Source: a virus
Lineage: Duplodnaviria; Caudoviricetes
DNA length: 54,836 nucleotides
Virus record (IMG/VR): IMGVR_UViG_3300020045_010314
Span: 1 to 54,836 of that record
Strand: one strand, 5' to 3'
Shown here: positions 1-54,836 of the stretch, piece after piece
Position numbering within the stretch: the first letter of the stretch is position 1
How the letters are laid out: every line of letters starts with the position of its first letter
Notes under the pieces: model-generated
What the model was told of the DNA's origin: nothing
Seen by the model: the letters and a program-made list of their open reading frames with translations, nothing else
Databases searched by the model: none
Position numbers and translations under genes: made by a program

Positions 1-234
1 ATTTTTAAATTCTTCGGACTTAATCCATTCGTCGAGTTTGGTTTGGATTTCGTCCTCAAACTGAAAGTGTTTTGATGCTTTGTAATTTTCGTCACAAAAA
101 CCACCGTAATAATTAGCATCTGCAAAATCGTGCAAATCACTAAAACTCGTAACGGTATCGGGGACAATTCCTTCTTTTATATCTGAAAGGATTTCTTTTT
201 TAGCCTGATTCAAAATAGTTTCAAAGTTTTTCAT
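1..234 (-). CDS. Hypothetical early protein, partial (runs off left edge)
   Basis: ATG at 234; frame MKNFETILNQAKKEILSDIKEG... stays open to base 1; not in ORF track. Confidence 0.7.
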   Translation of the reverse strand, partial: MKNFETILNQAKKEILSDIKEGIVPDTVTSFSDLHDFADANYYGGFCDENYKASKHFQFEDEIQTKLDEWIKSEEFKN

Positions 235-248
235 TGTTTCTATATGTG

Positions 249-461
249 TTAATTAATTTCAAAATCGTAACTTTCGGCATCCAAGCCATAATCAAAAGTC
301 AATCCGTGAGGCTTGAATTTTTCTTGCCAATTTGCTAAATCTGGATAATCAAAACCGTTTGCGCCTTCGTCCTGGAATTGCTCCCAAAGTTCTAAAAATC
401 CTTTGCTTTCTATTTCTTTTTCGAATTCCTCAATATTTGTAAAATCGTCGTTTAGTTTCAT
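249..461 (-). CDS. Hypothetical acidic early protein
   Basis: 70-aa ORF in tightly packed minus-strand block. Confidence 0.75.
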   Translation of the reverse strand: MKLNDDFTNIEEFEKEIESKGFLELWEQFQDEGANGFDYPDLANWQEKFKPHGLTFDYGLDAESYDFEIN

Positions 462-477
462 CTTTATATGTGTTTAG

Positions 478-717
478 TTAGTTTAAAATTTCGACGTTGT
501 AGCCTATATTTTTCAATTCCTGCAACAAAGGTTGATATTGTTTTTTTGTTGCTTTTTTCTGTTCGTCAATCCATTCTTGACAACAAATTGAGTGTTGCCC
601 AATATGTGCGTAACAGTCCGGAAATTTTGTGTTTTCGTCGACGAATACGGCTGTAACTTCGTCGTATTCTTTTGTGTAAACAAACTTTACTTTTATATCT
701 ACAATTTCTGTTTTCAT
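478..717 (-). CDS. Hypothetical early protein (CYAHIGQHS motif)
   Basis: 79-aa ORF with A-rich leader. Confidence 0.75.
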   Translation of the reverse strand: MKTEIVDIKVKFVYTKEYDEVTAVFVDENTKFPDCYAHIGQHSICCQEWIDEQKKATKKQYQPLLQELKNIGYNVEILN

Positions 718-756
718 TTTTTGTGATTTTTTAAATTTAAAACATGAGTTTTTGTA

Positions 757-852
757 CTAATTAAAAATAATTGAAATAGTAAATACCAAAACAATAAAGG
801 ATAAACAGTACTTTACTGTTAGATTTAGTGGGTGCGATTGTCGGTTTTTCAT
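757..852 (-). CDS. Small membrane peptide (31 aa)
   Basis: MKNRQSHPLNLTVKYCLSFIVLVFTISIIFN; ATGA overlap with upstream ORF. Confidence 0.55.
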   Translation of the reverse strand: MKNRQSHPLNLTVKYCLSFIVLVFTISIIFN

Positions 853-923
853 CGTAATAAGCAATTTAAAAGGAAATAAACCCCGACAATTGCAAGGAAT
901 AGTATTTGCGGTTTCTGTTTCAT
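849..923 (-). CDS. Small membrane peptide (24 aa)
   Basis: MKQKPQILFLAIVGVYFLLNCLLR; A-rich leader; its TGA overlaps the next ATG. Confidence 0.55.
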   Translation of the reverse strand: MKQKPQILFLAIVGVYFLLNCLLR

Positions 924-936
924 TTTAATTTATTAT

Positions 937-1098
937 TTAGTTTGTTGCTACAATTCTAACTTCATGTAATCCGTTAGGATATACTTGTACAGAATTATAT
1001 TTGTCATATAATTTTTGTCTTTTATTGTTCGCTTTTCTGATTTCGGTTTCTGTTTCATAAGGCATTGTATAAACTACTTCTTTTTTAAAATTTCCCAT
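937..1098 (-). CDS. Hypothetical protein (53 aa)
   Basis: MGNFKKEVVYTMPYETE...; below the ORF-track cutoff. Confidence 0.6.
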   Translation of the reverse strand: MGNFKKEVVYTMPYETETEIRKANNKRQKLYDKYNSVQVYPNGLHEVRIVATN

Positions 1099-1204
1099 AA
1101 CTATAATTTTTAAATTTGGTTAAAACTCTTTGTTAAAATTGTTCCCAAGCCCCAAACGAATAAGGGTTAAAAGTCTTTAAACTTACAAGGGAGTTATAAT
1201 TGGT

Positions 1205-1471
1205 TTATTTAAAAAAATAATGCGTTTTAAGATATTCGCTTGTTTCTGTTTCCCAAGAGAAATTTTGTAAAAAGTCTTTTTTGCTTATGCGTTTAAAACT
1301 CGCTTTGTTTGGGTAAAATTCCTTTATGGTTTCTATTCCGGTTTTATCCTGGTTTTTTAGAATTTCCAAAAGTTCTTCGCCGGATTGAAAAATGAAGTTT
1401 TTACAAGTGCTTCGATATTGAAACGAAATTAAAAACGTTCTTAAGTCTGTGTTATAATATGATGTTTTCAT
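1205..1471 (-). CDS. Hypothetical early protein
   Basis: 88-aa ORF. Confidence 0.7.
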   Translation of the reverse strand: MKTSYYNTDLRTFLISFQYRSTCKNFIFQSGEELLEILKNQDKTGIETIKEFYPNKASFKRISKKDFLQNFSWETETSEYLKTHYFFK

Positions 1472-1475
1472 TTTG

Positions 1476-1652
1476 CTAATTATTTAAGATTTGAATATCA
1501 ATACATTTTTGAAAGTCTTCGACGGGATAAACTCCCAAATTAAAAGGCTTGCCGACAAAATATTTTCTGTTTTCGTCGTCGGTTGTTTTTGGGTTTACGC
1601 TTGTGATATAGTTGTAAATTGGATTTTCGAATATTACTTTTATCGTTTTCAT
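1476..1652 (-). CDS. Hypothetical protein (58 aa)
   Basis: MKTIKVIFENPIYNYITSVN...; ATGA-coupled to upstream ORF. Confidence 0.65.
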   Translation of the reverse strand: MKTIKVIFENPIYNYITSVNPKTTDDENRKYFVGKPFNLGVYPVEDFQKCIDIQILNN

Positions 1653-1807
1653 TTTTTCAATTGTTTAGGCGTTAAATCGATTTTAAAAGTTTCTTTGTGC
1701 CAATCACAAGCCAATAAAATAATATCTTTCATTGTGTGATAGCCTCCTTTGTCGATTGCTTTAAGTTTTAAAGCGTTGATTTGCTTAGTTGATTCTAATT
1801 GATTCAT
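1649..1807 (-). CDS. Hypothetical protein (52 aa)
   Basis: MNQLESTKQINALKLK...; fills the gap in the operon. Confidence 0.6.
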   Translation of the reverse strand: MNQLESTKQINALKLKAIDKGGYHTMKDIILLACDWHKETFKIDLTPKQLKK

Positions 1808-1814
1808 AATGCTT

Positions 1815-2321
1815 TTAATTTTGGGTTAATACCTTAACTTGTGGCGCAAAAATTCTCAAAATCAAATCATAATAATCTTTGTAAAATTTCAAATTGTGGC
1901 TAATTTGATTGTAATTAATTCCAAGAGTAGGAGCGAAAAAATCAGCTATTTGAATTTTGATAGTTCTAACAAAACTTTGCGCCTCCAATGCGGGACAATT
2001 GCCTTTTTTTGTTGGTTTTACTGGACAATCATCGGAATAATAAAAAGATTCTAATTCTTTAAAATAAATATTCCAATCTTCTTGTTTTAATTGATAGGCT
2101 TGTTTTTGGTCTAAAATAACTTCGGAAGGAATAACCCGATTATTATATATTTCCTCTTCTGTTTCAAACTTGTAAAAGTTTAAAATTTCGTTTGCTTTCT
2201 TTTCTACTATTTCAGTAATTAAATCACTAAATGCGATAGCCTCAAATAATGATTTGACAATTTTTACATTTTCTTCGTTATTGGCAAATTCTTTTAATTC
2301 TTGAGCGGTTAAATTATTCAT
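1815..2321 (-). CDS. Hypothetical early protein
   Basis: 168-aa ORF. Confidence 0.8.
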   Translation of the reverse strand: MNNLTAQELKEFANNEENVKIVKSLFEAIAFSDLITEIVEKKANEILNFYKFETEEEIYNNRVIPSEVILDQKQAYQLKQEDWNIYFKELESFYYSDDCPVKPTKKGNCPALEAQSFVRTIKIQIADFFAPTLGINYNQISHNLKFYKDYYDLILRIFAPQVKVLTQN

Positions 2322-2460
2322 AATATAAATTTTTGATTGTTGTTTTTTGATGTTGAAATTTGGCTAAAAGTCTTAAAACTAATAGCACACATTTAAAGAC
2401 TTTCCACCATATAAGGCGAAACTAATTTTGTCGAAGATTTTAGATAGTGTTTTCATTTGT

Positions 2461-2886
2461 TTAGTTGTTAGGGATCATATTAGATATTGTTGCACCGTTT
2501 TTTAAAGTGGTAAAATCTTGTTTCATCGGTTGAATAAATTTTCGATAATCAATTTTTTTAGGTTCTGGAAATAAATTTGATAGTATTAATAAATTGTATA
2601 ATTCATCAATGTTAAATGTTCCCAATGCTCCTGATCCTCCTTTTATTGCATTGCCTTTTTTATTGGTTTTACATAAACCGTATAAAAAATTACCTTCGCC
2701 TAAATCAATAACATTTGTTATTAATGCGTTATTTATATATGTTCCATAACCTACATAAATAAGTTTACAATTTGTAGCAGGATAACTTTGACCAATAGTC
2801 TCGTTATTTATAATTCTACCATTTGAAAAATCACCATAAAAAGATGTTCCTTCAAATATTCCAGATGTAACTAAAAATTTTTTCAT
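2461..2886 (-). CDS. Hypothetical early protein (first gene of leftward block)
   Basis: 141-aa ORF just downstream of a consensus promoter. Confidence 0.75.
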   Translation of the reverse strand: MKKFLVTSGIFEGTSFYGDFSNGRIINNETIGQSYPATNCKLIYVGYGTYINNALITNVIDLGEGNFLYGLCKTNKKGNAIKGGSGALGTFNIDELYNLLILSNLFPEPKKIDYRKFIQPMKQDFTTLKNGATISNMIPNN

Positions 2887-2936
2887 AATAATAATATATA
2901 AGATTAATAATGTGTGATTGTTTCGTTTTGATGTAG

Positions 2937-2997
2937 CAAATATATGTCAGAAGAATATATCCCGCAAATATATTTGGTAATTATTTCCATTTACAAA
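2937..2997 (-). promoter_or_regulatory. Tandem Bacteroidota sigma-70 promoters for leftward early genes
   Basis: TATATTTG at 2944-2937 and 2972-2965, each with TTTG 20-21 bp upstream (2968-2965, 2997-2994). Confidence 0.7.
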
Positions 2998-3884
2998 CGA
3001 CTAAGTTAATAAAGTGAGTGAAACCAATACTTCACAAGGATTTAATGTTATGAATAAAATCCTACAAAATAAAATAATACCTTCAAAACTCCCAAATAAA
3101 ACAAAGAAATACAAAGAGAAAAACACCAGGAACAAACAACAAAAAGCATCTAATTAAAATCATACACGAAAAGAAACAAAAACACCCAAACGAAATAAAC
3201 GCATATAAGCAGTTAAAAACGATTGACAATATAAACACATCACAATTAAATAATATTCAAGGAATACCGCCAAAACTACCCAATAAGACAGAAGTAAAGC
3301 ATAAGACAAAACACAAGACTATTTTATACTTCCTTAACTCTATTAATCTAGTAGAATTAAGATAAGATTAAAAGGTATGATATAGGGCTATCACAACACT
3401 AAATACGGCTAGTAATTGAAATTATATTTGTGTGCTGCTGCTGGTGATCTAATATGAAATAGTTTCCTATTGTTGATTGATAAAGTCGGAGTAAAACAGT
3501 ATTATAAATTGGTTAAGCCTTGTTATCATTGGGATTGATAGCTTAAATAGTTAATCATACTAAGATTAAGTTAGTAAATTAGTTATGCAAATGTGCTATT
3601 AATCCAGAAGTAAGGCCAATTTGAAACGATTTAGGAACTGAAAACCAAAAACAGCACCCACCCCATTGATTTATTACGTTTCCTTTGCTATGATTGACCC
3701 CGTATGATGGCATATAACCCCAACCCTCCTCTTTTCTCTCTAATATTAAACCTCCCCACGAGTATCAGCGTTAGGAGATTCGTAGGCTTGAATAAGCGCT
3801 TCCTTACGGGCGAAAAGGGGTATTCCTGTGTTCTTGGATAGGCGTTTTGGTTATCGTTGCTTACAAGGCTTTGTTTGGATTACA

Positions 3885-3956
3885 GAAATAGTTTCCATTG
3901 AAAGTGAAATTATTTCCATTTTTGTTAGGTTATGTGAAACTAATGGCGTAAATTTG
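3885..3956 (+). promoter_or_regulatory. Rightward promoter with two upstream GAAATWRTTTCCA boxes
   Basis: TAAATTTG at 3949-3956; boxes at 3885-3897 and 3906-3918. Confidence 0.55.
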
Positions 3957-3988
3957 CCTTGTTGAATTATTAGAGAGATTAGTTTAGT

Positions 3989-4029
3989 ACACCCTAAACC
4001 TCTAAATAGTAGTTATAGACACCCTAAAC
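3989..4029 (+). repeat. Direct repeat ACACCCTAAAC x2 (30-bp period), likely operator
   Basis: Copies at 3989-3999 and 4019-4029, immediately upstream of the RHH-like gene. Confidence 0.6.
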
Positions 4030-4039
4030 TAATTAAGAT

Positions 4040-4291
4040 ATGAGGCCATTAAAGTACGGTGAAGAAATGGTAAGAGTTCCTGTTAAGGTTCCTGCATCTT
4101 CTGTGGCGGAATTTAAGGTTATGGTTAGGGAGTTTTTGGATAAACGAGTTTTGGTTAAGAGTGAGGGAGTAAATGAGGGTGTAAAAGCTAAAAATGAAGG
4201 AGTAAAAATCAATCCTGAATTAATATCTGCTCCGGCCAAGCCAAAATGGATGTTGGACGCCGAGGAACGAATGAAAAGAAATAAAGTATGA
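4040..4291 (+). CDS. Putative ribbon-helix-helix DNA-binding protein
   Basis: RPLKYGEE-MVRVPVKVP-helix pattern typical of RHH/CopG-like proteins. Confidence 0.55.
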   Translation: MRPLKYGEEMVRVPVKVPASSVAEFKVMVREFLDKRVLVKSEGVNEGVKAKNEGVKINPELISAPAKPKWMLDAEERMKRNKV

Positions 4292-4418
4292 AAGTAATCT
4301 ATATGGCTGAAACTATTCATTTATTGGGCGACGAAAAAGCCACGGCACTCATCCCAAAAGGAACAGTAAAGAAAACAGAAGAAGGAATTCAGTATTTAGT
4401 AATAAACGAAGAGAAATT

Positions 4419-4652
4419 ATGATGGATAGAGTTTACAAGGAAATAAGAGGTTGCGTAGTGAGATTTGACGGTTACGAAGGCATTGTTTGCGGGTATTCAG
4501 ACGGGCGATATTTGGCGGCGACAGAAACCAAGCCCGAATGTTGTTTCCGGAAAATCGACAAAGGCACTACGATAGAAGACGATTTCAAAGATTCGAAATA
4601 CAGATATTTTTACGTGAATGAGGCGGATGTAATTAAACAACAGAAATTATGA
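4419..4652 (+). CDS. Hypothetical protein
   Basis: 77-aa ORF in coupled operon. Confidence 0.7.
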   Translation: MMDRVYKEIRGCVVRFDGYEGIVCGYSDGRYLAATETKPECCFRKIDKGTTIEDDFKDSKYRYFYVNEADVIKQQKL

Positions 4653-4738
4653 ATAAGGTCAGAGAGTTTTGGTCGTGGTTATTGAAGGAATTGCAGGAAA
4701 CGTCGGCGAATTGCCCAAAGGAAACTCGATGGTAGTAA

Positions 4739-4945
4739 ATGGCAAAACAAGACACAAAGAAATACATTCCAGATTTACTTCCTGCGGGGACGATTGTAGA
4801 AGTAGTGAAGTACAATATTAGGACCGGAGAATTTATAGGAATGAAACTAATGAGTCACGGAGATTTCAAGAATATGGTGAAGCAGAAAGGGTTTCGGTAT
4901 CAAGAGTTTCAGAAAAATTTCTCACAATACAAAGATAAAACATGA
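4739..4945 (+). CDS. Hypothetical protein
   Basis: 68-aa ORF, overlaps MTase start. Confidence 0.7.
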   Translation: MAKQDTKKYIPDLLPAGTIVEVVKYNIRTGEFIGMKLMSHGDFKNMVKQKGFRYQEFQKNFSQYKDKT

Positions 4946-5385
4946 AAAACATTCACATTAACAACGACGACAATTACGCAACTCCTCCAGAATTGTATAA
5001 TGAATTGAATGAGGAGTTTCACTTTGATTTTGATCCTTGTCCTTATAATGAAAAAGAGATCGTAAATAACGGATTGATCGTCGATTGGGGGATGTCTAAT
5101 TACATAAATCCTCCATATTCTCAAAAATTAAAGGAATTATTTGTAAAAAAAGCAATAAACGAAGCTAAAAAAGGCAAAACCTGTGTGTTATTGATACCCG
5201 TAAGCACTTCTACAATATTATTTCACGATCATATTAAACCAAACGCAAAAGAAATAAGGTTTTTAAAAGGCAGAATAAAGTTTGGTAAGCGAGATAAGGA
5301 AGGGAATTTCTATTTGCCTCTAAATTCAAAAGGAAAAACGCAATCAGGTACAAAAGACAGTATGATCGTTATTTTTAAAAACTAA
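4942..5385 (+). CDS. Phage DNA N6-adenine methyltransferase (Dam-like family)
   Basis: YATPPELY, FDFDPC, catalytic NPPY, LLIPV, IRFLKGRIKF motifs. Confidence 0.9.
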   Translation: MKNIHINNDDNYATPPELYNELNEEFHFDFDPCPYNEKEIVNNGLIVDWGMSNYINPPYSQKLKELFVKKAINEAKKGKTCVLLIPVSTSTILFHDHIKPNAKEIRFLKGRIKFGKRDKEGNFYLPLNSKGKTQSGTKDSMIVIFKN

Positions 5386-5576
5386 TGGAATTATTCAACA
5401 GCACCGGATTTGAAGTTGACGATAGAGTTTTCGTCGTTCTTGAGGGACAAAAGTACTTTGGAACCGTAATAAAATGCGACGAAAGGCTTGACAGGATAAA
5501 GGTCGATTTTTCGTCGGATAGAGAATGTGAGGTAGCGCAGTGGTTTCACAAGAGTTTCTGGAGTAAGCAAAACTAA
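5385..5576 (+). CDS. Hypothetical small SH3/KOW-like protein
   Basis: 63 aa; FEVDDRVFV...GTVIK beta pattern. Confidence 0.6.
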   Translation: MELFNSTGFEVDDRVFVVLEGQKYFGTVIKCDERLDRIKVDFSSDRECEVAQWFHKSFWSKQN

Positions 5577-5718
5577 ACGGTATGATTATAGGAATTATCA
5601 TTTTAGGGATTATAGAGTTTTGGCTACATCCAAGACTTGACAGAACAAGCGAAGGAGATTGGCTTATTTGGTACGGAAACAAAAATCGAAAATATTTTAA
5701 AATTTAAAACAAATACAA

Positions 5719-6084
5719 ATGGAAGTAGTAGGCAAAATTAAATTGATTAGAAACATTCAAGTAGTATCGGACAAGTTTCAAAAGAGAGAATTTGTAGTAG
5801 AGACAAATGACCAATATCCGCAATTATTACAACTTGAATTGCAAGGGCAAAATTGCGATATTATTGACGCGTACAAGGAAGGGCAAGAGGTTTCTTGTTC
5901 GTTAAACCTCCGAGGAAGGGCTTGGACAAATCCACAAGGTGAAGAAAAGTACTTCAATACGATAGTTTGTTGGAAAATACAACCTTCAAATGCTCCCGTA
6001 TGCGGAACAGCAAATACCGCAAAAACTAAAACCAATCCTAAAGAAGTTGCAGGAAACGACGACGACGGGGATTTACCATTTTAA
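5719..6084 (+). CDS. ssb: Single-stranded DNA-binding protein (DUF3127 type)
   Basis: FQKREFVVET..QYPQ, NLRGRAW, YFNTIVCWKI; acidic DDDGDLPF tail. Confidence 0.9.
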   Translation: MEVVGKIKLIRNIQVVSDKFQKREFVVETNDQYPQLLQLELQGQNCDIIDAYKEGQEVSCSLNLRGRAWTNPQGEEKYFNTIVCWKIQPSNAPVCGTANTAKTKTNPKEVAGNDDDGDLPF

Positions 6085-6106
6085 AATACTGTTGCCTTAG
6101 ACACCG

Positions 6107-6217
6107 CTAGGAGAAGGTAAAGCCATTGGATTACGGTAAAATCTCGAATGGAGCGTCAATCTACTCAAAGATTGGGTGAGTACGGAAGGAATAAGCGTAT
6201 GCCTAGTTCAACCTCAC
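6107..6217 (+). ncRNA. Candidate structured ncRNA
   Basis: GC-richer intergenic stretch; CTAGG/CCTAG closing stem around three hairpins. Confidence 0.35.
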
Positions 6218-6242
6218 ATTTTTTAATTTAAACAGCAGCGAA

Positions 6243-6440
6243 ATGTCAGATTTCAAGAAAATAATAACATTCAGTGTAGTATCTGATATTTTAACGGGTA
6301 GCCGGAATGTAATACGGGCAAATAGACCTAACGCAAGTCATTCGGAGGCGATGGATGAATTATACGTGTTTTTGGCATTGTGGGTCGAAAAAAACGCCAA
6401 ATCGAAAGAAGTAAAAGTAACCATAAAAACTAAAAAATAA
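6243..6440 (+). CDS. Hypothetical protein (possible HTH)
   Basis: 65-aa ORF. Confidence 0.6.
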   Translation: MSDFKKIITFSVVSDILTGSRNVIRANRPNASHSEAMDELYVFLALWVEKNAKSKEVKVTIKTKK

Positions 6441-6441
6441 A

Positions 6442-6705
6442 ATGCAAAAAATCACACACGTTTTAGAAGAAAAAGGGAATGGAGTTCAAATTGTAAAAAA
6501 CTTCTTCTTGTATGAGAATGAGGGGAATATTTTGCAACAGGCGCAAAGTTTCTTTACGAAGAAAGAAAAAAAAGAGGCGAAATCGCTTTATAAGTTCAAT
6601 GTGGAAAACAACCCTGCAAGACATCAAGTCGAAAGAGAGGATTTAATTTCTCATTTCCTAAAAGGCACAATCCCAAATTGGAATATCAAATTTAATCTTT
6701 TGTAG
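6442..6705 (+). CDS. Hypothetical protein
   Basis: 87-aa ORF. Confidence 0.7.
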   Translation: MQKITHVLEEKGNGVQIVKNFFLYENEGNILQQAQSFFTKKEKKEAKSLYKFNVENNPARHQVEREDLISHFLKGTIPNWNIKFNLL

Positions 6706-6969
6706 GATGAAAAAGCCAAGATTCACATTTGACAGAAGCGAGGGATTTGTTCTCGGAATAGCAATCGACAGCAGGGAAGTTCAATTCGGGCTGACTATGT
6801 GGATTGTAATCTTTAAATTTAGGAGATAATGAGGAAATTCAAAAGGTTTATAACTGTAGTATCTTTTCAGATAGGGGTTAATGTTATTGGGTTGCCTATT
6901 TTTTGGAAGAATTTTTTCTACGACGATTATCAGTACGAGGCGCAAAGTAATTCTAAATACGTAAAATAG

Positions 6970-7164
6970 ATGGGCATAACCGGATTGTCAATGAAAAGAA
7001 AGCGTCTTGCCTTAAAGTGGCAAGCTCAACACAAAAACGCAGAGTTAAGTGCAGTTCTACGATTTTACCCAGAACATCACCTATGGGATGTGCCAAAAAA
7101 CGAGTGGAATTGGCTTTGCTTCCAAGAATTTTTCAGATTACAAAATGAAATCGCTAATAAATAA
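6970..7164 (+). CDS. Hypothetical protein
   Basis: 64-aa ORF. Confidence 0.6.
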   Translation: MGITGLSMKRKRLALKWQAQHKNAELSAVLRFYPEHHLWDVPKNEWNWLCFQEFFRLQNEIANK

Positions 7165-7169
7165 AAGAT

Positions 7170-7367
7170 ATGATAACAGAAGTAGTTATTTGGCAAGGAA
7201 AGGCAAAAATTATTTTGCACGCTGAAAATGAATTTGAAAAAGATTTAATTGAAAAAATCAAAGATAGTAGTATTGGATATAAAACAAATACAGAAGTTTT
7301 AACTACTTCTAATTACTATTCCCATTCTAAACATAGAATTGAAATAAGTTTAATTGAAAAAGAATAA
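7170..7367 (+). CDS. Hypothetical protein
   Basis: 65-aa ORF. Confidence 0.65.
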   Translation: MITEVVIWQGKAKIILHAENEFEKDLIEKIKDSSIGYKTNTEVLTTSNYYSHSKHRIEISLIEKE

Positions 7368-7370
7368 TTT

Positions 7371-7730
7371 ATGACGGAAGAAGAAACAATGTTCAATCTA
7401 ATCGAGTTTCGGTTGTTGAATCAAAGAATGGTGGAGATATTGGATGATTTGCATTTAAAAACACACCCTCTTAAAAATCAAAAACTAAATCAGCAACTCA
7501 AGGGAGTGTACGCGGTGCTTGACAAACAAACAAAACTGTACGATAATTTGTTCGAGAGACACAGCGACGACACGATGTATTATTACGACGTTATTTGCGA
7601 AAACTCGAAAACGCTAATGAGCAAAAACCTGCTCGACAAAGCCTTGATAAACACGTTTTTGTTTTGCAACAACAAGAATCCAAAGGCAATGGCCGGAATA
7701 CTCAACAAAATTATAAAGGAAAAATTATGA
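7371..7730 (+). CDS. Hypothetical protein
   Basis: 119-aa ORF. Confidence 0.7.
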   Translation: MTEEETMFNLIEFRLLNQRMVEILDDLHLKTHPLKNQKLNQQLKGVYAVLDKQTKLYDNLFERHSDDTMYYYDVICENSKTLMSKNLLDKALINTFLFCNNKNPKAMAGILNKIIKEKL

Positions 7731-7957
7731 AAATAGATTGGTGTAAAATTTTAGGACATAAATGGTCTCCTACTGAGTTTAAAGGGTATTTTGAAGACGG
7801 TAAATATGTAATTCTTAATGGAAAAAATCAATGCAAAAGATGTAATCCTAATCCCACGCAACTTACAAAAGAAGAGATAGTTAAGTTAAAAAAAGCTCTT
7901 AAAGAAATGTTTAATGATGAAGTTGTAAACTTCAGCGAAAATCACTATAAAAAATGA
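7727..7957 (+). CDS. DUF1660-like small Zn-binding protein
   Basis: Start revised to the ATGA overlap at 7727: MKIDWCKILGHKW...CKRC. Confidence 0.6.
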   Translation: MKIDWCKILGHKWSPTEFKGYFEDGKYVILNGKNQCKRCNPNPTQLTKEEIVKLKKALKEMFNDEVVNFSENHYKK

Positions 7958-8253
7958 TAGATAAAATAACCTTCTGCGAAGTAATCGAGAATCTACGCCA
8001 ACAAATGTATTTGGACCGCAAACATGGAGAGAGTATTTCTGAAATGTTTGGCATACCGATAAAATGTAGCTACAACGACGGATTTCTTGTAAAATCGATA
8101 ATGAAGTTATTGCAGGTTCATTTTCCTAAAACCGATGACGGCTTCTGTAGAATTGAGTTTTACGTAGATTTTTTAGAGTTTGGAAAAGGGAGTGATGAAG
8201 TCATTGAAGCCAGTGAATTGTACGATACTTTAATTAACGACCTAAAATACTAA
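7954..8253 (+). CDS. Hypothetical protein
   Basis: 99-aa ORF. Confidence 0.75.
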   Translation: MIDKITFCEVIENLRQQMYLDRKHGESISEMFGIPIKCSYNDGFLVKSIMKLLQVHFPKTDDGFCRIEFYVDFLEFGKGSDEVIEASELYDTLINDLKY

Positions 8254-8256
8254 GTT

Positions 8257-8493
8257 ATGGCAGTATTAAGAATTAAGGAATTGCCAGTTTACGAATCTAA
8301 ACCCGCACAATACCAAATAGGAATAGACACTTTCACTCGATCCGAAGCTAATATGACTAAGGATGAAATACTAGCTTGTTGCAGGTTTAATATCGATAAA
8401 TACACTTGGCGAAAAAAATGTCAAGATTATCAGGATTTCAAGAAAATAATCGATTATGCAAATTTTGCGATTAAACAATTAGAGAAAGAATAA
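8257..8493 (+). CDS. DUF3310/SaV-like protein
   Basis: PAQYQIGID...FNIDKYTWRKK..QDFKKIIDY pattern. Confidence 0.75.
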   Translation: MAVLRIKELPVYESKPAQYQIGIDTFTRSEANMTKDEILACCRFNIDKYTWRKKCQDYQDFKKIIDYANFAIKQLEKE

Positions 8494-9323
8494 TGGAAGA
8501 AGAAACTCCAAAAAAGCTACGAAAGCCCCAACACAACAATTTTTCAGGAATGAAAAAGAAGGTTAAAAAGGGTCGTCCGAAAGGTCCGAAGAAGAAATAT
8601 GGTGATATGTCTCAATTCGGAAAAGTAAAGCCAGGATGTTCGGAATATCAAAAAAAGACGATGGAAAGCTTTATGAAGGTGCGCGAAGGCGAAACGAAGG
8701 AACAATGGCAAAAACGCACACGTCGTAGGAGGGTAAAGGAGATTGACGAAATAGAGGAAATGAGACAATACCATCCTTTGAGAATTTTACAACGTCAGCG
8801 TGACCGTATAGCGGTAAAAAATAAGAATAAGTACATTGTTGTTCAGCCTACGGTTAGGGAATTTGACTTCATGCGATTTTACGGCATCGTCATTAATTTT
8901 TACGCTACGAAATACGGGATTAGAAAATACGAATTTGAATTGGGGTTTTATTTCTACGATAACATTCCTTTTACCCGTGATAGATTTGAAAATGCTTGTA
9001 TTTTGATGACAGGAACAAGCGTGAGTCGGGTTAGCAGGGCTGTTAACGATGGGCTAATCGAAGAAATTATCCATACGGTAAAAACTTACGGAGCCGAAGA
9101 TAAATATGAGCGAACAGGGTTGTTTCGACTTACAAAAGTATTCGTTGATAGGCTAACATATATTTACCGTACCCTTGGAAAAATGAATGGAATACGATTA
9201 GCTCAACCTACGCTAACCTCTCTGAATCCTGAAATAAAAAAGTTGATTCAGGAAATGAATGAAGAGGTTATGGAAATTCAGATGGGTAATAAACCGCAGG
9301 ACTTAATAAAAAAAATTAACTAA
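8493..9323 (+). CDS. Putative winged-helix transcription regulator with basic N-terminal extension
   Basis: K/R-rich N-terminus; C-terminal SVSRVSRAVNDGLIEE...GLFRLT MarR-like wHTH pattern. Confidence 0.5.
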   Translation: MEEETPKKLRKPQHNNFSGMKKKVKKGRPKGPKKKYGDMSQFGKVKPGCSEYQKKTMESFMKVREGETKEQWQKRTRRRRVKEIDEIEEMRQYHPLRILQRQRDRIAVKNKNKYIVVQPTVREFDFMRFYGIVINFYATKYGIRKYEFELGFYFYDNIPFTRDRFENACILMTGTSVSRVSRAVNDGLIEEIIHTVKTYGAEDKYERTGLFRLTKVFVDRLTYIYRTLGKMNGIRLAQPTLTSLNPEIKKLIQEMNEEVMEIQMGNKPQDLIKKIN

Positions 9324-9337
9324 ATAAAATAGAAAAG

Positions 9338-9541
9338 ATGAAAGTATTAAAACGAAGTAATTTACCAACTAGATTACCATTATGGCAATCAGTAACATGC
9401 CTATTAGCATTAGAACATTGGAATGCTCCTGAATGGCTATATGGAGTTGCTGGATTTTTCTTTTTATTAATATGGATAGCAGGAATAGTGCTTCTTGTAA
9501 AAGAACAGGAAGTTGACTTGCTTAAAAATAATAAAAATTAA
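9338..9541 (+). CDS. Small membrane protein
   Basis: Two hydrophobic segments. Confidence 0.7.
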   Translation: MKVLKRSNLPTRLPLWQSVTCLLALEHWNAPEWLYGVAGFFFLLIWIAGIVLLVKEQEVDLLKNNKN

Positions 9542-9558
9542 CTAATAAATAAAAAACA

Positions 9559-9810
9559 ATGAATAAAAATCATAACATAAAATTGCCAAAAGTAAGTGAA
9601 AAAGCAATGGACATTATAGAGTTAATTAAAATCAAGACCAATGAGTTAAATTATGCAATGGGACTTGCCGCTTCAAAAAATAATAGCAAATATGATGAGG
9701 AATTAAACAAGCATATTGATGCAGCAAAAGAGTGTATTTTAAACACGTCAATAAATCTAATGACTATTTATTCTCACATCGAAAATCACCGACAAAAAAA
9801 CATAAATTAA
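9559..9810 (+). CDS. Helical-hairpin protein, possibly Acb2-like
   Basis: 83 aa; by-eye resemblance to the Acb2 N-terminus and hairpin. Confidence 0.35.
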   Translation: MNKNHNIKLPKVSEKAMDIIELIKIKTNELNYAMGLAASKNNSKYDEELNKHIDAAKECILNTSINLMTIYSHIENHRQKNIN

Positions 9811-9826
9811 TAATTAAATAAAAACT

Positions 9827-10441
9827 ATGAACACAGAAAAATTGATTTTAAAAGGAGTAGAGAAACATTTTGACGGGCAGAAAGTTTTGTTCAAAATCGA
9901 TAGTTTAAAAGAGCATTTCGACGGATTGCTGATACACGAATCGGACATTGAGGAAATCGACGGTATTAGGTATGTAATTGCGGGTGACGTGAATTTCTAC
10001 AATGCCATCACGAATGAAGTTCATCCAAAAGCGGAAGAAGAAATCACCAATGGAATGACATTTGAAGAAGCAGAAAAGTTAATGGATATTGGGGAATTTA
10101 TTGCACTTCCTGAATGGGGTGGATTTTGGTTTAAATCTGTAAGAAGCGGCGAAATTCTTATCCTTACAAAAGAAGGAGAAATAACCAATACTCCTTTCGA
10201 AGAATTCAAAGAAAGAAATGATTGGGCTGTAGTAGATGCCACTCCGGAACAAAAAGTATTGTTAGATGAATATTGGGCCTCTCTTGAAGTTTCGGTAGAT
10301 GAAACAGAGGTTATCGAACCCGAAGTAGTGGAACCTGAAATTGTAGCTCCGGAAGTAATTGTAGCCGAAACTCCTGCTGAAATTGTAGTGATTGAGGAAG
10401 TTGTAGTTCCGGCGAAAGCAAAGAAATCTAATAAACAGTAA
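9827..10441 (+). CDS. DUF2829/Tad2-like domain protein with EV-rich tail
   Basis: MTFEEA..M..G..IALPEWGGFW...DW motif; C-terminal (EPEVV)-like repeats. Confidence 0.55.
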   Translation: MNTEKLILKGVEKHFDGQKVLFKIDSLKEHFDGLLIHESDIEEIDGIRYVIAGDVNFYNAITNEVHPKAEEEITNGMTFEEAEKLMDIGEFIALPEWGGFWFKSVRSGEILILTKEGEITNTPFEEFKERNDWAVVDATPEQKVLLDEYWASLEVSVDETEVIEPEVVEPEIVAPEVIVAETPAEIVVIEEVVVPAKAKKSNKQ

Positions 10442-10443
10442 CT

Positions 10444-10719
10444 ATGGCAAAGTTTAGAAAATTACCCGTAGAAATAGATGCTTTTATTTATGGAATTGAC
10501 CACAGACCTGATTGGTTTTGTGATAAAGTAAGTGTAAATGAAATAATAACTTTTTGGCAATCAGATTGGACAGAGGACCAAGATACATATTGTTTGATAA
10601 ATACTTTGGAAGGGCAAATGCGAGGTGAAAAAGGAGATTATATTATACAAGGAATTAAGGGAGAAATTTATCCCTGTAAACCTGACATTTTCGAAGCTAC
10701 TTATGAAGCAGTAGAATAA
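10444..10719 (+). CDS. Conserved phage protein (PGDYG-like family)
   Basis: FRKLPVEIDA...TLEG...GDYIIQGIKGEIYPCKPDIFEATYE. Confidence 0.8.
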   Translation: MAKFRKLPVEIDAFIYGIDHRPDWFCDKVSVNEIITFWQSDWTEDQDTYCLINTLEGQMRGEKGDYIIQGIKGEIYPCKPDIFEATYEAVE

Positions 10720-10723
10720 AACT

Positions 10724-10765
10724 AAAAAACCCCGAACTTCCTAAATTAAAGGAGTCGGGGTTTTT
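10724..10765. terminator. Bidirectional intrinsic terminator
   Basis: A6-CCCCGA...TCGGGG-T5 between convergent genes. Confidence 0.8.
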
Positions 10766-10782
10766 CTTTGAAACTTACTAAT

Positions 10783-11076
10783 CTACAAAGTCAAAACAAC
10801 ATCTGTATAGGGTACTATCAAGTAGTTTTGGCCGTCGATGGTCATTGAGGTAGCATTATGTTTTTTGAATACTATTACTTCTCCTTCTTTCAAGGTTATT
10901 TCTCCCTTGGAGTTTACACAACGCTCCCCCACTGAAACTACTGTCCCCGCTTGTTGAGATTCATTGCTATCCACGTACCCACTAATATCAAAGCCTCCGG
11001 ATAGTTTGTTCTCAAGAGTTTTTGGAGATACGATTATATTTAGGTTTTTGGCCTGAAACTTTTGCTTATTTTTCAT
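10783..11076 (-). CDS. groES: Co-chaperonin GroES (Cpn10)
   Basis: GTVVSVGE, LKEGEVIVF, IDGQNYLIVPYTDVV; start revised to Met at 11076, overlapping the groEL end. Confidence 0.85.
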   Translation of the reverse strand: MKNKQKFQAKNLNIIVSPKTLENKLSGGFDISGYVDSNESQQAGTVVSVGERCVNSKGEITLKEGEVIVFKKHNATSMTIDGQNYLIVPYTDVVLTL

Positions 11077-12667
11077 CGGTTTTTCTTTTGAATGGCATAA
11101 CAAAATTTGTTCTTAATAGGTTATTTGAGGCGGAGGCAGCATTAGCTAAGGCGTTTTTAACTCCTTTTACGGTATCGATAATTCCGGCATCGAACATATT
11201 TACTTCTTTGTATTCTTTTACGTCGTAGCCCATTGGATATTCTCCAATAATATGGCCGTTTGCGGTATGTGGTGCTAAATCTTTTCCTGCATTTGATAAA
11301 ATCTTTTTCAAAGGAGCTGAAATAGAAGTATATGTAACTCCGTCTATACTATCTCCAAAATGATTTAAACAGGAGTATAACGCAATTCCTCCTCCTGCTA
11401 TAACTCCATCTTTTGCAGAACGCACACCGCAAACAGCATCATCAATACGAGCAATCTTTTCTTCGACTTCGGAAGGCGTAATTCCTCCGACTCTAATTGT
11501 AGCAATTCCTCCCGATATTTTTGCGATTCTTTCCTTCAGGTAGTTTTTTTCGTTTTCGTTATCCTGAATAATAATTTGTGCGGTTAGTTCGTTTATCACT
11601 CCTTGCTCTTTGGATTTGTCGCGATCAGGATTTAATGTGATTACGGAGTCCTTTTCTTTGATTTCGATTCTATCGCAGGTTCCTAAGAAGGTATTTTCTT
11701 TTCCCGTGTAGTCCGAACGAGAGATTCCGTCCAAAACACTACAACCCAAAATCAAAGCCAAGTCCGATAGATTTTCACGGCCTTTTTTACCGATAAATGG
11801 CGGGTTGACTACACAAATAGGAAATCCATATTGACGTACATTAGCTAATAAAACTTCGGAAACATTATCTTCCATAGTAGAGATTACCACTAATGGACGC
11901 GGAGCAACGAAAGGCACTCCTTCTACATTTTCAGGAAATGCAATATTCACGAATGGTCGAATATCCTCGAAAGTCTGAAAGTGAAAATTAGAAACAATTA
12001 CCAATGGATTGTCGAACACTACACTTTGAGTTTCCGGAGAGTTTATGTAGGCTTCGTGTGCAAATCCTCGTTCAATAGGGTTGCCGTCGATAAAATCAGT
12101 AAAGGTTTCATCGGTGAAGCTACGATTATGCGATACTGTACCGTACTCCCCTGCCTTGATAAATGCCTCTGAAACTATCTTGGCAATTTCGTCGTCGCCA
12201 TGAGCTGATGTTTTAGCAATATCAAACATTAATTCATTCGTAAGCGGAATGGAAAGTTTATCCAAGTATTCCGTAACTAATGCGACTGATTTTAATATTT
12301 CCTGCGAAACCTCAATGGCGTTTTTACCCTTTTCTACTGCTTTTAGGGAGTTTTGAAAAAATGCTTGAGTCAAAACACATACTAAAGTTGTGTTATCTCC
12401 AACGTTACTATGTTGTTTTCTACAAGCTTCTTTAACTAATTCGCAAGCCATATTCTCTATTGGGTCGGATAAAAACATCATTTCTAATGAATCGTAACCA
12501 TCGGAAGTAATATGCGGCATCCCGTCAAAAGTTTCGAATAAATTATTTGAGCCTCGGTAGCCCATAGTAGAGCCGATAACGTCGCATACCTGATTTACTC
12601 CACTCAATAGTTTGTCTTTTGCTTCTGGACCGGTGACAACTATTCTATTTACATTTTGTTGTTGCAT
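11066..12667 (-). CDS. groEL: Phage chaperonin GroEL (Cpn60)
   Basis: 533 aa; STMGYRG, ITSDG, VGDNTT, ERIAKISGGIATIRVGG, DDAV, GGGIAL, GIIDTVK motifs. Confidence 0.95.
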   Translation of the reverse strand: MQQQNVNRIVVTGPEAKDKLLSGVNQVCDVIGSTMGYRGSNNLFETFDGMPHITSDGYDSLEMMFLSDPIENMACELVKEACRKQHSNVGDNTTLVCVLTQAFFQNSLKAVEKGKNAIEVSQEILKSVALVTEYLDKLSIPLTNELMFDIAKTSAHGDDEIAKIVSEAFIKAGEYGTVSHNRSFTDETFTDFIDGNPIERGFAHEAYINSPETQSVVFDNPLVIVSNFHFQTFEDIRPFVNIAFPENVEGVPFVAPRPLVVISTMEDNVSEVLLANVRQYGFPICVVNPPFIGKKGRENLSDLALILGCSVLDGISRSDYTGKENTFLGTCDRIEIKEKDSVITLNPDRDKSKEQGVINELTAQIIIQDNENEKNYLKERIAKISGGIATIRVGGITPSEVEEKIARIDDAVCGVRSAKDGVIAGGGIALYSCLNHFGDSIDGVTYTSISAPLKKILSNAGKDLAPHTANGHIIGEYPMGYDVKEYKEVNMFDAGIIDTVKGVKNALANAASASNNLLRTNFVMPFKRKTDEK

Positions 12668-12693
12668 AATTTATTTGATTTAAGTTTCGATTA

Positions 12694-12726
12694 CAAAAAT
12701 ACGAATTAATATTAAACGACAACAAA
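12694..12726 (-). promoter_or_regulatory. groEL-groES promoter
   Basis: TATTTTTG at 12701-12694; TTTG 21 bp upstream, inside the late motif. Confidence 0.6.
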
Positions 12727-12755
12727 TGTTTGTTACCTTTTAATTTATATCTTTG
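12714..12755 (+). promoter_or_regulatory. Late promoter motif copy 1
   Basis: AAACGACAACAAATGTTTG-N15-TATCTTTG. Confidence 0.85.
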
Positions 12756-12797
12756 TCAAGATTAGCTATTTAAGCAAAAACACTTAACTCATAAAGT

Positions 12798-15200
12798 ATG
12801 AAATATTTATTTTCCACTGATAATACGAACCTAATTATCACGCTTGATACGGAATCAGGAAAATATAACCCTGAAATTACGACCATAAACGACCCAAACA
12901 TTACGTTGGAAAATGACAGAATATGGTTTTATGAGAATGGAAAGTACATTAGGAATTTTTCATTTGACCATGTTGGAACAATTTCAGGAGTAACCCCTAC
13001 TAGTATTGCAGATGCTTTTGCTAAGCTAAATGTGGTTATAGATGGGTTATATCTATTAGTTTCTCCGAATTTCAAAGGTAGTATCGTGCCTACCGATACG
13101 CCTACAGGAACAGAAGATGCGGTTTGGATAGCTACACAAGCGGGAACATATACTAATTTCGGAGGTAAAGTTGTAAGTGCAAATAGCCGTGCGGAAATAT
13201 CAAGAGTTGGCGGGGTATTTAGTATTTCACAAACTACTTTAGTAGTTCCAAACACAAAAATACCTACTTGGACAGCTACTTCTTTTGCGTCAGGAGACCA
13301 AGTAAACCATTTAGGTAAAGACTGGGTTTCAAACGCTGCTATTGTTGCGGGCGATGTTCCGGGTACAAGTAGTAAGTGGGTGGAGCGATTGACAGCTTAT
13401 TCTTCAAAAACAACGTTTAATGATACGGACAATGCAAATCCTTCAACAATGAAAAGCGCGGCCTATCATATTGGAGATAAAAATTTAATAAATAAAGGAT
13501 TTTCAGGGTATGGAGTTTTAAATGATGCCGATTTAAATGTGTTGCATAATGCAATTATCTTTTGTCGTTTTTACTGGAATACAAAAGAGGTTTTAACAGC
13601 TGGATGGACGTTGGAGCTTCTTTATGTTAGAAAGTCCGACGGTCTTGTGCAGTTAAGACTTTTTGATGCTGCAAGGGTAAATCAAAGAAGTTTTTCTTTG
13701 ACTTTTACAAGCACTGTAGGTAAGCAGTATTTAAGTGTTACAGACTCAGGTTATGTAGAAGGGCAGTTTGTAGAGTTTTACATCGATTGGGATAAAGTAC
13801 CTACAAACTTTTCAACTTTTTCAGTCCCAGTTTATGTGAATTATAATAGTTTGGTTGACTTCAAGGGTTTCAACTATCTTTTTGACAACAGGTATAATAC
13901 TAAGTTTGACGAACGTATTGCTGCAAAAAATATCGTAAACACTACGGCTCTTTCCGTTTCTGAAAAAAATGCGATTATGGTTGGTCGTGGGTTTATGCCA
14001 GGATTAGGCGTTATAGATGCCGACTTTGCAAGAATAAACAACGCTTTTTATCATTTAAGTTTAGTTCTTCCCGATGCCTATGTCGTGAATGTTTCTGCTG
14101 GAGAGTATATAGCATTATATTATATGGATAAAACTACAGGAATAATCCAATTTAGACACATAAATGCAGCAGGGACGACTTTGAAATTCTTTGCCGTAAC
14201 TTCGGCAATTAAGACAGGTAGGCAGTCTATATCCAATTATGATAATGGGTGGGTAAACATAGATATTGAGTGGGATTTAATACCAGCTGGGACTTATTAT
14301 TTTGGAAATTCTAATAGTAATGTACTTAAATTTAGATACGTATTTGAAAGTTTTCAATCAAACGTATTTAATAAAAAATTTGACGATAGGTTAATAAATG
14401 TATCTCAGGATTGGTCTGGAAAAAAATTCTGTTCTTTTGGCGACAGCATCACAGGAATTGGCAACACGAATGATATCACATCTTGGCAAATGTTGGTAAA
14501 AAGTAAATTAGGTTTTGGCACTCATTACGGCCGTGGAATTGGCGGGACTTCATTCAAATATCACACAGGCACATTTTGGGCGAATGCCGATGGTTCTTAT
14601 GCTGCTGATGGGGGGGTTGCTCAACCAGTGGGTACAACATCACATATTAACGCATTATGCACTTGGGATAGAATTAGCACACAAATTCCAACAGATAGCG
14701 ATTTGGTTTTTTTAATGGGTGGAACAAATGACTGGAACGGTAGTAATCCCATTGGAGATACTGTTTATTTACCATCCGATACAACTGACACTCTTTGGAA
14801 CACTTACAAAGGTGCAGGTGATTTCAATGTTCTTTCATTCAAAGGAGGATTAGCAGCTGCAATTGTAAAAATTCAAACACGTGTACCGAATGCTGTTTTG
14901 GTTATCGGAACTCTTTTGAGTGGAGCAGGAGTAACTGCTGGGGTTAATATGATAGCCGAACGAGTTAATGGGATTGGTCTCAAGCCGTCAGATTATCGAA
15001 AAGCTACAATTGAAGTTGCTAATGAATTTGGAATTCCGGTTGTTGACGTGTTTTCAACCACTGGAATTAATCAATTCAATCGAGCTACATATATAGCTGA
15101 TGAATTTCACCCATATAGTCTTGGAGGATTGAATAAAGGAAATAAAGCACTTTCAAGAGCCGTGTGTGGTGGATTAAGCACAATTAAACCGAATTTTTAA
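12798..15200 (+). CDS. Tail spike/fibre with C-terminal SGNH/GDSL esterase
   Basis: GDSIT, GIGG, GGTND, DEFHP blocks; CBM5/12-like WTATSFASGDQVNHLGKDW; internal ~170-aa duplication. Confidence 0.8.
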   Translation: MKYLFSTDNTNLIITLDTESGKYNPEITTINDPNITLENDRIWFYENGKYIRNFSFDHVGTISGVTPTSIADAFAKLNVVIDGLYLLVSPNFKGSIVPTDTPTGTEDAVWIATQAGTYTNFGGKVVSANSRAEISRVGGVFSISQTTLVVPNTKIPTWTATSFASGDQVNHLGKDWVSNAAIVAGDVPGTSSKWVERLTAYSSKTTFNDTDNANPSTMKSAAYHIGDKNLINKGFSGYGVLNDADLNVLHNAIIFCRFYWNTKEVLTAGWTLELLYVRKSDGLVQLRLFDAARVNQRSFSLTFTSTVGKQYLSVTDSGYVEGQFVEFYIDWDKVPTNFSTFSVPVYVNYNSLVDFKGFNYLFDNRYNTKFDERIAAKNIVNTTALSVSEKNAIMVGRGFMPGLGVIDADFARINNAFYHLSLVLPDAYVVNVSAGEYIALYYMDKTTGIIQFRHINAAGTTLKFFAVTSAIKTGRQSISNYDNGWVNIDIEWDLIPAGTYYFGNSNSNVLKFRYVFESFQSNVFNKKFDDRLINVSQDWSGKKFCSFGDSITGIGNTNDITSWQMLVKSKLGFGTHYGRGIGGTSFKYHTGTFWANADGSYAADGGVAQPVGTTSHINALCTWDRISTQIPTDSDLVFLMGGTNDWNGSNPIGDTVYLPSDTTDTLWNTYKGAGDFNVLSFKGGLAAAIVKIQTRVPNAVLVIGTLLSGAGVTAGVNMIAERVNGIGLKPSDYRKATIEVANEFGIPVVDVFSTTGINQFNRATYIADEFHPYSLGGLNKGNKALSRAVCGGLSTIKPNF

Positions 15201-15256
15201 TAAACTTCCTATGTCTCAAATAAACCCAATTATTATCCGTCATCATTAAACAATCT

Positions 15257-15334
15257 ATGAAAACATACCTAATCTACATCCTCACTGCAACCTGCATCTT
15301 CTTCGCACCAATAACCGGCTTAATGATTGGTTAG
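15257..15334 (+). pseudogene. Truncated holin-like N-terminal fragment
   Basis: MKTYLIYILTATCIFFAPITGLMIG*; resembles the FFAPI start of Bacteroidota phage holins. Confidence 0.45.
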
Positions 15335-15358
15335 ATATAGTGGAGTTCTGACTAAAAT

Positions 15359-15400
15359 AACCGACAACAAACGTTTGTAATTGTATAATTGTTACATTTG
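15359..15400 (+). promoter_or_regulatory. Late promoter motif copy 2
   Basis: AACCGACAACAAACGTTTG-N15-TACATTTG. Confidence 0.85.
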
Positions 15401-15417
15401 TAGAATAAAAATTAAAG

Positions 15418-17379
15418 ATGACTAAAATATCTAAAAAAGCTGCATATCCTATAAAAAAGCCTGTAAAGAGAGATTACTTTATAGGTACGGATAGTGAGAA
15501 TTTTAATAAGACAGTTAACTTTGATTTTGAGGATGCGACGGCGGTTATTAATGAGCTGAACGGACAGTCGGTTATAGGTTATCAATTTAAGACAGCTACG
15601 GATGTTCTTGTGGGGGTTTTAGAGGAGGCAGAGTTTTATTCGCTCGGCAACGAAACGACGATTTCTGACATTACGAAATTGTACGTGAACAAATTCACCA
15701 AAAACTCCCTGAACTTATCGAATTTATACAACTACCTACTTGTAAATATTGCTGATTTCTTGTTTAAATTACAAGGAACAGACCCGAATGTTTATGTTTA
15801 CTTCAACCTTGCAAGTATAGAAAATCATTCAAGCCACTACGTATTCAACGTTACGCTTTACAAGGGTAATGCAGTTTTGCCGGAATTAATCAATTTTGGG
15901 GAGTATTTCTTCAACTTTGAGTTGAAATCAATTGGAGCCGGAAGCGGTTCAGACCCCTTAAAACTTGATAAGGCAGGGTATGCCGGAAACGCCGAAAATT
16001 TGGATGATAGAATTGTAGCATTAGAAAACGCTACACTTCCTGATGCAGTTTTAAAATTTGGGGAAGTTGTTGTTGATGGAAATACTGCTACTATTGCGGC
16101 TAACGGTTTTCAGTGGAGGTTAAGCCAAATAGAACACCTAGTTACTCCTTCATATTCAACTCCAATAAATAACGCTACATCGGGGTTTTATAGAAGCGAT
16201 TTAGTTGTAGGTGATACTACAGGTAATTTCAGTTTAATCGAAGGTGATGAAGATGAAATTACAGCTCCAGAACCACTTGTTCCTGATGGCTTTATAAAAC
16301 TTGCTTTGATTCCTATTTTTGGAAGTACGGTAGGTGCTCCATTATTGCTGCCAAACTACGACGATAAATTCCTAAAAAGATATAAAACTACCTATAAAAC
16401 ATCACAGCCTATTTTTTATATTTCTCCTTCTGAAGATGACTATAATGTGATATTTACGGGTTCTGGAAATTCTTTAATAAGAATTGAATTAAACGGAACT
16501 CTAGGGAAATACATTAAGAACGGGGCTATTTATCCTTTTAAAAATAGAGGCTTAGGAACAGTTACAGTAAATGCAATCGCAGGAGTTACGGTAAATGCTC
16601 CTAATGGACTTATTTTAAATTCTAATCAGCAATGTTATCTTATTAAAGATGATTACAATGAATGGACTTTTATTAATCCCATTTCAAATATTTTGGAAGG
16701 CTTTATTCCTTTAACAGGAACTACAGTAGGTAATCCTGTTAGTGGTGCAATAGAAACAAATTCAGAAATATTTTTAAAAACAACCGCAGGTCAGTTTTCA
16801 GATGATGGTGGCGAATTAATTATAAAACATCCTTATGGGGTCAGTTTACGAAATGTAGATGACACTACAATTATTGGAATTTCGGGTGAAAATATATCGA
16901 TAAAAGGTGAGTCTATAAACTCAAGAGGAATAATAAGCTCTTATGATTACTCTCCAAATATCACAGACCTAGACTACCCACAAAAGATATATGTAGATAA
17001 AAAACAAGAAGCTTTGGTTTCAGGGGATAATATTAAAACCAAAGGAGGAATTTCTTTATTGGGGTCTGGTGACATTCCTGAATCTGATTCTTTGACTACA
17101 ACAACGTCAATTACTTCATCTACACTTACTAATTATGGACATGCTCAAAACGGCAAAATAATAAAAATAGATAACGGCGCCAACGTAATAAACTACACTG
17201 TAAATGGATTGACCGCTTCTTTCGTGAAAGGAGGAACAGGTGCGATAACTTTTGTTCAGGGAGCAGGAAGAACGCTCACGGGAGCAAACGGAACATTAGT
17301 TTTTAATGGTGCTATTAATAGTTCGGCAAGTATCGTGAGTAACGGAACGGTAGATGTTCTTTACATAAATAATTTATAA
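15418..17379 (+). CDS. Tail fibre/structural protein
   Basis: N-terminus shared with the 21912 protein; repeated KGxGxVT beta modules. Confidence 0.7.
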   Translation: MTKISKKAAYPIKKPVKRDYFIGTDSENFNKTVNFDFEDATAVINELNGQSVIGYQFKTATDVLVGVLEEAEFYSLGNETTISDITKLYVNKFTKNSLNLSNLYNYLLVNIADFLFKLQGTDPNVYVYFNLASIENHSSHYVFNVTLYKGNAVLPELINFGEYFFNFELKSIGAGSGSDPLKLDKAGYAGNAENLDDRIVALENATLPDAVLKFGEVVVDGNTATIAANGFQWRLSQIEHLVTPSYSTPINNATSGFYRSDLVVGDTTGNFSLIEGDEDEITAPEPLVPDGFIKLALIPIFGSTVGAPLLLPNYDDKFLKRYKTTYKTSQPIFYISPSEDDYNVIFTGSGNSLIRIELNGTLGKYIKNGAIYPFKNRGLGTVTVNAIAGVTVNAPNGLILNSNQQCYLIKDDYNEWTFINPISNILEGFIPLTGTTVGNPVSGAIETNSEIFLKTTAGQFSDDGGELIIKHPYGVSLRNVDDTTIIGISGENISIKGESINSRGIISSYDYSPNITDLDYPQKIYVDKKQEALVSGDNIKTKGGISLLGSGDIPESDSLTTTTSITSSTLTNYGHAQNGKIIKIDNGANVINYTVNGLTASFVKGGTGAITFVQGAGRTLTGANGTLVFNGAINSSASIVSNGTVDVLYINNL

Positions 17380-18314
17380 TGAATACGCATCAATGGTATC
17401 TTATGGGGTTAGTCACTAAAAAGTCTTTTGTTTCTACTTGGGACACAACCAAAACGGCAAGCGGATCAAGCGCATCTACACAAGTTAAATTGCCTCTTCA
17501 AAATATTGAAGGCGTGTACAATTTTACGGTAAATTGGGGAGACGGAAACTCTAATGTGATAACAGTATGGAATCAGGCAGAAACTACACACACTTATTCA
17601 AGTTCAGGAATTTACACCATTACCATTAACGGTATATGCAAAGGGTTTAGATTTGTAGGAACAGGAGATAGGTTAAAGATTTTGTCTGTTCAAAGTTGGG
17701 GAGGATTGAATTTAGGAAATAGTGGCAGTTATTTTACAGGGTGTACAAATCTAAATTTAATATCAGTTTCAGATGTTTTAGACTTAACGGGAACGCTGTC
17801 GCTAATCGCTATATTTGACAGTTGCTCATCACTTATAGCGGTAAATAAAATGAATGAATGGAATACTTCTGCTGTAACTAATATGTCTTATATGTTTAAT
17901 CTTGCTACAAGTTTTAATCAAAATATAGGAAGTTGGAATACGGCAAATGTTACTAATATGGAGGCGATGTTTAGAGCCGCAAGCGTGTTTAATCAAAACA
18001 TTGGTAGTTGGAACGTTTCAAAAGTAACTACAATGGCGGCTATGTTTCAGTTTCAAGGTTCTTTTAATCAAAACATTGGTAGTTGGAACGTTTCAAAAGT
18101 AACCGATTTTACATCTTTTATGCCATCTAAAACAACTGCTAATTTTTCCACAGCTAATTTAGATGCTATTTATAATGGGTGGAGTTCACGGCCTGTTTTA
18201 TCAGGAAAAACAATCACCTTTGGAAGCGCAAAATACACAAGCGCATCAAGTACTGGGAGAGCAATTTTAACAGGCGCGCCAAATAACTGGACAATAACGG
18301 ATGGAGGTATTTAA
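17379..18314 (+). CDS. PKD + DUF285 (BspA-like) repeat protein, likely adhesin
   Basis: VNWGDG/THTYSSSGIYTITI PKD domain; 25-aa FNQNIGSWNVSKVT repeats. Confidence 0.85.
   Translation: MNTHQWYLMGLVTKKSFVSTWDTTKTASGSSASTQVKLPLQNIEGVYNFTVNWGDGNSNVITVWNQAETTHTYSSSGIYTITINGICKGFRFVGTGDRLKILSVQSWGGLNLGNSGSYFTGCTNLNLISVSDVLDLTGTLSLIAIFDSCSSLIAVNKMNEWNTSAVTNMSYMFNLATSFNQNIGSWNTANVTNMEAMFRAASVFNQNIGSWNVSKVTTMAAMFQFQGSFNQNIGSWNVSKVTDFTSFMPSKTTANFSTANLDAIYNGWSSRPVLSGKTITFGSAKYTSASSTGRAILTGAPNNWTITDGGI
17988..18103 (+). repeat. Exact 41-bp direct repeat, 75-bp period
   Basis: 17988-18028 = 18063-18103 within the DUF285 units. Confidence 0.85.
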
Positions 18315-18317
18315 ACG

Positions 18318-18560
18318 ATGAACCTACTAAACGATATACTCAAAGAAAATAACATCTACTCTCAAAAGCGGGTTTATTCTTTAATAGTATTGCTATTCAC
18401 ATTACTGTTAGGGGCTTTTATTGTGGTTTCCGACAAGATATTAGATAAAGTAGTTAATCCTTACGCTATACAAGTTTTTGACTCTTTATTGTTGTTTTTG
18501 GGAGTTTTGATTTCAGCGGCTGTAGTAGATAAAAAATTAACGAATAAAGTAGAATTGTAA
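18318..18560 (+). CDS. Putative holin (2 TM)
   Basis: Two hydrophobic helices upstream of the endolysin. Confidence 0.6.
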   Translation: MNLLNDILKENNIYSQKRVYSLIVLLFTLLLGAFIVVSDKILDKVVNPYAIQVFDSLLLFLGVLISAAVVDKKLTNKVEL

Positions 18561-18994
18561 TGGGAGATTTCTTTTCACAAAATTGGGGAACGTTATTAGG
18601 AGGCGGAACTGTAACCGGATTTTTAGGCTGGCTTTTCTATGGACGAAAAAACAACGATATAGACTATCTGACTAAACAACAGGCTGTTTTCGACAAGCTA
18701 CAAGAGGAGATAATGAAAGATAGGGATTACTATAAACAAGAATATCTACAAGCAAGAAAAGAGCATAAAGAGGAGGTTTTATACTTTAGAAATAAGATAG
18801 ACGAAGTAACTGCACGTGCCGATACCTTACAAGGGCAGTTTAATAATATGTCTGTATCATACACAAAAGAAGTTGAAGTATCGCAGAATTGGGAAAAATT
18901 ATACCGTGAACTATCCGGAAAATATGATGATTTATCTAAAAAATATGATGCTGTACTAAGTAAATTGAAAATTGTAGAAAAAAACCAAAAATAA
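18560..18994 (+). CDS. Membrane-anchored coiled-coil lysis protein (holin/antiholin-like)
   Basis: N-terminal TM plus coiled coil. Confidence 0.55.
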   Translation: MGDFFSQNWGTLLGGGTVTGFLGWLFYGRKNNDIDYLTKQQAVFDKLQEEIMKDRDYYKQEYLQARKEHKEEVLYFRNKIDEVTARADTLQGQFNNMSVSYTKEVEVSQNWEKLYRELSGKYDDLSKKYDAVLSKLKIVEKNQK

Positions 18995-18995
18995 G

Positions 18996-19487
18996 ATGAA
19001 ACTAAACGATAAATACAAAACGCTATTTAATTCCTATCACGTGAACACTCCTTTGCGTATTGCTCATTTTATGGCGCAAATCGAACACGAAAGCGGCGGG
19101 TTTAAATACTTGCGTGAGTTGGGAAGTAATAAATATTTGGATAAATACGACACGGGCAAGTTGGCGGAGAGATTAGGAAACACGCCTGAAGACGACGACG
19201 ATGGACAAAAATACTGTGGACGCGGGTTTATTCAAGTTACGGGACTCGCCAATTACACGGTATTGTCCAAGGACACGAGAATTGATTTTTTAAATAATCC
19301 CGAACTATTGGAGGAAGAAGCAAACGCAATGATAAGCGCATTGTGGTATTGGGGTAAACACAAGTTAAATAATTTGGCAGATTTGGATAATATTGAAACC
19401 ATCACTAAAAAAATCAATGGAGGTTTCAATGGTTTGGCAGATAGAAAAAGGCTGTTAATTAAATGGAAACAAATACTTAAAATCTAA
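18996..19487 (+). CDS. Endolysin, glycoside hydrolase family 19
   Basis: HFMAQIEHESGGF, GRGFIQVTG..NY, ITKKINGGFNGLADR. Confidence 0.92.
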   Translation: MKLNDKYKTLFNSYHVNTPLRIAHFMAQIEHESGGFKYLRELGSNKYLDKYDTGKLAERLGNTPEDDDDGQKYCGRGFIQVTGLANYTVLSKDTRIDFLNNPELLEEEANAMISALWYWGKHKLNNLADLDNIETITKKINGGFNGLADRKRLLIKWKQILKI

Positions 19488-19491
19488 TCAA

Positions 19492-20172
19492 ATGACAATT
19501 AACACCGAAATACTAAAATCATTATTATACGACTATTGGAAAGGTATCGTGATATTCACTATGGCGATACTGCTTTTCAAGTCCTGCGAGGGAAGCAAGG
19601 AATTGCAACTCGCAAATGGAAAGCTAAAATTAGAAGTCAAAGACCTTATAATCACCGCCGACAAGTACGTAGCCAAGAACAATGCCTTGAGCGATAAAAT
19701 CACATTGCTCGAAACTCAAAAGCAAAAGATAAAAACAGAAATCGTTTACATTCAAAATAAGACTAAATCCGACGTTAAAAAAGTCCCTGCATTATCTACT
19801 AAGCAAATAGCGAATTACTACCAAGAACGATACAAATTACCCGTTACGATTACACAATATGGAGTTTCGCTTCCTGACAGCATATCCAAAAAGAACATTG
19901 TGGAATTAATCCAAAAAGACGGTTGTTTCCAGGAAATAAAACTCGTTAGAACCGAACTTCAAATCGAGGAGCAAAAAGGTTTTCTGAAAGATACGATTAT
20001 AGGGAACATCACAAAAGCAAACATCGACCTGCATAAAGCGGTTTTTACGCAGGACAAAATCATCGATAATGCTGAAAAGTCCCTACGCAAAGAGAAAAAT
20101 AAAAAAACATTTTGGCAGGTTACTTCGGGAGCAATACTCGTAGGAGCCGGTTATCTTTTAATTACGCAGTAA
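19492..20172 (+). CDS. Spanin (possible unimolecular)
   Basis: Follows endolysin; hydrophobic signal ending LLFKSC, coiled coil, C-terminal TM. Confidence 0.6.
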   Translation: MTINTEILKSLLYDYWKGIVIFTMAILLFKSCEGSKELQLANGKLKLEVKDLIITADKYVAKNNALSDKITLLETQKQKIKTEIVYIQNKTKSDVKKVPALSTKQIANYYQERYKLPVTITQYGVSLPDSISKKNIVELIQKDGCFQEIKLVRTELQIEEQKGFLKDTIIGNITKANIDLHKAVFTQDKIIDNAEKSLRKEKNKKTFWQVTSGAILVGAGYLLITQ

Positions 20173-20202
20173 GCTCTAATTACAAATCAAATTAAATCAA
20201 AT

Positions 20203-21432
20203 ATGTCAAATTCACGAAAAGGTTCACAATGGAATTGTTATGATAATGAAATTAAGAAAATACTAGAGGAAAACGAAGGAATTGAAGCAATAGATGTAGT
20301 AAATAAAATTGGAATACAATTAGAGCGTATTGAAAGAGGTCAGTTTTCAAGATATGTAAGAAGGAATTCAAGCAGATTGTTAGACAGAAACGATGGAATT
20401 TATGATGCTTGCGAGGATATAAATGTAGATTTTACTTCAGCCAAAAACCTTTGGATTAAAACCAAAAATAAAGATGGTAGTGGCGTAAGTGGATTCATAG
20501 TAAATCCTAACTATGTGGCTCCGGTTGAAGAAGATAAAATTGTAAAAGAAATTGACTTTCTCAATATATTTAAGGACAAGATTCAGGCAATTTCCTTAAA
20601 GCCTATTGATAATTTTAAGCCTACAGCCTTATTTGACAGATTAGTGATTACTGATATTCATATTGGAATGGATGTAAATAAAGATGGTTATTCCCTATAC
20701 GATGGTGAATGGAATGAAGATATTTTGTTTAAAAGACTTGGGGAGTTAGTAAATCATACCATTAATAATAAAAAGTCAAATACGCTAATCATACAGGACC
20801 TTGGAGACTACCTTGATGGGTTTGACGGGTTTACCACTAGAGGCGGACACAAACTTCCACAGAACATGGACAATCAAGGGATGTTTGATATTGGATTAAA
20901 ATTTAAGATAGCATTGATAGATAACCTAATACCTTATTTTGACAAAATACAGTTTGTAAATATTTGCAATGATAATCACGCAGGAAGTTTTGGATATGTG
21001 GTGAATAGTGCATTTAAAGCCTATATAGAGCTAAAATACCCAAATAACATAGAAGTAATCAACCAAAGAAAATTCATTGACCATTACATCGTTAAAAACC
21101 GTTGTTTCATATTAACTCATGGAAAAGATGACAAGAGTTTAAAATTTGGGTTTAAGCCTATTTTAGATTCGCCACAAATTGAAAAAATAAAGAATTACAT
21201 TGATGAATACAAATTATATCAATACCAAGTAGAATTTAGCAAAGGAGATTCACATCAATTAATGTTTGATTTTACGAGTAGTACGGCGTTTGAATATCAA
21301 AATTTCGGAGCGTTCAGCCCTCCGTCAGATTGGGTTAAAACAAACTTTAAAAATACATTGAGTTGTTTTACTCATTTCAATTATTTTGAAAATCAAAAAG
21401 GAATAAATAATTACATTTTTAGTAAAATGTAA
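20203..21432 (+). CDS. Calcineurin-like metallophosphoesterase
   Basis: DIH, GDYLDG, NDNH, THG, GDSH motifs. Confidence 0.85.
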   Translation: MSNSRKGSQWNCYDNEIKKILEENEGIEAIDVVNKIGIQLERIERGQFSRYVRRNSSRLLDRNDGIYDACEDINVDFTSAKNLWIKTKNKDGSGVSGFIVNPNYVAPVEEDKIVKEIDFLNIFKDKIQAISLKPIDNFKPTALFDRLVITDIHIGMDVNKDGYSLYDGEWNEDILFKRLGELVNHTINNKKSNTLIIQDLGDYLDGFDGFTTRGGHKLPQNMDNQGMFDIGLKFKIALIDNLIPYFDKIQFVNICNDNHAGSFGYVVNSAFKAYIELKYPNNIEVINQRKFIDHYIVKNRCFILTHGKDDKSLKFGFKPILDSPQIEKIKNYIDEYKLYQYQVEFSKGDSHQLMFDFTSSTAFEYQNFGAFSPPSDWVKTNFKNTLSCFTHFNYFENQKGINNYIFSKM

Positions 21433-21451
21433 AACGACAACAAATGTTTGT
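21432..21451 (+). promoter_or_regulatory. Late motif copy 3 (no -7 element)
   Basis: AAACGACAACAAATGTTTGT with no TAnnTTTG at the expected spacing. Confidence 0.7.
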
Positions 21452-21475
21452 AGTTACAGCATAAAAAAAATTATA

Positions 21476-21661
21476 ATGGAAAACTTCACACTTTATTACA
21501 CGTTTAATGGAAAAAATCTAAAGTCAACTGTGATGGCTACGGATAGATTACACGCTATGAACTTGATAAGAAATAAAATTGAGTTTTTGCCGGAACCCAA
21601 GAAAAAAGACAGTTTTGATATTTTAGATTATTTCGATAAAAACATTTTTAAAGACAAATGA
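21476..21661 (+). CDS. Hypothetical protein
   Basis: 61-aa ORF. Confidence 0.7.
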   Translation: MENFTLYYTFNGKNLKSTVMATDRLHAMNLIRNKIEFLPEPKKKDSFDILDYFDKNIFKDK

Positions 21662-21662
21662 G

Positions 21663-21905
21663 ATGGCAAAAGCTATAATTGAATTTGACTTAAGCGACGA
21701 AAAAGATTTGCGGGATTACAACTTATTCAATAACGCAGAAGGAATGTTTGACGCTTTATTAAATATTTCCTGTAACCTAAAAAAAGAAATGGTTTGGAAG
21801 ATTGAAGATAAAGATTATACAGACGGCGTAATCTTGGATTTGGTTTTTGAGAGAATCGCCGAAATACTGGAAAAAAACAACGTAATAATAGAAAAACTAA
21901 ACTAA
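21663..21905 (+). CDS. Hypothetical conserved phage protein
   Basis: MAKAIIEFDL start, 80 aa. Confidence 0.75.
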   Translation: MAKAIIEFDLSDEKDLRDYNLFNNAEGMFDALLNISCNLKKEMVWKIEDKDYTDGVILDLVFERIAEILEKNNVIIEKLN

Positions 21906-21911
21906 AAAGTA

Positions 21912-23015
21912 ATGACAAAAATAAGCAATCAGGATGTTTACATTGTAGACACGGATGTTTCAGATTTAGACTCCATCATTGGAACTGACGGAAACACGAC
22001 GGCGAAGACTACCAAGAATTTCTTGCTTGGAAAATTAAGGGCATATTTCAAAAGTGGGCTTTCGCCTCTGACCGGAGGAACATTACGGTTTACTGAAATA
22101 AGTTATACAGGAGGGCTTTATTCTACCGTAGAGGGATTGGTAAATGCTCTTGATCCGTTTTTCGTTATTGACCAATACCACGTAGTAGTCGTTAGTTTAA
22201 ACGGGGCAAAATACATATTAAAACTACAAGATGTAGAAGTAGGATTAGATAAAACTCCGGTAATTGCAGGGGATTTTATTAGTTTACCTACGTCGGCTGG
22301 GGCTACCGGAGAAGCTGGTCCGCAAGGTACTCAAGGAATTCAAGGAGTTCAGGGTCCTGCCGGAACAAACGGTACGAATGGAATAAATGGAATTGACGCT
22401 ACAATAGTGGCTAAAACTACTTCTAGTGTTGAAGCTTCTGGAACGCCAACAGTATTACCTTCTGATTTTAATCACGTTTCATTTACAAATGGAGTTACTT
22501 ATTTACCTGCTACATCAGAAATAGGTAAAGAGATAGTTGTTTTTACGTATAGTGACTCAATAGTAGTTCGTGCTAATTCAGCAAATACCGCTTTTATGAC
22601 TATTGCATCTGTAAGTACATTTGTGAGCAGCATTACTATACCTATTAATTATTCTTATAGATTTATTTATCTTGGGAGTGGATATTGGAAAGCCGAACTT
22701 ATAGATGGATATATAAGGAACTTACAAAAAGATGCAAGTGTAAGTTTTACAGTATCAGACTTAGACAATAACTACGTGATTCAATTGAAAAACACAACTG
22801 ATATTACCGTGACTATTCCAGATACGTTAGCGACTGCAAAATTTTGTTGTGGATTCATTCGTAAAGGAGTGGGAGAAGTTTCATTCGTTGGAAGCGGAAC
22901 GATGGTTTTGAACAATCCTATCGGATATAGAATAAATGCTCAATATGACCCTGTTTCTATCGAAAGAGACAATGCTGCTCAAATATGCACACTTCTAGGA
23001 AACACTAAAGTATAA
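21912..23015 (+). CDS. Collagen-repeat tail fibre
   Basis: Gly-X-Y run GATGEAGPQGTQGIQGVQGPAGTNGTNGING; N-terminus paralogous to 15418. Confidence 0.8.
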   Translation: MTKISNQDVYIVDTDVSDLDSIIGTDGNTTAKTTKNFLLGKLRAYFKSGLSPLTGGTLRFTEISYTGGLYSTVEGLVNALDPFFVIDQYHVVVVSLNGAKYILKLQDVEVGLDKTPVIAGDFISLPTSAGATGEAGPQGTQGIQGVQGPAGTNGTNGINGIDATIVAKTTSSVEASGTPTVLPSDFNHVSFTNGVTYLPATSEIGKEIVVFTYSDSIVVRANSANTAFMTIASVSTFVSSITIPINYSYRFIYLGSGYWKAELIDGYIRNLQKDASVSFTVSDLDNNYVIQLKNTTDITVTIPDTLATAKFCCGFIRKGVGEVSFVGSGTMVLNNPIGYRINAQYDPVSIERDNAAQICTLLGNTKV

Positions 23016-23018
23016 GCT

Positions 23019-23429
23019 ATGCATCCATTCAAGAAAATGATTTTTATGTTGAGGCGAGACACTTTAACACCACCGCCCGAAACTGAACTAACAATTACGG
23101 CATCATCTCCTATTTTAGAGGGATCTCTAGCAGGAACAGGAACGTTAGATTTTCTACACGGAGAGCCGTTTGAGGTACTTGATTTGAGTTTTGTGGTTAC
23201 TGCCGCCGTAGACTTTGATTCATTAGAGTTTTCAGAGCCAATAAGCGTTCCTATGGTAGACTCAACACATTTAATCCGAACAGGTTATGTTACGCTAGAT
23301 GCAAGCGGAAGCGCTTCTTCAGGGTACGCATATATGCCTTCGAGTCCGGTAGATTCAATATGCACAGCAACCATAACTGGAAGAAGTAGTGCTGTTGCCG
23401 TACCTACTATAAATTCAGTAAATTTTTAA
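23019..23429 (+). CDS. Putative fibre tip/accessory beta protein
   Basis: 136 aa, S/T-rich beta pattern, follows the fibre gene. Confidence 0.5.
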   Translation: MHPFKKMIFMLRRDTLTPPPETELTITASSPILEGSLAGTGTLDFLHGEPFEVLDLSFVVTAAVDFDSLEFSEPISVPMVDSTHLIRTGYVTLDASGSASSGYAYMPSSPVDSICTATITGRSSAVAVPTINSVNF

Positions 23430-23440
23430 ATAAATAGATT

Positions 23441-23704
23441 ATGAACACGAAAAGAATAAGGCTATTATCCGTAGAAACTCCAGTAGCTTCAGAAAGTATA
23501 GATACAAAATGGATTTCGATGGTTTATGCCGTAGGCAATGTAAAAGACCTTCCTATTAATGGAATTAGGGTAAAACGAACAATTAGTAATATTGTGTTAA
23601 TTCCTGATTTTTATAGAATATATATCTCGAATGATAATACTACGCAGGAGTGGATGGATATTTCTATAAGAAGTAAAGTACGAATTGAATATTTTATAGA
23701 CTAA
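23441..23704 (+). CDS. Conserved hypothetical protein upstream of co-chaperonin
   Basis: 87 aa; MVYAVG motif. Confidence 0.7.
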   Translation: MNTKRIRLLSVETPVASESIDTKWISMVYAVGNVKDLPINGIRVKRTISNIVLIPDFYRIYISNDNTTQEWMDISIRSKVRIEYFID

Positions 23705-24270
23705 TGCAAAGCACCGATAAATTTATTGTAACTCCAAAGGGCGGAAATCATTTCGTAAACGAACGAAAAGTTGGCGGGCAAATGATGGTAGTAAATACTT
23801 CCATAGAAAATGCCAAGGACGTAAATCGTGAAGGGATTATAGTTTCACTGCCATTGGAGTATTCTGGAAATATAAAGGTCGGAGATGAAGTTGTTTTGCA
23901 TCACAATATATTCCGTGATTATTTCGATATGAAAATGGTTACTCGGAAATCTACCTACCACATCAAAGACAATTTATTTTTGGTTCCAGATGGGCTAATT
24001 TACCTAATCAAAAAAGAAAACGGATATGTAGCAGTAGATGACTATTGTTTCATTGAGCCGATATTCGAGATAGATAGATGGATAGGAAAGCAGGAAAAAG
24101 AGCATATTGGAACGGTAAAATACGGAAATAATCTACTTGAAGAAATCGGAATACACGAAGGAGATACAATTGCTTTTGAAAAAGATGGAGAATATGAATT
24201 CATAATCGACGATTTGAGATTGTATCGAATGAGAGCAGAAATGATTTTGGCGCTTATACCTGCTTATTAG
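23704..24270 (+). CDS. Tandem double-domain GroES-like co-chaperonin
   Basis: Two Cpn10-like units: EGIIVSLP..IKVGDEVVLHHN and IGTVKYG..IHEGDTIAF..YEFIIDDLRLYRM. Confidence 0.75.
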   Translation: MQSTDKFIVTPKGGNHFVNERKVGGQMMVVNTSIENAKDVNREGIIVSLPLEYSGNIKVGDEVVLHHNIFRDYFDMKMVTRKSTYHIKDNLFLVPDGLIYLIKKENGYVAVDDYCFIEPIFEIDRWIGKQEKEHIGTVKYGNNLLEEIGIHEGDTIAFEKDGEYEFIIDDLRLYRMRAEMILALIPAY

Positions 24271-24280
24271 TGTGATTTTT

Positions 24281-24322
24281 AAACGACAACAAATGTTTGT
24301 AAACATATAAAATTTACCTTTG
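24281..24322 (+). promoter_or_regulatory. Late promoter motif copy 4 (terminase, likely leaderless)
   Basis: AAACGACAACAAATGTTTG-N15-TACCTTTG, then 4 nt, then ATG. Confidence 0.85.
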
Positions 24323-24326
24323 TTTT

Positions 24327-26984
24327 ATGATTGGATTAAGTGACGATTTAGATTTAGCGATAAAAAATGCGATTGACGTATTGAACGCTCCAATTGACAT
24401 TACGGATGTTGATTCGGAGAAACTTGCTAATTTAATGAAATCTATTACAGATGGGTTTATTTACACTAAGGAATTAATAGTTTCTTGGGAAAACTCCCAA
24501 AACGCACCAAGTCATTCCAAGTTAAAAGGACATATAGAGAAACTTGTTGTAGCGGGAGAAAATTCTATTGAAATACTACGTAAAGCATTAAGAAAATCTA
24601 TTGAAATATCAGAAGTAGATGCTGAAAAATATGGAGTCTCAATTAAAGCAAAGCCAATTATTTTTAAAGCAATTAACGATATTAATGCAGGTATTTTAGA
24701 ATTAAAACTCCAAATAGAGGCTGACAAGTTTGACCTTAAGGCAAGGGAATTTCGTCGTGGTTATCCTGAAAAGTTTGCCAACCAAGAATTCTATCCCTTA
24801 AAAAACTACCACAAGGAATGGTATGATGAAGCAAGCGATAGTATTTTACTTTGTCCAAACGGCACAAAGGGAGAAATGATTACGCTTGACGGATTGAATA
24901 TTACCCTTCCTAAAAAACCAAAACAGACCGACATTCTTTTTCACAGAAAACAAAAAGACGAACAGTTTTGGAAAAGAGTAGAGACACCAAAGGGACTTAC
25001 CCCTGACAATGAAGAAGTCTATGCTTCATTCATATTAGAGGAATTTAAACGTAGACGCGAGGGATTATGGTTTATGAATAATGGAGAGGCAGTGTATCTT
25101 ACTCCTGCTCATTATATGGCGCTACAATGGATTAAAATGCTTGATACCGGAAGTTATATGGATTTCCGTTACGCGCAAAGAGATATGTTTTATTTCACCA
25201 AGGCTTGTTTTTTAGATAGGCGTTGTTTAGGAGAATTATTCGTTAAATCAAGACGTACTGGGTTTACCTATCAAATTATTTGCGAACATATTAATGACGG
25301 AACGTGTACTAGTAATGCTAAGTTGGGGATTGTTTCTAAGACAGGAGATGATGCCGAGGAAGCGTTCTTGAAATTATCCTATGGTATTCAAAATTTACCA
25401 TTCTTTTTTATTCCTGTTGTGAAAGGTAAAATAGATAGTAAAACTCAATTAGAATTTGGGAAGCCTTCAGACCAAAGCAAGCTTGCCAAACAGAAAAAAG
25501 ACAATAGTACCGATGATTATCTAAATACTATACTTGACTGGAAAACAACTACTGAAGGTGCTTATGACGGACAAAGAATGTACCGATTATTGGTAGATGA
25601 AGCAAGTAAACCTTTAAAGCCATTTAATCTAATTACCTATTTAGGACGTGTTTCTCCTACTATGAATAACGGCGGTAGAATCGTTGGAAAAATGCTAATC
25701 GGATCCACGGTTAATCCAAAATCGAAAGGTGGAGAGGAATTCGAAAAAGTTTATTTAGGGTCATTAGTAAAGAAAAGAAATATTCATACTCAAATGACAC
25801 CTACAGGATTATACGCTTATTTCCTTCCTGCACATAGAAATATGGAGGAGTTTACAGATAAGTTTGGAGTATGTCATACCGTAGTTGAAGAAGGTAAATT
25901 CTTTTACAATGTGCAAGGAATAAAGAAAACAAGTGGCTCTATTCATTACTTGGAAGCGGTTAGAAAATCTAAAAAAGCACAATCAGACATTCTTTATAAT
26001 GAAGAACTTAGGGCAAACCCTATGACAATTGATGAAGCGTTCCGTGATGAGCTTATATCCTCATTACTTAATCCAGACCGTATTAATGAGCAATTAACAC
26101 ATAACAACGATGTGGAAATTGAGAAAACATTAACAAGAGGGAATTTTTCTTGGAAAGACGGCATAGAGCACACAGAAGTAATATGGACACCAATGGAAAG
26201 AGGACGTATTCTAACCGGATGGCTTCCTCCAAAAGAAATGCAGAATAAGTGGGAAATGCGTAGGAATCTATTTGGAGGATTTAGTAAGCATCCTTTAAAT
26301 GAGGAATTAGGCGCTTTTGGATGTGATAACTATGACCAAGATTCTGTTCAAGGAAGTTTTCTTGAAGAAACAGAAAACGGATCAGAATATAAAGGAGGTT
26401 CAAGAGGTGCGTTTCACGGATTAACAGGGTTTAATTTAGACAATGTGCCAAACAACTATTTCTTTTTGGAATATATCACACGCCCACAAACGTCAGAGAT
26501 ATTCTATAATGATGTTTTAATGGCTTGTGTATTTTACGGAATGCCAATTCTTATAGAAAATAACAAGATGGGATTACTACAACACTTCTATAACAAAGGT
26601 TATAGAGGGTATAGTATAAGTAGGGTTGACAAAACTATGAATATGCTTTCGCAAACCGAGAAAAAATATGGAGGTATGCCAAGTTCCGGAGATGATGTAA
26701 TTACAAAGCATTGGACGGCAATAGAAGGATATATTGATAAATATGTTGGGATTTATTCCAAAGGAGATAATCAAACTGCCATACGAGAAGAAGGAGAACC
26801 AGGAAGCATGCCTTTTAATAGAACGCTTAAAGATTGGTTGAAATTCAACGTAACCAAAAGGACAGATTTTGATGCTTCTATATCATCAGGACTTGCGATT
26901 ATGGCAGTGAACAGAAAGCTATATCTACCGAAAGAGCAAGAAAAAAAACCATTCGTTTTAAACTTACACCGATATAAAAATTAG
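24327..26984 (+). CDS. terL: Terminase large subunit with N-terminal helical extension
   Basis: Walker A KSRRTGFT, Walker B LLVDEASK, GST coupling motif, nuclease GCD...ENNK...DASISSGLA. Confidence 0.92.
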   Translation: MIGLSDDLDLAIKNAIDVLNAPIDITDVDSEKLANLMKSITDGFIYTKELIVSWENSQNAPSHSKLKGHIEKLVVAGENSIEILRKALRKSIEISEVDAEKYGVSIKAKPIIFKAINDINAGILELKLQIEADKFDLKAREFRRGYPEKFANQEFYPLKNYHKEWYDEASDSILLCPNGTKGEMITLDGLNITLPKKPKQTDILFHRKQKDEQFWKRVETPKGLTPDNEEVYASFILEEFKRRREGLWFMNNGEAVYLTPAHYMALQWIKMLDTGSYMDFRYAQRDMFYFTKACFLDRRCLGELFVKSRRTGFTYQIICEHINDGTCTSNAKLGIVSKTGDDAEEAFLKLSYGIQNLPFFFIPVVKGKIDSKTQLEFGKPSDQSKLAKQKKDNSTDDYLNTILDWKTTTEGAYDGQRMYRLLVDEASKPLKPFNLITYLGRVSPTMNNGGRIVGKMLIGSTVNPKSKGGEEFEKVYLGSLVKKRNIHTQMTPTGLYAYFLPAHRNMEEFTDKFGVCHTVVEEGKFFYNVQGIKKTSGSIHYLEAVRKSKKAQSDILYNEELRANPMTIDEAFRDELISSLLNPDRINEQLTHNNDVEIEKTLTRGNFSWKDGIEHTEVIWTPMERGRILTGWLPPKEMQNKWEMRRNLFGGFSKHPLNEELGAFGCDNYDQDSVQGSFLEETENGSEYKGGSRGAFHGLTGFNLDNVPNNYFFLEYITRPQTSEIFYNDVLMACVFYGMPILIENNKMGLLQHFYNKGYRGYSISRVDKTMNMLSQTEKKYGGMPSSGDDVITKHWTAIEGYIDKYVGIYSKGDNQTAIREEGEPGSMPFNRTLKDWLKFNVTKRTDFDASISSGLAIMAVNRKLYLPKEQEKKPFVLNLHRYKN

Positions 26985-26987
26985 AAA

Positions 26988-29417
26988 ATGATAACAGAAA
27001 ACCAATACCAAATTTCGGCTAATTTAAAGTTCCCAAGTGTTCTTGATTCTTTTGAAGAAAAGAAGTTGAAGACGTTTGGTGCTACTCTTGGTTCTGCCAT
27101 TAGTACTGAATGGTTTCATCGTTCGGGCAATGCGGGAAAAAGTAGATTTTATACTACGCAATCCGAGTTTCTTGAAAGGAGACAGTATGCTTCCGGAGAA
27201 GTGGACATGAAAAAATACTATCCAAAATTGGGAACCAATGGTGATGTTTCATTATTGAACTTAAGCGCGAAGTCCATTACCCCTATCCCAAAGATTGTGG
27301 ACTTGGTGGTAAATGGAATGTGCGACAGGGGTTATTCCATTGAAGCAAGCGCCATTGACCCTATATCGAACCAAAACAAACAGAATTACAGGAAGCGTAT
27401 TCAGGATGACATGAATTCTATTCCAATTATCCAAAAAGCAAAGGAGACTTTCGGGATGGATATTGCAAGTATGCCGGTGGAGCAATTACCGCAAACTGAC
27501 GACGAATTGAATTTGCACGTTCAAATGAATTGGAAGCCATCTTGTGAGTTGTCGGCACAAATAGCTATCAAACATATCTTTGAAGAAAATATGTTTGACT
27601 TAACCATCGATAGGCAGATTAAACGAGATTTAGTCGTGGACGGCGCCGCTTGTATCGAAAACCGTTTTCATCTTGCCAAGGGAGTTAAACTTGAAAGAAT
27701 AGACTTCAAGGATATGGTTTATTCCCAAACCAAAGACCCCTACTTTAGAGATTGTTTTTACAAAGGATGCGTAAAAAGAGTTTTGATTAGTGATGTTTTA
27801 TTAGAATTTCCTGATTTGCGAAATGACGAAAACAGAAATATCGCCGAACAATTAATGGGACAATCCGCTTGGTGGAATGAATACCAAGGATTAGGTTCTG
27901 AATTAAAAGGCCACGCGTACTTACTTTACTTTACCTATAAAACTACTAGGGAAGAGTATAATAAAATCAAAGAGAAGTCTAATGGCGAGAAAATAATCTC
28001 AAAAGCCGACGCTAACTTCGACGAAAGTAAACTAAAAAAAGGACAGAAAAACGACTTCAAACGTATTTCTAAAGTAGAAGAAGTTTTATTCGAAGGCGTA
28101 ATGCTTTTAGGGACTAATATTTTGTTAAAATGGGAAGTTGCTAAAAACATGGCACGTCCTAAATCAAATACCCAAAAAGTATGTGAGCAATACTCTATGA
28201 TAGCTCCAAACTTTAATGAAGGTAAAATTACAAGTTTAGTTACTCGTATGATGCCTATCGTAGATAACTTGAATGTTATTGAACTAAAAGCCGAGCAAAT
28301 AATTCAAGGAATTACTCCTGACGGTATCGCTATTGATTTGGATGCGATTGCTCAATTAGAATTTGCCGATGGTAGTAAGTCAGACCATAACACGCAATTG
28401 AATATGTATCTACAAAAAGGTTCGTTCTTTTATAGAAGTTCGACTCTTGGTGGGGAATACAACAACGCCCAACAGCCGTTCAAAGAAATTAGAACAGGTG
28501 ATAGCATCAATAAACTAACTGCGTTACGTAACGAAAGCCTAAACTACCTAACCCAACTTACCGACATCATAGGATTAAACAAAGCGAGTGACGCGTCAAC
28601 TCCTGATAAAGATAGTTTGGTAGGTATTCAGAAATTAGCGGCTTTAAACTCTAATTTAGCCACACGTCATATCTTGAAAGGCGCAAATTATATTACTTTG
28701 AGAACAGCCGAGCCGGTATTATATCGTGTACAGGACATATTGAAATACTACCCAAGTTTACGTGAAGATTTGATTAGAAAAATTGGCGCTACAACCGTAG
28801 AAGATATTACTTATTTGGGAGATTTATATTTGAGTGATTTTGCGTTGAATTTATACTTAGAAAATGATGACGAAGAAAATGCTCAATTAGACGTGGATTT
28901 ATCGGATGCTTTTAAAGCTAATTTAATTACGTTGGCCGATAAATATAAGGTAAAAAACATTAAAATATTCAAACAAGCCATTGCTTATTTGGCGGTTGTA
29001 ATCGAGAAAGCCTCTAAAAAACAACAAGAAATCGATGCTAATAAATTCAAACAACAAGCCGACGAGAATATTAGAGCCGCGCAAGAGTCTGAAAAAGCAA
29101 AACAAGCTACAATACAGATGCAAATTGAAGCGGACAGATTAAAAACAGAGGCTTTAAAATTAGCAGAAGTTGAAGTTAAGAAAGAGGTTGGAAATCAAGA
29201 TAGGTTGACTCTAAAAGATAAAATTGTAGGTGATTATGATTTACAATTATTAGTGAATTCAGGAGCCACACAAAAACTTGAAAAGATGCAAGCTGATAAA
29301 CAATCTAATCTTGCTACGGCGGCCACACACAAAAGCAGAATAGACGACCAAAAAGCAAAGGAAAAAGACCCAATCGATTTTGAGGGTGAAAAGTCAGAAA
29401 TGGAAATATTTAATTAA
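26988..29417 (+). CDS. Portal protein
   Basis: 809 aa directly after terL; PIPKIVDLVVNGM; helical C-terminal barrel. Confidence 0.85.
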   Translation: MITENQYQISANLKFPSVLDSFEEKKLKTFGATLGSAISTEWFHRSGNAGKSRFYTTQSEFLERRQYASGEVDMKKYYPKLGTNGDVSLLNLSAKSITPIPKIVDLVVNGMCDRGYSIEASAIDPISNQNKQNYRKRIQDDMNSIPIIQKAKETFGMDIASMPVEQLPQTDDELNLHVQMNWKPSCELSAQIAIKHIFEENMFDLTIDRQIKRDLVVDGAACIENRFHLAKGVKLERIDFKDMVYSQTKDPYFRDCFYKGCVKRVLISDVLLEFPDLRNDENRNIAEQLMGQSAWWNEYQGLGSELKGHAYLLYFTYKTTREEYNKIKEKSNGEKIISKADANFDESKLKKGQKNDFKRISKVEEVLFEGVMLLGTNILLKWEVAKNMARPKSNTQKVCEQYSMIAPNFNEGKITSLVTRMMPIVDNLNVIELKAEQIIQGITPDGIAIDLDAIAQLEFADGSKSDHNTQLNMYLQKGSFFYRSSTLGGEYNNAQQPFKEIRTGDSINKLTALRNESLNYLTQLTDIIGLNKASDASTPDKDSLVGIQKLAALNSNLATRHILKGANYITLRTAEPVLYRVQDILKYYPSLREDLIRKIGATTVEDITYLGDLYLSDFALNLYLENDDEENAQLDVDLSDAFKANLITLADKYKVKNIKIFKQAIAYLAVVIEKASKKQQEIDANKFKQQADENIRAAQESEKAKQATIQMQIEADRLKTEALKLAEVEVKKEVGNQDRLTLKDKIVGDYDLQLLVNSGATQKLEKMQADKQSNLATAATHKSRIDDQKAKEKDPIDFEGEKSEMEIFN

Positions 29418-29437
29418 ACCAATAAAAACGAGAAAAA

Positions 29438-29929
29438 ATGCCAGAACCAACTAAAAAAATAATGGTAAAAGTTGCTAAGAAAGCAAATGTAGAAGCCGAA
29501 GAAGCTAAAAAAGGAATTTACGACAAAGAAACTGTAGCGGATGCTAAAGCAGAAGGTTACGTTCCGAAAGGACTTACTAAAGACTTCATTGCAAAAGTGA
29601 ATGAAACATCTGCTATAAATACTAAAAGAAACTTGGTAGAAGGAGTAGCTAAGAGCGATAGTATTTCAGGTGCTAAAAAAGCAAAGTTCGATGGAAAGGA
29701 TATTGTGGACCAAAGAAGAGCAGGAAATAAAGCCGCAAACGAAACTAGGTTAAAAGGAAGTGTTCCACAAGTAATGAGAGGAAGGACTATGACAAATACA
29801 TCTTCATTAACAGATAAATATGCCCCTGACGGACACGCTCCAAGCGTGGATTACTATGGTAGAACAAATCCTCTTGAAAAAGATATGCCAAAAGTTCCAA
29901 AAGTAATGGTTAAGATTAAAAAGAAATAG
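29438..29929 (+). CDS. Lys-rich hypothetical protein
   Basis: 163 aa; similar KxMVKxxKK motifs at both ends. Confidence 0.7.
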   Translation: MPEPTKKIMVKVAKKANVEAEEAKKGIYDKETVADAKAEGYVPKGLTKDFIAKVNETSAINTKRNLVEGVAKSDSISGAKKAKFDGKDIVDQRRAGNKAANETRLKGSVPQVMRGRTMTNTSSLTDKYAPDGHAPSVDYYGRTNPLEKDMPKVPKVMVKIKKK

Positions 29930-29935
29930 AAAGCA

Positions 29936-30131
29936 AAAAGCGGATAACTTCAAGGCTATCCGCTTATAGATTTGGTTTCTCCAAATGGAAGAATCAACTC
30001 TTGTAATAAAAAAGTAACACTTGTACTTCGCGTTACTTTGTTGTCCTTATTGTTTTGGCTTTCAATTTGACCCAGAGAGGAGTTAGACCGATGCACTTCA
30101 TTAATAGCCGAGAGGTGTTCTAACTACGATT
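29936..30131 (-). ncRNA. Candidate antisense-oriented small RNA (~195 nt)
   Basis: Minus-strand TTTG-N19-TATATTTG (30166-30136), several hairpins, terminator at 29936-29965. Confidence 0.45.
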
Positions 30132-30153
30132 AAGGCAAATATACAAATAAAAT

Positions 30154-30195
30154 AACCGACAACAAACGTTTATAATCATTTATTACATAATTTTG
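30154..30195 (+). promoter_or_regulatory. Late promoter motif copy 5
   Basis: AACCGACAACAAACGTTTA-N15-TAATTTTG. Confidence 0.85.
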
Positions 30196-30221
30196 TCCTA
30201 ATTAAATCAAATCAAATTCAA

Positions 30222-31328
30222 ATGGTAACAGAAACAGAGCAATCGCTGGAGTCCGTTGACGAAAATAAAGTCGAGGACATTAAATATACTTTTTTAGAAA
30301 AGGACGAAGAAGTTGTCGCTCCGGAAGTAGAAGATGTAATCGAACAAGTAATTGAAACGACGCCGGAAGTAATTAAAGAATCGGTAGAGGAAGTTGCAGA
30401 AGTTATTGAAGATGAATATGAAGCCGTAGAGCTTGATGAAAATTTAGCCCTGCAATATTTAGCCGAATCAAAAGGAATGACGGTTGAGGAATTTCAGAAT
30501 TCGTTGACGCCGAAAGAACAAAAAAAATATGCTCCCGAAATTGAAAAGTTCCAGGAGTTTGTAGATAAAACAGGAAACCACAGTTACAAGGATTTTGAAG
30601 CTACCCAAAAAGATTGGAAAGCCGAAAGTCAAGAAGTGGTTTTAAAGGAATTGTTAAAAAAAGAAAATCCAACTCTTGACCAAGAGGATATTGATTTTCT
30701 ATATGAAGACAAGTATGTTTTTGATGACGAAATAGACTCGGACCGAGAAGTCAAATCAAAACAGATTAAAGCAAAAGTAGATTTACAAAATGCTCATAGT
30801 TACCTAGAAAAACAGAAAGAGGCTTATATGGTTGACAGAGGTTCTGACGACTATATCCCTGAAGAATATCGAAACGCTAAAGCAGATTGGGAGAATCTAC
30901 AACAACAGCAAGAAAGTGTTGAATCAGCAAGGAAAAGTAATTACGATGATTATGTTTCCAAAACCGAGGCGTACTTCTCCAAAGATTTTGATGGTATCAA
31001 GATTAAAATGGGGAATGATGAAATAGGTTATGAAGAAGTTTCGATTAAACCCGATAATCTTCAAGAAATAAAAGCATACCAAACTGACATTGCAAATTTC
31101 AACAAAGAGTTCTTTGACGAAAAAACCGGAAAATTAGAAAAGCCTAAAGAGTGGCACGAAGCACTTTATATGGCTAAAAACTATAAAGCAGAATTGAACA
31201 AAGCCTACAATAGAGGAATCGCCAAAAAAGCGGAACTCGACGACAAGCTTTCTAAGAACATTCAACCCGACAACATCAAACAATCGGGAGAATCAAAATC
31301 TGTAGGATGGAGTTTTTCAGTCGATTAA
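30222..31328 (+). CDS. Capsid scaffolding protein (putative)
   Basis: Acidic, helical; lies between portal and capsid. Confidence 0.7.
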   Translation: MVTETEQSLESVDENKVEDIKYTFLEKDEEVVAPEVEDVIEQVIETTPEVIKESVEEVAEVIEDEYEAVELDENLALQYLAESKGMTVEEFQNSLTPKEQKKYAPEIEKFQEFVDKTGNHSYKDFEATQKDWKAESQEVVLKELLKKENPTLDQEDIDFLYEDKYVFDDEIDSDREVKSKQIKAKVDLQNAHSYLEKQKEAYMVDRGSDDYIPEEYRNAKADWENLQQQQESVESARKSNYDDYVSKTEAYFSKDFDGIKIKMGNDEIGYEEVSIKPDNLQEIKAYQTDIANFNKEFFDEKTGKLEKPKEWHEALYMAKNYKAELNKAYNRGIAKKAELDDKLSKNIQPDNIKQSGESKSVGWSFSVD

Positions 31329-31379
31329 TACGCTTCTTGTTTTTACTGAATACAACTAACGTAAAAAACAAAAACGAAA

Positions 31380-32708
31380 ATGTCATTTAACAGCGCACCC
31401 GCAGTAAGGTTTACCCCATCGGTAACTAAAACTCCTACTGCACAGAATTACTTGGATTTGTCTGACATGACATATCTTAAAAATGAACTTCCTGCTTTTA
31501 TTAGCAAAAGTATCTACAACAGATACGGATCACAGGAATTGGACACTTTCATCGAAAGAAAAGGCTTGAAAATGGCTTTGGCATCTGACGTTGCTACTTG
31601 GATGGAAGAAGACCGTTTGACTCAATTGATTACTGGTGCTACTCGTTTAGCCGACGTGTTCACTTCTGCCGGACATACTTTTAGAATAGGCGAAATCTTG
31701 ACAGTATTTGATGCTACAGGAGCTGTATTGAAAAAAGGTAGAATCTCTGCCGTTACTTCTACAACTTTCACTGCTTTATGTGGTACAGGAACTTGGGGAG
31801 CATTAGGAACAACTGCTTTGACTTGCTACACAGGAACAAGTGAGTTCTTAAAAGGTTCAGCAGGAATGCAGGAATCATTAAATACCACTTACCAACAATT
31901 TACTGCACGTCCTACAATCGTGAAAGATATGGTTTCTGAAAACAGAACCAACCTTACACAAGACTCTTGGGTTACTGCAAAAGCTCCTGATGGAACTACC
32001 GGTAATCTTTGGTATGACGTAAATAAAAATGGTTGTGAAGCACGTTTCAGAAATGCTCGTGAAAAATCCCACTTCGATTCTGAAAACTGGTCAGATGATT
32101 TACTAGCTGCCGGTTACAAAGGTCGTGAAGGTTTGCTTGCTAAAATGGGAACAGGTAATGTATATGCAGGTGCTTTATCTACACTTGCCGATGCTAAATC
32201 CATCGTAAACAAATTGGAAAAACAAGGAGCTATTCGTGAAAATACAATTTACGGAACAACTGATTTCTGTTTTGGAATAGATGCTTTCTTAGCTGCTCAA
32301 AATATTAACGGTGATGCTTTTGGTTCATTCGATAATAAAGAGAATATGGAAATGAACCTTTCTTTCAAAGGATTCACTTTGGGAGATTACAAGTTAAACT
32401 ACTCTGGATTGAGATATTTGAACGACCCACTTGGACACGGAGCTAGAGTTGGTGTTACAAAAACAAATGGTTTTATGCTTCCTAACTCTTCTCAAAGTGT
32501 GAAAGATGTATTGACTGGAAAACAATCAATCAAACCTACTCTTCACGTATTGTACAGAGCAAAAGGTGGTTTAAATCGTGACTACGAAATGGTAGTTAGA
32601 GATTGGGCTAACGGAACAAGTGTTAACGATACTGTTACTACTGAATTCCAAAGTGAACAAGCAACGGTTTTAATCGGTGCGAATAACACAATTCTTTTCC
32701 AAGGATAG
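31380..32708 (+). CDS. Major capsid protein
   Basis: 442 aa; highly biased codons; follows scaffold; strong terminator downstream. Confidence 0.85.
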   Translation: MSFNSAPAVRFTPSVTKTPTAQNYLDLSDMTYLKNELPAFISKSIYNRYGSQELDTFIERKGLKMALASDVATWMEEDRLTQLITGATRLADVFTSAGHTFRIGEILTVFDATGAVLKKGRISAVTSTTFTALCGTGTWGALGTTALTCYTGTSEFLKGSAGMQESLNTTYQQFTARPTIVKDMVSENRTNLTQDSWVTAKAPDGTTGNLWYDVNKNGCEARFRNAREKSHFDSENWSDDLLAAGYKGREGLLAKMGTGNVYAGALSTLADAKSIVNKLEKQGAIRENTIYGTTDFCFGIDAFLAAQNINGDAFGSFDNKENMEMNLSFKGFTLGDYKLNYSGLRYLNDPLGHGARVGVTKTNGFMLPNSSQSVKDVLTGKQSIKPTLHVLYRAKGGLNRDYEMVVRDWANGTSVNDTVTTEFQSEQATVLIGANNTILFQG

Positions 32709-32727
32709 TAGAATTTAAAATAAAGCT

Positions 32728-32757
32728 AAAAGCGGGGGGTTGACTCCCGCTTTTTTT
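32728..32757 (+). terminator. Intrinsic terminator after capsid gene
   Basis: GCGGGGG...CTCCCGC-T7. Confidence 0.85.
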
Positions 32758-32786
32758 AATAAAAATCAAATCAAATCAAATTAAAA

Positions 32787-33815
32787 ATGGAACCACAAGT
32801 AAAAGAACATTGGAAAACTAAAGAAGTTAGAGAAGCGAAAGAAGCAGCAGAAAGATTAGCTTCGGGAGAAACTACCACAGAAACTCCTGCACAAGAAGAA
32901 CAAATAACTACAAATCAAAGTGCAGCGACTCCGGTTGTCAATATTGAAAAATTGATTGCAGATGCGGTAGCAAAAGCATTGGCGAATTTACCGCAACAAA
33001 CCAACGCACAGCAAAACTCTCCTGCCCCACAAATGTTTATGCAGCCCGTGGCATACGATATTGACGACGACATCGATGAATTGAAAGATTGGGAGGTAAA
33101 GGATAGAGAGTATCGTTTAATGGACGGGAAACGCCCTATTTCACATTCCATTCAGAGAGCGCATAGTGCCACAAGTGCAATGCAGTATTTCAACAAACGT
33201 ACAGGGAAAACTCATACGATGAGATGGAGTACAAACCAACCGTCATTTTTCGTGGAGAATCAGAGCAAGAACGCCGCCGACATCCTGGATGCAGAAATTG
33301 TTTTTGAATTTGGGACGTTGAAAGTTTACCAAAATAATCCGAACCTTCAAAAGTTCTTGCGCATACACCCATTAAACGGGATATTGTTCAAGGAATATAG
33401 TGCCATGGAGGAATCCCGCAAAAACGTGGTAGACAAGAAAACCAAAGCAAAAGCTTACAGTCTTATTGAAACTATTGGTTCGGCTACAAACAGAGCTATT
33501 TGTGCGTTAATTAACCCTACATACATCGATGATTGGAAATACGACCAAGTAGAAGAAGTAATTTACAATTACGCTGAATCTAACCCGAAAGAGTATATCG
33601 CCTACTGCGACGATCCAACGGTGAAGATAAAAGGAGTCGCTAAAACTGCCCTTGCCAAAGGAGAATTAGTTTGGAAGAACTACAAATTCTACGATAAAGA
33701 TGGAAATCTTATCTTGGAAACAGATAGAAATAAGGATGAGATGGACGAGATTGCGAGTTACTTCCAATCAGGAGCAGGAAGACAGCTTTATGAATACTTG
33801 ATGAATTTAAGCTAA
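32787..33815 (+). CDS. Conserved hypothetical protein of the head module
   Basis: 342 aa; MRWSTNQPSFFVENQ, LQKFLRIHP. Confidence 0.8.
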   Translation: MEPQVKEHWKTKEVREAKEAAERLASGETTTETPAQEEQITTNQSAATPVVNIEKLIADAVAKALANLPQQTNAQQNSPAPQMFMQPVAYDIDDDIDELKDWEVKDREYRLMDGKRPISHSIQRAHSATSAMQYFNKRTGKTHTMRWSTNQPSFFVENQSKNAADILDAEIVFEFGTLKVYQNNPNLQKFLRIHPLNGILFKEYSAMEESRKNVVDKKTKAKAYSLIETIGSATNRAICALINPTYIDDWKYDQVEEVIYNYAESNPKEYIAYCDDPTVKIKGVAKTALAKGELVWKNYKFYDKDGNLILETDRNKDEMDEIASYFQSGAGRQLYEYLMNLS

Positions 33816-33837
33816 AATACGTAAGGCTTGAATGTAG

Positions 33838-33870
33838 AAAACCCCGATTCTTTATTGAGTCGGGGTTTTT
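33838..33870. terminator. Bidirectional terminator (late gene / tRNA operon)
   Basis: A4-CCCCGATTC...GAGTCGGGG-T5. Confidence 0.8.
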
Positions 33871-33877
33871 AGTTTTG

Positions 33878-33958
33878 TACCGAAAATGGGACTCGAACCC
33901 ATAAAACCCTCGCTTCTAAGGCGAGATACTCTGCCATTCGTTTTTATGTCACTTCGGC
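33878..33958 (-). tRNA. tRNA-Leu(UAG), atypical
   Basis: Acceptor GCCGAAG/TTTCGGT, A73; anticodon arm CTCGC-CTTAGAA-GCGAG; short variable loop, enlarged D region. Confidence 0.8.
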
Positions 33959-33963
33959 GGTTG

Positions 33964-34035
33964 CTTTAGTAGAGAGATTCGAACTCCCATTGATAGGTTC
34001 GTAGCCTATAGTTCTATCCGTTAAACTATACTAAA
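33964..34035 (-). tRNA. tRNA-Arg(ACG)
   Basis: TTTAGTA/TACTAAA; ATAGG-CTACGAA-CCTAT; GGGAG-TTCGAAT-CTCTC. Confidence 0.9.
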
Positions 34036-34040
34036 ATTTG

Positions 34041-34114
34041 GGTGATGCACGAGAATCGAACTCGCATCAATAGATTCACAGTCTATCCGCTTAGCCATTT
34101 AGCGTAACGCCACC
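34041..34114 (-). tRNA. tRNA-His(GUG)
   Basis: G-1:C73; ATAGA-CTGTGAA-TCTAT; GCGAG-TTCGATT-CTCGT. Confidence 0.9.
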
Positions 34115-34119
34115 ATTTG

Positions 34120-34191
34120 TTGAAATATTAGGATTCGAACCTAAATAGCGAAATTCAAAGTTTCGTATGCTAACCGTTGCATCATATTTCA
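34120..34191 (-). tRNA. tRNA-Gln(UUG)
   Basis: TGAAATA/TATTTCA; CGAAA-CTTTGAA-TTTCG; TTAGG-TTCGAAT-CCTAA. Confidence 0.92.
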
Positions 34192-34197
34192 GTTTAG

Positions 34198-34271
34198 TAG
34201 AATAGAGTGGATTCGAACCACCTATACACTGACCCAGCCAGTTACCAGTTTCCAATTACTGTATCTACTCT
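34198..34271 (-). tRNA. tRNA-like element with aberrant anticodon arm (TGG in loop)
   Basis: Intact acceptor AGAGTAG/CTATTCT, D arm and T arm; anticodon arm ACTG-GCTGGGT-CAGT lacks U33. Confidence 0.6.
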
Positions 34272-34278
34272 ATATTTG

Positions 34279-34351
34279 TCGCATAGGCAAGACTCGAACT
34301 TGCAATCTCCCGCTTCCAAGGCGGGCGCGTAACCAATTTTGTCACTACGCG
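34279..34351 (-). tRNA. tRNA-Pro(UGG)
   Basis: CGCGTAG/CTATGCG, C1-G72, A73; CCCGC-CTTGGAA-GCGGG; weak D stem. Confidence 0.85.
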
Positions 34352-34355
34352 AAAT

Positions 34356-34388
34356 AAAAAAAGCCTTCTCGGTTTGAGAAGGCTTTTT
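34356..34388 (-). terminator. Attenuator terminator directly upstream of the tRNA operon
   Basis: GCCTTCTC-AAACC-GAGAAGGC-T7, ending 4 nt before tRNA-Pro. Confidence 0.85.
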
Positions 34389-34410
34389 ATGTGTTTATAT
34401 TTTTTAAATA

Positions 34411-34485
34411 TTATCCATACCAAGTACTTCCCAAAAAGAGATTATGTAGCGGAAGGCATTGGATATTTATTTTTAATGTTTTCAT
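34411..34485 (-). CDS. Putative attenuator leader peptide MKTLKINIQCLPLHNLFLGSTWYG
   Basis: ATG 4 nt after TAAGTTTG; CNN codons at positions 9, 11, 12, 13, 14 and 16 only. Confidence 0.7.
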   Translation of the reverse strand: MKTLKINIQCLPLHNLFLGSTWYG

Positions 34486-34489
34486 AGGA

Positions 34490-34539
34490 CAAACTTACAA
34501 CAAATAACAATACGAATTACAAAATATGGAAACTATTTC
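34490..34539 (-). promoter_or_regulatory. tRNA operon promoter with upstream GAAATAGTTTCCA box
   Basis: TAAGTTTG at 34497-34490; box at 34539-34527. Confidence 0.65.
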
Positions 34540-34565
34540 ACTTTGCGTGTGAAATTTCAAAAAAC

Positions 34566-34607
34566 AACCGACAACAAATGTTTGCAAATGAATAATGAAT
34601 ATCTTTG
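34566..34607 (+). promoter_or_regulatory. Late promoter motif copy 6
   Basis: AACCGACAACAAATGTTTG-N15-TATCTTTG. Confidence 0.85.
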
Positions 34608-34627
34608 TTACAGAAAATAATATCAAT

Positions 34628-35347
34628 ATGATTAGTATAAATCGCGTAAGGAATACAGTGTTATTCTTATTAAACAAATCCAACCGCGGAAATATCGGCG
34701 TACAAGAGTTTGACGCTTTTTGTCATCTTGCTCAAATGGACTTATTTGAGAATTTGTTTTACAGATTGAACAAGCATACGAACAACCAAACTAAGAAATA
34801 CGTAAACTCCGAGTATGCCGACATAGTTCAGAACATTCAGGAGCAAATCGATGTTTTTGCTGATTATTCAACCCCCGCTAATTTCACGTATAACACACCA
34901 AATAATGTATGGAGTTATTCAGGAGGAAACTTGTATCGTAGTGAAGGACTGACTTTAATTAACGCGGCAGGAAAGCGCCGTGATGTGCAAGAAGTACATA
35001 AAGGGTATGAGTTGAATATCGCATCGAAAGAAGCCACAAACACCTATCCTATTTACACCAAGATTGGTAATTCGTACAGGATCTACCCTACTCTAACTGC
35101 CGGATATACCACTGAACTATTTTTTATTCGCACTCCCAAAACTCCTAAATGGACTTATGTATTGTCGGGAGGAAATCCTGTTTACAATGCGGGAGCCGGA
35201 GATTTGCAAGACTTTGAACTTTCGGAAGTGATGTTTCCTCTTTTGGTAGCGAAAATATTATCGTATTGCGGAATCTCCATCAAGGAAAATGATGTGGCTG
35301 CCATCGCCGACAATGAAGGAGTACAAACCGAACAAAAACAATCCTAA
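34628..35347 (+). CDS. Head-tail adaptor/ring protein (putative)
   Basis: Start revised to MISINRVRNTV because the track ATG lies inside the promoter; RTPKTPKWTY, DFEL motifs. Confidence 0.65.
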   Translation: MISINRVRNTVLFLLNKSNRGNIGVQEFDAFCHLAQMDLFENLFYRLNKHTNNQTKKYVNSEYADIVQNIQEQIDVFADYSTPANFTYNTPNNVWSYSGGNLYRSEGLTLINAAGKRRDVQEVHKGYELNIASKEATNTYPIYTKIGNSYRIYPTLTAGYTTELFFIRTPKTPKWTYVLSGGNPVYNAGAGDLQDFELSEVMFPLLVAKILSYCGISIKENDVAAIADNEGVQTEQKQS

Positions 35348-35349
35348 TT

Positions 35350-36201
35350 ATGAGTTCAACGAATCCAGAAGTTTACTATAACGACCCCGTAAAAAATTCT
35401 TACATCTATGTGAGTTTGGAAAATATTGTAGACGATTTCATAGATACATACACCGGCAACGGCTCCATAATTGGAAAAGCCAATCGCAGGAAAATTGTTC
35501 GCCACGCAAAGAAAGGAATTCAGCAATTCACTATAAATGCGCTAAGAGAAACCAAAAAAGTAGAATTAGAGTTGGGCGACACGCTTGATATTGTTCTGCC
35601 CCAAGATTACGTCAATTGGATTCGTGTTTCGTATGTTCATCCGGTTACTGGCGATTTGATGTTTTTATCAGTTAATGATGATTTACCGGCGGGAACGGCT
35701 TATTTGCAAGACCACGACGCCGCTATATTGTTTGATGATGAAGGCTTTATCCTTGAAGGAACCACGTATCATAGTTTATTGAAAGATAAGATTACAGAGC
35801 GAAATTTCGTTAGTAGTTTTGATGGAAATTCGGAAGACACAAATTATAAATTAGACACGACTAAAAATATAAACGGGACTTTCAAGCCTATTCCGAGAGA
35901 AGGACGTATGCACTTTAGTTCCGACAATGCCAGCCGAGTAATTATGCTTGAGTATGTTTCGGATGGTTTGGAGTTTTTGGACGAGGCCGACATAAAGGTA
36001 AGCAAACTCGCCGAGGTAGCGATATTAAACTACATCAACTACAATATGATGTTTTCGGATGCAGGGATTCCGATGTATGAAAAAAACGAGGCTAAGAAAA
36101 GATTCCACGCCGAATACACCAATGCAAAAATCAAGATGATGGACATTCGAATTGCAGACACGATGCTTGTTTTGAATGCGAAACGACAATACTTACGATA
36201 G
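35350..36201 (+). CDS. Tail ring/structural protein (putative)
   Basis: 283 aa; LPQDYVNWIRVS, LEYVSDGL. Confidence 0.65.
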   Translation: MSSTNPEVYYNDPVKNSYIYVSLENIVDDFIDTYTGNGSIIGKANRRKIVRHAKKGIQQFTINALRETKKVELELGDTLDIVLPQDYVNWIRVSYVHPVTGDLMFLSVNDDLPAGTAYLQDHDAAILFDDEGFILEGTTYHSLLKDKITERNFVSSFDGNSEDTNYKLDTTKNINGTFKPIPREGRMHFSSDNASRVIMLEYVSDGLEFLDEADIKVSKLAEVAILNYINYNMMFSDAGIPMYEKNEAKKRFHAEYTNAKIKMMDIRIADTMLVLNAKRQYLR

Positions 36202-39200
36202 ATGAAAATACAAAATTTATTCAATGTTGGAATAATTGACAAAGATTCTCAAAATCGTTTTGTCGCTGAAGGAAAATTGATTGACGCGGAGAACTTTTTC
36301 GTGAACACGCTTGAGGGTTCGGGCGGAGGCGTTGGAAAAAATGCCTTGGGAAACGCCTTGAAACCTACCTTGTCCGTAATAGGAAATCATACTATTGGTC
36401 ACGGAGTAAACTCTAGCGCAAACAAGGTTTACAACTTTATCAAGGGGACGAATCACGACTATATTGTTGAGTACGATAGCGAAACGTTTGCGTGGGATAT
36501 TGTATTGCAGTCTACATCAAATTCGTTATCTCCATCAAATCCAAGATTAAATTTTATAGAAGGAGAACGAATTACAAATGTAGAAGTAATCGTTGGAAAT
36601 ACCGATGCTGATACGTTGTTGAAGTTTTCTGGGGATAGCAACCCTCCGAGGATTTTAAACATAGCGCGTTCTAAAACTTGGGGAATAGATGGATTTACCG
36701 CCGAGGAGATTATGCTTATTAAAGCACCTCCATTGTACCCACCGACGGTAGTTCAGATAAATACTACCGACGAAAAAGAAAACTTTATGAAGGATAAGTA
36801 CATTTCCTTCGCCACAAGATATAAATACAAAGACAATTACTATTCTGCTATTTCTTCTTGGCAGGAATATCCGTTTACACCGGGCCGCTTTGAATTGGAT
36901 ATGAGTTCCTGCGAAAATAAAGGAATGGTGAATACTTATAATGGATGTGACATTACTTTCAATACGGGATTGAGAGAGGTTATTGCTATTGATTTATTGT
37001 TTAAATATAGTAATTCATCCGTAGTTTATAAAGTAGACCAATTCGTAAAAACAGAGGAGTCATGGGGTGATAATATCACTATTCCGGCCCCAATACGATT
37101 TACAAATAACAAGGTATTTTCTATTTTGCCGGAAGACCAATATTTTAGATCATACGATAACGTTCCTGAAAGTGTTGTTGCTTCTACTATGGCAGGAAAC
37201 CGAGGAATGGAAGCTAATTACATAGAAGGAAAAGACTTGATTGATAAGAATGGAGCAAAAGTAGTTATGGATTATGTAGCGGGGTATTCTTCGATTTCTC
37301 CGGAGTCATTACCGTTGTCCGCTTCAAAACTACCTTCTACTTCCCTATTTGATGCTTCTTCTATTACTGATGGGAAAGTTCGATTGGATTTTACAGGAAA
37401 AAGTCTTAAAAAAGGCGGTGCAATTTCTGTTTTGTTCAATATAAAATCGATTGCTGTTACTCCTGCGCTTACTCCGACAAGGCCAATAGCTTTTTTTGAG
37501 AATACTTACATTACGGTATTAGACAAGGATTATGCTAATATTACGGCGGTAATCGCTGACGATTCTATCAATGGATTTAAGTCGGGAATTCAAGGTTATT
37601 TGAGTGACTTATTTAAGAATACATTTTTAGTTAGTCCAAGTAGTTCGCTAGGATTTCCTCCATCGTTATTTAATGGATTTACAGTTTCGACGGTTGGGGC
37701 TAATATCATAGATATTGTATTTCCATCGATGAAATATGAAATAGAAGTTTTACCTTCGGGGCCAAATACTTTCGTTACGGAATACTACCAAGATAGTATT
37801 ACCACTGCTTATGTGGAGTCTATTGCGAGTAAAAGAAGTATGAAAAGCTATCGTAGTTATGAGGTTGCGGTATTATATCGTGACGCTCAAGGGCGAAAAA
37901 CTACGGCGTTAACAAGCGAAAAAAATACTGTTTTCATTCCACTATCAAAATCTGCTTCAAAGAATATACTTACCGTAGATATGGCGACTACAAAGCCTCC
38001 TGTGTGGGCGACTACCTATAAATTTGCAGTAAAGGAAACAATCAAGACTTATGAGGAAATATATACTACTGACTTTTATGAAGATGGTTATTTTAGATGG
38101 ATTCGATTAGAAGGGACGAGTAAAAATAAGGTGCATGAAGGAGATACGTTATTAGTGAAATCTGATGTTTCAAGCATTTTATCAAAACCTGTTACAGTGA
38201 AAGTTTTGGAGATTAAAGTCCAAGATGCTGATTTTATTGCGGGAGCGCCTTCGGAAATTTCAGGTACTTATATGAAAATAAAACCTGTTGGATTTGATAT
38301 GACTTATGATCCAGATTCCTTCAAAGAATATTTGGGATACGCTTCGGCTTATAATGAATATCCTGAACTTACATTGACGATTCCAAACTCTACGTTAACG
38401 AGTAACATTACGCAGAATTCGGTACTTTCCATCTTGCTAAAATGTAATTATAGCAATGAGGATAAGTTCAATGAGTATTCAGTAGATGTTGTGGCGTCGA
38501 GCGACTACCCTAATTTTCAGACGTTCTATAATGCGCAAATTTCTTCATTGGTATTTCAAGGAGATAATACTTCCGTAGATTTTGGAGGTATTTTTAGCAA
38601 GTCATCTCCAGGAGTTGATAAATTATACATCAAAGGAACTAATAAAGGTAAAGTTGACGGTTTCTTTACCAAAAAAAGAGCATTTCTTGATGTAAAAGTC
38701 ACGTTGAGAACGACTGCCGGATTTATGATATTTGAAAATACAGGAGGTGAAGAAACTTCAAGTATTTACTATGAAACTCCAGATGTATTTGATGTTGTAT
38801 CAGGAGAACATATTTACAACGGAACAAATGTCATAGCAGGAGTTCATTCATTAGTAAAAACATTCAATTGCTTTACGCAAGGAAATGGTGCCGAAAGTTA
38901 CCAAATAAGAGATGCTTTCAACGAGAAGTACTTGGGAATAGACTTTTTAGCAACTGCGGTTAGCGCCGATGGGTACAAAAAAGTAAACCGTTATGCGGAT
39001 ATTACGTATTCAGGAGTTTACAATGCCAATACAAATGTAAACAAGCTGAACGAGTTTAACTTGTATTTAGCTAATTTTAAGGATGATATTGATAAGACAT
39101 ACGGGCCAATCGTAAAGATAAAAGGAACGGATTCTAATATTGAAGTTTATCAGGAAGATAAATGTAGTAAGGTTTATTACGGTAAGGATATTTTGTATAA

Positions 39201-40215
39201 CGCCGACGGAAGCTCAAATTTAACCAAAATAGAGGCTGTTTTAGGACAACAAGAAATGTACGGCGGGGAATATGGGATTTCGTATCATTCAGAAAGTTTT
39301 GATGAATATGCTTTTAATTCTTATTTGACGGATACGAAACGAGGAATTGTGTTGAAGAAATCCAACAACGGACTATTCGAGATTTCAAGTCAGGGAATGA
39401 ACGCATACTTTAAGAAATTGTTTCGTGATAATGTCATTAATCAAATCATAGGAGAATATGACCAATACCACGATGTTTTCGTATTGAACATAAAATACAA
39501 TAGTGGTTCTTATGTAACTTGGATTTACAGCGATAAAAATAATGGATGGTTGGGAAGATTACCTTTCAATCCAGAAGATATGTGTCGTATTAACGGAAAG
39601 TTTTTAGCATTTAAAAACGGTGAAATATACGAACATAACCAAACCATAGGAAGAAATACATTTTTTGGAGTTGAATACCCAAGCACGTTCACCATTAATT
39701 TCCCACAAGACCCAAGTTCAAGGAAGAACTACAAAACTATTGAAATAGAGGGAACCGACGCTTGGGATTTGACTCTAAATACAGATTATGATGCAGGATA
39801 TATAAACGCATTGGATTTTAATAAGGAAGAAGGCGTGTTCAAAGCGCACACAAGGCTTTCAAATGCGGTTATAGACACTTCACTTCTATCAGTTCAAGGA
39901 ATTGGAAATTGTACCGTAGCAGGGCTTGTTTTGAGTTTTAGCTTTCCGCTTAGTAGTGATATTTCCATCGGGGACGACGTGAGGAATTTGTCGAACCAAC
40001 TTGTAGGAACGATTTTAAACAAAACTCCCAACTCCTTAACGTTAAATGCCGTTGCGAATGTTGTAAGCGGCGATTACGTGATGTGCAGCAAACCGCAGAG
40101 TGCTAACGTGAATTCATTGCTTGGTTATCACTTGCAAGTTTCGGGAACACTTACTAAAAATACTAAAACTGAACTATTCGCCATTAATTCCGAAGTGGTA
40201 AAATCATTTAATTAA
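36202..40215 (+). CDS. Tail stabilization/nozzle protein (tubular B-like)
   Basis: 1337 aa beta-rich; YGGEYGISYHSESF, TDTKRGIVL, FNKEEGVF. Confidence 0.75.
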   Translation: MKIQNLFNVGIIDKDSQNRFVAEGKLIDAENFFVNTLEGSGGGVGKNALGNALKPTLSVIGNHTIGHGVNSSANKVYNFIKGTNHDYIVEYDSETFAWDIVLQSTSNSLSPSNPRLNFIEGERITNVEVIVGNTDADTLLKFSGDSNPPRILNIARSKTWGIDGFTAEEIMLIKAPPLYPPTVVQINTTDEKENFMKDKYISFATRYKYKDNYYSAISSWQEYPFTPGRFELDMSSCENKGMVNTYNGCDITFNTGLREVIAIDLLFKYSNSSVVYKVDQFVKTEESWGDNITIPAPIRFTNNKVFSILPEDQYFRSYDNVPESVVASTMAGNRGMEANYIEGKDLIDKNGAKVVMDYVAGYSSISPESLPLSASKLPSTSLFDASSITDGKVRLDFTGKSLKKGGAISVLFNIKSIAVTPALTPTRPIAFFENTYITVLDKDYANITAVIADDSINGFKSGIQGYLSDLFKNTFLVSPSSSLGFPPSLFNGFTVSTVGANIIDIVFPSMKYEIEVLPSGPNTFVTEYYQDSITTAYVESIASKRSMKSYRSYEVAVLYRDAQGRKTTALTSEKNTVFIPLSKSASKNILTVDMATTKPPVWATTYKFAVKETIKTYEEIYTTDFYEDGYFRWIRLEGTSKNKVHEGDTLLVKSDVSSILSKPVTVKVLEIKVQDADFIAGAPSEISGTYMKIKPVGFDMTYDPDSFKEYLGYASAYNEYPELTLTIPNSTLTSNITQNSVLSILLKCNYSNEDKFNEYSVDVVASSDYPNFQTFYNAQISSLVFQGDNTSVDFGGIFSKSSPGVDKLYIKGTNKGKVDGFFTKKRAFLDVKVTLRTTAGFMIFENTGGEETSSIYYETPDVFDVVSGEHIYNGTNVIAGVHSLVKTFNCFTQGNGAESYQIRDAFNEKYLGIDFLATAVSADGYKKVNRYADITYSGVYNANTNVNKLNEFNLYLANFKDDIDKTYGPIVKIKGTDSNIEVYQEDKCSKVYYGKDILYNADGSSNLTKIEAVLGQQEMYGGEYGISYHSESFDEYAFNSYLTDTKRGIVLKKSNNGLFEISSQGMNAYFKKLFRDNVINQIIGEYDQYHDVFVLNIKYNSGSYVTWIYSDKNNGWLGRLPFNPEDMCRINGKFLAFKNGEIYEHNQTIGRNTFFGVEYPSTFTINFPQDPSSRKNYKTIEIEGTDAWDLTLNTDYDAGYINALDFNKEEGVFKAHTRLSNAVIDTSLLSVQGIGNCTVAGLVLSFSFPLSSDISIGDDVRNLSNQLVGTILNKTPNSLTLNAVANVVSGDYVMCSKPQSANVNSLLGYHLQVSGTLTKNTKTELFAINSEVVKSFN

Positions 40216-40255
40216 ACGACAACAAACACTTGTAAGTGATTTATATTTATCTTTG
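40214..40255 (+). promoter_or_regulatory. Late promoter motif copy 7
   Basis: AAACGACAACAAACACTTG-N15-TATCTTTG. Confidence 0.85.
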
Positions 40256-40268
40256 TTAAAATTTACGA

Positions 40269-40724
40269 ATGGAATTGACCCCTGATAAAATAGCAAAACA
40301 AACCCTGACGCATCAAATTGATGAATTGGAATCGGTGATGGTGGATAATTTCCCAATAGTAGAATGTCCCGTTACTCATCATTTCACAGAAGGCTTGTAT
40401 GTAAGGGAAATATTTCTTCCTGCGGGAACATTGGTGACGTCAAAAATACACAAGACACAGCACCAATTTATCGTAATGAAAGGAAAGTGCATCGTTTGGA
40501 TAGATGGAATAGAGCAAATTATTGAAGCGCCCTACATTGGGGTAACGCAACCTAATACAAGACGTGTTGTTTATGTGATAGACGATAGCATTTGGGCCAC
40601 TACCCACGTAAACGAAAACAACGAAACCGTAGAGCAAATTGAGGATAGGATTATAGAGAAGCACGATAATCCGTGTTTGTCATTAGAAATGAAAAATAGA
40701 TTGATTAATCTTTTAAATAAATAA
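40269..40724 (+). CDS. Cupin-like protein preceding ejection proteins
   Basis: HHFTEGLYVREIFLPAG...KIHKTQH. Confidence 0.75.
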   Translation: MELTPDKIAKQTLTHQIDELESVMVDNFPIVECPVTHHFTEGLYVREIFLPAGTLVTSKIHKTQHQFIVMKGKCIVWIDGIEQIIEAPYIGVTQPNTRRVVYVIDDSIWATTHVNENNETVEQIEDRIIEKHDNPCLSLEMKNRLINLLNK

Positions 40725-40727
40725 GCA

Positions 40728-41261
40728 ATGGCGTGGATTTCAGTAGGAATCGGAGGAGCATCGGCAATAATGGGAGGAATACAATCATTAGGAGCTTCAA
40801 AACAGAAGAAAAAAATAGCGAAAGAAATTGCAAATCAAAAAGAAGCTCCATTGACAAATATCGCTGATGGACTGCAAGTTTCGACGCTTGGTTCTGATTT
40901 ACAGAAACAACAACAAGCGCAATTGGCAGCTACTCAAACAAGCACATTGGCCGACGCAGGTTCTCGTTCATTAATTGGTGGAATTGGACGTGTATCCGCG
41001 CAAAGTCAAGATGTTACTGCTAATATCGCTGCGGATTTAGATGCTCAACAAAAAAACATCGATATGATGAAAGCCCAAGATGAGGGAAGAATTCAGCAAA
41101 CTAAAGAGCAACGACAACAAGCGAAACTCGCTGCATTAAGTTCTCAATATAATGCTTCCGCCGATGCACAAGCACAAGGCATGGGAAATATTATGCAAGG
41201 TGTTGGAATGGCAGGTGGAGCATTGGCAGGTTCGGGGAAATTAGCTAAAAAAACCAAATAA
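40728..41261 (+). CDS. Internal virion/ejection protein (small)
   Basis: G/A-rich hydrophobic ends, Q-rich coil. Confidence 0.7.
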   Translation: MAWISVGIGGASAIMGGIQSLGASKQKKKIAKEIANQKEAPLTNIADGLQVSTLGSDLQKQQQAQLAATQTSTLADAGSRSLIGGIGRVSAQSQDVTANIAADLDAQQKNIDMMKAQDEGRIQQTKEQRQQAKLAALSSQYNASADAQAQGMGNIMQGVGMAGGALAGSGKLAKKTK

Positions 41262-41262
41262 A

Positions 41263-42558
41263 ATGGCAGGAATAATTGGCGGAGAGGCAGGATATGCAAG
41301 TGTAGGCCCTACAAGAAACTACATCGGAGAGGCAATGTCTAATGTTCAGGACAATATGTTTAGGCAAAATGCTCAACGTATTGCGGATGATAGAACTAAA
41401 ATCGAAGCGGAACGAACTGCAATAGAAGATAGACGTAGAGATTTTGAAGATGCTCAACAATTTGCTAAACAAAACCCTTTTATTGCTACAGGAACAGGGC
41501 TTGACGCTTCTAATAGGCAGTCTTACATGAACGCAAAAGGTATTGCCGCAGAAGCAAGAGCAAATTTCATGGCTACGGGCGATCAAAAATATAATGCTAT
41601 TTATGAAAACGCAATTGCAAGCGTAAATCATTTAAGCGAGATGCCAAATAAACTCAATACTTTGAAAGAAGATTGGGTAAAAAATGTAGCTGATTACAAT
41701 CCTCAAAGTTTACAGTTAAAAGCGGAATTAATCGATAAACTTGGAAACGGGGATATTGTTCAAACAAATGATGCAAATGGAAATCCAAGATATTCCATAT
41801 TTGACCGTGATGAAAATGGTGATTTAGCAAAAGTCTCTCATAAAGAAATATCAGGACAGCAACTTTTAGCCTTAATGACTCCTGTAAAAAGTTTTAATGT
41901 AACAGGGGAAAAAGGATTTGTTGACCAATTCCAAAAAAGTATTGGTAAGCAGGTTACTAAAAAAGAAGTTGTTGGAAATGTAGAAAAAGAAATAACCTAT
42001 ACTCCTGGTTCGGAAGAAGTAGCTAAAACCATGGCTCAAGCAGCAACTAAAAATAAAGGAGCCGTTTATTCGGCATTACAAGAATTAGGATTAGACCCTG
42101 AAAATGATTCTAATTATTCAGACCCGATAGTTTTGGGGAAAGTTTCTGATTTTTATGAAAACCTATTAAATAAAAATGCTCCTAAAGTAGAGTCTGAAAA
42201 ACCAAATTTAGAAGTAGCTAGATTTAATGCAGATGAAAAACAGAGAAAAATTAGTAACGCTAATGAAGCTACACGAATAAAAATAGCAAAAGAATCTGCC
42301 AAAAACGAAAAGAAACCAGTTAGACTAACTGTGAAAAATGGAATTTTTGGAGAAGAAACATCTGCTACTAGAAGTTTATCCGATGCGGAATATGAAGCGT
42401 ATTTAGAACAAAACAAAGCAAAAGTTCCTGAAACAACTCCTGACGTATGGAAAAACCCAATAACTGATGGGATAAAAAAAGCATTTAGCGGAAAGGATAA
42501 AACTACAAAAGCAAAAGAAACTCCAAAGGAAAGAGCGTTAAGATTGGCAAGAAAATAA
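41263..42558 (+). CDS. Internal virion/ejection protein
   Basis: 431 aa helical; position in module. Confidence 0.65.
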   Translation: MAGIIGGEAGYASVGPTRNYIGEAMSNVQDNMFRQNAQRIADDRTKIEAERTAIEDRRRDFEDAQQFAKQNPFIATGTGLDASNRQSYMNAKGIAAEARANFMATGDQKYNAIYENAIASVNHLSEMPNKLNTLKEDWVKNVADYNPQSLQLKAELIDKLGNGDIVQTNDANGNPRYSIFDRDENGDLAKVSHKEISGQQLLALMTPVKSFNVTGEKGFVDQFQKSIGKQVTKKEVVGNVEKEITYTPGSEEVAKTMAQAATKNKGAVYSALQELGLDPENDSNYSDPIVLGKVSDFYENLLNKNAPKVESEKPNLEVARFNADEKQRKISNANEATRIKIAKESAKNEKKPVRLTVKNGIFGEETSATRSLSDAEYEAYLEQNKAKVPETTPDVWKNPITDGIKKAFSGKDKTTKAKETPKERALRLARK

Positions 42559-42570
42559 AACTACAAAACT

Positions 42571-45500
42571 ATGTTACAACCTAAAAAGGATAATTTCAGA
42601 TTAAATCAAGCCGACCAAGCATCACTTGAAAAAGAAATGATTGCTTATGCCGAAGAAGGCGCTACTGATGCTGATTTAATTGAGTTTAAAAACACATACG
42701 TAGCCGAAAAAAAAAAAGGCACGGCGCAATCCACACCTATTTCAACTCCTCCAAAATCGGTTTCGGGAACTCCTACTGGTTCTTCGGGTGGAGTAAATCC
42801 GGCGTTTAAGAGTAGTATTCCCTCTCCTATTCCTGATTTTAACTCGATGGAATCGGTCAAAAAGCCTATTGAAAAATTAAAAAATCCTCCCGTAAAAGAA
42901 GATACTTCGTTCTTTGATTACCTGAAGGAAGGTTTAGATACAGGTATAGCAATCGCTTCTAAATCTATTTACGATACTCCTGCGCTTCTTTATGATAATG
43001 TTGCAGGGTTAATTACAAATCCTATATTCCGAGCAATGGGAGTTGATGAAGATAAATTAGCGTCTTCTAAAAAATTAGCCGATAATTTAGGTTTTAAAAA
43101 TATTCCTTCTGAAATTCTTAAAGAAAAAATAAAAGTTTCCAACGAGAAACTAAATGATTATGCTCTAAAAAACGGAGTAGACCCACTTACTGCCATAGAA
43201 AAAGGAGAATATAAAAATGCGGCTAAATTAGTCGCAGGAACTACTATGCAATCTTTACCATTAATGGTAGTAGCACTTCTTTCGGGGGGTTCAAAAGCTG
43301 CATTAACAGCGATTGGACTTTCTACTGCATCCACTAAAAATTCAGAGTTAGAAGAATCAAATCCTGAAATGGGATTAGGAACGCGAGTTGTTAATGCTAA
43401 TAACGCGGGAATTATTGAAGCAGTTACAGGTCATTTATTCACAGGTGGTTCGGGCGCTGTGATGAAAAAAATCATAGCTGATAAAGGAGTTGAGGCAGGT
43501 TCAAAAATCATTGGAAAATCATTTAGAACTACTATTGAAAAATCTATAGAAAAAAATCCACTTGTAGGAGCGTTTGGAGAAGTCATTGAGGAATCCGCCG
43601 TTGAGTTTGGAAACCAAGTAAACGACATATCATCAGGAATTCGAACTGAATTGGATTTTCGCGCTATTAAAAATGCGGGGTTATCTGCTACAGGAATGGG
43701 CGGATTACAAACATTGGGAGTTTACGGCGCTAAAGGTTACGTAAAAGCAAAAGAGTACGCCAAGCTAAAAAATATAAACAAACAAGTATTCAAGTTAAGA
43801 AGCGAAATCGACAATGGGAATTTATCTCCTGAAAACAAAGCTATTTTAAGTTTACGTGCCGATAGATTAGAAGCTGAAAACAAGAAATTGCTTGGCACAG
43901 AGATAGAAAAAGCTAAAGCACTACCTACGGAAGCTAAAACAGAACTTAATGCTTTAAACAACGAATTTGAGGACTTAAAAACAAAGTTTGACGACATTGA
44001 TGATGCTGATGATATTCCTGATAATTTAAAACCCGCTATAAAGGAGGAAATTAAATTGCAAGCGTCAAAAAACCAAAAGCGAAAAACTGAAATTTTAAGC
44101 CAAAACGACGGTATTGAAATAGACAATGACTTCTCTAAATTTGAGGGCGTAGAGCCTGATTTTAATTTAGAGAATGGGAAGATTTCGTCATTGCCATTAA
44201 AAGAACAAGACCGATTGAATAAACTTGCCGTGGAAAAAATAACCAACGGCGACAAAGCTATTGAGTACACAAAAGAGCAAGTTTCTGAAACCGCAAACGA
44301 AATCTACAAAAATGAGCAAACTCCCCCAACTCCCGAAGCCCAACCACAAGCCGAAGTACCACAACAAGCCGAAGCCGAGAAAGTAAGTACAGAACCTAAA
44401 AACGTTAATACAGAACCTACTTCTGTACTAAGCGAAAATAAAGAAGTATCTCCAGTAGAAGATGTAGTTGCTACGAGTGTTGAGAAGCGGAAATATAATT
44501 TCACAAAAACTCCTTCTTTGGAAAACGTACAGGCTATAGAGATTAAAGATGCGAATATTGATAACGAGCCTGAAATAACTGAAAAAATTATTAATAATCA
44601 GGAGCATTGGGATAAGGCATTAGTTGATGGAGTTAAAAATGAAGGGAACGGATGGTTCGAAGTGGGTAAAACTATTCAAGGAGAAAGTGTTTTACACGCA
44701 CCAAGCACTAATGAAACTGTAGTAATAAAAGATTCTCAAAACAAAGGCGGAAGGAATGGTGCTTATAAAAATAATTTCATAGAAAATAACCCAAGAAATG
44801 AAGCAGCACCGGAAACAAATCCTCCTACTAATGGAAACGTTCAACTTGGAGCTTCAAATGTGGGAGAAAGTGGAAATTACAAGCAAGAAAGTCCTGTTCA
44901 AGAAAGTGTATCAAAACCCGTTGACGGTGGAGAAGTTAAAGGAGATGCTTCGGTAGGGGAATTTTCGGAATTTGAAAAAGTAGTTAATGAAAGTAAAACT
45001 GCTGATGAAGCATTCTATAAAATTAAAAATATTCAGGGGGTTTCAAGCGAAACGTCAAAATCCTTCAGGGAAAAATACGACCCAAAATCAGAATTATCTA
45101 CTAAAGAAGCGTTTGGTAAATTTTACGATGAAGTAAAAGCAAAACCACAAGTCAATCCTAAAAAAGGAGAAAAACCATCTTTAAAAACAGATGCAGACGC
45201 TCCGATTATTGGGGTTGATGAAGTGGCTAAACAAGATACTCCTGTAGGTAAGAAAAAAAATCAGTTCAAAACACAAGAAGAATATTTAAAAGAAAATGTA
45301 CCAGAAGACGCTCCAGAAAGTAGTTCTTATTATAAAAGAGGTGGGTTTTTATCAGGAAAATATACTCCATCGAAATCAGATTTAGAAGAAGATTTTATAG
45401 AAAGCCATAAGTATTTTGTTGAAGAAGCTATGGATAAAGAAAATGCTATTTTTGACGGTAAAGATTTGTGGATTGCGGATAATCAAGAGGGTGTTTGGGA

Positions 45501-48500
45501 TAATCAAAGAACATCGGAGGTTAAAAACATAGAAAATCCACCAAAAGGAGATATTACATCTTTTTATGAATATTCTATAAAAAACGGAGATATTACAGCA
45601 AATGAAGTAGTTAAAATAATTGAAAGCGCAGGATTAACCGTTCCGAAATCTATCCGAAATCTATCCGAAACTCCAAATCCAAAACCCACAACCAAAGAAA
45701 GAATCGCCGAAAGAATAAAACTATCTGATGCTAAAGTAGATGACATTAAAGCCCACATAAAAGGCATTGATAATATCTTTGGAATCAAGATAAAAATCGA
45801 CGACGTTGAAGGACTGAACAAAAATGGAATTGACTTTGTGGAAGTGATTGCCAGTATCGCAAAACAAGCGATTGCCGCCGGAATACATATCGACGAAGCT
45901 ATCAATAAAACTATCGAACATTTCAAAGGAAAATATGATTTCGACGTAAATATCGACGAAATAAAGGAAAGGATTAACCCTAAGAAGGAAGCGGAGAAAG
46001 AAACTGCTTCCGATTCGGATATGGAGGATTTCAGGGATAGTTGGAATTTGGAACCAAGTTCAGATGAAATCAATCAATATGATAGTGGACGAACTATCAC
46101 AAGAGAACACGGTGAAACAAGAAATAATCAGGACTACGAAGTTCAAAAGGATTTTGCGAGAGTTCAAATTGGAATTAGAGCCATAGAACACGCGAAAAGA
46201 TTATTTGGAGCAGAATATGTAGAAAAAACATTATCATTCATAGAAAAAGCTAATTTAAGCCCTGAAAAGAAAGCGGTGGCTTATGTGTTGCTTGAAAACG
46301 AAATGGACGCAAGAGCAAAAGAATTTCCTAATAATGTAGGAGTTCAGAAATTGCAAGATTTAGTTCGTGCCAAATCCCAAGAGTTTTTAGCCAATAGTGC
46401 AAGAGCTATGGGAGCAGGTCGTTTTAGAATTGAAAGATTTAGAGAATTAGCTAAAAATGGTTTTTCGGAAGACGAATTTACTAATGCAATACTTACTACT
46501 AAGCAAAAAAACGACAAAGGTAAAATTCAAAAACTAATACAAGTTAGTCCCGACGACATAAATAATGAATCTGAAAATCAGGAAAGTGATGATGAGTCTA
46601 TTAGTCAAAATAACGAAGCTGTTTACACTCAAGAAGATTTTGACAGAGAGTTACAAAAAGCTAAAGACGAACTTGGCAACGATTATAACATAAGTGTATT
46701 TGAAAATCTAAAACGTCAAGCTAAAAAAGATAAATTATCTGATAAAAAAGATGATTTAAAAGCGGCTAAAGCAAAGGTTTTAGAAGATATTAGAAAAGTA
46801 GTCCGAGAATCAATGGGGCAAATGTCCGTAAATCCTCTTGCGAAACCTCTTGAGTTTGCCGCGCTTGTTACTAAATTAGCCAAACTACATATTCAAGACG
46901 GTGCTTTGTCATTGGAGGAAGTTGCTAATAATATATACAATGATTTAAAGGATATGTCGAAAGACATTTCTAAAGAATCTATTTTTAATATTTTAAAATC
47001 AAAACCAAAAAGAGTAATGTCGGAAGCGACAAAACGTAAAATATACATTAACCTTTTAAATAAAAACATCGCATCGTTAGACGCTCAAATTGAGGCTAAA
47101 AAGAGAGATGTAATAACTAGAGTAGACAAATACAAAAACGATGCTGAAATCAAAGATTTACGCGATAAACGATCTGAAAAAAGAGAAGAATTAGCGAAAG
47201 TTGACCCAAGTTATGCGGAGTCAAGAAAACTTGCCACAGATTTGAAATTAGCACAAAAATCTTTGGACGAACATCAAAGACGTATTGACGAAAATGATTT
47301 GTCTCCAAAAGAAAAAGAACCTAAAGTCGTTGCTGAAAAACTTAAAAAACTAAGAGAAAGAAGAGATGCTAAAAGAAAAGAATTTTTGGCTAAAAAGAAA
47401 AAATACGATGATTCTTTAAAACCTGTCATTGTTCCTCCGACTAAAGAAGAATTAGCGGATAAAAAGCATTTATCCGATGTAAACAATAAAATTAATTCCT
47501 TAACTAAAAGAATTGATGACTTAAAGGCAAACAAACCTAAAACAAACGACGGGAAAAGTACAGTTTGGAGTGCTGATATTTCTAAATTAGAAAATGAATT
47601 AAAAGATTTAAGAGAGTCAAAAAAAGCGGCAAGCCAAAAAATAACTGAAAAAGAGCCTTTAAGTGAGGAAGATGCTACTCGTCAAAGAATAGATAAAAAA
47701 ATTGCGCAAAGAGAAAAAGTGCTTAAAGATTTAATTGACGGCAAGAAAAAAGACGTAACAGGTAAAAATTCTGATTGGTCAGCAGAAATATCAAAAGTTA
47801 ATTCTGAAATAGAAAGATTAATGTCGTTTAAAAAACAATCTAATAAGAGATTGGTAACAATTAAGAACATAGTAAAACAATCCTTAATAGACGCTGGGTT
47901 TTCAAGAGAAATTACAGTAACTACTAAAAATGGAAAAGAAAAACGCACAATATTAGACTGGAAAAAACTTGCAGGAGAAGCAGGAATAATAGACAACATC
48001 CGTAAAAACGTGGAGGAGTCTCTTAAAGGAAGTAAATATTCCAAAGCCGAAATAGAGGATATGAAAGAGGCTCTTGAAGATGAATATGTACGATTATCCG
48101 AAGATGTTATTGAAAAAGGATTGAATGAACTTCAAAATAGAAATGCAGAAAGAAAACCTGTAAATACCAAATCGGCGGCCAAGAAACTTGCTGAACTTTA
48201 CAACTATGGATTATTCGAAAAGAACAAAGATAGTTACGAAAAAATCATTAATAGTGTTTTAGGATTTAACGGATTAGACCAAATGGCATTCGATGAAATG
48301 AAAGAGATAGCTAGAGGTTATGCTGTTTTGATGGATTCAGGACTTTCGGACACTGAAATCAAAAGTGCCGTAAACTCTTTAAGCAGAAGACAATCTCGAT
48401 TAGTGGCCACGCTTGCTTTTTCTCAAGCAGATTGGAAATTTAAACTTGCCGTTGCATTAAGCGAAATTACAAATTTATCCACTCGTTTTAAATTGGTTAA

Positions 48501-50310
48501 TCTTGGGAATTTAGCTGAAAACGTATCTTCGGGGATGATGGCGAGAGCCGCAAACAATATGATGGATGCTATTGCCAATGGAATTAGCGGCAAGAAAACA
48601 TCGAACAAAGCAATAAGAGAGCAGTCAAAGATAACCGCAAGAGCAAAGCTAAGGGGAATTACACTGGAAACTGCCGAGTCTTATGGAGATACATCATCTC
48701 TTTTATTAAACCATAGTGCAGTTGAGGATTATTTTAATAATGCCACTACTAATAAAGCATATCACGCACTTATTTCTACCTATATGGCAAAGCCCGTATT
48801 GGAAGGGGCAGATAGTTACAATAAAATTCTGATTACAGAAGCTAAAATGGTTCGTGCTACAATCAAGGTTTTGGAAGCAAAAGGAATGAGTAATTCTGAT
48901 GCGTTAGACTATGTGGCAAAAGCAATTACAGGAGAGTCTATGCAGGAAGCATTGGTAAAAGCAAAAGCATTAATCGAAAAGGTTAATGAAGATGCAGGAA
49001 GAAAATTACTTAACGACTCCGAATCATCCATAAAATCTCTTGCCGCCGACATCGTAAAAGAATCATTGGTAAGCGGAGGGCAATTGACGGAATCTGAACT
49101 AAAAGCAATTTACACCGCCGCATATAAATCAGCCGGCAAGGATATTGGCCACGTATCGAATAACTGGGTTACTGACCAAATATCGGCCAAAGGCGCTCAA
49201 ATAGAAAAAGAAGTTGCCGATGCTATAAAAGAAAAAAAATGGGGAGTTGCGTCAGGAGTTGTTGTAGAACAAATTTTTTGGAAAAACTTTGTCTCTACAT
49301 TTGTAGGTGGCGGAACAAACTGGTTTGTAAAAGGACTTCAAAAAAGTGCAAATCCATTAAGTTTATTTTCTTTACGTAAAGACATAATGCATTTAAAAAT
49401 GGCAGGAAAACTTGACGTGACAACCGACGAAGGGATAAAAAATATGGAGGAATCGTTGTATCGTGGTATGAATTTAAGAAGTACATCGGCCACAATGTTA
49501 ATGGGATTTATAATAACAACTTCAATAATTAGCGCCTTATCAGCAAGCGGAGCCGACGATGAAATTGCTGAATGGCTTAAAGAAAATCAATGGGCTAAAA
49601 AGTTTTTTGATAAAATGGTTCCTGATGCAGTAGTGCTAATGCTTGCTATTAAAGACAAAGATTTCGGAAGGTACATTGCCAAAATGGTTAACGTAAAAGC
49701 AGATTTCTTCGACGATCAAAAAAACACTTATAAAATACTTGAAAAATATGCAAAAGGATATACGGAAGATGATGCTGTAAAAATAAGTGAAGCTTCAGGA
49801 GATTTAGGGGCGATGTTAGGTAAAAGATTTGAATTACCTGGACCGTTAAGAGCCGCAAAAGACATGAAGCAAATATATAAAGGAGTTGTAAAAGGAGAAT
49901 ATGACAAAACAAACTATTACACAAGTGGTTTTATGAATGGATTTTTTCAAGGAGGTATTATTGATATGTGGGGATTAAGAAAAGACCCTGATTTTATAGA
50001 AGACGACCCTATTCAGAAATTCCTAAAAGAACAAAAAGAAAAGGAATTATTATATAAAAAACCCGAAAACGAAAAGGTAAAAATAAGAGTTGACCGTAAA
50101 CTAACAAGAGTAGAGAGCGACGTGAAATTGCTTCAAAATCTAAAAACGGCCCAACAAAAAGGATTACCCTATTTTATCTCGATGGATGCCGCGCTTACGA
50201 AACAACAAGTCAAGGATATGGATTTATCAGGAACAGACGAATCTGTAGCGAGAATAAAACAGATAGTTTCGGAGGTAAAAGCACAGTACGGAATTGAAGA
50301 TGAAGAATAA
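42571..50310 (+). CDS. Giant internal virion/ejection protein (2579 aa)
   Basis: Last late gene; G/A-rich membrane-like segments, coiled-coil repeats; no enzyme motif recognised. Confidence 0.75.
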   Translation: MLQPKKDNFRLNQADQASLEKEMIAYAEEGATDADLIEFKNTYVAEKKKGTAQSTPISTPPKSVSGTPTGSSGGVNPAFKSSIPSPIPDFNSMESVKKPIEKLKNPPVKEDTSFFDYLKEGLDTGIAIASKSIYDTPALLYDNVAGLITNPIFRAMGVDEDKLASSKKLADNLGFKNIPSEILKEKIKVSNEKLNDYALKNGVDPLTAIEKGEYKNAAKLVAGTTMQSLPLMVVALLSGGSKAALTAIGLSTASTKNSELEESNPEMGLGTRVVNANNAGIIEAVTGHLFTGGSGAVMKKIIADKGVEAGSKIIGKSFRTTIEKSIEKNPLVGAFGEVIEESAVEFGNQVNDISSGIRTELDFRAIKNAGLSATGMGGLQTLGVYGAKGYVKAKEYAKLKNINKQVFKLRSEIDNGNLSPENKAILSLRADRLEAENKKLLGTEIEKAKALPTEAKTELNALNNEFEDLKTKFDDIDDADDIPDNLKPAIKEEIKLQASKNQKRKTEILSQNDGIEIDNDFSKFEGVEPDFNLENGKISSLPLKEQDRLNKLAVEKITNGDKAIEYTKEQVSETANEIYKNEQTPPTPEAQPQAEVPQQAEAEKVSTEPKNVNTEPTSVLSENKEVSPVEDVVATSVEKRKYNFTKTPSLENVQAIEIKDANIDNEPEITEKIINNQEHWDKALVDGVKNEGNGWFEVGKTIQGESVLHAPSTNETVVIKDSQNKGGRNGAYKNNFIENNPRNEAAPETNPPTNGNVQLGASNVGESGNYKQESPVQESVSKPVDGGEVKGDASVGEFSEFEKVVNESKTADEAFYKIKNIQGVSSETSKSFREKYDPKSELSTKEAFGKFYDEVKAKPQVNPKKGEKPSLKTDADAPIIGVDEVAKQDTPVGKKKNQFKTQEEYLKENVPEDAPESSSYYKRGGFLSGKYTPSKSDLEEDFIESHKYFVEEAMDKENAIFDGKDLWIADNQEGVWDNQRTSEVKNIENPPKGDITSFYEYSIKNGDITANEVVKIIESAGLTVPKSIRNLSETPNPKPTTKERIAERIKLSDAKVDDIKAHIKGIDNIFGIKIKIDDVEGLNKNGIDFVEVIASIAKQAIAAGIHIDEAINKTIEHFKGKYDFDVNIDEIKERINPKKEAEKETASDSDMEDFRDSWNLEPSSDEINQYDSGRTITREHGETRNNQDYEVQKDFARVQIGIRAIEHAKRLFGAEYVEKTLSFIEKANLSPEKKAVAYVLLENEMDARAKEFPNNVGVQKLQDLVRAKSQEFLANSARAMGAGRFRIERFRELAKNGFSEDEFTNAILTTKQKNDKGKIQKLIQVSPDDINNESENQESDDESISQNNEAVYTQEDFDRELQKAKDELGNDYNISVFENLKRQAKKDKLSDKKDDLKAAKAKVLEDIRKVVRESMGQMSVNPLAKPLEFAALVTKLAKLHIQDGALSLEEVANNIYNDLKDMSKDISKESIFNILKSKPKRVMSEATKRKIYINLLNKNIASLDAQIEAKKRDVITRVDKYKNDAEIKDLRDKRSEKREELAKVDPSYAESRKLATDLKLAQKSLDEHQRRIDENDLSPKEKEPKVVAEKLKKLRERRDAKRKEFLAKKKKYDDSLKPVIVPPTKEELADKKHLSDVNNKINSLTKRIDDLKANKPKTNDGKSTVWSADISKLENELKDLRESKKAASQKITEKEPLSEEDATRQRIDKKIAQREKVLKDLIDGKKKDVTGKNSDWSAEISKVNSEIERLMSFKKQSNKRLVTIKNIVKQSLIDAGFSREITVTTKNGKEKRTILDWKKLAGEAGIIDNIRKNVEESLKGSKYSKAEIEDMKEALEDEYVRLSEDVIEKGLNELQNRNAERKPVNTKSAAKKLAELYNYGLFEKNKDSYEKIINSVLGFNGLDQMAFDEMKEIARGYAVLMDSGLSDTEIKSAVNSLSRRQSRLVATLAFSQADWKFKLAVALSEITNLSTRFKLVNLGNLAENVSSGMMARAANNMMDAIANGISGKKTSNKAIREQSKITARAKLRGITLETAESYGDTSSLLLNHSAVEDYFNNATTNKAYHALISTYMAKPVLEGADSYNKILITEAKMVRATIKVLEAKGMSNSDALDYVAKAITGESMQEALVKAKALIEKVNEDAGRKLLNDSESSIKSLAADIVKESLVSGGQLTESELKAIYTAAYKSAGKDIGHVSNNWVTDQISAKGAQIEKEVADAIKEKKWGVASGVVVEQIFWKNFVSTFVGGGTNWFVKGLQKSANPLSLFSLRKDIMHLKMAGKLDVTTDEGIKNMEESLYRGMNLRSTSATMLMGFIITTSIISALSASGADDEIAEWLKENQWAKKFFDKMVPDAVVLMLAIKDKDFGRYIAKMVNVKADFFDDQKNTYKILEKYAKGYTEDDAVKISEASGDLGAMLGKRFELPGPLRAAKDMKQIYKGVVKGEYDKTNYYTSGFMNGFFQGGIIDMWGLRKDPDFIEDDPIQKFLKEQKEKELLYKKPENEKVKIRVDRKLTRVESDVKLLQNLKTAQQKGLPYFISMDAALTKQQVKDMDLSGTDESVARIKQIVSEVKAQYGIEDEE

Positions 50311-50313
50311 AAG

Positions 50314-50342
50314 AAAAGCCTCTCATAACTGAGAGGCTTTTT
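50314..50342. terminator. Bidirectional terminator ending the late region
   Basis: A4-GCCTCTCA-TAAC-TGAGAGGC-T5. Confidence 0.85.
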
Positions 50343-50345
50343 AAT

Positions 50346-50939
50346 TTAAACGGTATAAGCGCCTTCTTTGTGCATTGCTAATTCCCTATTAGCTACATCT
50401 AAAATATTTTGATAAAACTCAATTGGGTCGTTTTTAAATGATGAGTCTTCAAGTTCTCTTTGTAGATAATTACCTATTGCTCTTTGTGGCTGGGATAGGT
50501 CGTTATTCATTGCGTTAGATAAAGAAATATTATTATCATAAGGCATAATGAAAGAAATATTTAATTCATCTATATCAAAACAATCAAGATATGGTTCGTG
50601 ACCAACACAATTAATATTACATCCATTAAAACAAATATGAAAATCTTCAATAACCTCACCCTCATCATCAATTAGTCCATACTTTTTTATATCAAATTCC
50701 AATACTTCTTTTATCGTTTTACCTTCTAAATTAAAAGGACAATGACCTGTATCTATAGTTGTTAAAAAAGTTCCTATAAACATTTCATTGTTATGTTCTA
50801 TGATATAAGTATCACTTTCTAAATCTGTCCATTCTATTAATTCTGATTCTAATGATTCATCATTATCTTCATACTCGTCAAATCCATTTGAAGAATATGA
50901 TTGGGAAATAAATACTACTTCTTTAATTTTTTCTAACAT
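50346..50939 (-). CDS. Acidic AT-rich hypothetical protein (moron-like)
   Basis: Start revised to MLEKIKEVV at 50939, downstream of TACTTTTG at 51042-51035. Confidence 0.7.
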   Translation of the reverse strand: MLEKIKEVVFISQSYSSNGFDEYEDNDESLESELIEWTDLESDTYIIEHNNEMFIGTFLTTIDTGHCPFNLEGKTIKEVLEFDIKKYGLIDDEGEVIEDFHICFNGCNINCVGHEPYLDCFDIDELNISFIMPYDNNISLSNAMNNDLSQPQRAIGNYLQRELEDSSFKNDPIEFYQNILDVANRELAMHKEGAYTV

Positions 50940-51148
50940 AATAATATTTTTTAGGGTTAAAAAAGGGAGTTGTTCAATCTCCCTTTTAAAGTTCAAGTTA
51001 AGGTTCAACAGGCATTGTTTTCGACTCAACAATTCAAAAGTAAATATAATTTTTAATATAAAAAACACTTATTTTTAACATTCATTCTCATTCAATTCCA
51101 TTAGATTTAATTCTATTAATTTATTTTTATTCGTAATATTTTTGAAAG

Positions 51149-51179
51149 AAAAGCCCCCGCTAATAAGTAGAGGCTTTTT
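51149..51179. terminator. Intrinsic terminator-like hairpin
   Basis: A4-GCC...GGC-T5 after the leftward replication block. Confidence 0.55.
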
Positions 51180-51183
51180 GAAT

Positions 51184-51348
51184 TTATTTAGGGCAGATAC
51201 TTTTGAAGAATTTCTTCAAAAATTTCATTGAGTTTAAGATTTTAGTTTCTTTATTTGATTCTTTGAATAATTTTTTTATTTTTGCGCGGTCTTTTTTTGA
51301 GTTAATGCTTTTGACGTAATTCTTTTGTTCAGAGTTTAATTTTGACAT
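51184..51348 (-). CDS. Small basic protein (54 aa)
   Basis: MSKLNSEQKNYVKSINSKKDRAK...; A-rich leader. Confidence 0.5.
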   Translation of the reverse strand: MSKLNSEQKNYVKSINSKKDRAKIKKLFKESNKETKILNSMKFLKKFFKSICPK

Positions 51349-51478
51349 TATTTTTATTTTATTTATCGGGGGTTAATTAATAAATTATGAGTAAATGTAA
51401 TCGTAATAATGTGTCGTTTAACGGGTAAATAATAATAGTTCTTATCCTTACGGGAAACCTCATTTTGGTAAAAATTTT

Positions 51479-51676
51479 CTAAACTTTAACACTATTTGCG
51501 ATTTCAAGGAATTCTTCGGCGGCGGAATCTGGAATTGTTCCGATGTCGATTTCAAAGCCAAACGGGCGGAGTTCTTTCCATTTTATTTCCGTCTGCGAAC
51601 GGAGGAATTTACGTAAATTAACTTGGCGCTCTTTTAATTCTGGACTGTAAGCAACTTTATCTAAAGCCCTTCTCAT
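51479..51676 (-). CDS. Hypothetical protein
   Basis: 65 aa; ATGA overlap. Confidence 0.7.
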   Translation of the reverse strand: MRRALDKVAYSPELKERQVNLRKFLRSQTEIKWKELRPFGFEIDIGTIPDSAAEEFLEIANSVKV

Positions 51677-51909
51677 TTACTTAAAACCTGTTCTATTATC
51701 CTAATATCCCTACCCGAAACAGATTTCTTTTCCTTGAGGTAGTTAATTCCTTTTCTTATGGCCCATTTGTAGTTTTGCCAAAATTCGTCGAGAGTTCGCA
51801 TCTTGAAATACATTTTTTGGATTTCTGTGTTCTTGATGTTTTTGAATTCTTCCGTGTGTTGGATTGCTTCTTTGAATCCGTATAAGTCTAAAGTGGTGTG
51901 TTCAATCAT
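51673..51909 (-). CDS. Hypothetical protein
   Basis: 78 aa. Confidence 0.7.
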   Translation of the reverse strand: MIEHTTLDLYGFKEAIQHTEEFKNIKNTEIQKMYFKMRTLDEFWQNYKWAIRKGINYLKEKKSVSGRDIRIIEQVLSK

Positions 51910-51919
51910 TTTGTTTTGT

Positions 51920-52648
51920 TTAGTTTAGTTCGGTTAGTTTTTGTTGGTAAAATTTTCTGACTTCTTCGAGTTCGGCTCGATCCCAATGGTAATCGTTTTT
52001 CTTGTATGATTTTGCTTTGTCGTCGAGATAGGTAAGATGCTCCATTCCGTATCTTTGGATTATTCCGGCCCGATACCCGCTTTCGTTTCCTTCTTTTCGG
52101 AGGTTACATTTTCGGCATTGTCCGGAAATATTCTTTTCGTCAAATTTCAAATTTGAGAAAAGCTCTGCCTTGTAAAAATGCCCTGCCTGAAAATCTTCTA
52201 AATGAGGAATCCCACAACTAATGCAAGGTTTTCCAATATCCCGAAGACGAATGTACTCATGGCAAACACTTCTTACATTTATCAAAAGTGTTCCAAGTTT
52301 GTTTCGGTCTTTACGGTCCTTAAATGCTTTTTCTAAACCGAGTCTTGGAGCCGAAGCCTCAATAGTGATTCGTTTTAGTTTTGCTGCACCTTCAGGAGAT
52401 TCTAAAAGCCATTTTGAATAGCATTTGCACTTTATTCCTAATCCGTGAATTCTTTCAGCTTGAGGATTTCCGCAGCCATATCCTTTTGCAATTGTAAGTC
52501 CTTTGCATTTTTGGGTTTTTATAGCTGATTTCACGGCTACTTTTCCTTGTTGGTATTCGTTTTTAGCTTCTTTACAATCCGGTGAATCGCAAAATTTATC
52601 AAGGAAAAACTTTGGTTCAAACTTTACTTTGCAGTTATTACATCTCAT
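51920..52648 (-). CDS. ninG: NinG/Rap-like recombination endonuclease
   Basis: YIRLRD..PCISCG, AGHFY, FDEKNISGQCRKCN. Confidence 0.85.
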   Translation of the reverse strand: MRCNNCKVKFEPKFFLDKFCDSPDCKEAKNEYQQGKVAVKSAIKTQKCKGLTIAKGYGCGNPQAERIHGLGIKCKCYSKWLLESPEGAAKLKRITIEASAPRLGLEKAFKDRKDRNKLGTLLINVRSVCHEYIRLRDIGKPCISCGIPHLEDFQAGHFYKAELFSNLKFDEKNISGQCRKCNLRKEGNESGYRAGIIQRYGMEHLTYLDDKAKSYKKNDYHWDRAELEEVRKFYQQKLTELN

Positions 52649-53022
52649 AATTCTGTTTGCTTTTTAAGTTTGTTTTCCTCAAATTTATATCTAGCGTTTT
52701 CTGTTTTACACGCCTTTATTTGTCGTTGAAGTTCTTTATTCGTCTCTGATAGTTCCTTTAATTTAAACTGCGATTTAACATCCTTTCCTTTGTTTATTAA
52801 TGCTTTATTATCGTTTCTAAGCCTTGCATTTTCATTATACAACAACTCATTTCTTGATTGAAAATCTTTGTTTATTGGATTATCTTCAAGTTCAGATATG
52901 TAAGCCGACAACTTTCCTATTTCAACGGCTTGTTCCTTTATTTTTCGGATTGAAAAAGCAAACATTTCGTCTCGTGAATATTCACGATTTAATTTAATTA
53001 GTATTTCATTTTCGTACGCCAT
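52645..53022 (-). CDS. Coiled-coil hypothetical protein
   Basis: 125 aa. Confidence 0.7.
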   Translation of the reverse strand: MAYENEILIKLNREYSRDEMFAFSIRKIKEQAVEIGKLSAYISELEDNPINKDFQSRNELLYNENARLRNDNKALINKGKDVKSQFKLKELSETNKELQRQIKACKTENARYKFEENKLKKQTEL

Positions 53023-53033
53023 AGTTTATGTTT

Positions 53034-53156
53034 TTAATTCTCTTTTAAATATGCTTTTTTGCAGGAATCCGAGCAAAAATCTCCGTTGCAAGGCTCCCCG
53101 CAAAACTCGCACTCATCTTCTTCGCTTTCAGGGGGATATTCTCTTGAGTCTATCAT
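53034..53156 (-). CDS. Small Zn-finger protein (40 aa)
   Basis: CEFCGEPC...FCSDSCKKAY. Confidence 0.65.
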   Translation of the reverse strand: MIDSREYPPESEEDECEFCGEPCNGDFCSDSCKKAYLKEN

Positions 53157-53159
53157 TTC

Positions 53160-53528
53160 TTAGGGATTAGGAGTTTCGAATATATTTCCAATTACAGTCG
53201 CTCTATATTTCCATTCTGTATTTAATATTCCATTACTTGACTGCTCTCCTTCATATCTAATAAAATCAGTATCCCATTGTCCTGCGTATTTGTGCCAAAC
53301 TACCTGAACAATTCTATCTCCAACATTTAAAATATCTCCTTCATAAATATCAACTCCGTTTTTGTCTTTTAATCCGGTGAATTGCATCAATGGACTTAAA
53401 TATTCATCAATATTATTTGAAGTATGTTCGAACCATAATCCATTATCATATTTTCCTTCCGTGAAATACAACATTTTATTTTCGTCGCCTATGTCACAAT
53501 ATGCTCTAAACTTAATTTCTCTTCCCAT
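53160..53528 (-). CDS. YopX family protein
   Basis: REIKFRA, MQFTGLKDKNGVDIYEGDI, VIGNIFE. Confidence 0.92.
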   Translation of the reverse strand: MGREIKFRAYCDIGDENKMLYFTEGKYDNGLWFEHTSNNIDEYLSPLMQFTGLKDKNGVDIYEGDILNVGDRIVQVVWHKYAGQWDTDFIRYEGEQSSNGILNTEWKYRATVIGNIFETPNP

Positions 53529-53652
53529 TTTTACTTTTTCAAATGATTAATTACAAAAATCCAAAACCCAAAAGCGAACAAACTTTGCAGGACTAAAACC
53601 CATCCAAAAAGAATTAAATCCCTCTTCCCTATATAATATTCTTCTCGTGTCA

Positions 53653-53856
53653 TTATAATTTTATTTCATATTTAACTAATCCAAGAAACATACCTGTCAT
53701 ACTTTTATGATCGATATATTCTAACATTTCATCGATCGCTATTAAGGCGCATTGTTTTGCTCTGAAAATATTAGAAGAATGAAACCCATCTTCATCTGTA
53801 GCTAAATAGAATCTATTTATTAATATTTCTGCTTTTTGTTTTGGTGTAAATTCCAT
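53653..53856 (-). CDS. Hypothetical conserved Flavobacterium phage protein
   Basis: TPKQKAEIL...AKQCALIAIDEML. Confidence 0.75.
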   Translation of the reverse strand: MEFTPKQKAEILINRFYLATDEDGFHSSNIFRAKQCALIAIDEMLEYIDHKSMTGMFLGLVKYEIKL

Positions 53857-53858
53857 AA

Positions 53859-54233
53859 TTAGTGTTTTAGATCATATTTAATTGGACGAATGTCTTTGTG
53901 TTCACTTGCGAGTTGTAATGCTCTATTTCGGCTGTCTTTCGGTTCGTCGAAAATCGGTTTACATAATTCTGGGGCATTTCTTTTTCTTTTGCTCATATCA
54001 GTTTTTGTTTCAATGGTTTTAAAATTCATTTTTGATTGTTTCGTTTCGTAATATGCAGGGACTTCTTTTTTTTGTTCTAACCACCCCATATCTTCGATAA
54101 CTGAAATTCTGTTTGAGAGTTTTACTATCTCTTTGCTTATTTTTATTGCTTGACTTCTAGTGGCGATTTTCAGGAATGCTACATAGCTTGAAATTTGTTT
54201 GTCGAAAAAATTTCGTTGGTGTATATTATTCAT
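53859..54233 (-). CDS. Hypothetical protein
   Basis: 124 aa. Confidence 0.65.
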   Translation of the reverse strand: MNNIHQRNFFDKQISSYVAFLKIATRSQAIKISKEIVKLSNRISVIEDMGWLEQKKEVPAYYETKQSKMNFKTIETKTDMSKRKRNAPELCKPIFDEPKDSRNRALQLASEHKDIRPIKYDLKH

Positions 54234-54429
54234 AAATTTTCATTCTTATTTTATCAAAATAAACATCAATTATCCTTGCTACTTGGTGCTTGCTTACATT
54301 GAAGTATTTTGCTATAACTGATGTTCTATTGTCGTTCTCGGTTTTGAAATACTTTATTATTTCCTCTTCCTTTTTTTTAGAGATAATAGCAGGTGTTTTT
54401 AGGGTTAATTGTCCTGATGTTTTTCTCAT
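54226..54429 (-). CDS. Small HTH protein
   Basis: TSVIAKYFNVSKHQVARII. Confidence 0.7.
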   Translation of the reverse strand: MRKTSGQLTLKTPAIISKKKEEEIIKYFKTENDNRTSVIAKYFNVSKHQVARIIDVYFDKIRMKIYE

Positions 54430-54432
54430 AGT

Positions 54433-54836
54433 TTATTTTCTGAATGATTTCCCCTTGAACTCGATTATGTTGTACATTTCGAATAATCTGTCGTAAACTC
54501 TCCCGCCGTATTTTTCAAGAAATTCATCGACGGCGACTTCTAAATTTCCTTCATAACCATCTTTGTAATTACAGGTAGCAAAAGTCTTATTGATGATTAT
54601 TTTGTCATTTACTGTTTGAACCCGATTGTTGTAGCGAGTTTCGAATATATCTTTGAATATATTTACCTTCCCGTAATTCGAGGCGGTACGTTCTGTTTTT
54701 ATATCATCAAAATATCGGGAACCAAGATTCATTTTTCGCTCAAACTCTTTCTTAGAAATATCATCGTTACATTTTTCGAACATTCCTACAACTTCATTAG
54801 CTGTATATCCCTTGAATGACATTCCTTTGATGTTTT
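54433..54836 (-). CDS. DnaC/IstB-like ATPase (helicase loader), partial
   Basis: FDDIKTE, RYNN, TCNY, YGGRVYDRLFEM, GKSFRK; frame open to the window edge. Confidence 0.8.
   Translation of the reverse strand, partial: NIKGMSFKGYTANEVVGMFEKCNDDISKKEFERKMNLGSRYFDDIKTERTASNYGKVNIFKDIFETRYNNRVQTVNDKIIINKTFATCNYKDGYEGNLEVAVDEFLEKYGGRVYDRLFEMYNIIEFKGKSFRK

What the first reader, a model, noticed from the sequence alone, without database searches (positions are those of the whole stretch)
33878..34351. tRNA operon is a complete A37 set for C-starting codons (TrmD/m1G37-independent backups)
All five intact tRNAs have G36 (UAG, ACG, GUG, UUG, UGG), one for each amino acid with CNN codons, and no other tRNA type is present. 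All have the loop CU-NNG-AA, i.e. A37. Bacterial Pro and Leu(NAG) tRNAs normally have G37 methylated by TrmD. In many bacteria His, Gln and Arg(ICG) do too; my recollection is that this includes Bacteroidota. The set looks selected to escape loss of m1G37 or a nuclease/toxin recognising G36-G37, rather than to match codon usage.
Basis: partly seen in the sequence, partly recalled or inferred. Interest (0 to 1): 0.9.

Follow-up and report, generated by a model that had tools for sequence, protein, structure and literature searches.

The report
Demand-switched phage tRNA set lacking G37
This phage carries a small self-contained module that appears to make its own tRNAs for all C-starting codons only when ribosomes slow down on those codons, and these tRNAs lack the guanine at position 37 that the likely host family always has there.

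Summary
The minus strand at 34351-33878 encodes Pro(UGG), Gln(UUG), His(GUG), Arg(ACG) and an odd Leu(UAG), all with A37, plus a sixth tRNA-like element that keeps G36-G37. In about 30 sampled Flavobacteriaceae genomes the housekeeping counterparts all have G37 (22 of 22 to 30 of 30).

The same set recurs in 15 viral loci, including Cellulophaga phage phi19:1, in at least five genomic contexts. Close relatives lack it or carry other sets at the same site.

New here: a promoter, a 24-codon leader ORF rich in C-starting codons and an intrinsic terminator ending 4 nt before the first tRNA. This looks like a leader-peptide attenuator. In six different cassette types the leader codons match the downstream tRNAs. 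This scan has noted such attenuators before on other DNA; I found no paper on them.

Codon usage does not explain the set: C-starting codons are rarer in the phage than in host genes.

Related A37 tRNAs sit in chromosomal arrays beside RtcB and PrfH RNA-repair genes.

The "on-demand backup" reading is well supported. The specific TrmD or nuclease-escape rationale for A37 stays unproven, and one phage array has host-like G37 tRNAs.

The parts
33873..34554 (-). Whole module (promoter, leader, terminator, six tRNA-type genes). Contigs of relatives join 33872 directly to 34555, so the module is present or absent as one 682-bp unit.
   Evidence: table 5. Joint 33872>34555 in runs X1 (depth 836.5, side 31), X3 (5.1, side 23) and X5 (4.31, side 46). 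The closest relative record G002 has no tRNA at all.
34490..34497 (-). Candidate Bacteroidota-type -7 promoter box, 4 nt before the leader start codon, which would make the mRNA leaderless or nearly so.
   Evidence: Read. The consensus is recalled, not tested. The same box sits just before the leader ATG in the other cassette loci.
34411..34485 (-). Leader ORF, 24 codons plus stop (stored as P0001).
   Evidence: Homologous short ORFs lie at the same distance (about 130 nt before the first tRNA) in 12 of 15 cassette loci.
34438..34461 (-). Control codons 9-16. Six of the eight are C-starting (Gln, Leu x3, Pro, His), interrupted by one Cys and one Asn codon.
   Evidence: In a relative's contig the Cys codon reads as an Arg codon (place 34458) and one Leu codon as Gln (place 34448), which gives six C-starting codons in a row (table 3; 54 further differences were not shown).
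34427..34432 (-). Candidate antiterminator segment inside the 3' part of the leader ORF. It can pair with the 5' strand of the terminator.
   Evidence: For this window the pairing is weak: dG -5.9 to -6.2, equalled by 47 of 300 and 126 of 500 shuffles. It is much stronger at the same relative place in several other loci.
34355..34388 (-). Intrinsic terminator: a 13-pair hairpin and T run that ends 4 nt before tRNA-Pro.
   Evidence: scan tool, minus strand 34388..34358.
34279..34351 (-). tRNA-Pro(UGG), A37.
   Evidence: (51.2 bits).
34198..34271 (-). tRNA-like element with paired acceptor, D and T arms. Its anticodon arm has C33 and G36-G37, or folds as a 6-pair stem with a 3-nt loop.
   Evidence: (24.5 bits). 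A copy in L443 is 93.5% alike over 62 nt, with changed but still paired acceptor and T stems.
34120..34191 (-). tRNA-Gln(UUG), A37.
   Evidence: (64.3 bits).
34041..34114 (-). tRNA-His(GUG), A37, with an encoded G-1 at 34114.
   Evidence: 46.6 bits.
33964..34035 (-). tRNA-Arg(ACG), A37.
   Evidence: (59.8 bits).
33878..33958 (-). Atypical tRNA-Leu(UAG), A37. It is 81 nt with a 7-pair acceptor, no long variable arm and an enlarged D region.
   Evidence: (26.5 bits).
33837..33870 (.). Hairpin shared by the end of the upstream + strand gene and the end of the tRNA operon.
   Evidence: listed for the + strand only.

Best explanation
The locus is a self-contained 682-bp accessory module: promoter, short leader ORF, intrinsic terminator and a six-gene tRNA operon.

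Proposed mechanism: RNA polymerase must pass the terminator to reach the tRNAs. A ribosome translating the leader decides this. If it runs quickly through the C-starting control codons to the stop codon, it covers the ORF's 3' segment and the terminator forms. If it stalls on those codons because Leu(CUN), Pro, His, Gln or Arg(CGN) decoders are scarce or defective, that segment pairs with the terminator's 5' strand and transcription reads through.

The product is one decoder for every C-starting codon box. These tRNAs belong to a mobile tRNA lineage of Flavobacteriaceae and their phages that has A37 (sometimes U37) where all housekeeping counterparts have G37. They therefore cannot be, and need not be, methylated by TrmD, and they differ from the host tRNAs at loop positions 32, 37 and 38.

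Most likely use: to replace the host's m1G37 tRNAs when these fail during infection, through cleavage by a tRNA-directed defence or toxin or through under-modification.

Shown by computation: the anatomy, the host-versus-phage difference, the recurrence and mobility, and the match between leader codons and cargo tRNAs.

Inferred: translation of the leader, switching of the terminator, expression and charging of the tRNAs, and the reason for A37.

My odds: attenuator-gated, demand-sensing tRNA operon about 0.85; A37 itself matters for the benefit about 0.4.
For: 1. Anatomy. The terminator ends 4 nt before tRNA-Pro, which leaves no room for a separate promoter. A leader ORF lies upstream.

2. 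Same layout elsewhere. 12 of 15 viral loci with this cassette have it. In 11 of them the leader holds five or six consecutive C-starting codons for the cassette's amino acids. By isotype, the chance of such a run is about 3e-4 to 8e-4 per leader. For the window it is a run of 4, P about 0.02.

3. Leader and cargo change together.
- Tyr/Phe/Leu(UAA)/Ser/Cys cassette: run of 10 cognate residues.
- Tyr/Leu/Ser cassette: run of 12.
- Calle_1 block with added Glu and Leu(UAA) tRNAs: run of 14 that includes Glu and UUA codons.
- None of these three runs was reached in 100,000 simulations.
- L443's second block (Ala, Gly, Met, Asp, Thr and others) has a leader made largely of those residues.

4. Antiterminator. 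The ORF's 3' end pairs with the terminator's 5' strand at the same relative place, with different sequences in different loci. dG is -8 to -14.5, and 6 of 16 distinct leaders are equalled by at most 25 of 500 shuffles.

5. Host G37 is invariant. TrmD is present in 2 of 2 host genomes checked.

6. N37 in viral cassette genes.
- Pro: 19 A of 20.
- Gln: 18 A of 19.
- His: 10 A and 7 U of 18.
- Arg: 16 A of 18.
- Leu(UAG): 7 A of 9.

7. Codon usage. C-starting codons make up 118 per 1000 in 41 phage ORFs against 151 per 1000 in 223 host ORFs.

8. Optional module. It is absent from the closest relatives, and cassettes are swapped at the same site.

9. Related chromosomal arrays with A37 lie next to RtcB and PrfH. 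In one genome they also lie next to a WYL regulator, two RlaP genes and a second RtcB.

10. Pro(UGG) keeps G37 in 10 of 10 genes from other phages.
Against: - For this window alone the evidence is weaker than for its relatives. The control run is broken by Cys and Asn codons and has no Arg codon. The proposed antiterminator is 6 pairs, dG about -6, equalled by 16-25% of shuffles.
- Three cassette loci (L237, L245, L249) have the terminator but no leader ORF.
- No RNA data exist: no transcript ends, no evidence that the leader is translated.
- Against a special role for A37: L443 has G37 Pro, Gln, His and Leu(UAG) behind a similar leader. Single G37 members occur in L236/L247 (Arg), L162 (Leu), L262 (Arg, Leu) and L269 (His).
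- Cassettes for other codon classes mostly keep the host-type A37, so the system as a whole is not built around position 37.
- Most viral cassette loci were found through words of the cassette's own tRNAs. They are homologues, not independent samples.
- No tRNA nuclease, RNA ligase, SAM-degrading enzyme or tRNA-modifying enzyme was recognised among the 39 window ORFs scanned.
- The host of this phage is not known. The host set is a family-level sample.
Confidence: 0.6

Rival explanations
1. Plain self-tuning supplementation. The attenuator is a feedback loop that tops up decoders of C-starting codons to the level the phage's translation needs. A37 is just an inherited mark of the mobile tRNA lineage and has no role of its own.
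For: - A leader that senses the very codons its cargo reads is a negative feedback loop by construction.
- Other cassettes cover other codon classes and mostly keep host-type position 37.
- L443 uses host-like G37 tRNAs behind the same control.
- A37 is shared with chromosomal arrays, so it is inherited.
- Host genomes hold one gene for most of these tRNAs, so supply could be limiting.
Against: - C-starting codons are the least used class in the phage and are rarer than in host genes. Only CAA is enriched, 27.2 against 20.6 per 1000.
- Close relatives with presumably similar codon usage carry no cassette or a different one. That pattern fits an arms-race accessory better than a translation need.
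- Position 37 is never G in 17 of 18 His genes although it drifts between A and U.
- Related arrays sit in RNA-damage repair islands.
Confidence: 0.28
2. Specific independence from TrmD or SAM. During infection m1G37 cannot be made on new tRNA (limited TrmD or SAM), so only G37-free tRNAs are useful. The leader senses stalling caused by unmethylated G37 tRNAs.
For: - All five host counterparts are G36-G37 tRNAs, the TrmD substrate class. TrmD is present in the host genomes checked.
- The phage set cannot be methylated at position 37.
- Loss of m1G37 is known to stall ribosomes at Pro and some Arg and Leu codons. This is recalled knowledge and I read no paper on it here.
Against: - Existing host tRNAs are already methylated and stable, so a shortfall would affect new tRNA only.
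- No SAM-degrading enzyme or TrmD-related gene was recognised in the 39 ORFs scanned.
- It does not explain the U-codon and Ser/Leu/Tyr cassettes, nor U37 in Asp and Glu tRNAs of the arrays.
- L443 carries G37 tRNAs.
Confidence: 0.08
3. A selfish or decaying mobile cassette with little or no benefit. The Leu gene and the Pro-like element are pseudogenes.
For: - Two of the six genes score below the Rfam cut-off.
- The module is present or absent among close relatives.
Against: - Both odd genes are conserved elsewhere with compensatory stem changes.
- The four canonical tRNAs score 46.6-64.3 bits.
- Leader codons follow cargo content across six cassette types.
Confidence: 0.04

Closest known systems
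Leader-peptide (ribosome-mediated) transcription attenuators of amino-acid operons (trp, his, leu, thr, ilv leaders; Rfam Bacteroid-trp RF01692)
   Same: A short ORF with a run of regulatory codons, followed by an intrinsic terminator, with an alternative pairing that involves the end of the ORF. It is multivalent, like the thr and ilv leaders (recalled).
   Different: It controls tRNA genes rather than biosynthetic enzymes, and it sits in a phage. It senses a class of decoders rather than one amino acid. The mRNA is probably leaderless. No Rfam leader family reaches its cut-off here (best: Phe_leader 29.2 against 55, Bacteroid-trp 27 against 49). Two full-text searches listed no paper on such control of tRNA genes (15 of 174 and 12 of 31 hits listed, titles and abstract starts seen).
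Phage tRNAs with anticodon-loop changes proposed to escape host anticodon nucleases (van den Berg et al. 2023, PMC10264068)
   Same: The phage tRNAs differ from host tRNAs within the anticodon loop, and codon usage does not explain the set.
   Different: That paper (abstract, Results and discussion, and passages read) concerns mycobacteriophages and enterobacterial phages with known nucleases. My term search of it found no mention of position 37, G37, A37 or m1G. Here no nuclease is known, the change covers a whole codon class, and expression appears conditional.
Long accessory tRNA arrays (L-arrays), such as the cryptic trn operon of Anabaena (Santamaria-Gomez et al. 2021, PMC8421152)
   Same: Horizontally moving accessory tRNAs distinct from housekeeping ones, induced when translation is impaired, with rtcB in the neighbourhood. 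Bacteroidetes are named among the phyla that have L-arrays (passages read). The window's tRNAs are closer to Flavobacteriaceae chromosomal arrays than to housekeeping tRNAs (Arg best identity 0.73 against 0.45).
   Different: The Anabaena operon is regulated through promoter repeats, not a leader peptide. Arrays there hold up to 43 genes, whereas this module has six genes for one codon class and lies in a phage.
TrmD / m1G37 substrate class (tRNAs with G36-G37 that read C-starting codons)
   Same: The five anticodons are exactly those of the host's G36-G37 tRNAs.
   Different: The defining G37 is absent from the five phage tRNAs. Only the non-decoding Pro-like element has it.
E. coli argX-hisR-leuT-proM tRNA operon (recalled from memory, not checked here)
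   Same: A natural operon made only of tRNAs for C-starting codons.
   Different: It is a housekeeping operon, has no leader peptide that I know of, and has canonical position 37.

Membership tests
Canonical tRNA (Rfam RF00005) | Score at or above the gathering cut-off of 29 bits, with a cloverleaf | tested here: met
   Met for Pro, Gln, His and Arg (46.6-64.3 bits). Not met for Leu (26.5) or the Pro-like element (24.5).
TrmD substrate tRNA | G36 followed by G37 | tested here: not met
   The five decoders have G36-A37. Host counterparts have G36-G37.
Leader-peptide transcription attenuator | Short ORF with a start codon, directly upstream of the regulated genes | tested here: met
   24-codon ORF at 34485-34411. 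Found in 12 of 15 cassette loci.
Leader-peptide transcription attenuator | Run of codons cognate to the regulated function | tested here: met
   Window: 6 of 8 codons. Relatives: 5-6 in a row. Other cassette types: runs of 10, 12 and 14 cognate residues.
Leader-peptide transcription attenuator | Intrinsic terminator between the ORF and the regulated genes | tested here: met
   The terminator ends 4 nt before tRNA-Pro.
Leader-peptide transcription attenuator | Alternative antiterminator pairing that a ribosome at the stop codon would mask | tested here: inconclusive
   Good in several relatives (at most 25 of 500 shuffles as good in 6 of 16 distinct leaders). Weak in the window (126 of 500). 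My stem parser failed for five leaders.
Leader-peptide transcription attenuator | Leader is translated and termination responds to decoding speed | not testable with these tools
   No RNA holder was listed and only contigs were available.
L-array type accessory tRNA array | Long array (ten or more genes) of horizontally acquired tRNAs distinct from housekeeping ones | tested here: not met
   The module has six genes. They are related by sequence to chromosomal arrays of 10-19 genes, so it is kin of that family rather than a member by length.
Nuclease-escaping phage tRNA (anti-defence tRNA) | Loop differs from the host tRNA at the site a host nuclease recognises or cuts | tested here: inconclusive
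   The loop differs at positions 32, 37 and 38. No host nuclease is known, so the second half of the feature could not be tested.

The most novel reading that the evidence does not exclude
Flavobacteriaceae and their phages share a mobile family of G37-free decoders for all C-starting codons. They are deployed on demand by a codon-sensing attenuator, as a countermeasure to a still unknown defence or toxin that inactivates tRNAs through the G36-m1G37 signature. The sister cassettes (U-starting codons; Ser/Leu/Tyr) would then answer other class-specific tRNA attacks. Each cassette's content would name the tRNA class that its host's defence destroys.
Probability: 0.3. Interest if true: 0.9.

Novelty: new variant of a known kind. 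Interest (0 to 1): 0.8.

Why it matters
Why phages carry tRNAs is a question more than 50 years old. This is a minimal case, five decoders for one codon class, in which three observations point the same way:
- The set does not follow codon usage.
- Its members differ from every sampled host counterpart at one defined loop position.
- Its own control region seems to measure the decoding of exactly those codons.

The switch turns the question into a test. Read-through of the leader should report which tRNA class fails in an infected cell. Cellulophaga phage phi19:1, which is cultured, carries the same module.

If the A37 reading is right, it predicts a tRNA-directed defence keyed to m1G37. It would also show that tRNA-Pro can work without G37.

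The link to chromosomal tRNA arrays inside RtcB-PrfH repair islands suggests that bacteria and phages draw on one pool of spare tRNAs.

Tried and rejected
**Codon compensation.** Rejected as the main cause. The host ORFs were crude calls from tRNA-flank loci of about 30 genomes, not from the true host.

**Helper genes.** I looked for a phage gene that would explain the set: SAM-degrading enzyme, RNA ligase, tRNA nuclease or modifier. None was recognised in the 39 ORFs scanned. The record is about 73% complete and most small ORFs have no family.

**Expression.** No RNA holder was listed. The four runs laid are contigs and cannot show starts, ends or levels.

**Relatives of a virus record.** These are not drawn by the genome search (error). 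I reached host genomes through a 16S probe scan instead.

**Leader-anchored scans of viral contigs.**
Only 1 had tRNAs within 260 nt (L539).
- 14 stretches, of which 6 were cassette loci already known and 8 were chance hits in coding DNA.
- only the 4 contigs already known.

**Antiterminator shuffle tests.**
- They are weak for the window (47 of 300; 126 of 500).
- My hairpin parser picked the wrong stem in L235, L252, L260 and L157.
- It also picked the wrong stem in L428, L158/L159, L162 and L261. In one search the search window also missed the candidate segment in L260.

**Pro-like element.** An exact 20-nt word was found in 2 viral contigs. Only L443 holds a full copy; L444 shares 26 nt.

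**Control sample of other phages' Pro(UGG).** Five of the ten genes were picked by likeness to a G37-type query, so that half is biased.

**Not used.** Structure prediction, complex prediction, protein homology searches and covariance models were not needed.

**Closed material.** Supplements of PMC10264068 and PMC8421152 were closed. They may hold loop-position tables and lists of Bacteroidetes arrays that bear on novelty.
Full report
**1. What is there.**
The window is a linear IMG/VR virus record of 54,836 bases, about 73% complete. ARAGORN finds six tRNA-type genes, all in one minus-strand array at 34351-33877, and none elsewhere.
- Rfam's tRNA model passes Gln, Arg, Pro and His (64.3, 59.8, 51.2 and 46.6 bits; cut-off 29). 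It leaves Leu(UAG) at 26.5 and a second Pro-like gene at 24.5.
- Read from the sequence, the five named tRNAs share the loop C32 U33 - anticodon - A37 A38.
- The Leu gene is longer than ARAGORN's call. A 7-pair acceptor stem forms with a 5' strand starting at about 33958, five bases after Arg, which matches the 4-6-base spacers of the rest of the operon. It has no long variable arm and has an enlarged D region.
- The same odd Leu gene occurs in L239, L252 and L248 with different but still paired anticodon, T and acceptor stems, so it is maintained.
- The sixth element has paired acceptor, D and T arms but C33 and G36-G37. A copy in viral contig L443 is 93.5% alike over 62 nt. Its D and anticodon arms are unchanged and its acceptor and T stems are changed but still paired.

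**2. Host comparison.**
Relatives infect Cellulophaga, so I sampled Flavobacteriaceae. I reached them through a 16S probe scan.
- In one complete genome (G001, titled Flagellimonas sp.) all nine housekeeping tRNA genes with G36 have G37.
- In samples of about 30-40 genomes drawn evenly from that family, the loops are invariant and have G37: Pro(UGG) 30 of 30 loci, His 28 of 28, Gln 22 of 22, Arg(ACG) 29 of 29, Leu(UAG) 29 of 29.
- TrmD is present in 2 of 2 genomes checked.
- The phage tRNAs differ from these at positions 32, 37 and 38.
- The true host of this phage is unknown. The runs that share words with the stretch are labelled wastewater and freshwater, at small shares.

**3. Recurrence and mobility.**
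- Cellulophaga phage phi19:1 has exactly five tRNAs in its whole genome, the same five, all with A37.
- Scans of viral contigs with words from the Pro and Gln genes gave 28 loci. Thirteen of them hold only this cassette, with or without Leu. With the window and L539 that makes 15 loci.
- Flanking proteins show several contexts. In the window the cassette lies between the genes at 32787-33815 and 34595-35347, on the opposite strand. Nine distant syntenic relatives (27-36% protein identity) have it one gene earlier and on the coding strand. L259 has it between homologues of the genes at 24327 and 26988. L248, L254 and phi19:1 share no flank proteins with the window.
- In Calle_1 and phi38:1 the block is part of a 20-plus tRNA region.
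- I also searched through the neighbouring structural gene. Only 4 of 80 related loci have tRNAs within 4 kb.
- The two closest of those relatives (87-88% identity) have none, and one is a 96%-complete record with no tRNA at all.
- Three loci (57-60% identity) carry Tyr, Phe, Leu(UAA), Ser(UGA) and Cys at the same place and strand. One locus (54%) carries Tyr, Leu(UAA), Ser(UGA), Ser(GCU) and Leu(UAG).
- Contigs from three public runs join 33872 to 34555, skipping the 682-bp module exactly. These joints were laid at 85% likeness with short sides, so they are a hint, not proof.

**4. Position 37 across the family.**
| tRNA | Viral loci | Chromosomal arrays (section 8) |
|---|---|---|
| Pro | 19 A, 1 G (of 20 genes) | 10 of 10 A |
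| Gln | 18 A, 1 G | 9 of 9 A |
| His | 10 A, 7 U, 1 G | 6 of 7 A |
| Arg(ACG) | 16 A, 2 G | 9 of 10 A |
| Leu(UAG) | 7 A, 2 G | 8 of 9 A |

- In the viral count I dropped the duplicate records L001, L255 and L572-574, and left out the Pro-like elements.
- The G37 cases are L443 (all four types present there), L236/L247 (Arg) and L162 (Leu).
- These loci were mostly found by homology, so they are not independent.
- The U37 His genes show that position 37 can drift without returning to G.

**5. The control region.**
- The terminator-like hairpin and T run at 34388-34355 end 4 nt before tRNA-Pro, so the operon can be reached only by read-through.
- Upstream lies a 24-codon ORF (34485-34411), directly behind a box that fits the Bacteroidota -7 promoter consensus (recalled).
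- Six of its codons 9-16 are C-starting, for Gln, Leu, Pro and His.
- In a relative's contig the interrupting Cys codon reads as Arg and one Leu codon as Gln. That gives six C-starting codons in a row for all five amino acids (table 3; 54 further differences were not shown).
- The same layout occurs in 12 of 15 cassette loci: box, ORF of 22-30 codons about 130 nt before the first tRNA, then hairpin and T run. Eleven of them have five or six consecutive C-starting codons for the cassette's amino acids.
- L237, L245 and L249 have another leader without an ORF.

**6. Leader and cargo vary together.**
I took peptides and isotype sets from the stored loci by rule and used residue frequencies from the window's ORFs as background.
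| Cassette | Longest run of cognate residues | Chance of such a run |
|---|---|---|
| C-codon cassettes | 5-6 | about 3e-4 to 8e-4 |
| Window | 4 | 0.02 |
| L259 | 3 | 0.02 |
| Tyr/Phe/Leu/Ser/Cys | 10 | not reached in 100,000 simulations |
| Tyr/Leu/Ser | 12 | not reached in 100,000 simulations |
| Calle_1 block (Pro, Glu, Gln, His, Leu(UAA), Arg) | 14 | not reached in 100,000 simulations |
| L443, first block | 3 | 0.16 |
| L443, second block | 6 | 0.17 |
| 16-gene chromosomal array | 11 (34 of 41 residues cognate) | 0.04 |

- The two L443 blocks are weaker by this measure because their isotype sets are large. Even so, the second leader is made largely of Thr, Gly, Ala, Asp and Met, which that block encodes.
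- A cross table shows the runs lie on the diagonal, apart from overlaps between sets that share isotypes.

**7. Alternative pairing.**
- In most leaders a segment 8-24 nt before the stop codon can pair with the 5' strand of the terminator. Its sequence changes along with the terminator's.
- dG is -8 to -14.5 in L238, L239, L248, L254, L259, L539 and both L443 leaders.
- Of 16 distinct leaders, 6 were equalled by at most 25 of 500 shuffles.
- The window's pairing is weak (dG about -6; 47 of 300 and 126 of 500).
- My parser failed on several stems, so this feature is supported for the family and remains open for the window.

**8. Context in bacteria.**
- BLAST of the cassette against 401 Flavobacteriaceae genomes hit 19.
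- The 12 loci fetched include 10 chromosomal arrays of 10-19 tRNAs. Their C-codon members mostly have A37 (see the table in section 4).
- In those arrays Asp and Glu have U37 (9 of 9 and 10 of 10). Phe often has G37 (6 of 9). The Leu genes lack the long arm.
- The window's tRNAs are closer to these arrays than to housekeeping genes.
- In G028 the array follows a WYL/WCX regulator, two RlaP genes, an RtcB, a DUF4209 protein, a second RtcB, PrfH (TIGR03072, 236.8 bits against 166.65) and a TPR protein. An SPFH gene lies after the array.
- RtcB, PrfH and TPR lie directly upstream of the array in 6 of the 10 array genomes whose upstream side I examined. A distant RtcB lies 3-4 kb upstream in one more. 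None lies within 8 kb in three.
- Two viral arrays (L236, L247) also have an RtcB homologue beside them.

**9. Other checks.**
- Codon usage. C-starting codons make up 118 per 1000 in the phage against 151 per 1000 in host ORFs. Only CAA is enriched.
- No tRNA-related enzyme was recognised among the 39 window ORFs scanned.
- Pro(UGG) in other phages has G37 in T4, T5, KVP40 (two genes) and Bxz1. It also has G37 in five further phages picked by likeness to a canonical Pro gene, giving 10 of 10.
- Leu(UAG) has A37 in T5 and KVP40, and Phe has G37 in both. The unusual member of this set is therefore Pro with A37, together with the completeness of the set.

**10. Reading.**
- Shown: the anatomy, the host-versus-phage difference, the mobility, and the leader-cargo match.
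- Inferred: the leader is translated, stalling on its control codons opens the terminator, and the tRNAs are charged and used.
- A conditional switch and the turnover among close relatives fit a backup used when host decoders fail. They fit a constant codon-usage aid less well.
- The repair-island context of the sister arrays points to RNA damage as the setting.
- Whether A37 is the point (escape from something that reads G36-m1G37, or freedom from TrmD) is not settled. L443 and the other cassette types argue that the system is not built around position 37.

**11. What is known.**
- Phage tRNAs with loop changes as nuclease escape: PMC10264068 (abstract, section 4 and passages read).
- Accessory L-arrays induced by translational stress, with rtcB nearby and Bacteroidetes named: PMC8421152 (passages read).
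- A conserved tRNA block in Cellulophaga phages: PMC6409571 (passages read).
- PrfH-RtcB repair: search listing and abstract starts only.
- The searches listed no paper on a G37-free C-codon set or on leader-peptide control of tRNA genes. These searches cover only the held open-access library.
- This scan's own earlier notes describe leader-peptide attenuators before phage tRNA operons on other DNA. I found the one here before reading those notes, and they are not independent evidence.

Noticed in passing
window 34198-34271 (-); L443 6401-6475: A tRNA-like element with normal acceptor, D and T arms whose anticodon arm lacks U33 and can close into a 6-pair stem with a 3-nt loop. A copy in viral contig L443 has changed but still paired acceptor and T stems. 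In relatives' contigs this stretch (34146-34277) is replaced by 107 other letters.
   Followed up: partly
window 33878-33958 (-); L239, L252, L248, L254, L260, L162, L261-L272: All Leu tRNAs of these cassettes and arrays (anticodons UAG and UAA) lack the long variable arm of bacterial Leu tRNAs (74-82 nt). The window's type has an enlarged D region instead.
   Followed up: partly
L235, L237, L238, L244, L245, L249, L253: tRNA-His(GUG) with U at position 37, a pyrimidine where tRNAs almost always have a purine.
   Followed up: no
G028:C1 about 986000-1002000 (L431, L261, L432); also G143, G357, G075, G260, G029: Chromosomal arrays of 10-19 accessory tRNAs inside an RNA-repair island: WYL regulator, two RlaP genes, RtcB, DUF4209, RtcB, PrfH, TPR, the array, then SPFH. 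The array has its own 40-43-codon leader ORF and terminator.
   Followed up: partly
L261-L272; also T5 and KVP40 (L421, L422): In the chromosomal arrays Asp and Glu tRNAs have U37 (9 of 9 and 10 of 10) and Phe often has G37 (6 of 9). Phe with G37 is also seen in phages T5 and KVP40.
   Followed up: no
L237, L245, L249 (about 100 nt before tRNA-Pro): The same Pro-Gln-His-Arg cassette and terminator, but the leader has no ORF and a different sequence of about 70 nt. It may be another kind of switch.
   Followed up: no
L236 54-1133; L247 1402-2565: Viral contigs with an RtcB homologue (about 31% identity to the chromosomal one) next to a tRNA array Met-Pro-Tyr-Gln-His-Arg-Ser, in which Tyr and Arg have G37.
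   Followed up: no
L443 6673-6758: A viral tRNA-His of 86 nt that appears to have a long extra arm. The same array's Pro tRNA is nearly identical to the Flavobacteriaceae housekeeping Pro gene.
   Followed up: no
L157, L158, L159 (Leu(UAA) and Cys genes): In the cassette for U-starting codons, Leu(UAA) has G37 and C38 and Cys has C38. These two would not be substrates for the i6A37 enzyme MiaA (rule recalled). Tyr, Phe and Ser keep A36-A37-A38.
   Followed up: no
window 11066-12667 (-), 17379-18314 (+), 4942-5385 (+): The phage encodes a divergent chaperonin (Cpn60 family, 128 bits), a DUF285 protein and a 147-residue DNA methyltransferase-like ORF.
   Followed up: no

What the first reader, a model, noticed from the sequence alone, without database searches (positions are those of the whole stretch)
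34356..34497. Leader-peptide attenuator that senses CNN-codon stalling and gates the tRNA operon
Minus-strand order: TAAGTTTG, 4 nt, a 24-codon ORF, a terminator, then tRNA-Pro 4 nt later. Codons 9-16 are CAA TGC CTT CCG CTA CAT AAT CTC, so six of eight are CNN (Gln, Leu, Pro, Leu, His, Leu), the amino acids of the downstream tRNAs. No CNN codon occurs elsewhere in the leader; the other Leu codons are TTA and TTG. Segment 1 CCAATGCCTTCC (34462-34451) pairs with segment 2 GGAAGTACTTGG. Segment 2 TTTGGGAAG (34435-34427) can alternatively pair with CTTCTCAAA of the terminator 5' arm and loop. A ribosome stalled on the CNN run would mask segment 1 and allow antitermination, as in trp/his attenuation. 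Salmonella mgtL is a known m1G37/Pro-codon sensor. Inferred system: the phage detects failure of host CNN decoding and induces resistant tRNAs on demand. I know of no described phage equivalent.
Basis: partly seen in the sequence, partly recalled or inferred. Interest (0 to 1): 0.95.

Follow-up and report, generated by a model that had tools for sequence, protein, structure and literature searches.

The report
Codon-matched leader gating phage tRNA genes
A phage of flavobacteria-type hosts puts a tiny translated test gene and a transcription stop signal in front of its tRNA genes, written in the codons those tRNAs read, so it probably makes the tRNAs only when ribosomes read those codons slowly.

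Summary
On the minus strand lie a Bacteroidota -7 box, 4 nt, a 24-codon ORF, a strong terminator and, 4 nt after its T-run, six tRNA genes that all read CNN codons. Within this window the codon run (6 of 8 cognate) is only modestly above chance: 12 of 299 small ORFs do as well. The decisive evidence is comparative. Nine other units from relatives and from Cellulophaga phages phi19:1 and phi38:1/Calle_1 have the same layout with different tRNA sets, and each leader is written in the codons of its own tRNAs (permutation 0 of 200,000; frame-specific). Close relatives vary at single-codon level: codon 10 is CGC where tRNA-Arg is present and CAC where it is absent. A G-rich segment behind the codon run can pair with the terminator's 5' arm in all ten units. 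The best reading is a trp/ilv-type leader-peptide attenuator giving feedback control of phage tRNA supply. The TrmD/m1G37 and 'resistant tRNA' add-ons are untested. There is no expression evidence. Eight literature searches found no description. Earlier agents of this scan reported the same design on other genomes. The whole unit is a 682-bp cassette that closer relatives lack.

The parts
33873..34554 (-). Whole cassette: promoter, leader, terminator and six tRNA genes. It is an insertion relative to closer relatives.
   Evidence: Contigs of relatives in runs X1, X3 and X5 join 33872 to 34555, skipping 682 nt. L007 (87-88% aa identity in the flanking gene) has only one terminator between the same flanks. 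L006 and L007 have no tRNA.
34536..34554 (-). Inverted repeat TTTCAC-N7-GTGAAA at the cassette's upstream edge. It may be an operator.
   Evidence: Read. Its function is inferred only.
34520..34523 (-). TTTG, a candidate -33 element, 22 nt upstream of the -7 box.
   Evidence: Read. The Bacteroidota promoter consensus TTTG / TAnnTTTG is recalled knowledge, so this is an inference.
34490..34497 (-). TAAGTTTG, a Bacteroidota-type -7 box 4 nt before the ATG. This implies a leaderless or nearly leaderless mRNA.
   Evidence: The pattern TAnnTTTG-N4-ATG occurs 4 times in the window against 1.03 expected, and one copy precedes the 885-aa ORF that starts at 24327. The same 4-nt spacing is seen in 8 of the 10 units.
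34411..34485 (-). Leader ORF of 24 codons plus TAA: MKTLKINIQCLPLHNLFLGSTWYG.
   Evidence: The frame and length are kept in L219 and L220.
34438..34461 (-). Regulatory run, codons 9-16 (CAA TGC CTT CCG CTA CAT AAT CTC). Six of the eight are read by the downstream tRNAs.
   Evidence: Codon 10 is CGC in L219 and in the X1/X3 contigs, and CAC in L220, which lacks tRNA-Arg.
34451..34465 (-). Segment 1: the 5' strand of the leader hairpin that sequesters segment 2.
34421..34436 (-). Segment 2: a G-rich strand (TTTTGGGAAGTACTTG) that can pair either with segment 1 or with the terminator's 5' arm and loop (antiterminator).
   Evidence: RNAduplex gives -10.3 kcal/mol. With leader nt 1-39 removed and the 3' arm absent, the fold forms this helix at -13.3 kcal/mol, z -2.89. 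Dinucleotide-shuffle p is 0.046.
34389..34410 (-). A/T-rich spacer between the stop codon and the terminator. It is conserved in L011, L012, L219 and L220.
   Evidence: It aligns to the AAAuAUAUA...AAAAAGG part of Rfam Bacteroid-trp in a sub-threshold match.
34356..34388 (.). Intrinsic terminator (stem 34388-34358, T-run to 34356). It is palindromic with A- and T-tracts, so it is terminator-like on both strands.
   Evidence: both strands; -18.1 kcal/mol, z -8.45.
34278..34351 (-). tRNA-Pro (UGG), the first gene of the array.
   Evidence: 51.2 bits; A37.
34197..34271 (-). Second Pro-like element with a distorted anticodon loop (GCTGGGT). It is probably not a decoding tRNA.
   Evidence: Called by ARAGORN only and below Rfam's cut-off. 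Loop. It is absent from L220 and replaced in the X1/X3 contigs.
34119..34191 (-). tRNA-Gln (UUG).
   Evidence: 64.3 bits.
34040..34113 (-). tRNA-His (GUG).
   Evidence: 46.6 bits.
33963..34035 (-). tRNA-Arg (ACG).
   Evidence: 59.8 bits. It is absent from L220.
33877..33942 (-). tRNA-Leu (UAG), atypical: ARAGORN gives 66 nt with the anticodon at position 25.
   Evidence: It is below Rfam's cut-off. The same odd gene closes the arrays of L011 and L220.
33837..33870 (.). Second two-way terminator. It ends the tRNA array on the minus strand and the plus-strand gene 32787-33815.
   Evidence: 14 pairs on the plus strand. The same hairpin is the only terminator in L007.

Best explanation
This is a ribosome-mediated (leader-peptide) transcription attenuator in front of a phage tRNA operon. 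Host RNA polymerase starts at or next to the ATG, 4 nt behind a Bacteroidota -7 box. A ribosome translates the 24-codon leader while the polymerase moves on. If codons 9-16 (Gln, Leu, Pro, Leu, His, Leu) are read quickly, the ribosome runs over or sits on the G-rich segment 2, or segment 1 re-pairs with it. The terminator hairpin then forms and transcription stops 4 nt before tRNA-Pro. If these codons are read slowly because charged cognate tRNA is scarce, the stalled ribosome holds segment 1 and segment 2 pairs with the terminator's 5' arm. The polymerase then reads through the six tRNA genes, and RNase P and other nucleases release the tRNAs. The new tRNAs speed up the leader's codons and shut the unit again, giving negative feedback on tRNA supply. 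What is shown: the parts, their order, the codon/tRNA match and its covariation across units, the frame specificity, the alternative complementarity, and the lack of room for another promoter. What is inferred: that the leader is translated, that transcription and translation are coupled, the direction of the switch, and the natural trigger (low host supply, host tRNA decay late in infection, or tRNA-targeting defence).
For: Anatomy in the window.

Same layout elsewhere. It recurs with other tRNA sets in L010/L011/L012, at the same site next to the homologue of gene 34595-35347. It recurs in L015 (about 3.3 kb from that gene), L188, L191 and L201/L153. It also recurs in Cellulophaga phages phi19:1 (one unit) and phi38:1/Calle_1 (three units).

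Codon match, taken over 10 units. The most cognate codons in any 8-codon stretch is 6-8 with a unit's own tRNA set. This equals the row maximum in 10 of 10 rows, with ties mostly to related or overlapping tRNA sets. 0 of 200,000 permutations reach the observed sum. For 6 non-redundant units, only the identity among 720 permutations does. Whole-ORF fractions: 0 of 100,000 permutations. The share of a unit's own tRNA species that have a codon in its leader is 0.8-1.0.

Frame. 139 cognate codons lie in the ATG frame, against 62 and 56 in the other two frames.

Fine-scale variation among window-type leaders (84-87% nt identity). Codon 10 is CGC in a contig that keeps tRNA-Arg (X1/X3). It is CAC in L220, whose array lacks tRNA-Arg. 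The other changes in the run stay cognate: CTA to CAA and CAT to CAC.

Structure. The energies are 1:2 -14.5, antiterminator state -13.3 and terminator -18.1 kcal/mol. In all 10 units the best partner of the terminator 5' arm is a G-rich stretch between the codon run and the stop codon. Dinucleotide-shuffle p is 0.008-0.24, and Fisher's combined p is 5e-7 with units not fully independent. Own against swapped terminators: 3 of 100,000 permutations.

Other points. There is no TAnnTTTG and no space between the terminator and the tRNAs. Leaderless -7 box + 4 nt + ATG is also used at the 885-aa ORF starting at 24327. Among the best sub-threshold Rfam matches are leader-peptide attenuators, first among them the Bacteroidota trp leader.
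Against: There is no expression, termination or ribosome data of any kind, so the mechanism rests on sequence.

In this window alone the signal is modest. 12 of 299 small ORFs reach 6 of 8. Under strict wobble only 4 of 23 codons are cognate (0.17), which is not the highest value in that row. CTT and CTC count only if U34 of tRNA-Leu(UAG) reads all four CUN codons.

The leader has no Arg codon although tRNA-Arg is present. Codon 10 is TGC, for which there is no tRNA here.

The antiterminator is weaker than the terminator and is only p 0.046 for the window by dinucleotide shuffles. It is poor in L011 (-6.7 kcal/mol, p 0.24). G-rich/pyrimidine-rich pairing is generic enough that some swapped pairs do as well: the window leader with L191's terminator gives -10.4.

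A ribosome stalled on the last codons of the run would itself cover segment 2 (inference from footprint size). The effective codons are therefore fewer than six, and the direction of the switch cannot be proved from sequence.

L219 keeps an intact leader and terminator with no tRNA behind them.

Two tRNA clusters of at least 3 genes in the loci I held (L149, L199) have no such leader. My set of loci was gathered with Bacteroidota-type patterns and homologues, so prevalence cannot be read from it.
Confidence: 0.75

Rival explanations
1. The same parts are present, but the read-out differs. Either slow decoding favours termination and fast decoding favours read-through (positive feedback), or ribosome position controls processing or stability of the precursor rather than termination.
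For: The direction of the switch cannot be derived from sequence. With a ribosome at the stop codon, only the 3' half of segment 2 would be covered (geometry). The terminator is more stable than the antiterminator.
Against: The stop codon lies 22 nt or more before the terminator stem in all 10 units, so a translating ribosome cannot melt the terminator itself. Segment 2 sits directly behind the codon run, as in classical attenuators where stalling frees it. Positive feedback would need an outside trigger to start.
Confidence: 0.1
2. The ORF is a chance reading frame, and the hairpin is only a two-way insulator between convergent transcription. The tRNAs are made by constitutive leak-through.
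For: The terminator is palindromic and terminator-like on both strands. 4% of small ORFs in the window have as dense a CNN run. L219 uses the same hairpin behind a structural gene with no tRNAs.
Against: Leader codons covary with tRNA sets across 10 units (0 of 200,000 permutations) and are frame-specific. The ORF's frame and length are kept in L219 and L220 while the flanking proteins are only 42-57% identical.
Confidence: 0.04
3. This is a T-box-like RNA sensor. The codon run pairs directly with the anticodons of uncharged tRNAs, without translation.
For: The leader lists the codons of the tRNAs, and tRNA-sensing antiterminators exist.
Against: No T-box match appears even at E up to 10. The codons are in one frame with an ATG at a fixed distance from the promoter and a stop codon (139 against 62 and 56). 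Up to nine different tRNAs would have to be bound by one short RNA.
Confidence: 0.02
4. The small ORF encodes a peptide with a function of its own. The codon match is a by-product of shared ancestry of cassettes.
For: The C-terminal LGSTWYG and the N-terminal MK are conserved in the window, L219 and L220. L219 keeps the ORF without tRNAs. phi38:1 annotates overlapping ORFs as hypothetical proteins gp066 and gp070.
Against: Leader peptides of different units share no sequence beyond MK(T/N), and what tracks the tRNA set is codon content. The conserved 3' part coincides with segment 2 and its pairing partners, so RNA constraints explain it.
Confidence: 0.04

Closest known systems
Enterobacterial leader-peptide attenuators of amino-acid operons (trpL, hisL, pheL, leuL; the multivalent thrL and ilvL/ivbL). 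This rests on textbook knowledge. Only the abstract of PMC1183508 was seen, in a search listing.
   Same: A short ORF right behind the promoter, a run of regulatory codons, an intrinsic terminator before the controlled genes, and a segment that can pair in two ways. As in thr and ilv, several amino acids are sensed at once. The energies have the same order (1:2 about equal to 2:3, both weaker than the terminator).
   Different: The controlled genes are tRNAs, not biosynthetic enzymes, so the product acts directly on the sensed step. The unit is in a phage, on a mobile 682-bp cassette. The mRNA appears leaderless. Up to nine different tRNA species are listed once or a few times each, instead of a long run of one codon. 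Rfam models of these leaders match only the terminator and stay below their cut-offs (Phe_leader 29.2 against 55, Thr_leader 23.3 against 55, Trp_leader 17.9 against 41).
Bacteroid-trp (Rfam RF01692), the tryptophan leader-peptide RNA of Bacteroidota
   Same: It is the highest-scoring leader family in the scan and aligns over its whole length. The aligned parts are the AUGAAAA start, a long-range helix, the A/U-rich spacer and the start of the terminator arm. The host phylum is the same by inference.
   Different: The score is 30.9 bits against a cut-off of 49, with E 0.05-0.09. The leader has no run of Trp codons (a single TGG at codon 22) and no trp genes follow it. This is a resemblance of architecture, possibly of descent, but not membership.
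Attenuator of the pheST operon (pheM leader) in E. coli. This is recalled, and no paper was read here.
   Same: Leader-peptide attenuation applied to a component of the translation apparatus for the sensed amino acid.
   Different: It controls a synthetase rather than tRNAs, senses one amino acid, and is chromosomal.
T-box riboswitches
   Same: A transcription antiterminator that reports on tRNA status.
   Different: T-boxes bind one uncharged tRNA directly and need no translation. Here no T-box match was found and the signal is frame-specific.
mgtL / mgtCBR leader ORFs of Salmonella, which sense Pro codons. This is recalled. Only the title and abstract of PMC3641672 were seen, in a listing.
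   Same: Decoding speed at particular codons of a leader ORF sets read-through.
   Different: They control a Mg2+ transporter and virulence genes and are Rho or attenuator based. The window's leader has a single Pro codon. The relatives show that the sensed codons follow the tRNA set, not proline or m1G37.

Membership tests
Ribosome-mediated (leader-peptide) transcription attenuator | Short ORF with start and stop codons directly behind a promoter and ahead of the controlled genes | tested here: met
   The -7 box is at 34497-34490 and the ORF at 34485-34411. The same holds in 10 of 10 units.
Ribosome-mediated (leader-peptide) transcription attenuator | Regulatory codons cognate to what the controlled genes supply | tested here: met
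   6 of 8 codons in the window's run. Across 10 units the match follows each unit's own tRNA set (0 of 200,000 permutations) and is frame-specific. One gap: the window's leader has no Arg codon.
Ribosome-mediated (leader-peptide) transcription attenuator | Intrinsic terminator between the leader ORF and the controlled genes, with no other promoter | tested here: met
   Hairpin of -18.1 kcal/mol with a T7 run, 4 nt before tRNA-Pro, with 4-20 nt spacers between the tRNAs.
Ribosome-mediated (leader-peptide) transcription attenuator | Mutually exclusive antiterminator whose free strand lies just behind the regulatory codons | tested here: inconclusive
   The complementarity is present and correctly placed in 10 of 10 units. 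For the window it is -10.3 kcal/mol, p 0.046; the combined p is 5e-7. It is weak in L011, and some swapped pairs do as well. This is in silico only.
Ribosome-mediated (leader-peptide) transcription attenuator | The leader is translated, and read-through rises when the regulatory codons are read slowly | not testable with these tools
   This needs Term-seq, ribosome profiling or reporters. No usable RNA data were available.
Rfam RF01692 Bacteroid-trp | Score at or above the gathering cut-off (49 bits) | tested here: not met
   30.9 bits, E 0.05-0.09.
Rfam RF01692 Bacteroid-trp | Run of Trp codons in the leader, and trp genes downstream | tested here: not met
   One TGG at codon 22. tRNA genes lie downstream.
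T-box riboswitch | Match to the T-box covariance model (Stem I, specifier loop, T-box sequence) | tested here: not met
   No T-box match among 28 matches at E up to 10 in 34300-34620, and none in 8 related loci at E up to 1.
Rfam Phe_leader / Thr_leader / Trp_leader | Score at or above the gathering cut-off | tested here: not met
   29.2 against 55, 23.3 against 55 and 17.9 against 41. The Phe_leader alignment shown matches essentially only the terminator.

The most novel reading that the evidence does not exclude
The unit is a mobile, self-contained tRNA supply-on-demand cassette. Its parts are a promoter, a ribosome-speed sensor, a switchable terminator and the tRNAs. The cassette moves between unrelated flavobacterial phages, and its leader is rewritten codon by codon as tRNAs are gained or lost. 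Its natural trigger would be loss of host tRNA function during infection, through tRNA-cleaving or tRNA-depleting defence or phage-induced decay. That would make it an inducible counter-defence that delivers tRNAs with unusual anticodon loops (A37 in Pro and Leu) only when the host's own fail.
Probability: 0.25. Interest if true: 0.95.

Novelty: new variant of a known kind. Interest (0 to 1): 0.86.

Why it matters
Phage tRNA genes are usually discussed as passive codon-usage helpers or as spare parts against tRNA-cleaving defences. How their expression is controlled is largely unaddressed. A leader whose codons list the tRNAs behind it would mean the phage measures decoding speed at exactly those codons and tops up only what is missing. 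That is feedback acting on the translation apparatus itself rather than on amino-acid synthesis.

The design makes several open questions directly testable in cultured Cellulophaga phages. When are phage tRNAs needed? Is transcription coupled to translation in Bacteroidota? Are leaderless mRNAs used for regulation? Do tRNA-targeting defences induce phage tRNAs?

It also gives a simple annotation rule: a small ORF plus a terminator ahead of a tRNA array. This would re-label 'hypothetical proteins' such as phi38:1 gp066 and gp070. It also offers a compact, programmable part: change the codons to change what is sensed.

Tried and rejected
Searches that gave nothing or little.
- Megablast of 33800-34700 against phage records found no match.
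- The distant mode matched only tRNA genes of 9 Cellulophaga phage records, over 10-17% of the query.
- I searched tRNAs in the full records behind 37 of the 80 related loci. Only 3 records had any tRNA, and only G002 (L011) had an array. The family therefore gave few comparators.
Most hits were ordinary gene starts, and only L188 and L191 were new units.
- L218 was a chance match of the second pattern.

tRNA clusters with no convincing leader: L149 (two clusters), L199, L144/L186 and L152. For L088 only 62 nt upstream were held.

Expression. No RNA holder is listed for this stretch. The four runs I laid are contigs only, so they show no starts, ends, strand or level. I used them only for variants and joints. 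Parts of the stretch without cover in those runs mean nothing.

Rfam. All leader-type matches are below their cut-offs, so I file the element under no Rfam family.

Literature. Eight full-text searches found no paper describing a leader peptide or attenuator in front of tRNA genes, in phage or host. The library lacks most subscription journals, and supplements were closed. In the phi38:1 transcriptome paper (PMC5335546) I read only the passages holding 'tRNA' or 'codon'. They concern host tRNA genes and say that the phage uses the host RNA polymerase. Its supplementary expression tables, which I could not see, may hold reads over gp066 and gp070.

Readings I rejected: chance ORF plus insulator, T-box-like sensing, a promoter between the terminator and tRNA-Pro, and a peptide with its own function. 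See the rival explanations.

I did not test the TrmD/m1G37 idea beyond checking nucleotide 37.

Full report
WHAT IS THERE. The window is an IMG/VR virus record of 54,836 bases, estimated 73% complete. Its large genes are almost all on the plus strand. Those around the finding match phage virion-protein families. Its only DNA-level relatives among cultured phages are Cellulophaga phages, and only over tRNA genes. I therefore take the host to be a member of Bacteroidota, probably Flavobacteriia. This is an inference.

The minus strand between two plus-strand structural genes (32787-33815 and 34595-35347) reads in this order.
- TAAGTTTG at 34497-34490.
- 4 nt.
- A 24-codon ORF at 34485-34411, peptide MKTLKINIQCLPLHNLFLGSTWYG.
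- A 22-nt A/T-rich spacer.
- A 13-pair hairpin with a T7 run at 34388-34356.
- ATTT.
- Six tRNA genes spaced 4-20 nt apart, at 34351-33877.
- A second hairpin terminator at 33870-33837.

ARAGORN calls the tRNAs Pro UGG, a second Pro-like element, Gln UUG, His GUG, Arg ACG and Leu UAG. Rfam's tRNA model passes four of them.

IS IT MORE THAN CHANCE? Not convincingly on this window alone. I counted as cognate the 15 codons read by the five tRNA species, letting U34 read all four codons of a family box. On that count the ORF has 6 cognate codons in the 8-codon stretch 9-16. The same density is reached by 12 of 299 ATG ORFs of 15-45 codons in the window. It is reached by 306 of 109,626 eight-codon windows in all frames, and by 36 of 20,000 stop-free shuffles of the ORF. 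Under strict wobble only 4 of 23 codons are cognate. The terminator is very strong (z -8.45). The arrangement '-7 box, 4 nt, ATG' occurs 4 times against 1.03 expected. One copy precedes the 885-aa ORF that starts at 24327, so leaderless starts look like a normal mode in this phage.

THE COMPARATIVE EVIDENCE. I fetched 80 loci that encode relatives of the neighbouring virion protein and scanned 44 of them for tRNAs.
- L010, L011 and L012 carry a minus-strand tRNA array at the same site. The tRNAs are Tyr, Phe, Leu UAA, Ser UGA, Ser GCU, Cys and Leu UAG. In front of it lie the same parts: TACATTTG, 4 nt, a 21-codon ORF, the A/T spacer and a terminator.
- That ORF reads MKTQSLYLSFCYSLISGKTSV. Codons 5-14 are AGT TTA TAT CTA TCA TTT TGT TAT TCG CTT, and every one is read by a tRNA of that array.
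- L015 carries Tyr, Leu UAA, Ser UGA, Ser GCU and Leu UAG. The array lies about 3.3 kb from the shared gene. Its leader is MKTTSLYLSLSLSLSSGDFVIG.
- A pattern scan for '-7 box, ATG AAA ACA' brought in two further units, L188 and L191. By accident it also brought in L201/L153, whose unit lies away from the pattern match.
- The cultured phages have the same design. phi19:1 has one unit: leader run H I Q R L P Q P before Pro, Gln, His, Leu and Arg.
- phi38:1 and Calle_1 have three units that divide the code between them. The first has leader run I M N I A T D I R T K G V K before Lys, Ile, Gly, Met, Asp, Thr, Val, Arg UCU and Ile UAU. The second has Y N N F S W Y S N C S F S S Y N before Tyr, Ser, Ser, Asn, Trp, Phe and Cys. 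The third has L L H Q E P L E Q L R L P before Pro, Glu, Gln, His, Leu and Arg.
- In phi38:1 two of these ORFs are buried in annotated hypothetical proteins, gp066 and gp070.

STATISTICS ON TEN UNITS. I scored every leader against every unit's tRNA set.
- The best 8-codon stretch holds 6-8 cognate codons with the unit's own set. This equals the row maximum in all 10 rows, with ties mostly to related or overlapping sets. None of 200,000 permutations of sets among leaders reaches the observed total.
- For six units with distinct sets (window, L011, L188, L201, phi38:1 units 1 and 2), only the identity among 720 permutations does.
- The share of a unit's tRNA species represented in its leader is 0.8-1.0.
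- The signal is tied to the reading frame: 139 cognate codons in the ATG frame against 62 and 56 in the other two. This argues for translation and against frame-free RNA-RNA recognition.

My loci were gathered through homologues and Bacteroidota-type patterns, so these numbers test covariation, not prevalence. Two arrays of at least 3 tRNAs in the same material (L149, L199) have no such leader.

CLOSE RELATIVES OF THE WINDOW'S OWN LEADER. Two patterns taken from the leader found L219 (viral contig) and L220 (metagenome contig). Contigs of runs X1 and X3 hold a fourth variant. From the -7 box to the T-run the three full sequences are 84-87% identical. Differences cluster in codons 3-6, and the run, segment 2 and the terminator are the most conserved parts.
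- Codon 10 is TGC in the window. It is CGC (Arg) in L219 and in the X1/X3 contigs, which keep tRNA-Arg. It is CAC (His) in L220, whose array is Pro, Gln, His, Leu without tRNA-Arg.
- Codon 13 is CTA or CAA and codon 14 is CAT or CAC, all cognate.
- Of four variants, two fit the rule at single-codon level. One does not: the window has tRNA-Arg but Cys at codon 10, one transition away from CGC. One, L219, is uninformative.
- L219 is a real complication. It has an intact leader and terminator but no tRNAs, and the hairpin serves as the terminator of the neighbouring structural gene.
- L219's flanking proteins are only 57% and 42% identical to the window's, far less alike than the leader. The leader-terminator piece was therefore exchanged recently, and the tRNAs were most simply lost afterwards.

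THE CASSETTE. The closest relatives, L006 and L007 (87-88% identity in the flanking protein), have no tRNAs. They have one terminator where the window has 682 extra bases. Contigs in three runs join 33872 to 34555 in the same way. The unit 33873-34554 is thus one insertion carrying promoter region, leader, terminator and tRNAs. In L220 the same unit sits in a different gene neighbourhood and points the same way as its neighbours. The unit behaves as a mobile module.

STRUCTURE. The whole leader folds at -32.6 kcal/mol (z -5.42).
- The 5' domain folds at -14.5 kcal/mol (z -1.97). In it the pyrimidine-rich codon run and its surroundings pair with the ORF's 3' part and sequester the G-run.
- I removed leader nt 1-39 (a ribosome on the early codons of the run) and left out the terminator's 3' arm. 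The fold then pairs UUUGGGAAG..CUU with AAG.CCUUCUCAAA at -13.3 kcal/mol (z -2.89).
- The terminator alone is -18.1 kcal/mol.
His 1:2 helix is feasible at -8.2 kcal/mol but is not the best register. The few substitutions in L219 and L220 leave its arms intact (read).
- In all ten units the best partner of the terminator's 5' arm is a G-rich stretch between the end of the codon run and the stop codon.
- Against dinucleotide shuffles the p values are 0.008-0.24 (window 0.046), and Fisher's combined p is 5e-7 with units not fully independent. Own terminators beat swapped ones in all but 3 of 100,000 permutations.
- The pairing is G-rich against pyrimidine-rich and therefore somewhat generic. L011's is weak.

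MECHANISM AND ITS STATUS. The parts and their geometry are those of a classical attenuator, so I commit to that mechanism. Slow decoding of the run leaves segment 2 free to block the terminator, and the tRNAs are then made. Fast decoding, or no translation, gives termination. Because the products are the tRNAs that read the run, the circuit is a homeostat for decoding capacity. Translation of the leader, coupling to transcription, the direction of the switch and the natural trigger are all inferred. Footprint geometry suggests that only the earlier codons of the run (9-13) can act, since a ribosome on codon 16 would cover segment 2.

COMPARISON WITH WHAT IS KNOWN. The element works like the multivalent leader-peptide attenuators of thr and ilv operons. 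Its nearest formal neighbour is Rfam's Bacteroidota trp leader, which aligns end to end but scores 30.9 bits against a cut-off of 49. Membership is therefore not met. No T-box match exists.

Eight full-text searches found no report of leader-peptide control of tRNA genes. The passages I read of the phi38:1 transcriptome paper do not mention it.

After I had reached this reading, the scan's own index showed that earlier agents had reported the same design on other genomes and had also found no paper. These are unchecked AI notes, and I used them as neither support nor discount.

I class the finding as a new variant of a known kind: a known switch applied to a new class of target, in phages, on a mobile cassette.

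VERDICT. The CNN/m1G37 trigger and the 'resistant tRNA' idea remain open. I put the confidence that this is a codon-matched, translated regulatory leader at about 0.9. The confidence in the classical stall-gives-read-through mechanism is about 0.75.

Noticed in passing
window 33877-34351: The five intact tRNAs all have A at position 37 (loops CTTGGAA, CTTTGAA, CTGTGAA, CTACGAA, CTTAGAA). The second Pro-like element has the loop GCTGGGT with G37 and no U33. tRNA-Pro of phi19:1, phi38:1 and L220 also shows A37 by eye. Whether this makes them insensitive to something that disables host tRNAs is untested.
   Followed up: partly
window 33877-33942; also the ends of the arrays in L011 and L220: tRNA-Leu(UAG) is atypical. 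ARAGORN nt with the anticodon at position 25, and it is below Rfam's tRNA cut-off. The same odd gene is conserved as the last gene of three arrays.
   Followed up: no
L219 2932-3062: A window-type leader ORF and terminator (86.6% identical to the window's) with no tRNA genes behind them. The hairpin ends the neighbouring structural gene instead. The flanking proteins are only 57% and 42% identical to the window's.
   Followed up: partly
L217 (phi38:1) 1080-4700; L205/L216 (Calle_1): Three leader-gated tRNA operons divide the genetic code between them: mostly ANN/GNN, mostly UNN plus Asn and Ser-AGY, and mostly CNN plus Glu. Each starts from the same promoter box GTTGTATATTT. Annotated hypothetical proteins gp066 and gp070 overlap two of the leader ORFs.
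   Followed up: partly
window 34561-34596, 15354-15389, 24281-24303, 30149-30171: A repeated motif upstream of plus-strand structural genes (86-91% identical copies), probably a late promoter or operator. In L011 and L219 the leader's candidate -33 TTTG lies inside this dyad, so the late promoter and the tRNA-leader promoter would be divergent and overlapping there.
   Followed up: no
window 34536-34554: Inverted repeat TTTCAC-N7-GTGAAA at the upstream edge of the cassette, ahead of the leader promoter. It may be an operator that adds a second layer of control.
   Followed up: no
window 24315-24329: TACCTTTG, 4 nt, then the ATG of the 885-aa ORF at 24327-26984. This is the same leaderless arrangement as the tRNA leader.
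   Followed up: partly
G002 (record of L011) 51896-52233: Two further tRNA matches lie far from the main array. One spans 108 nt, which may mean an intron or insertion.
   Followed up: no
window 34145-34278, as seen in the X1/X3 contigs: A roughly 90% identical relative replaces the Pro-like element and the start of tRNA-Gln (132 nt) with 107 other letters. The array content is in flux even among close relatives.
   Followed up: no
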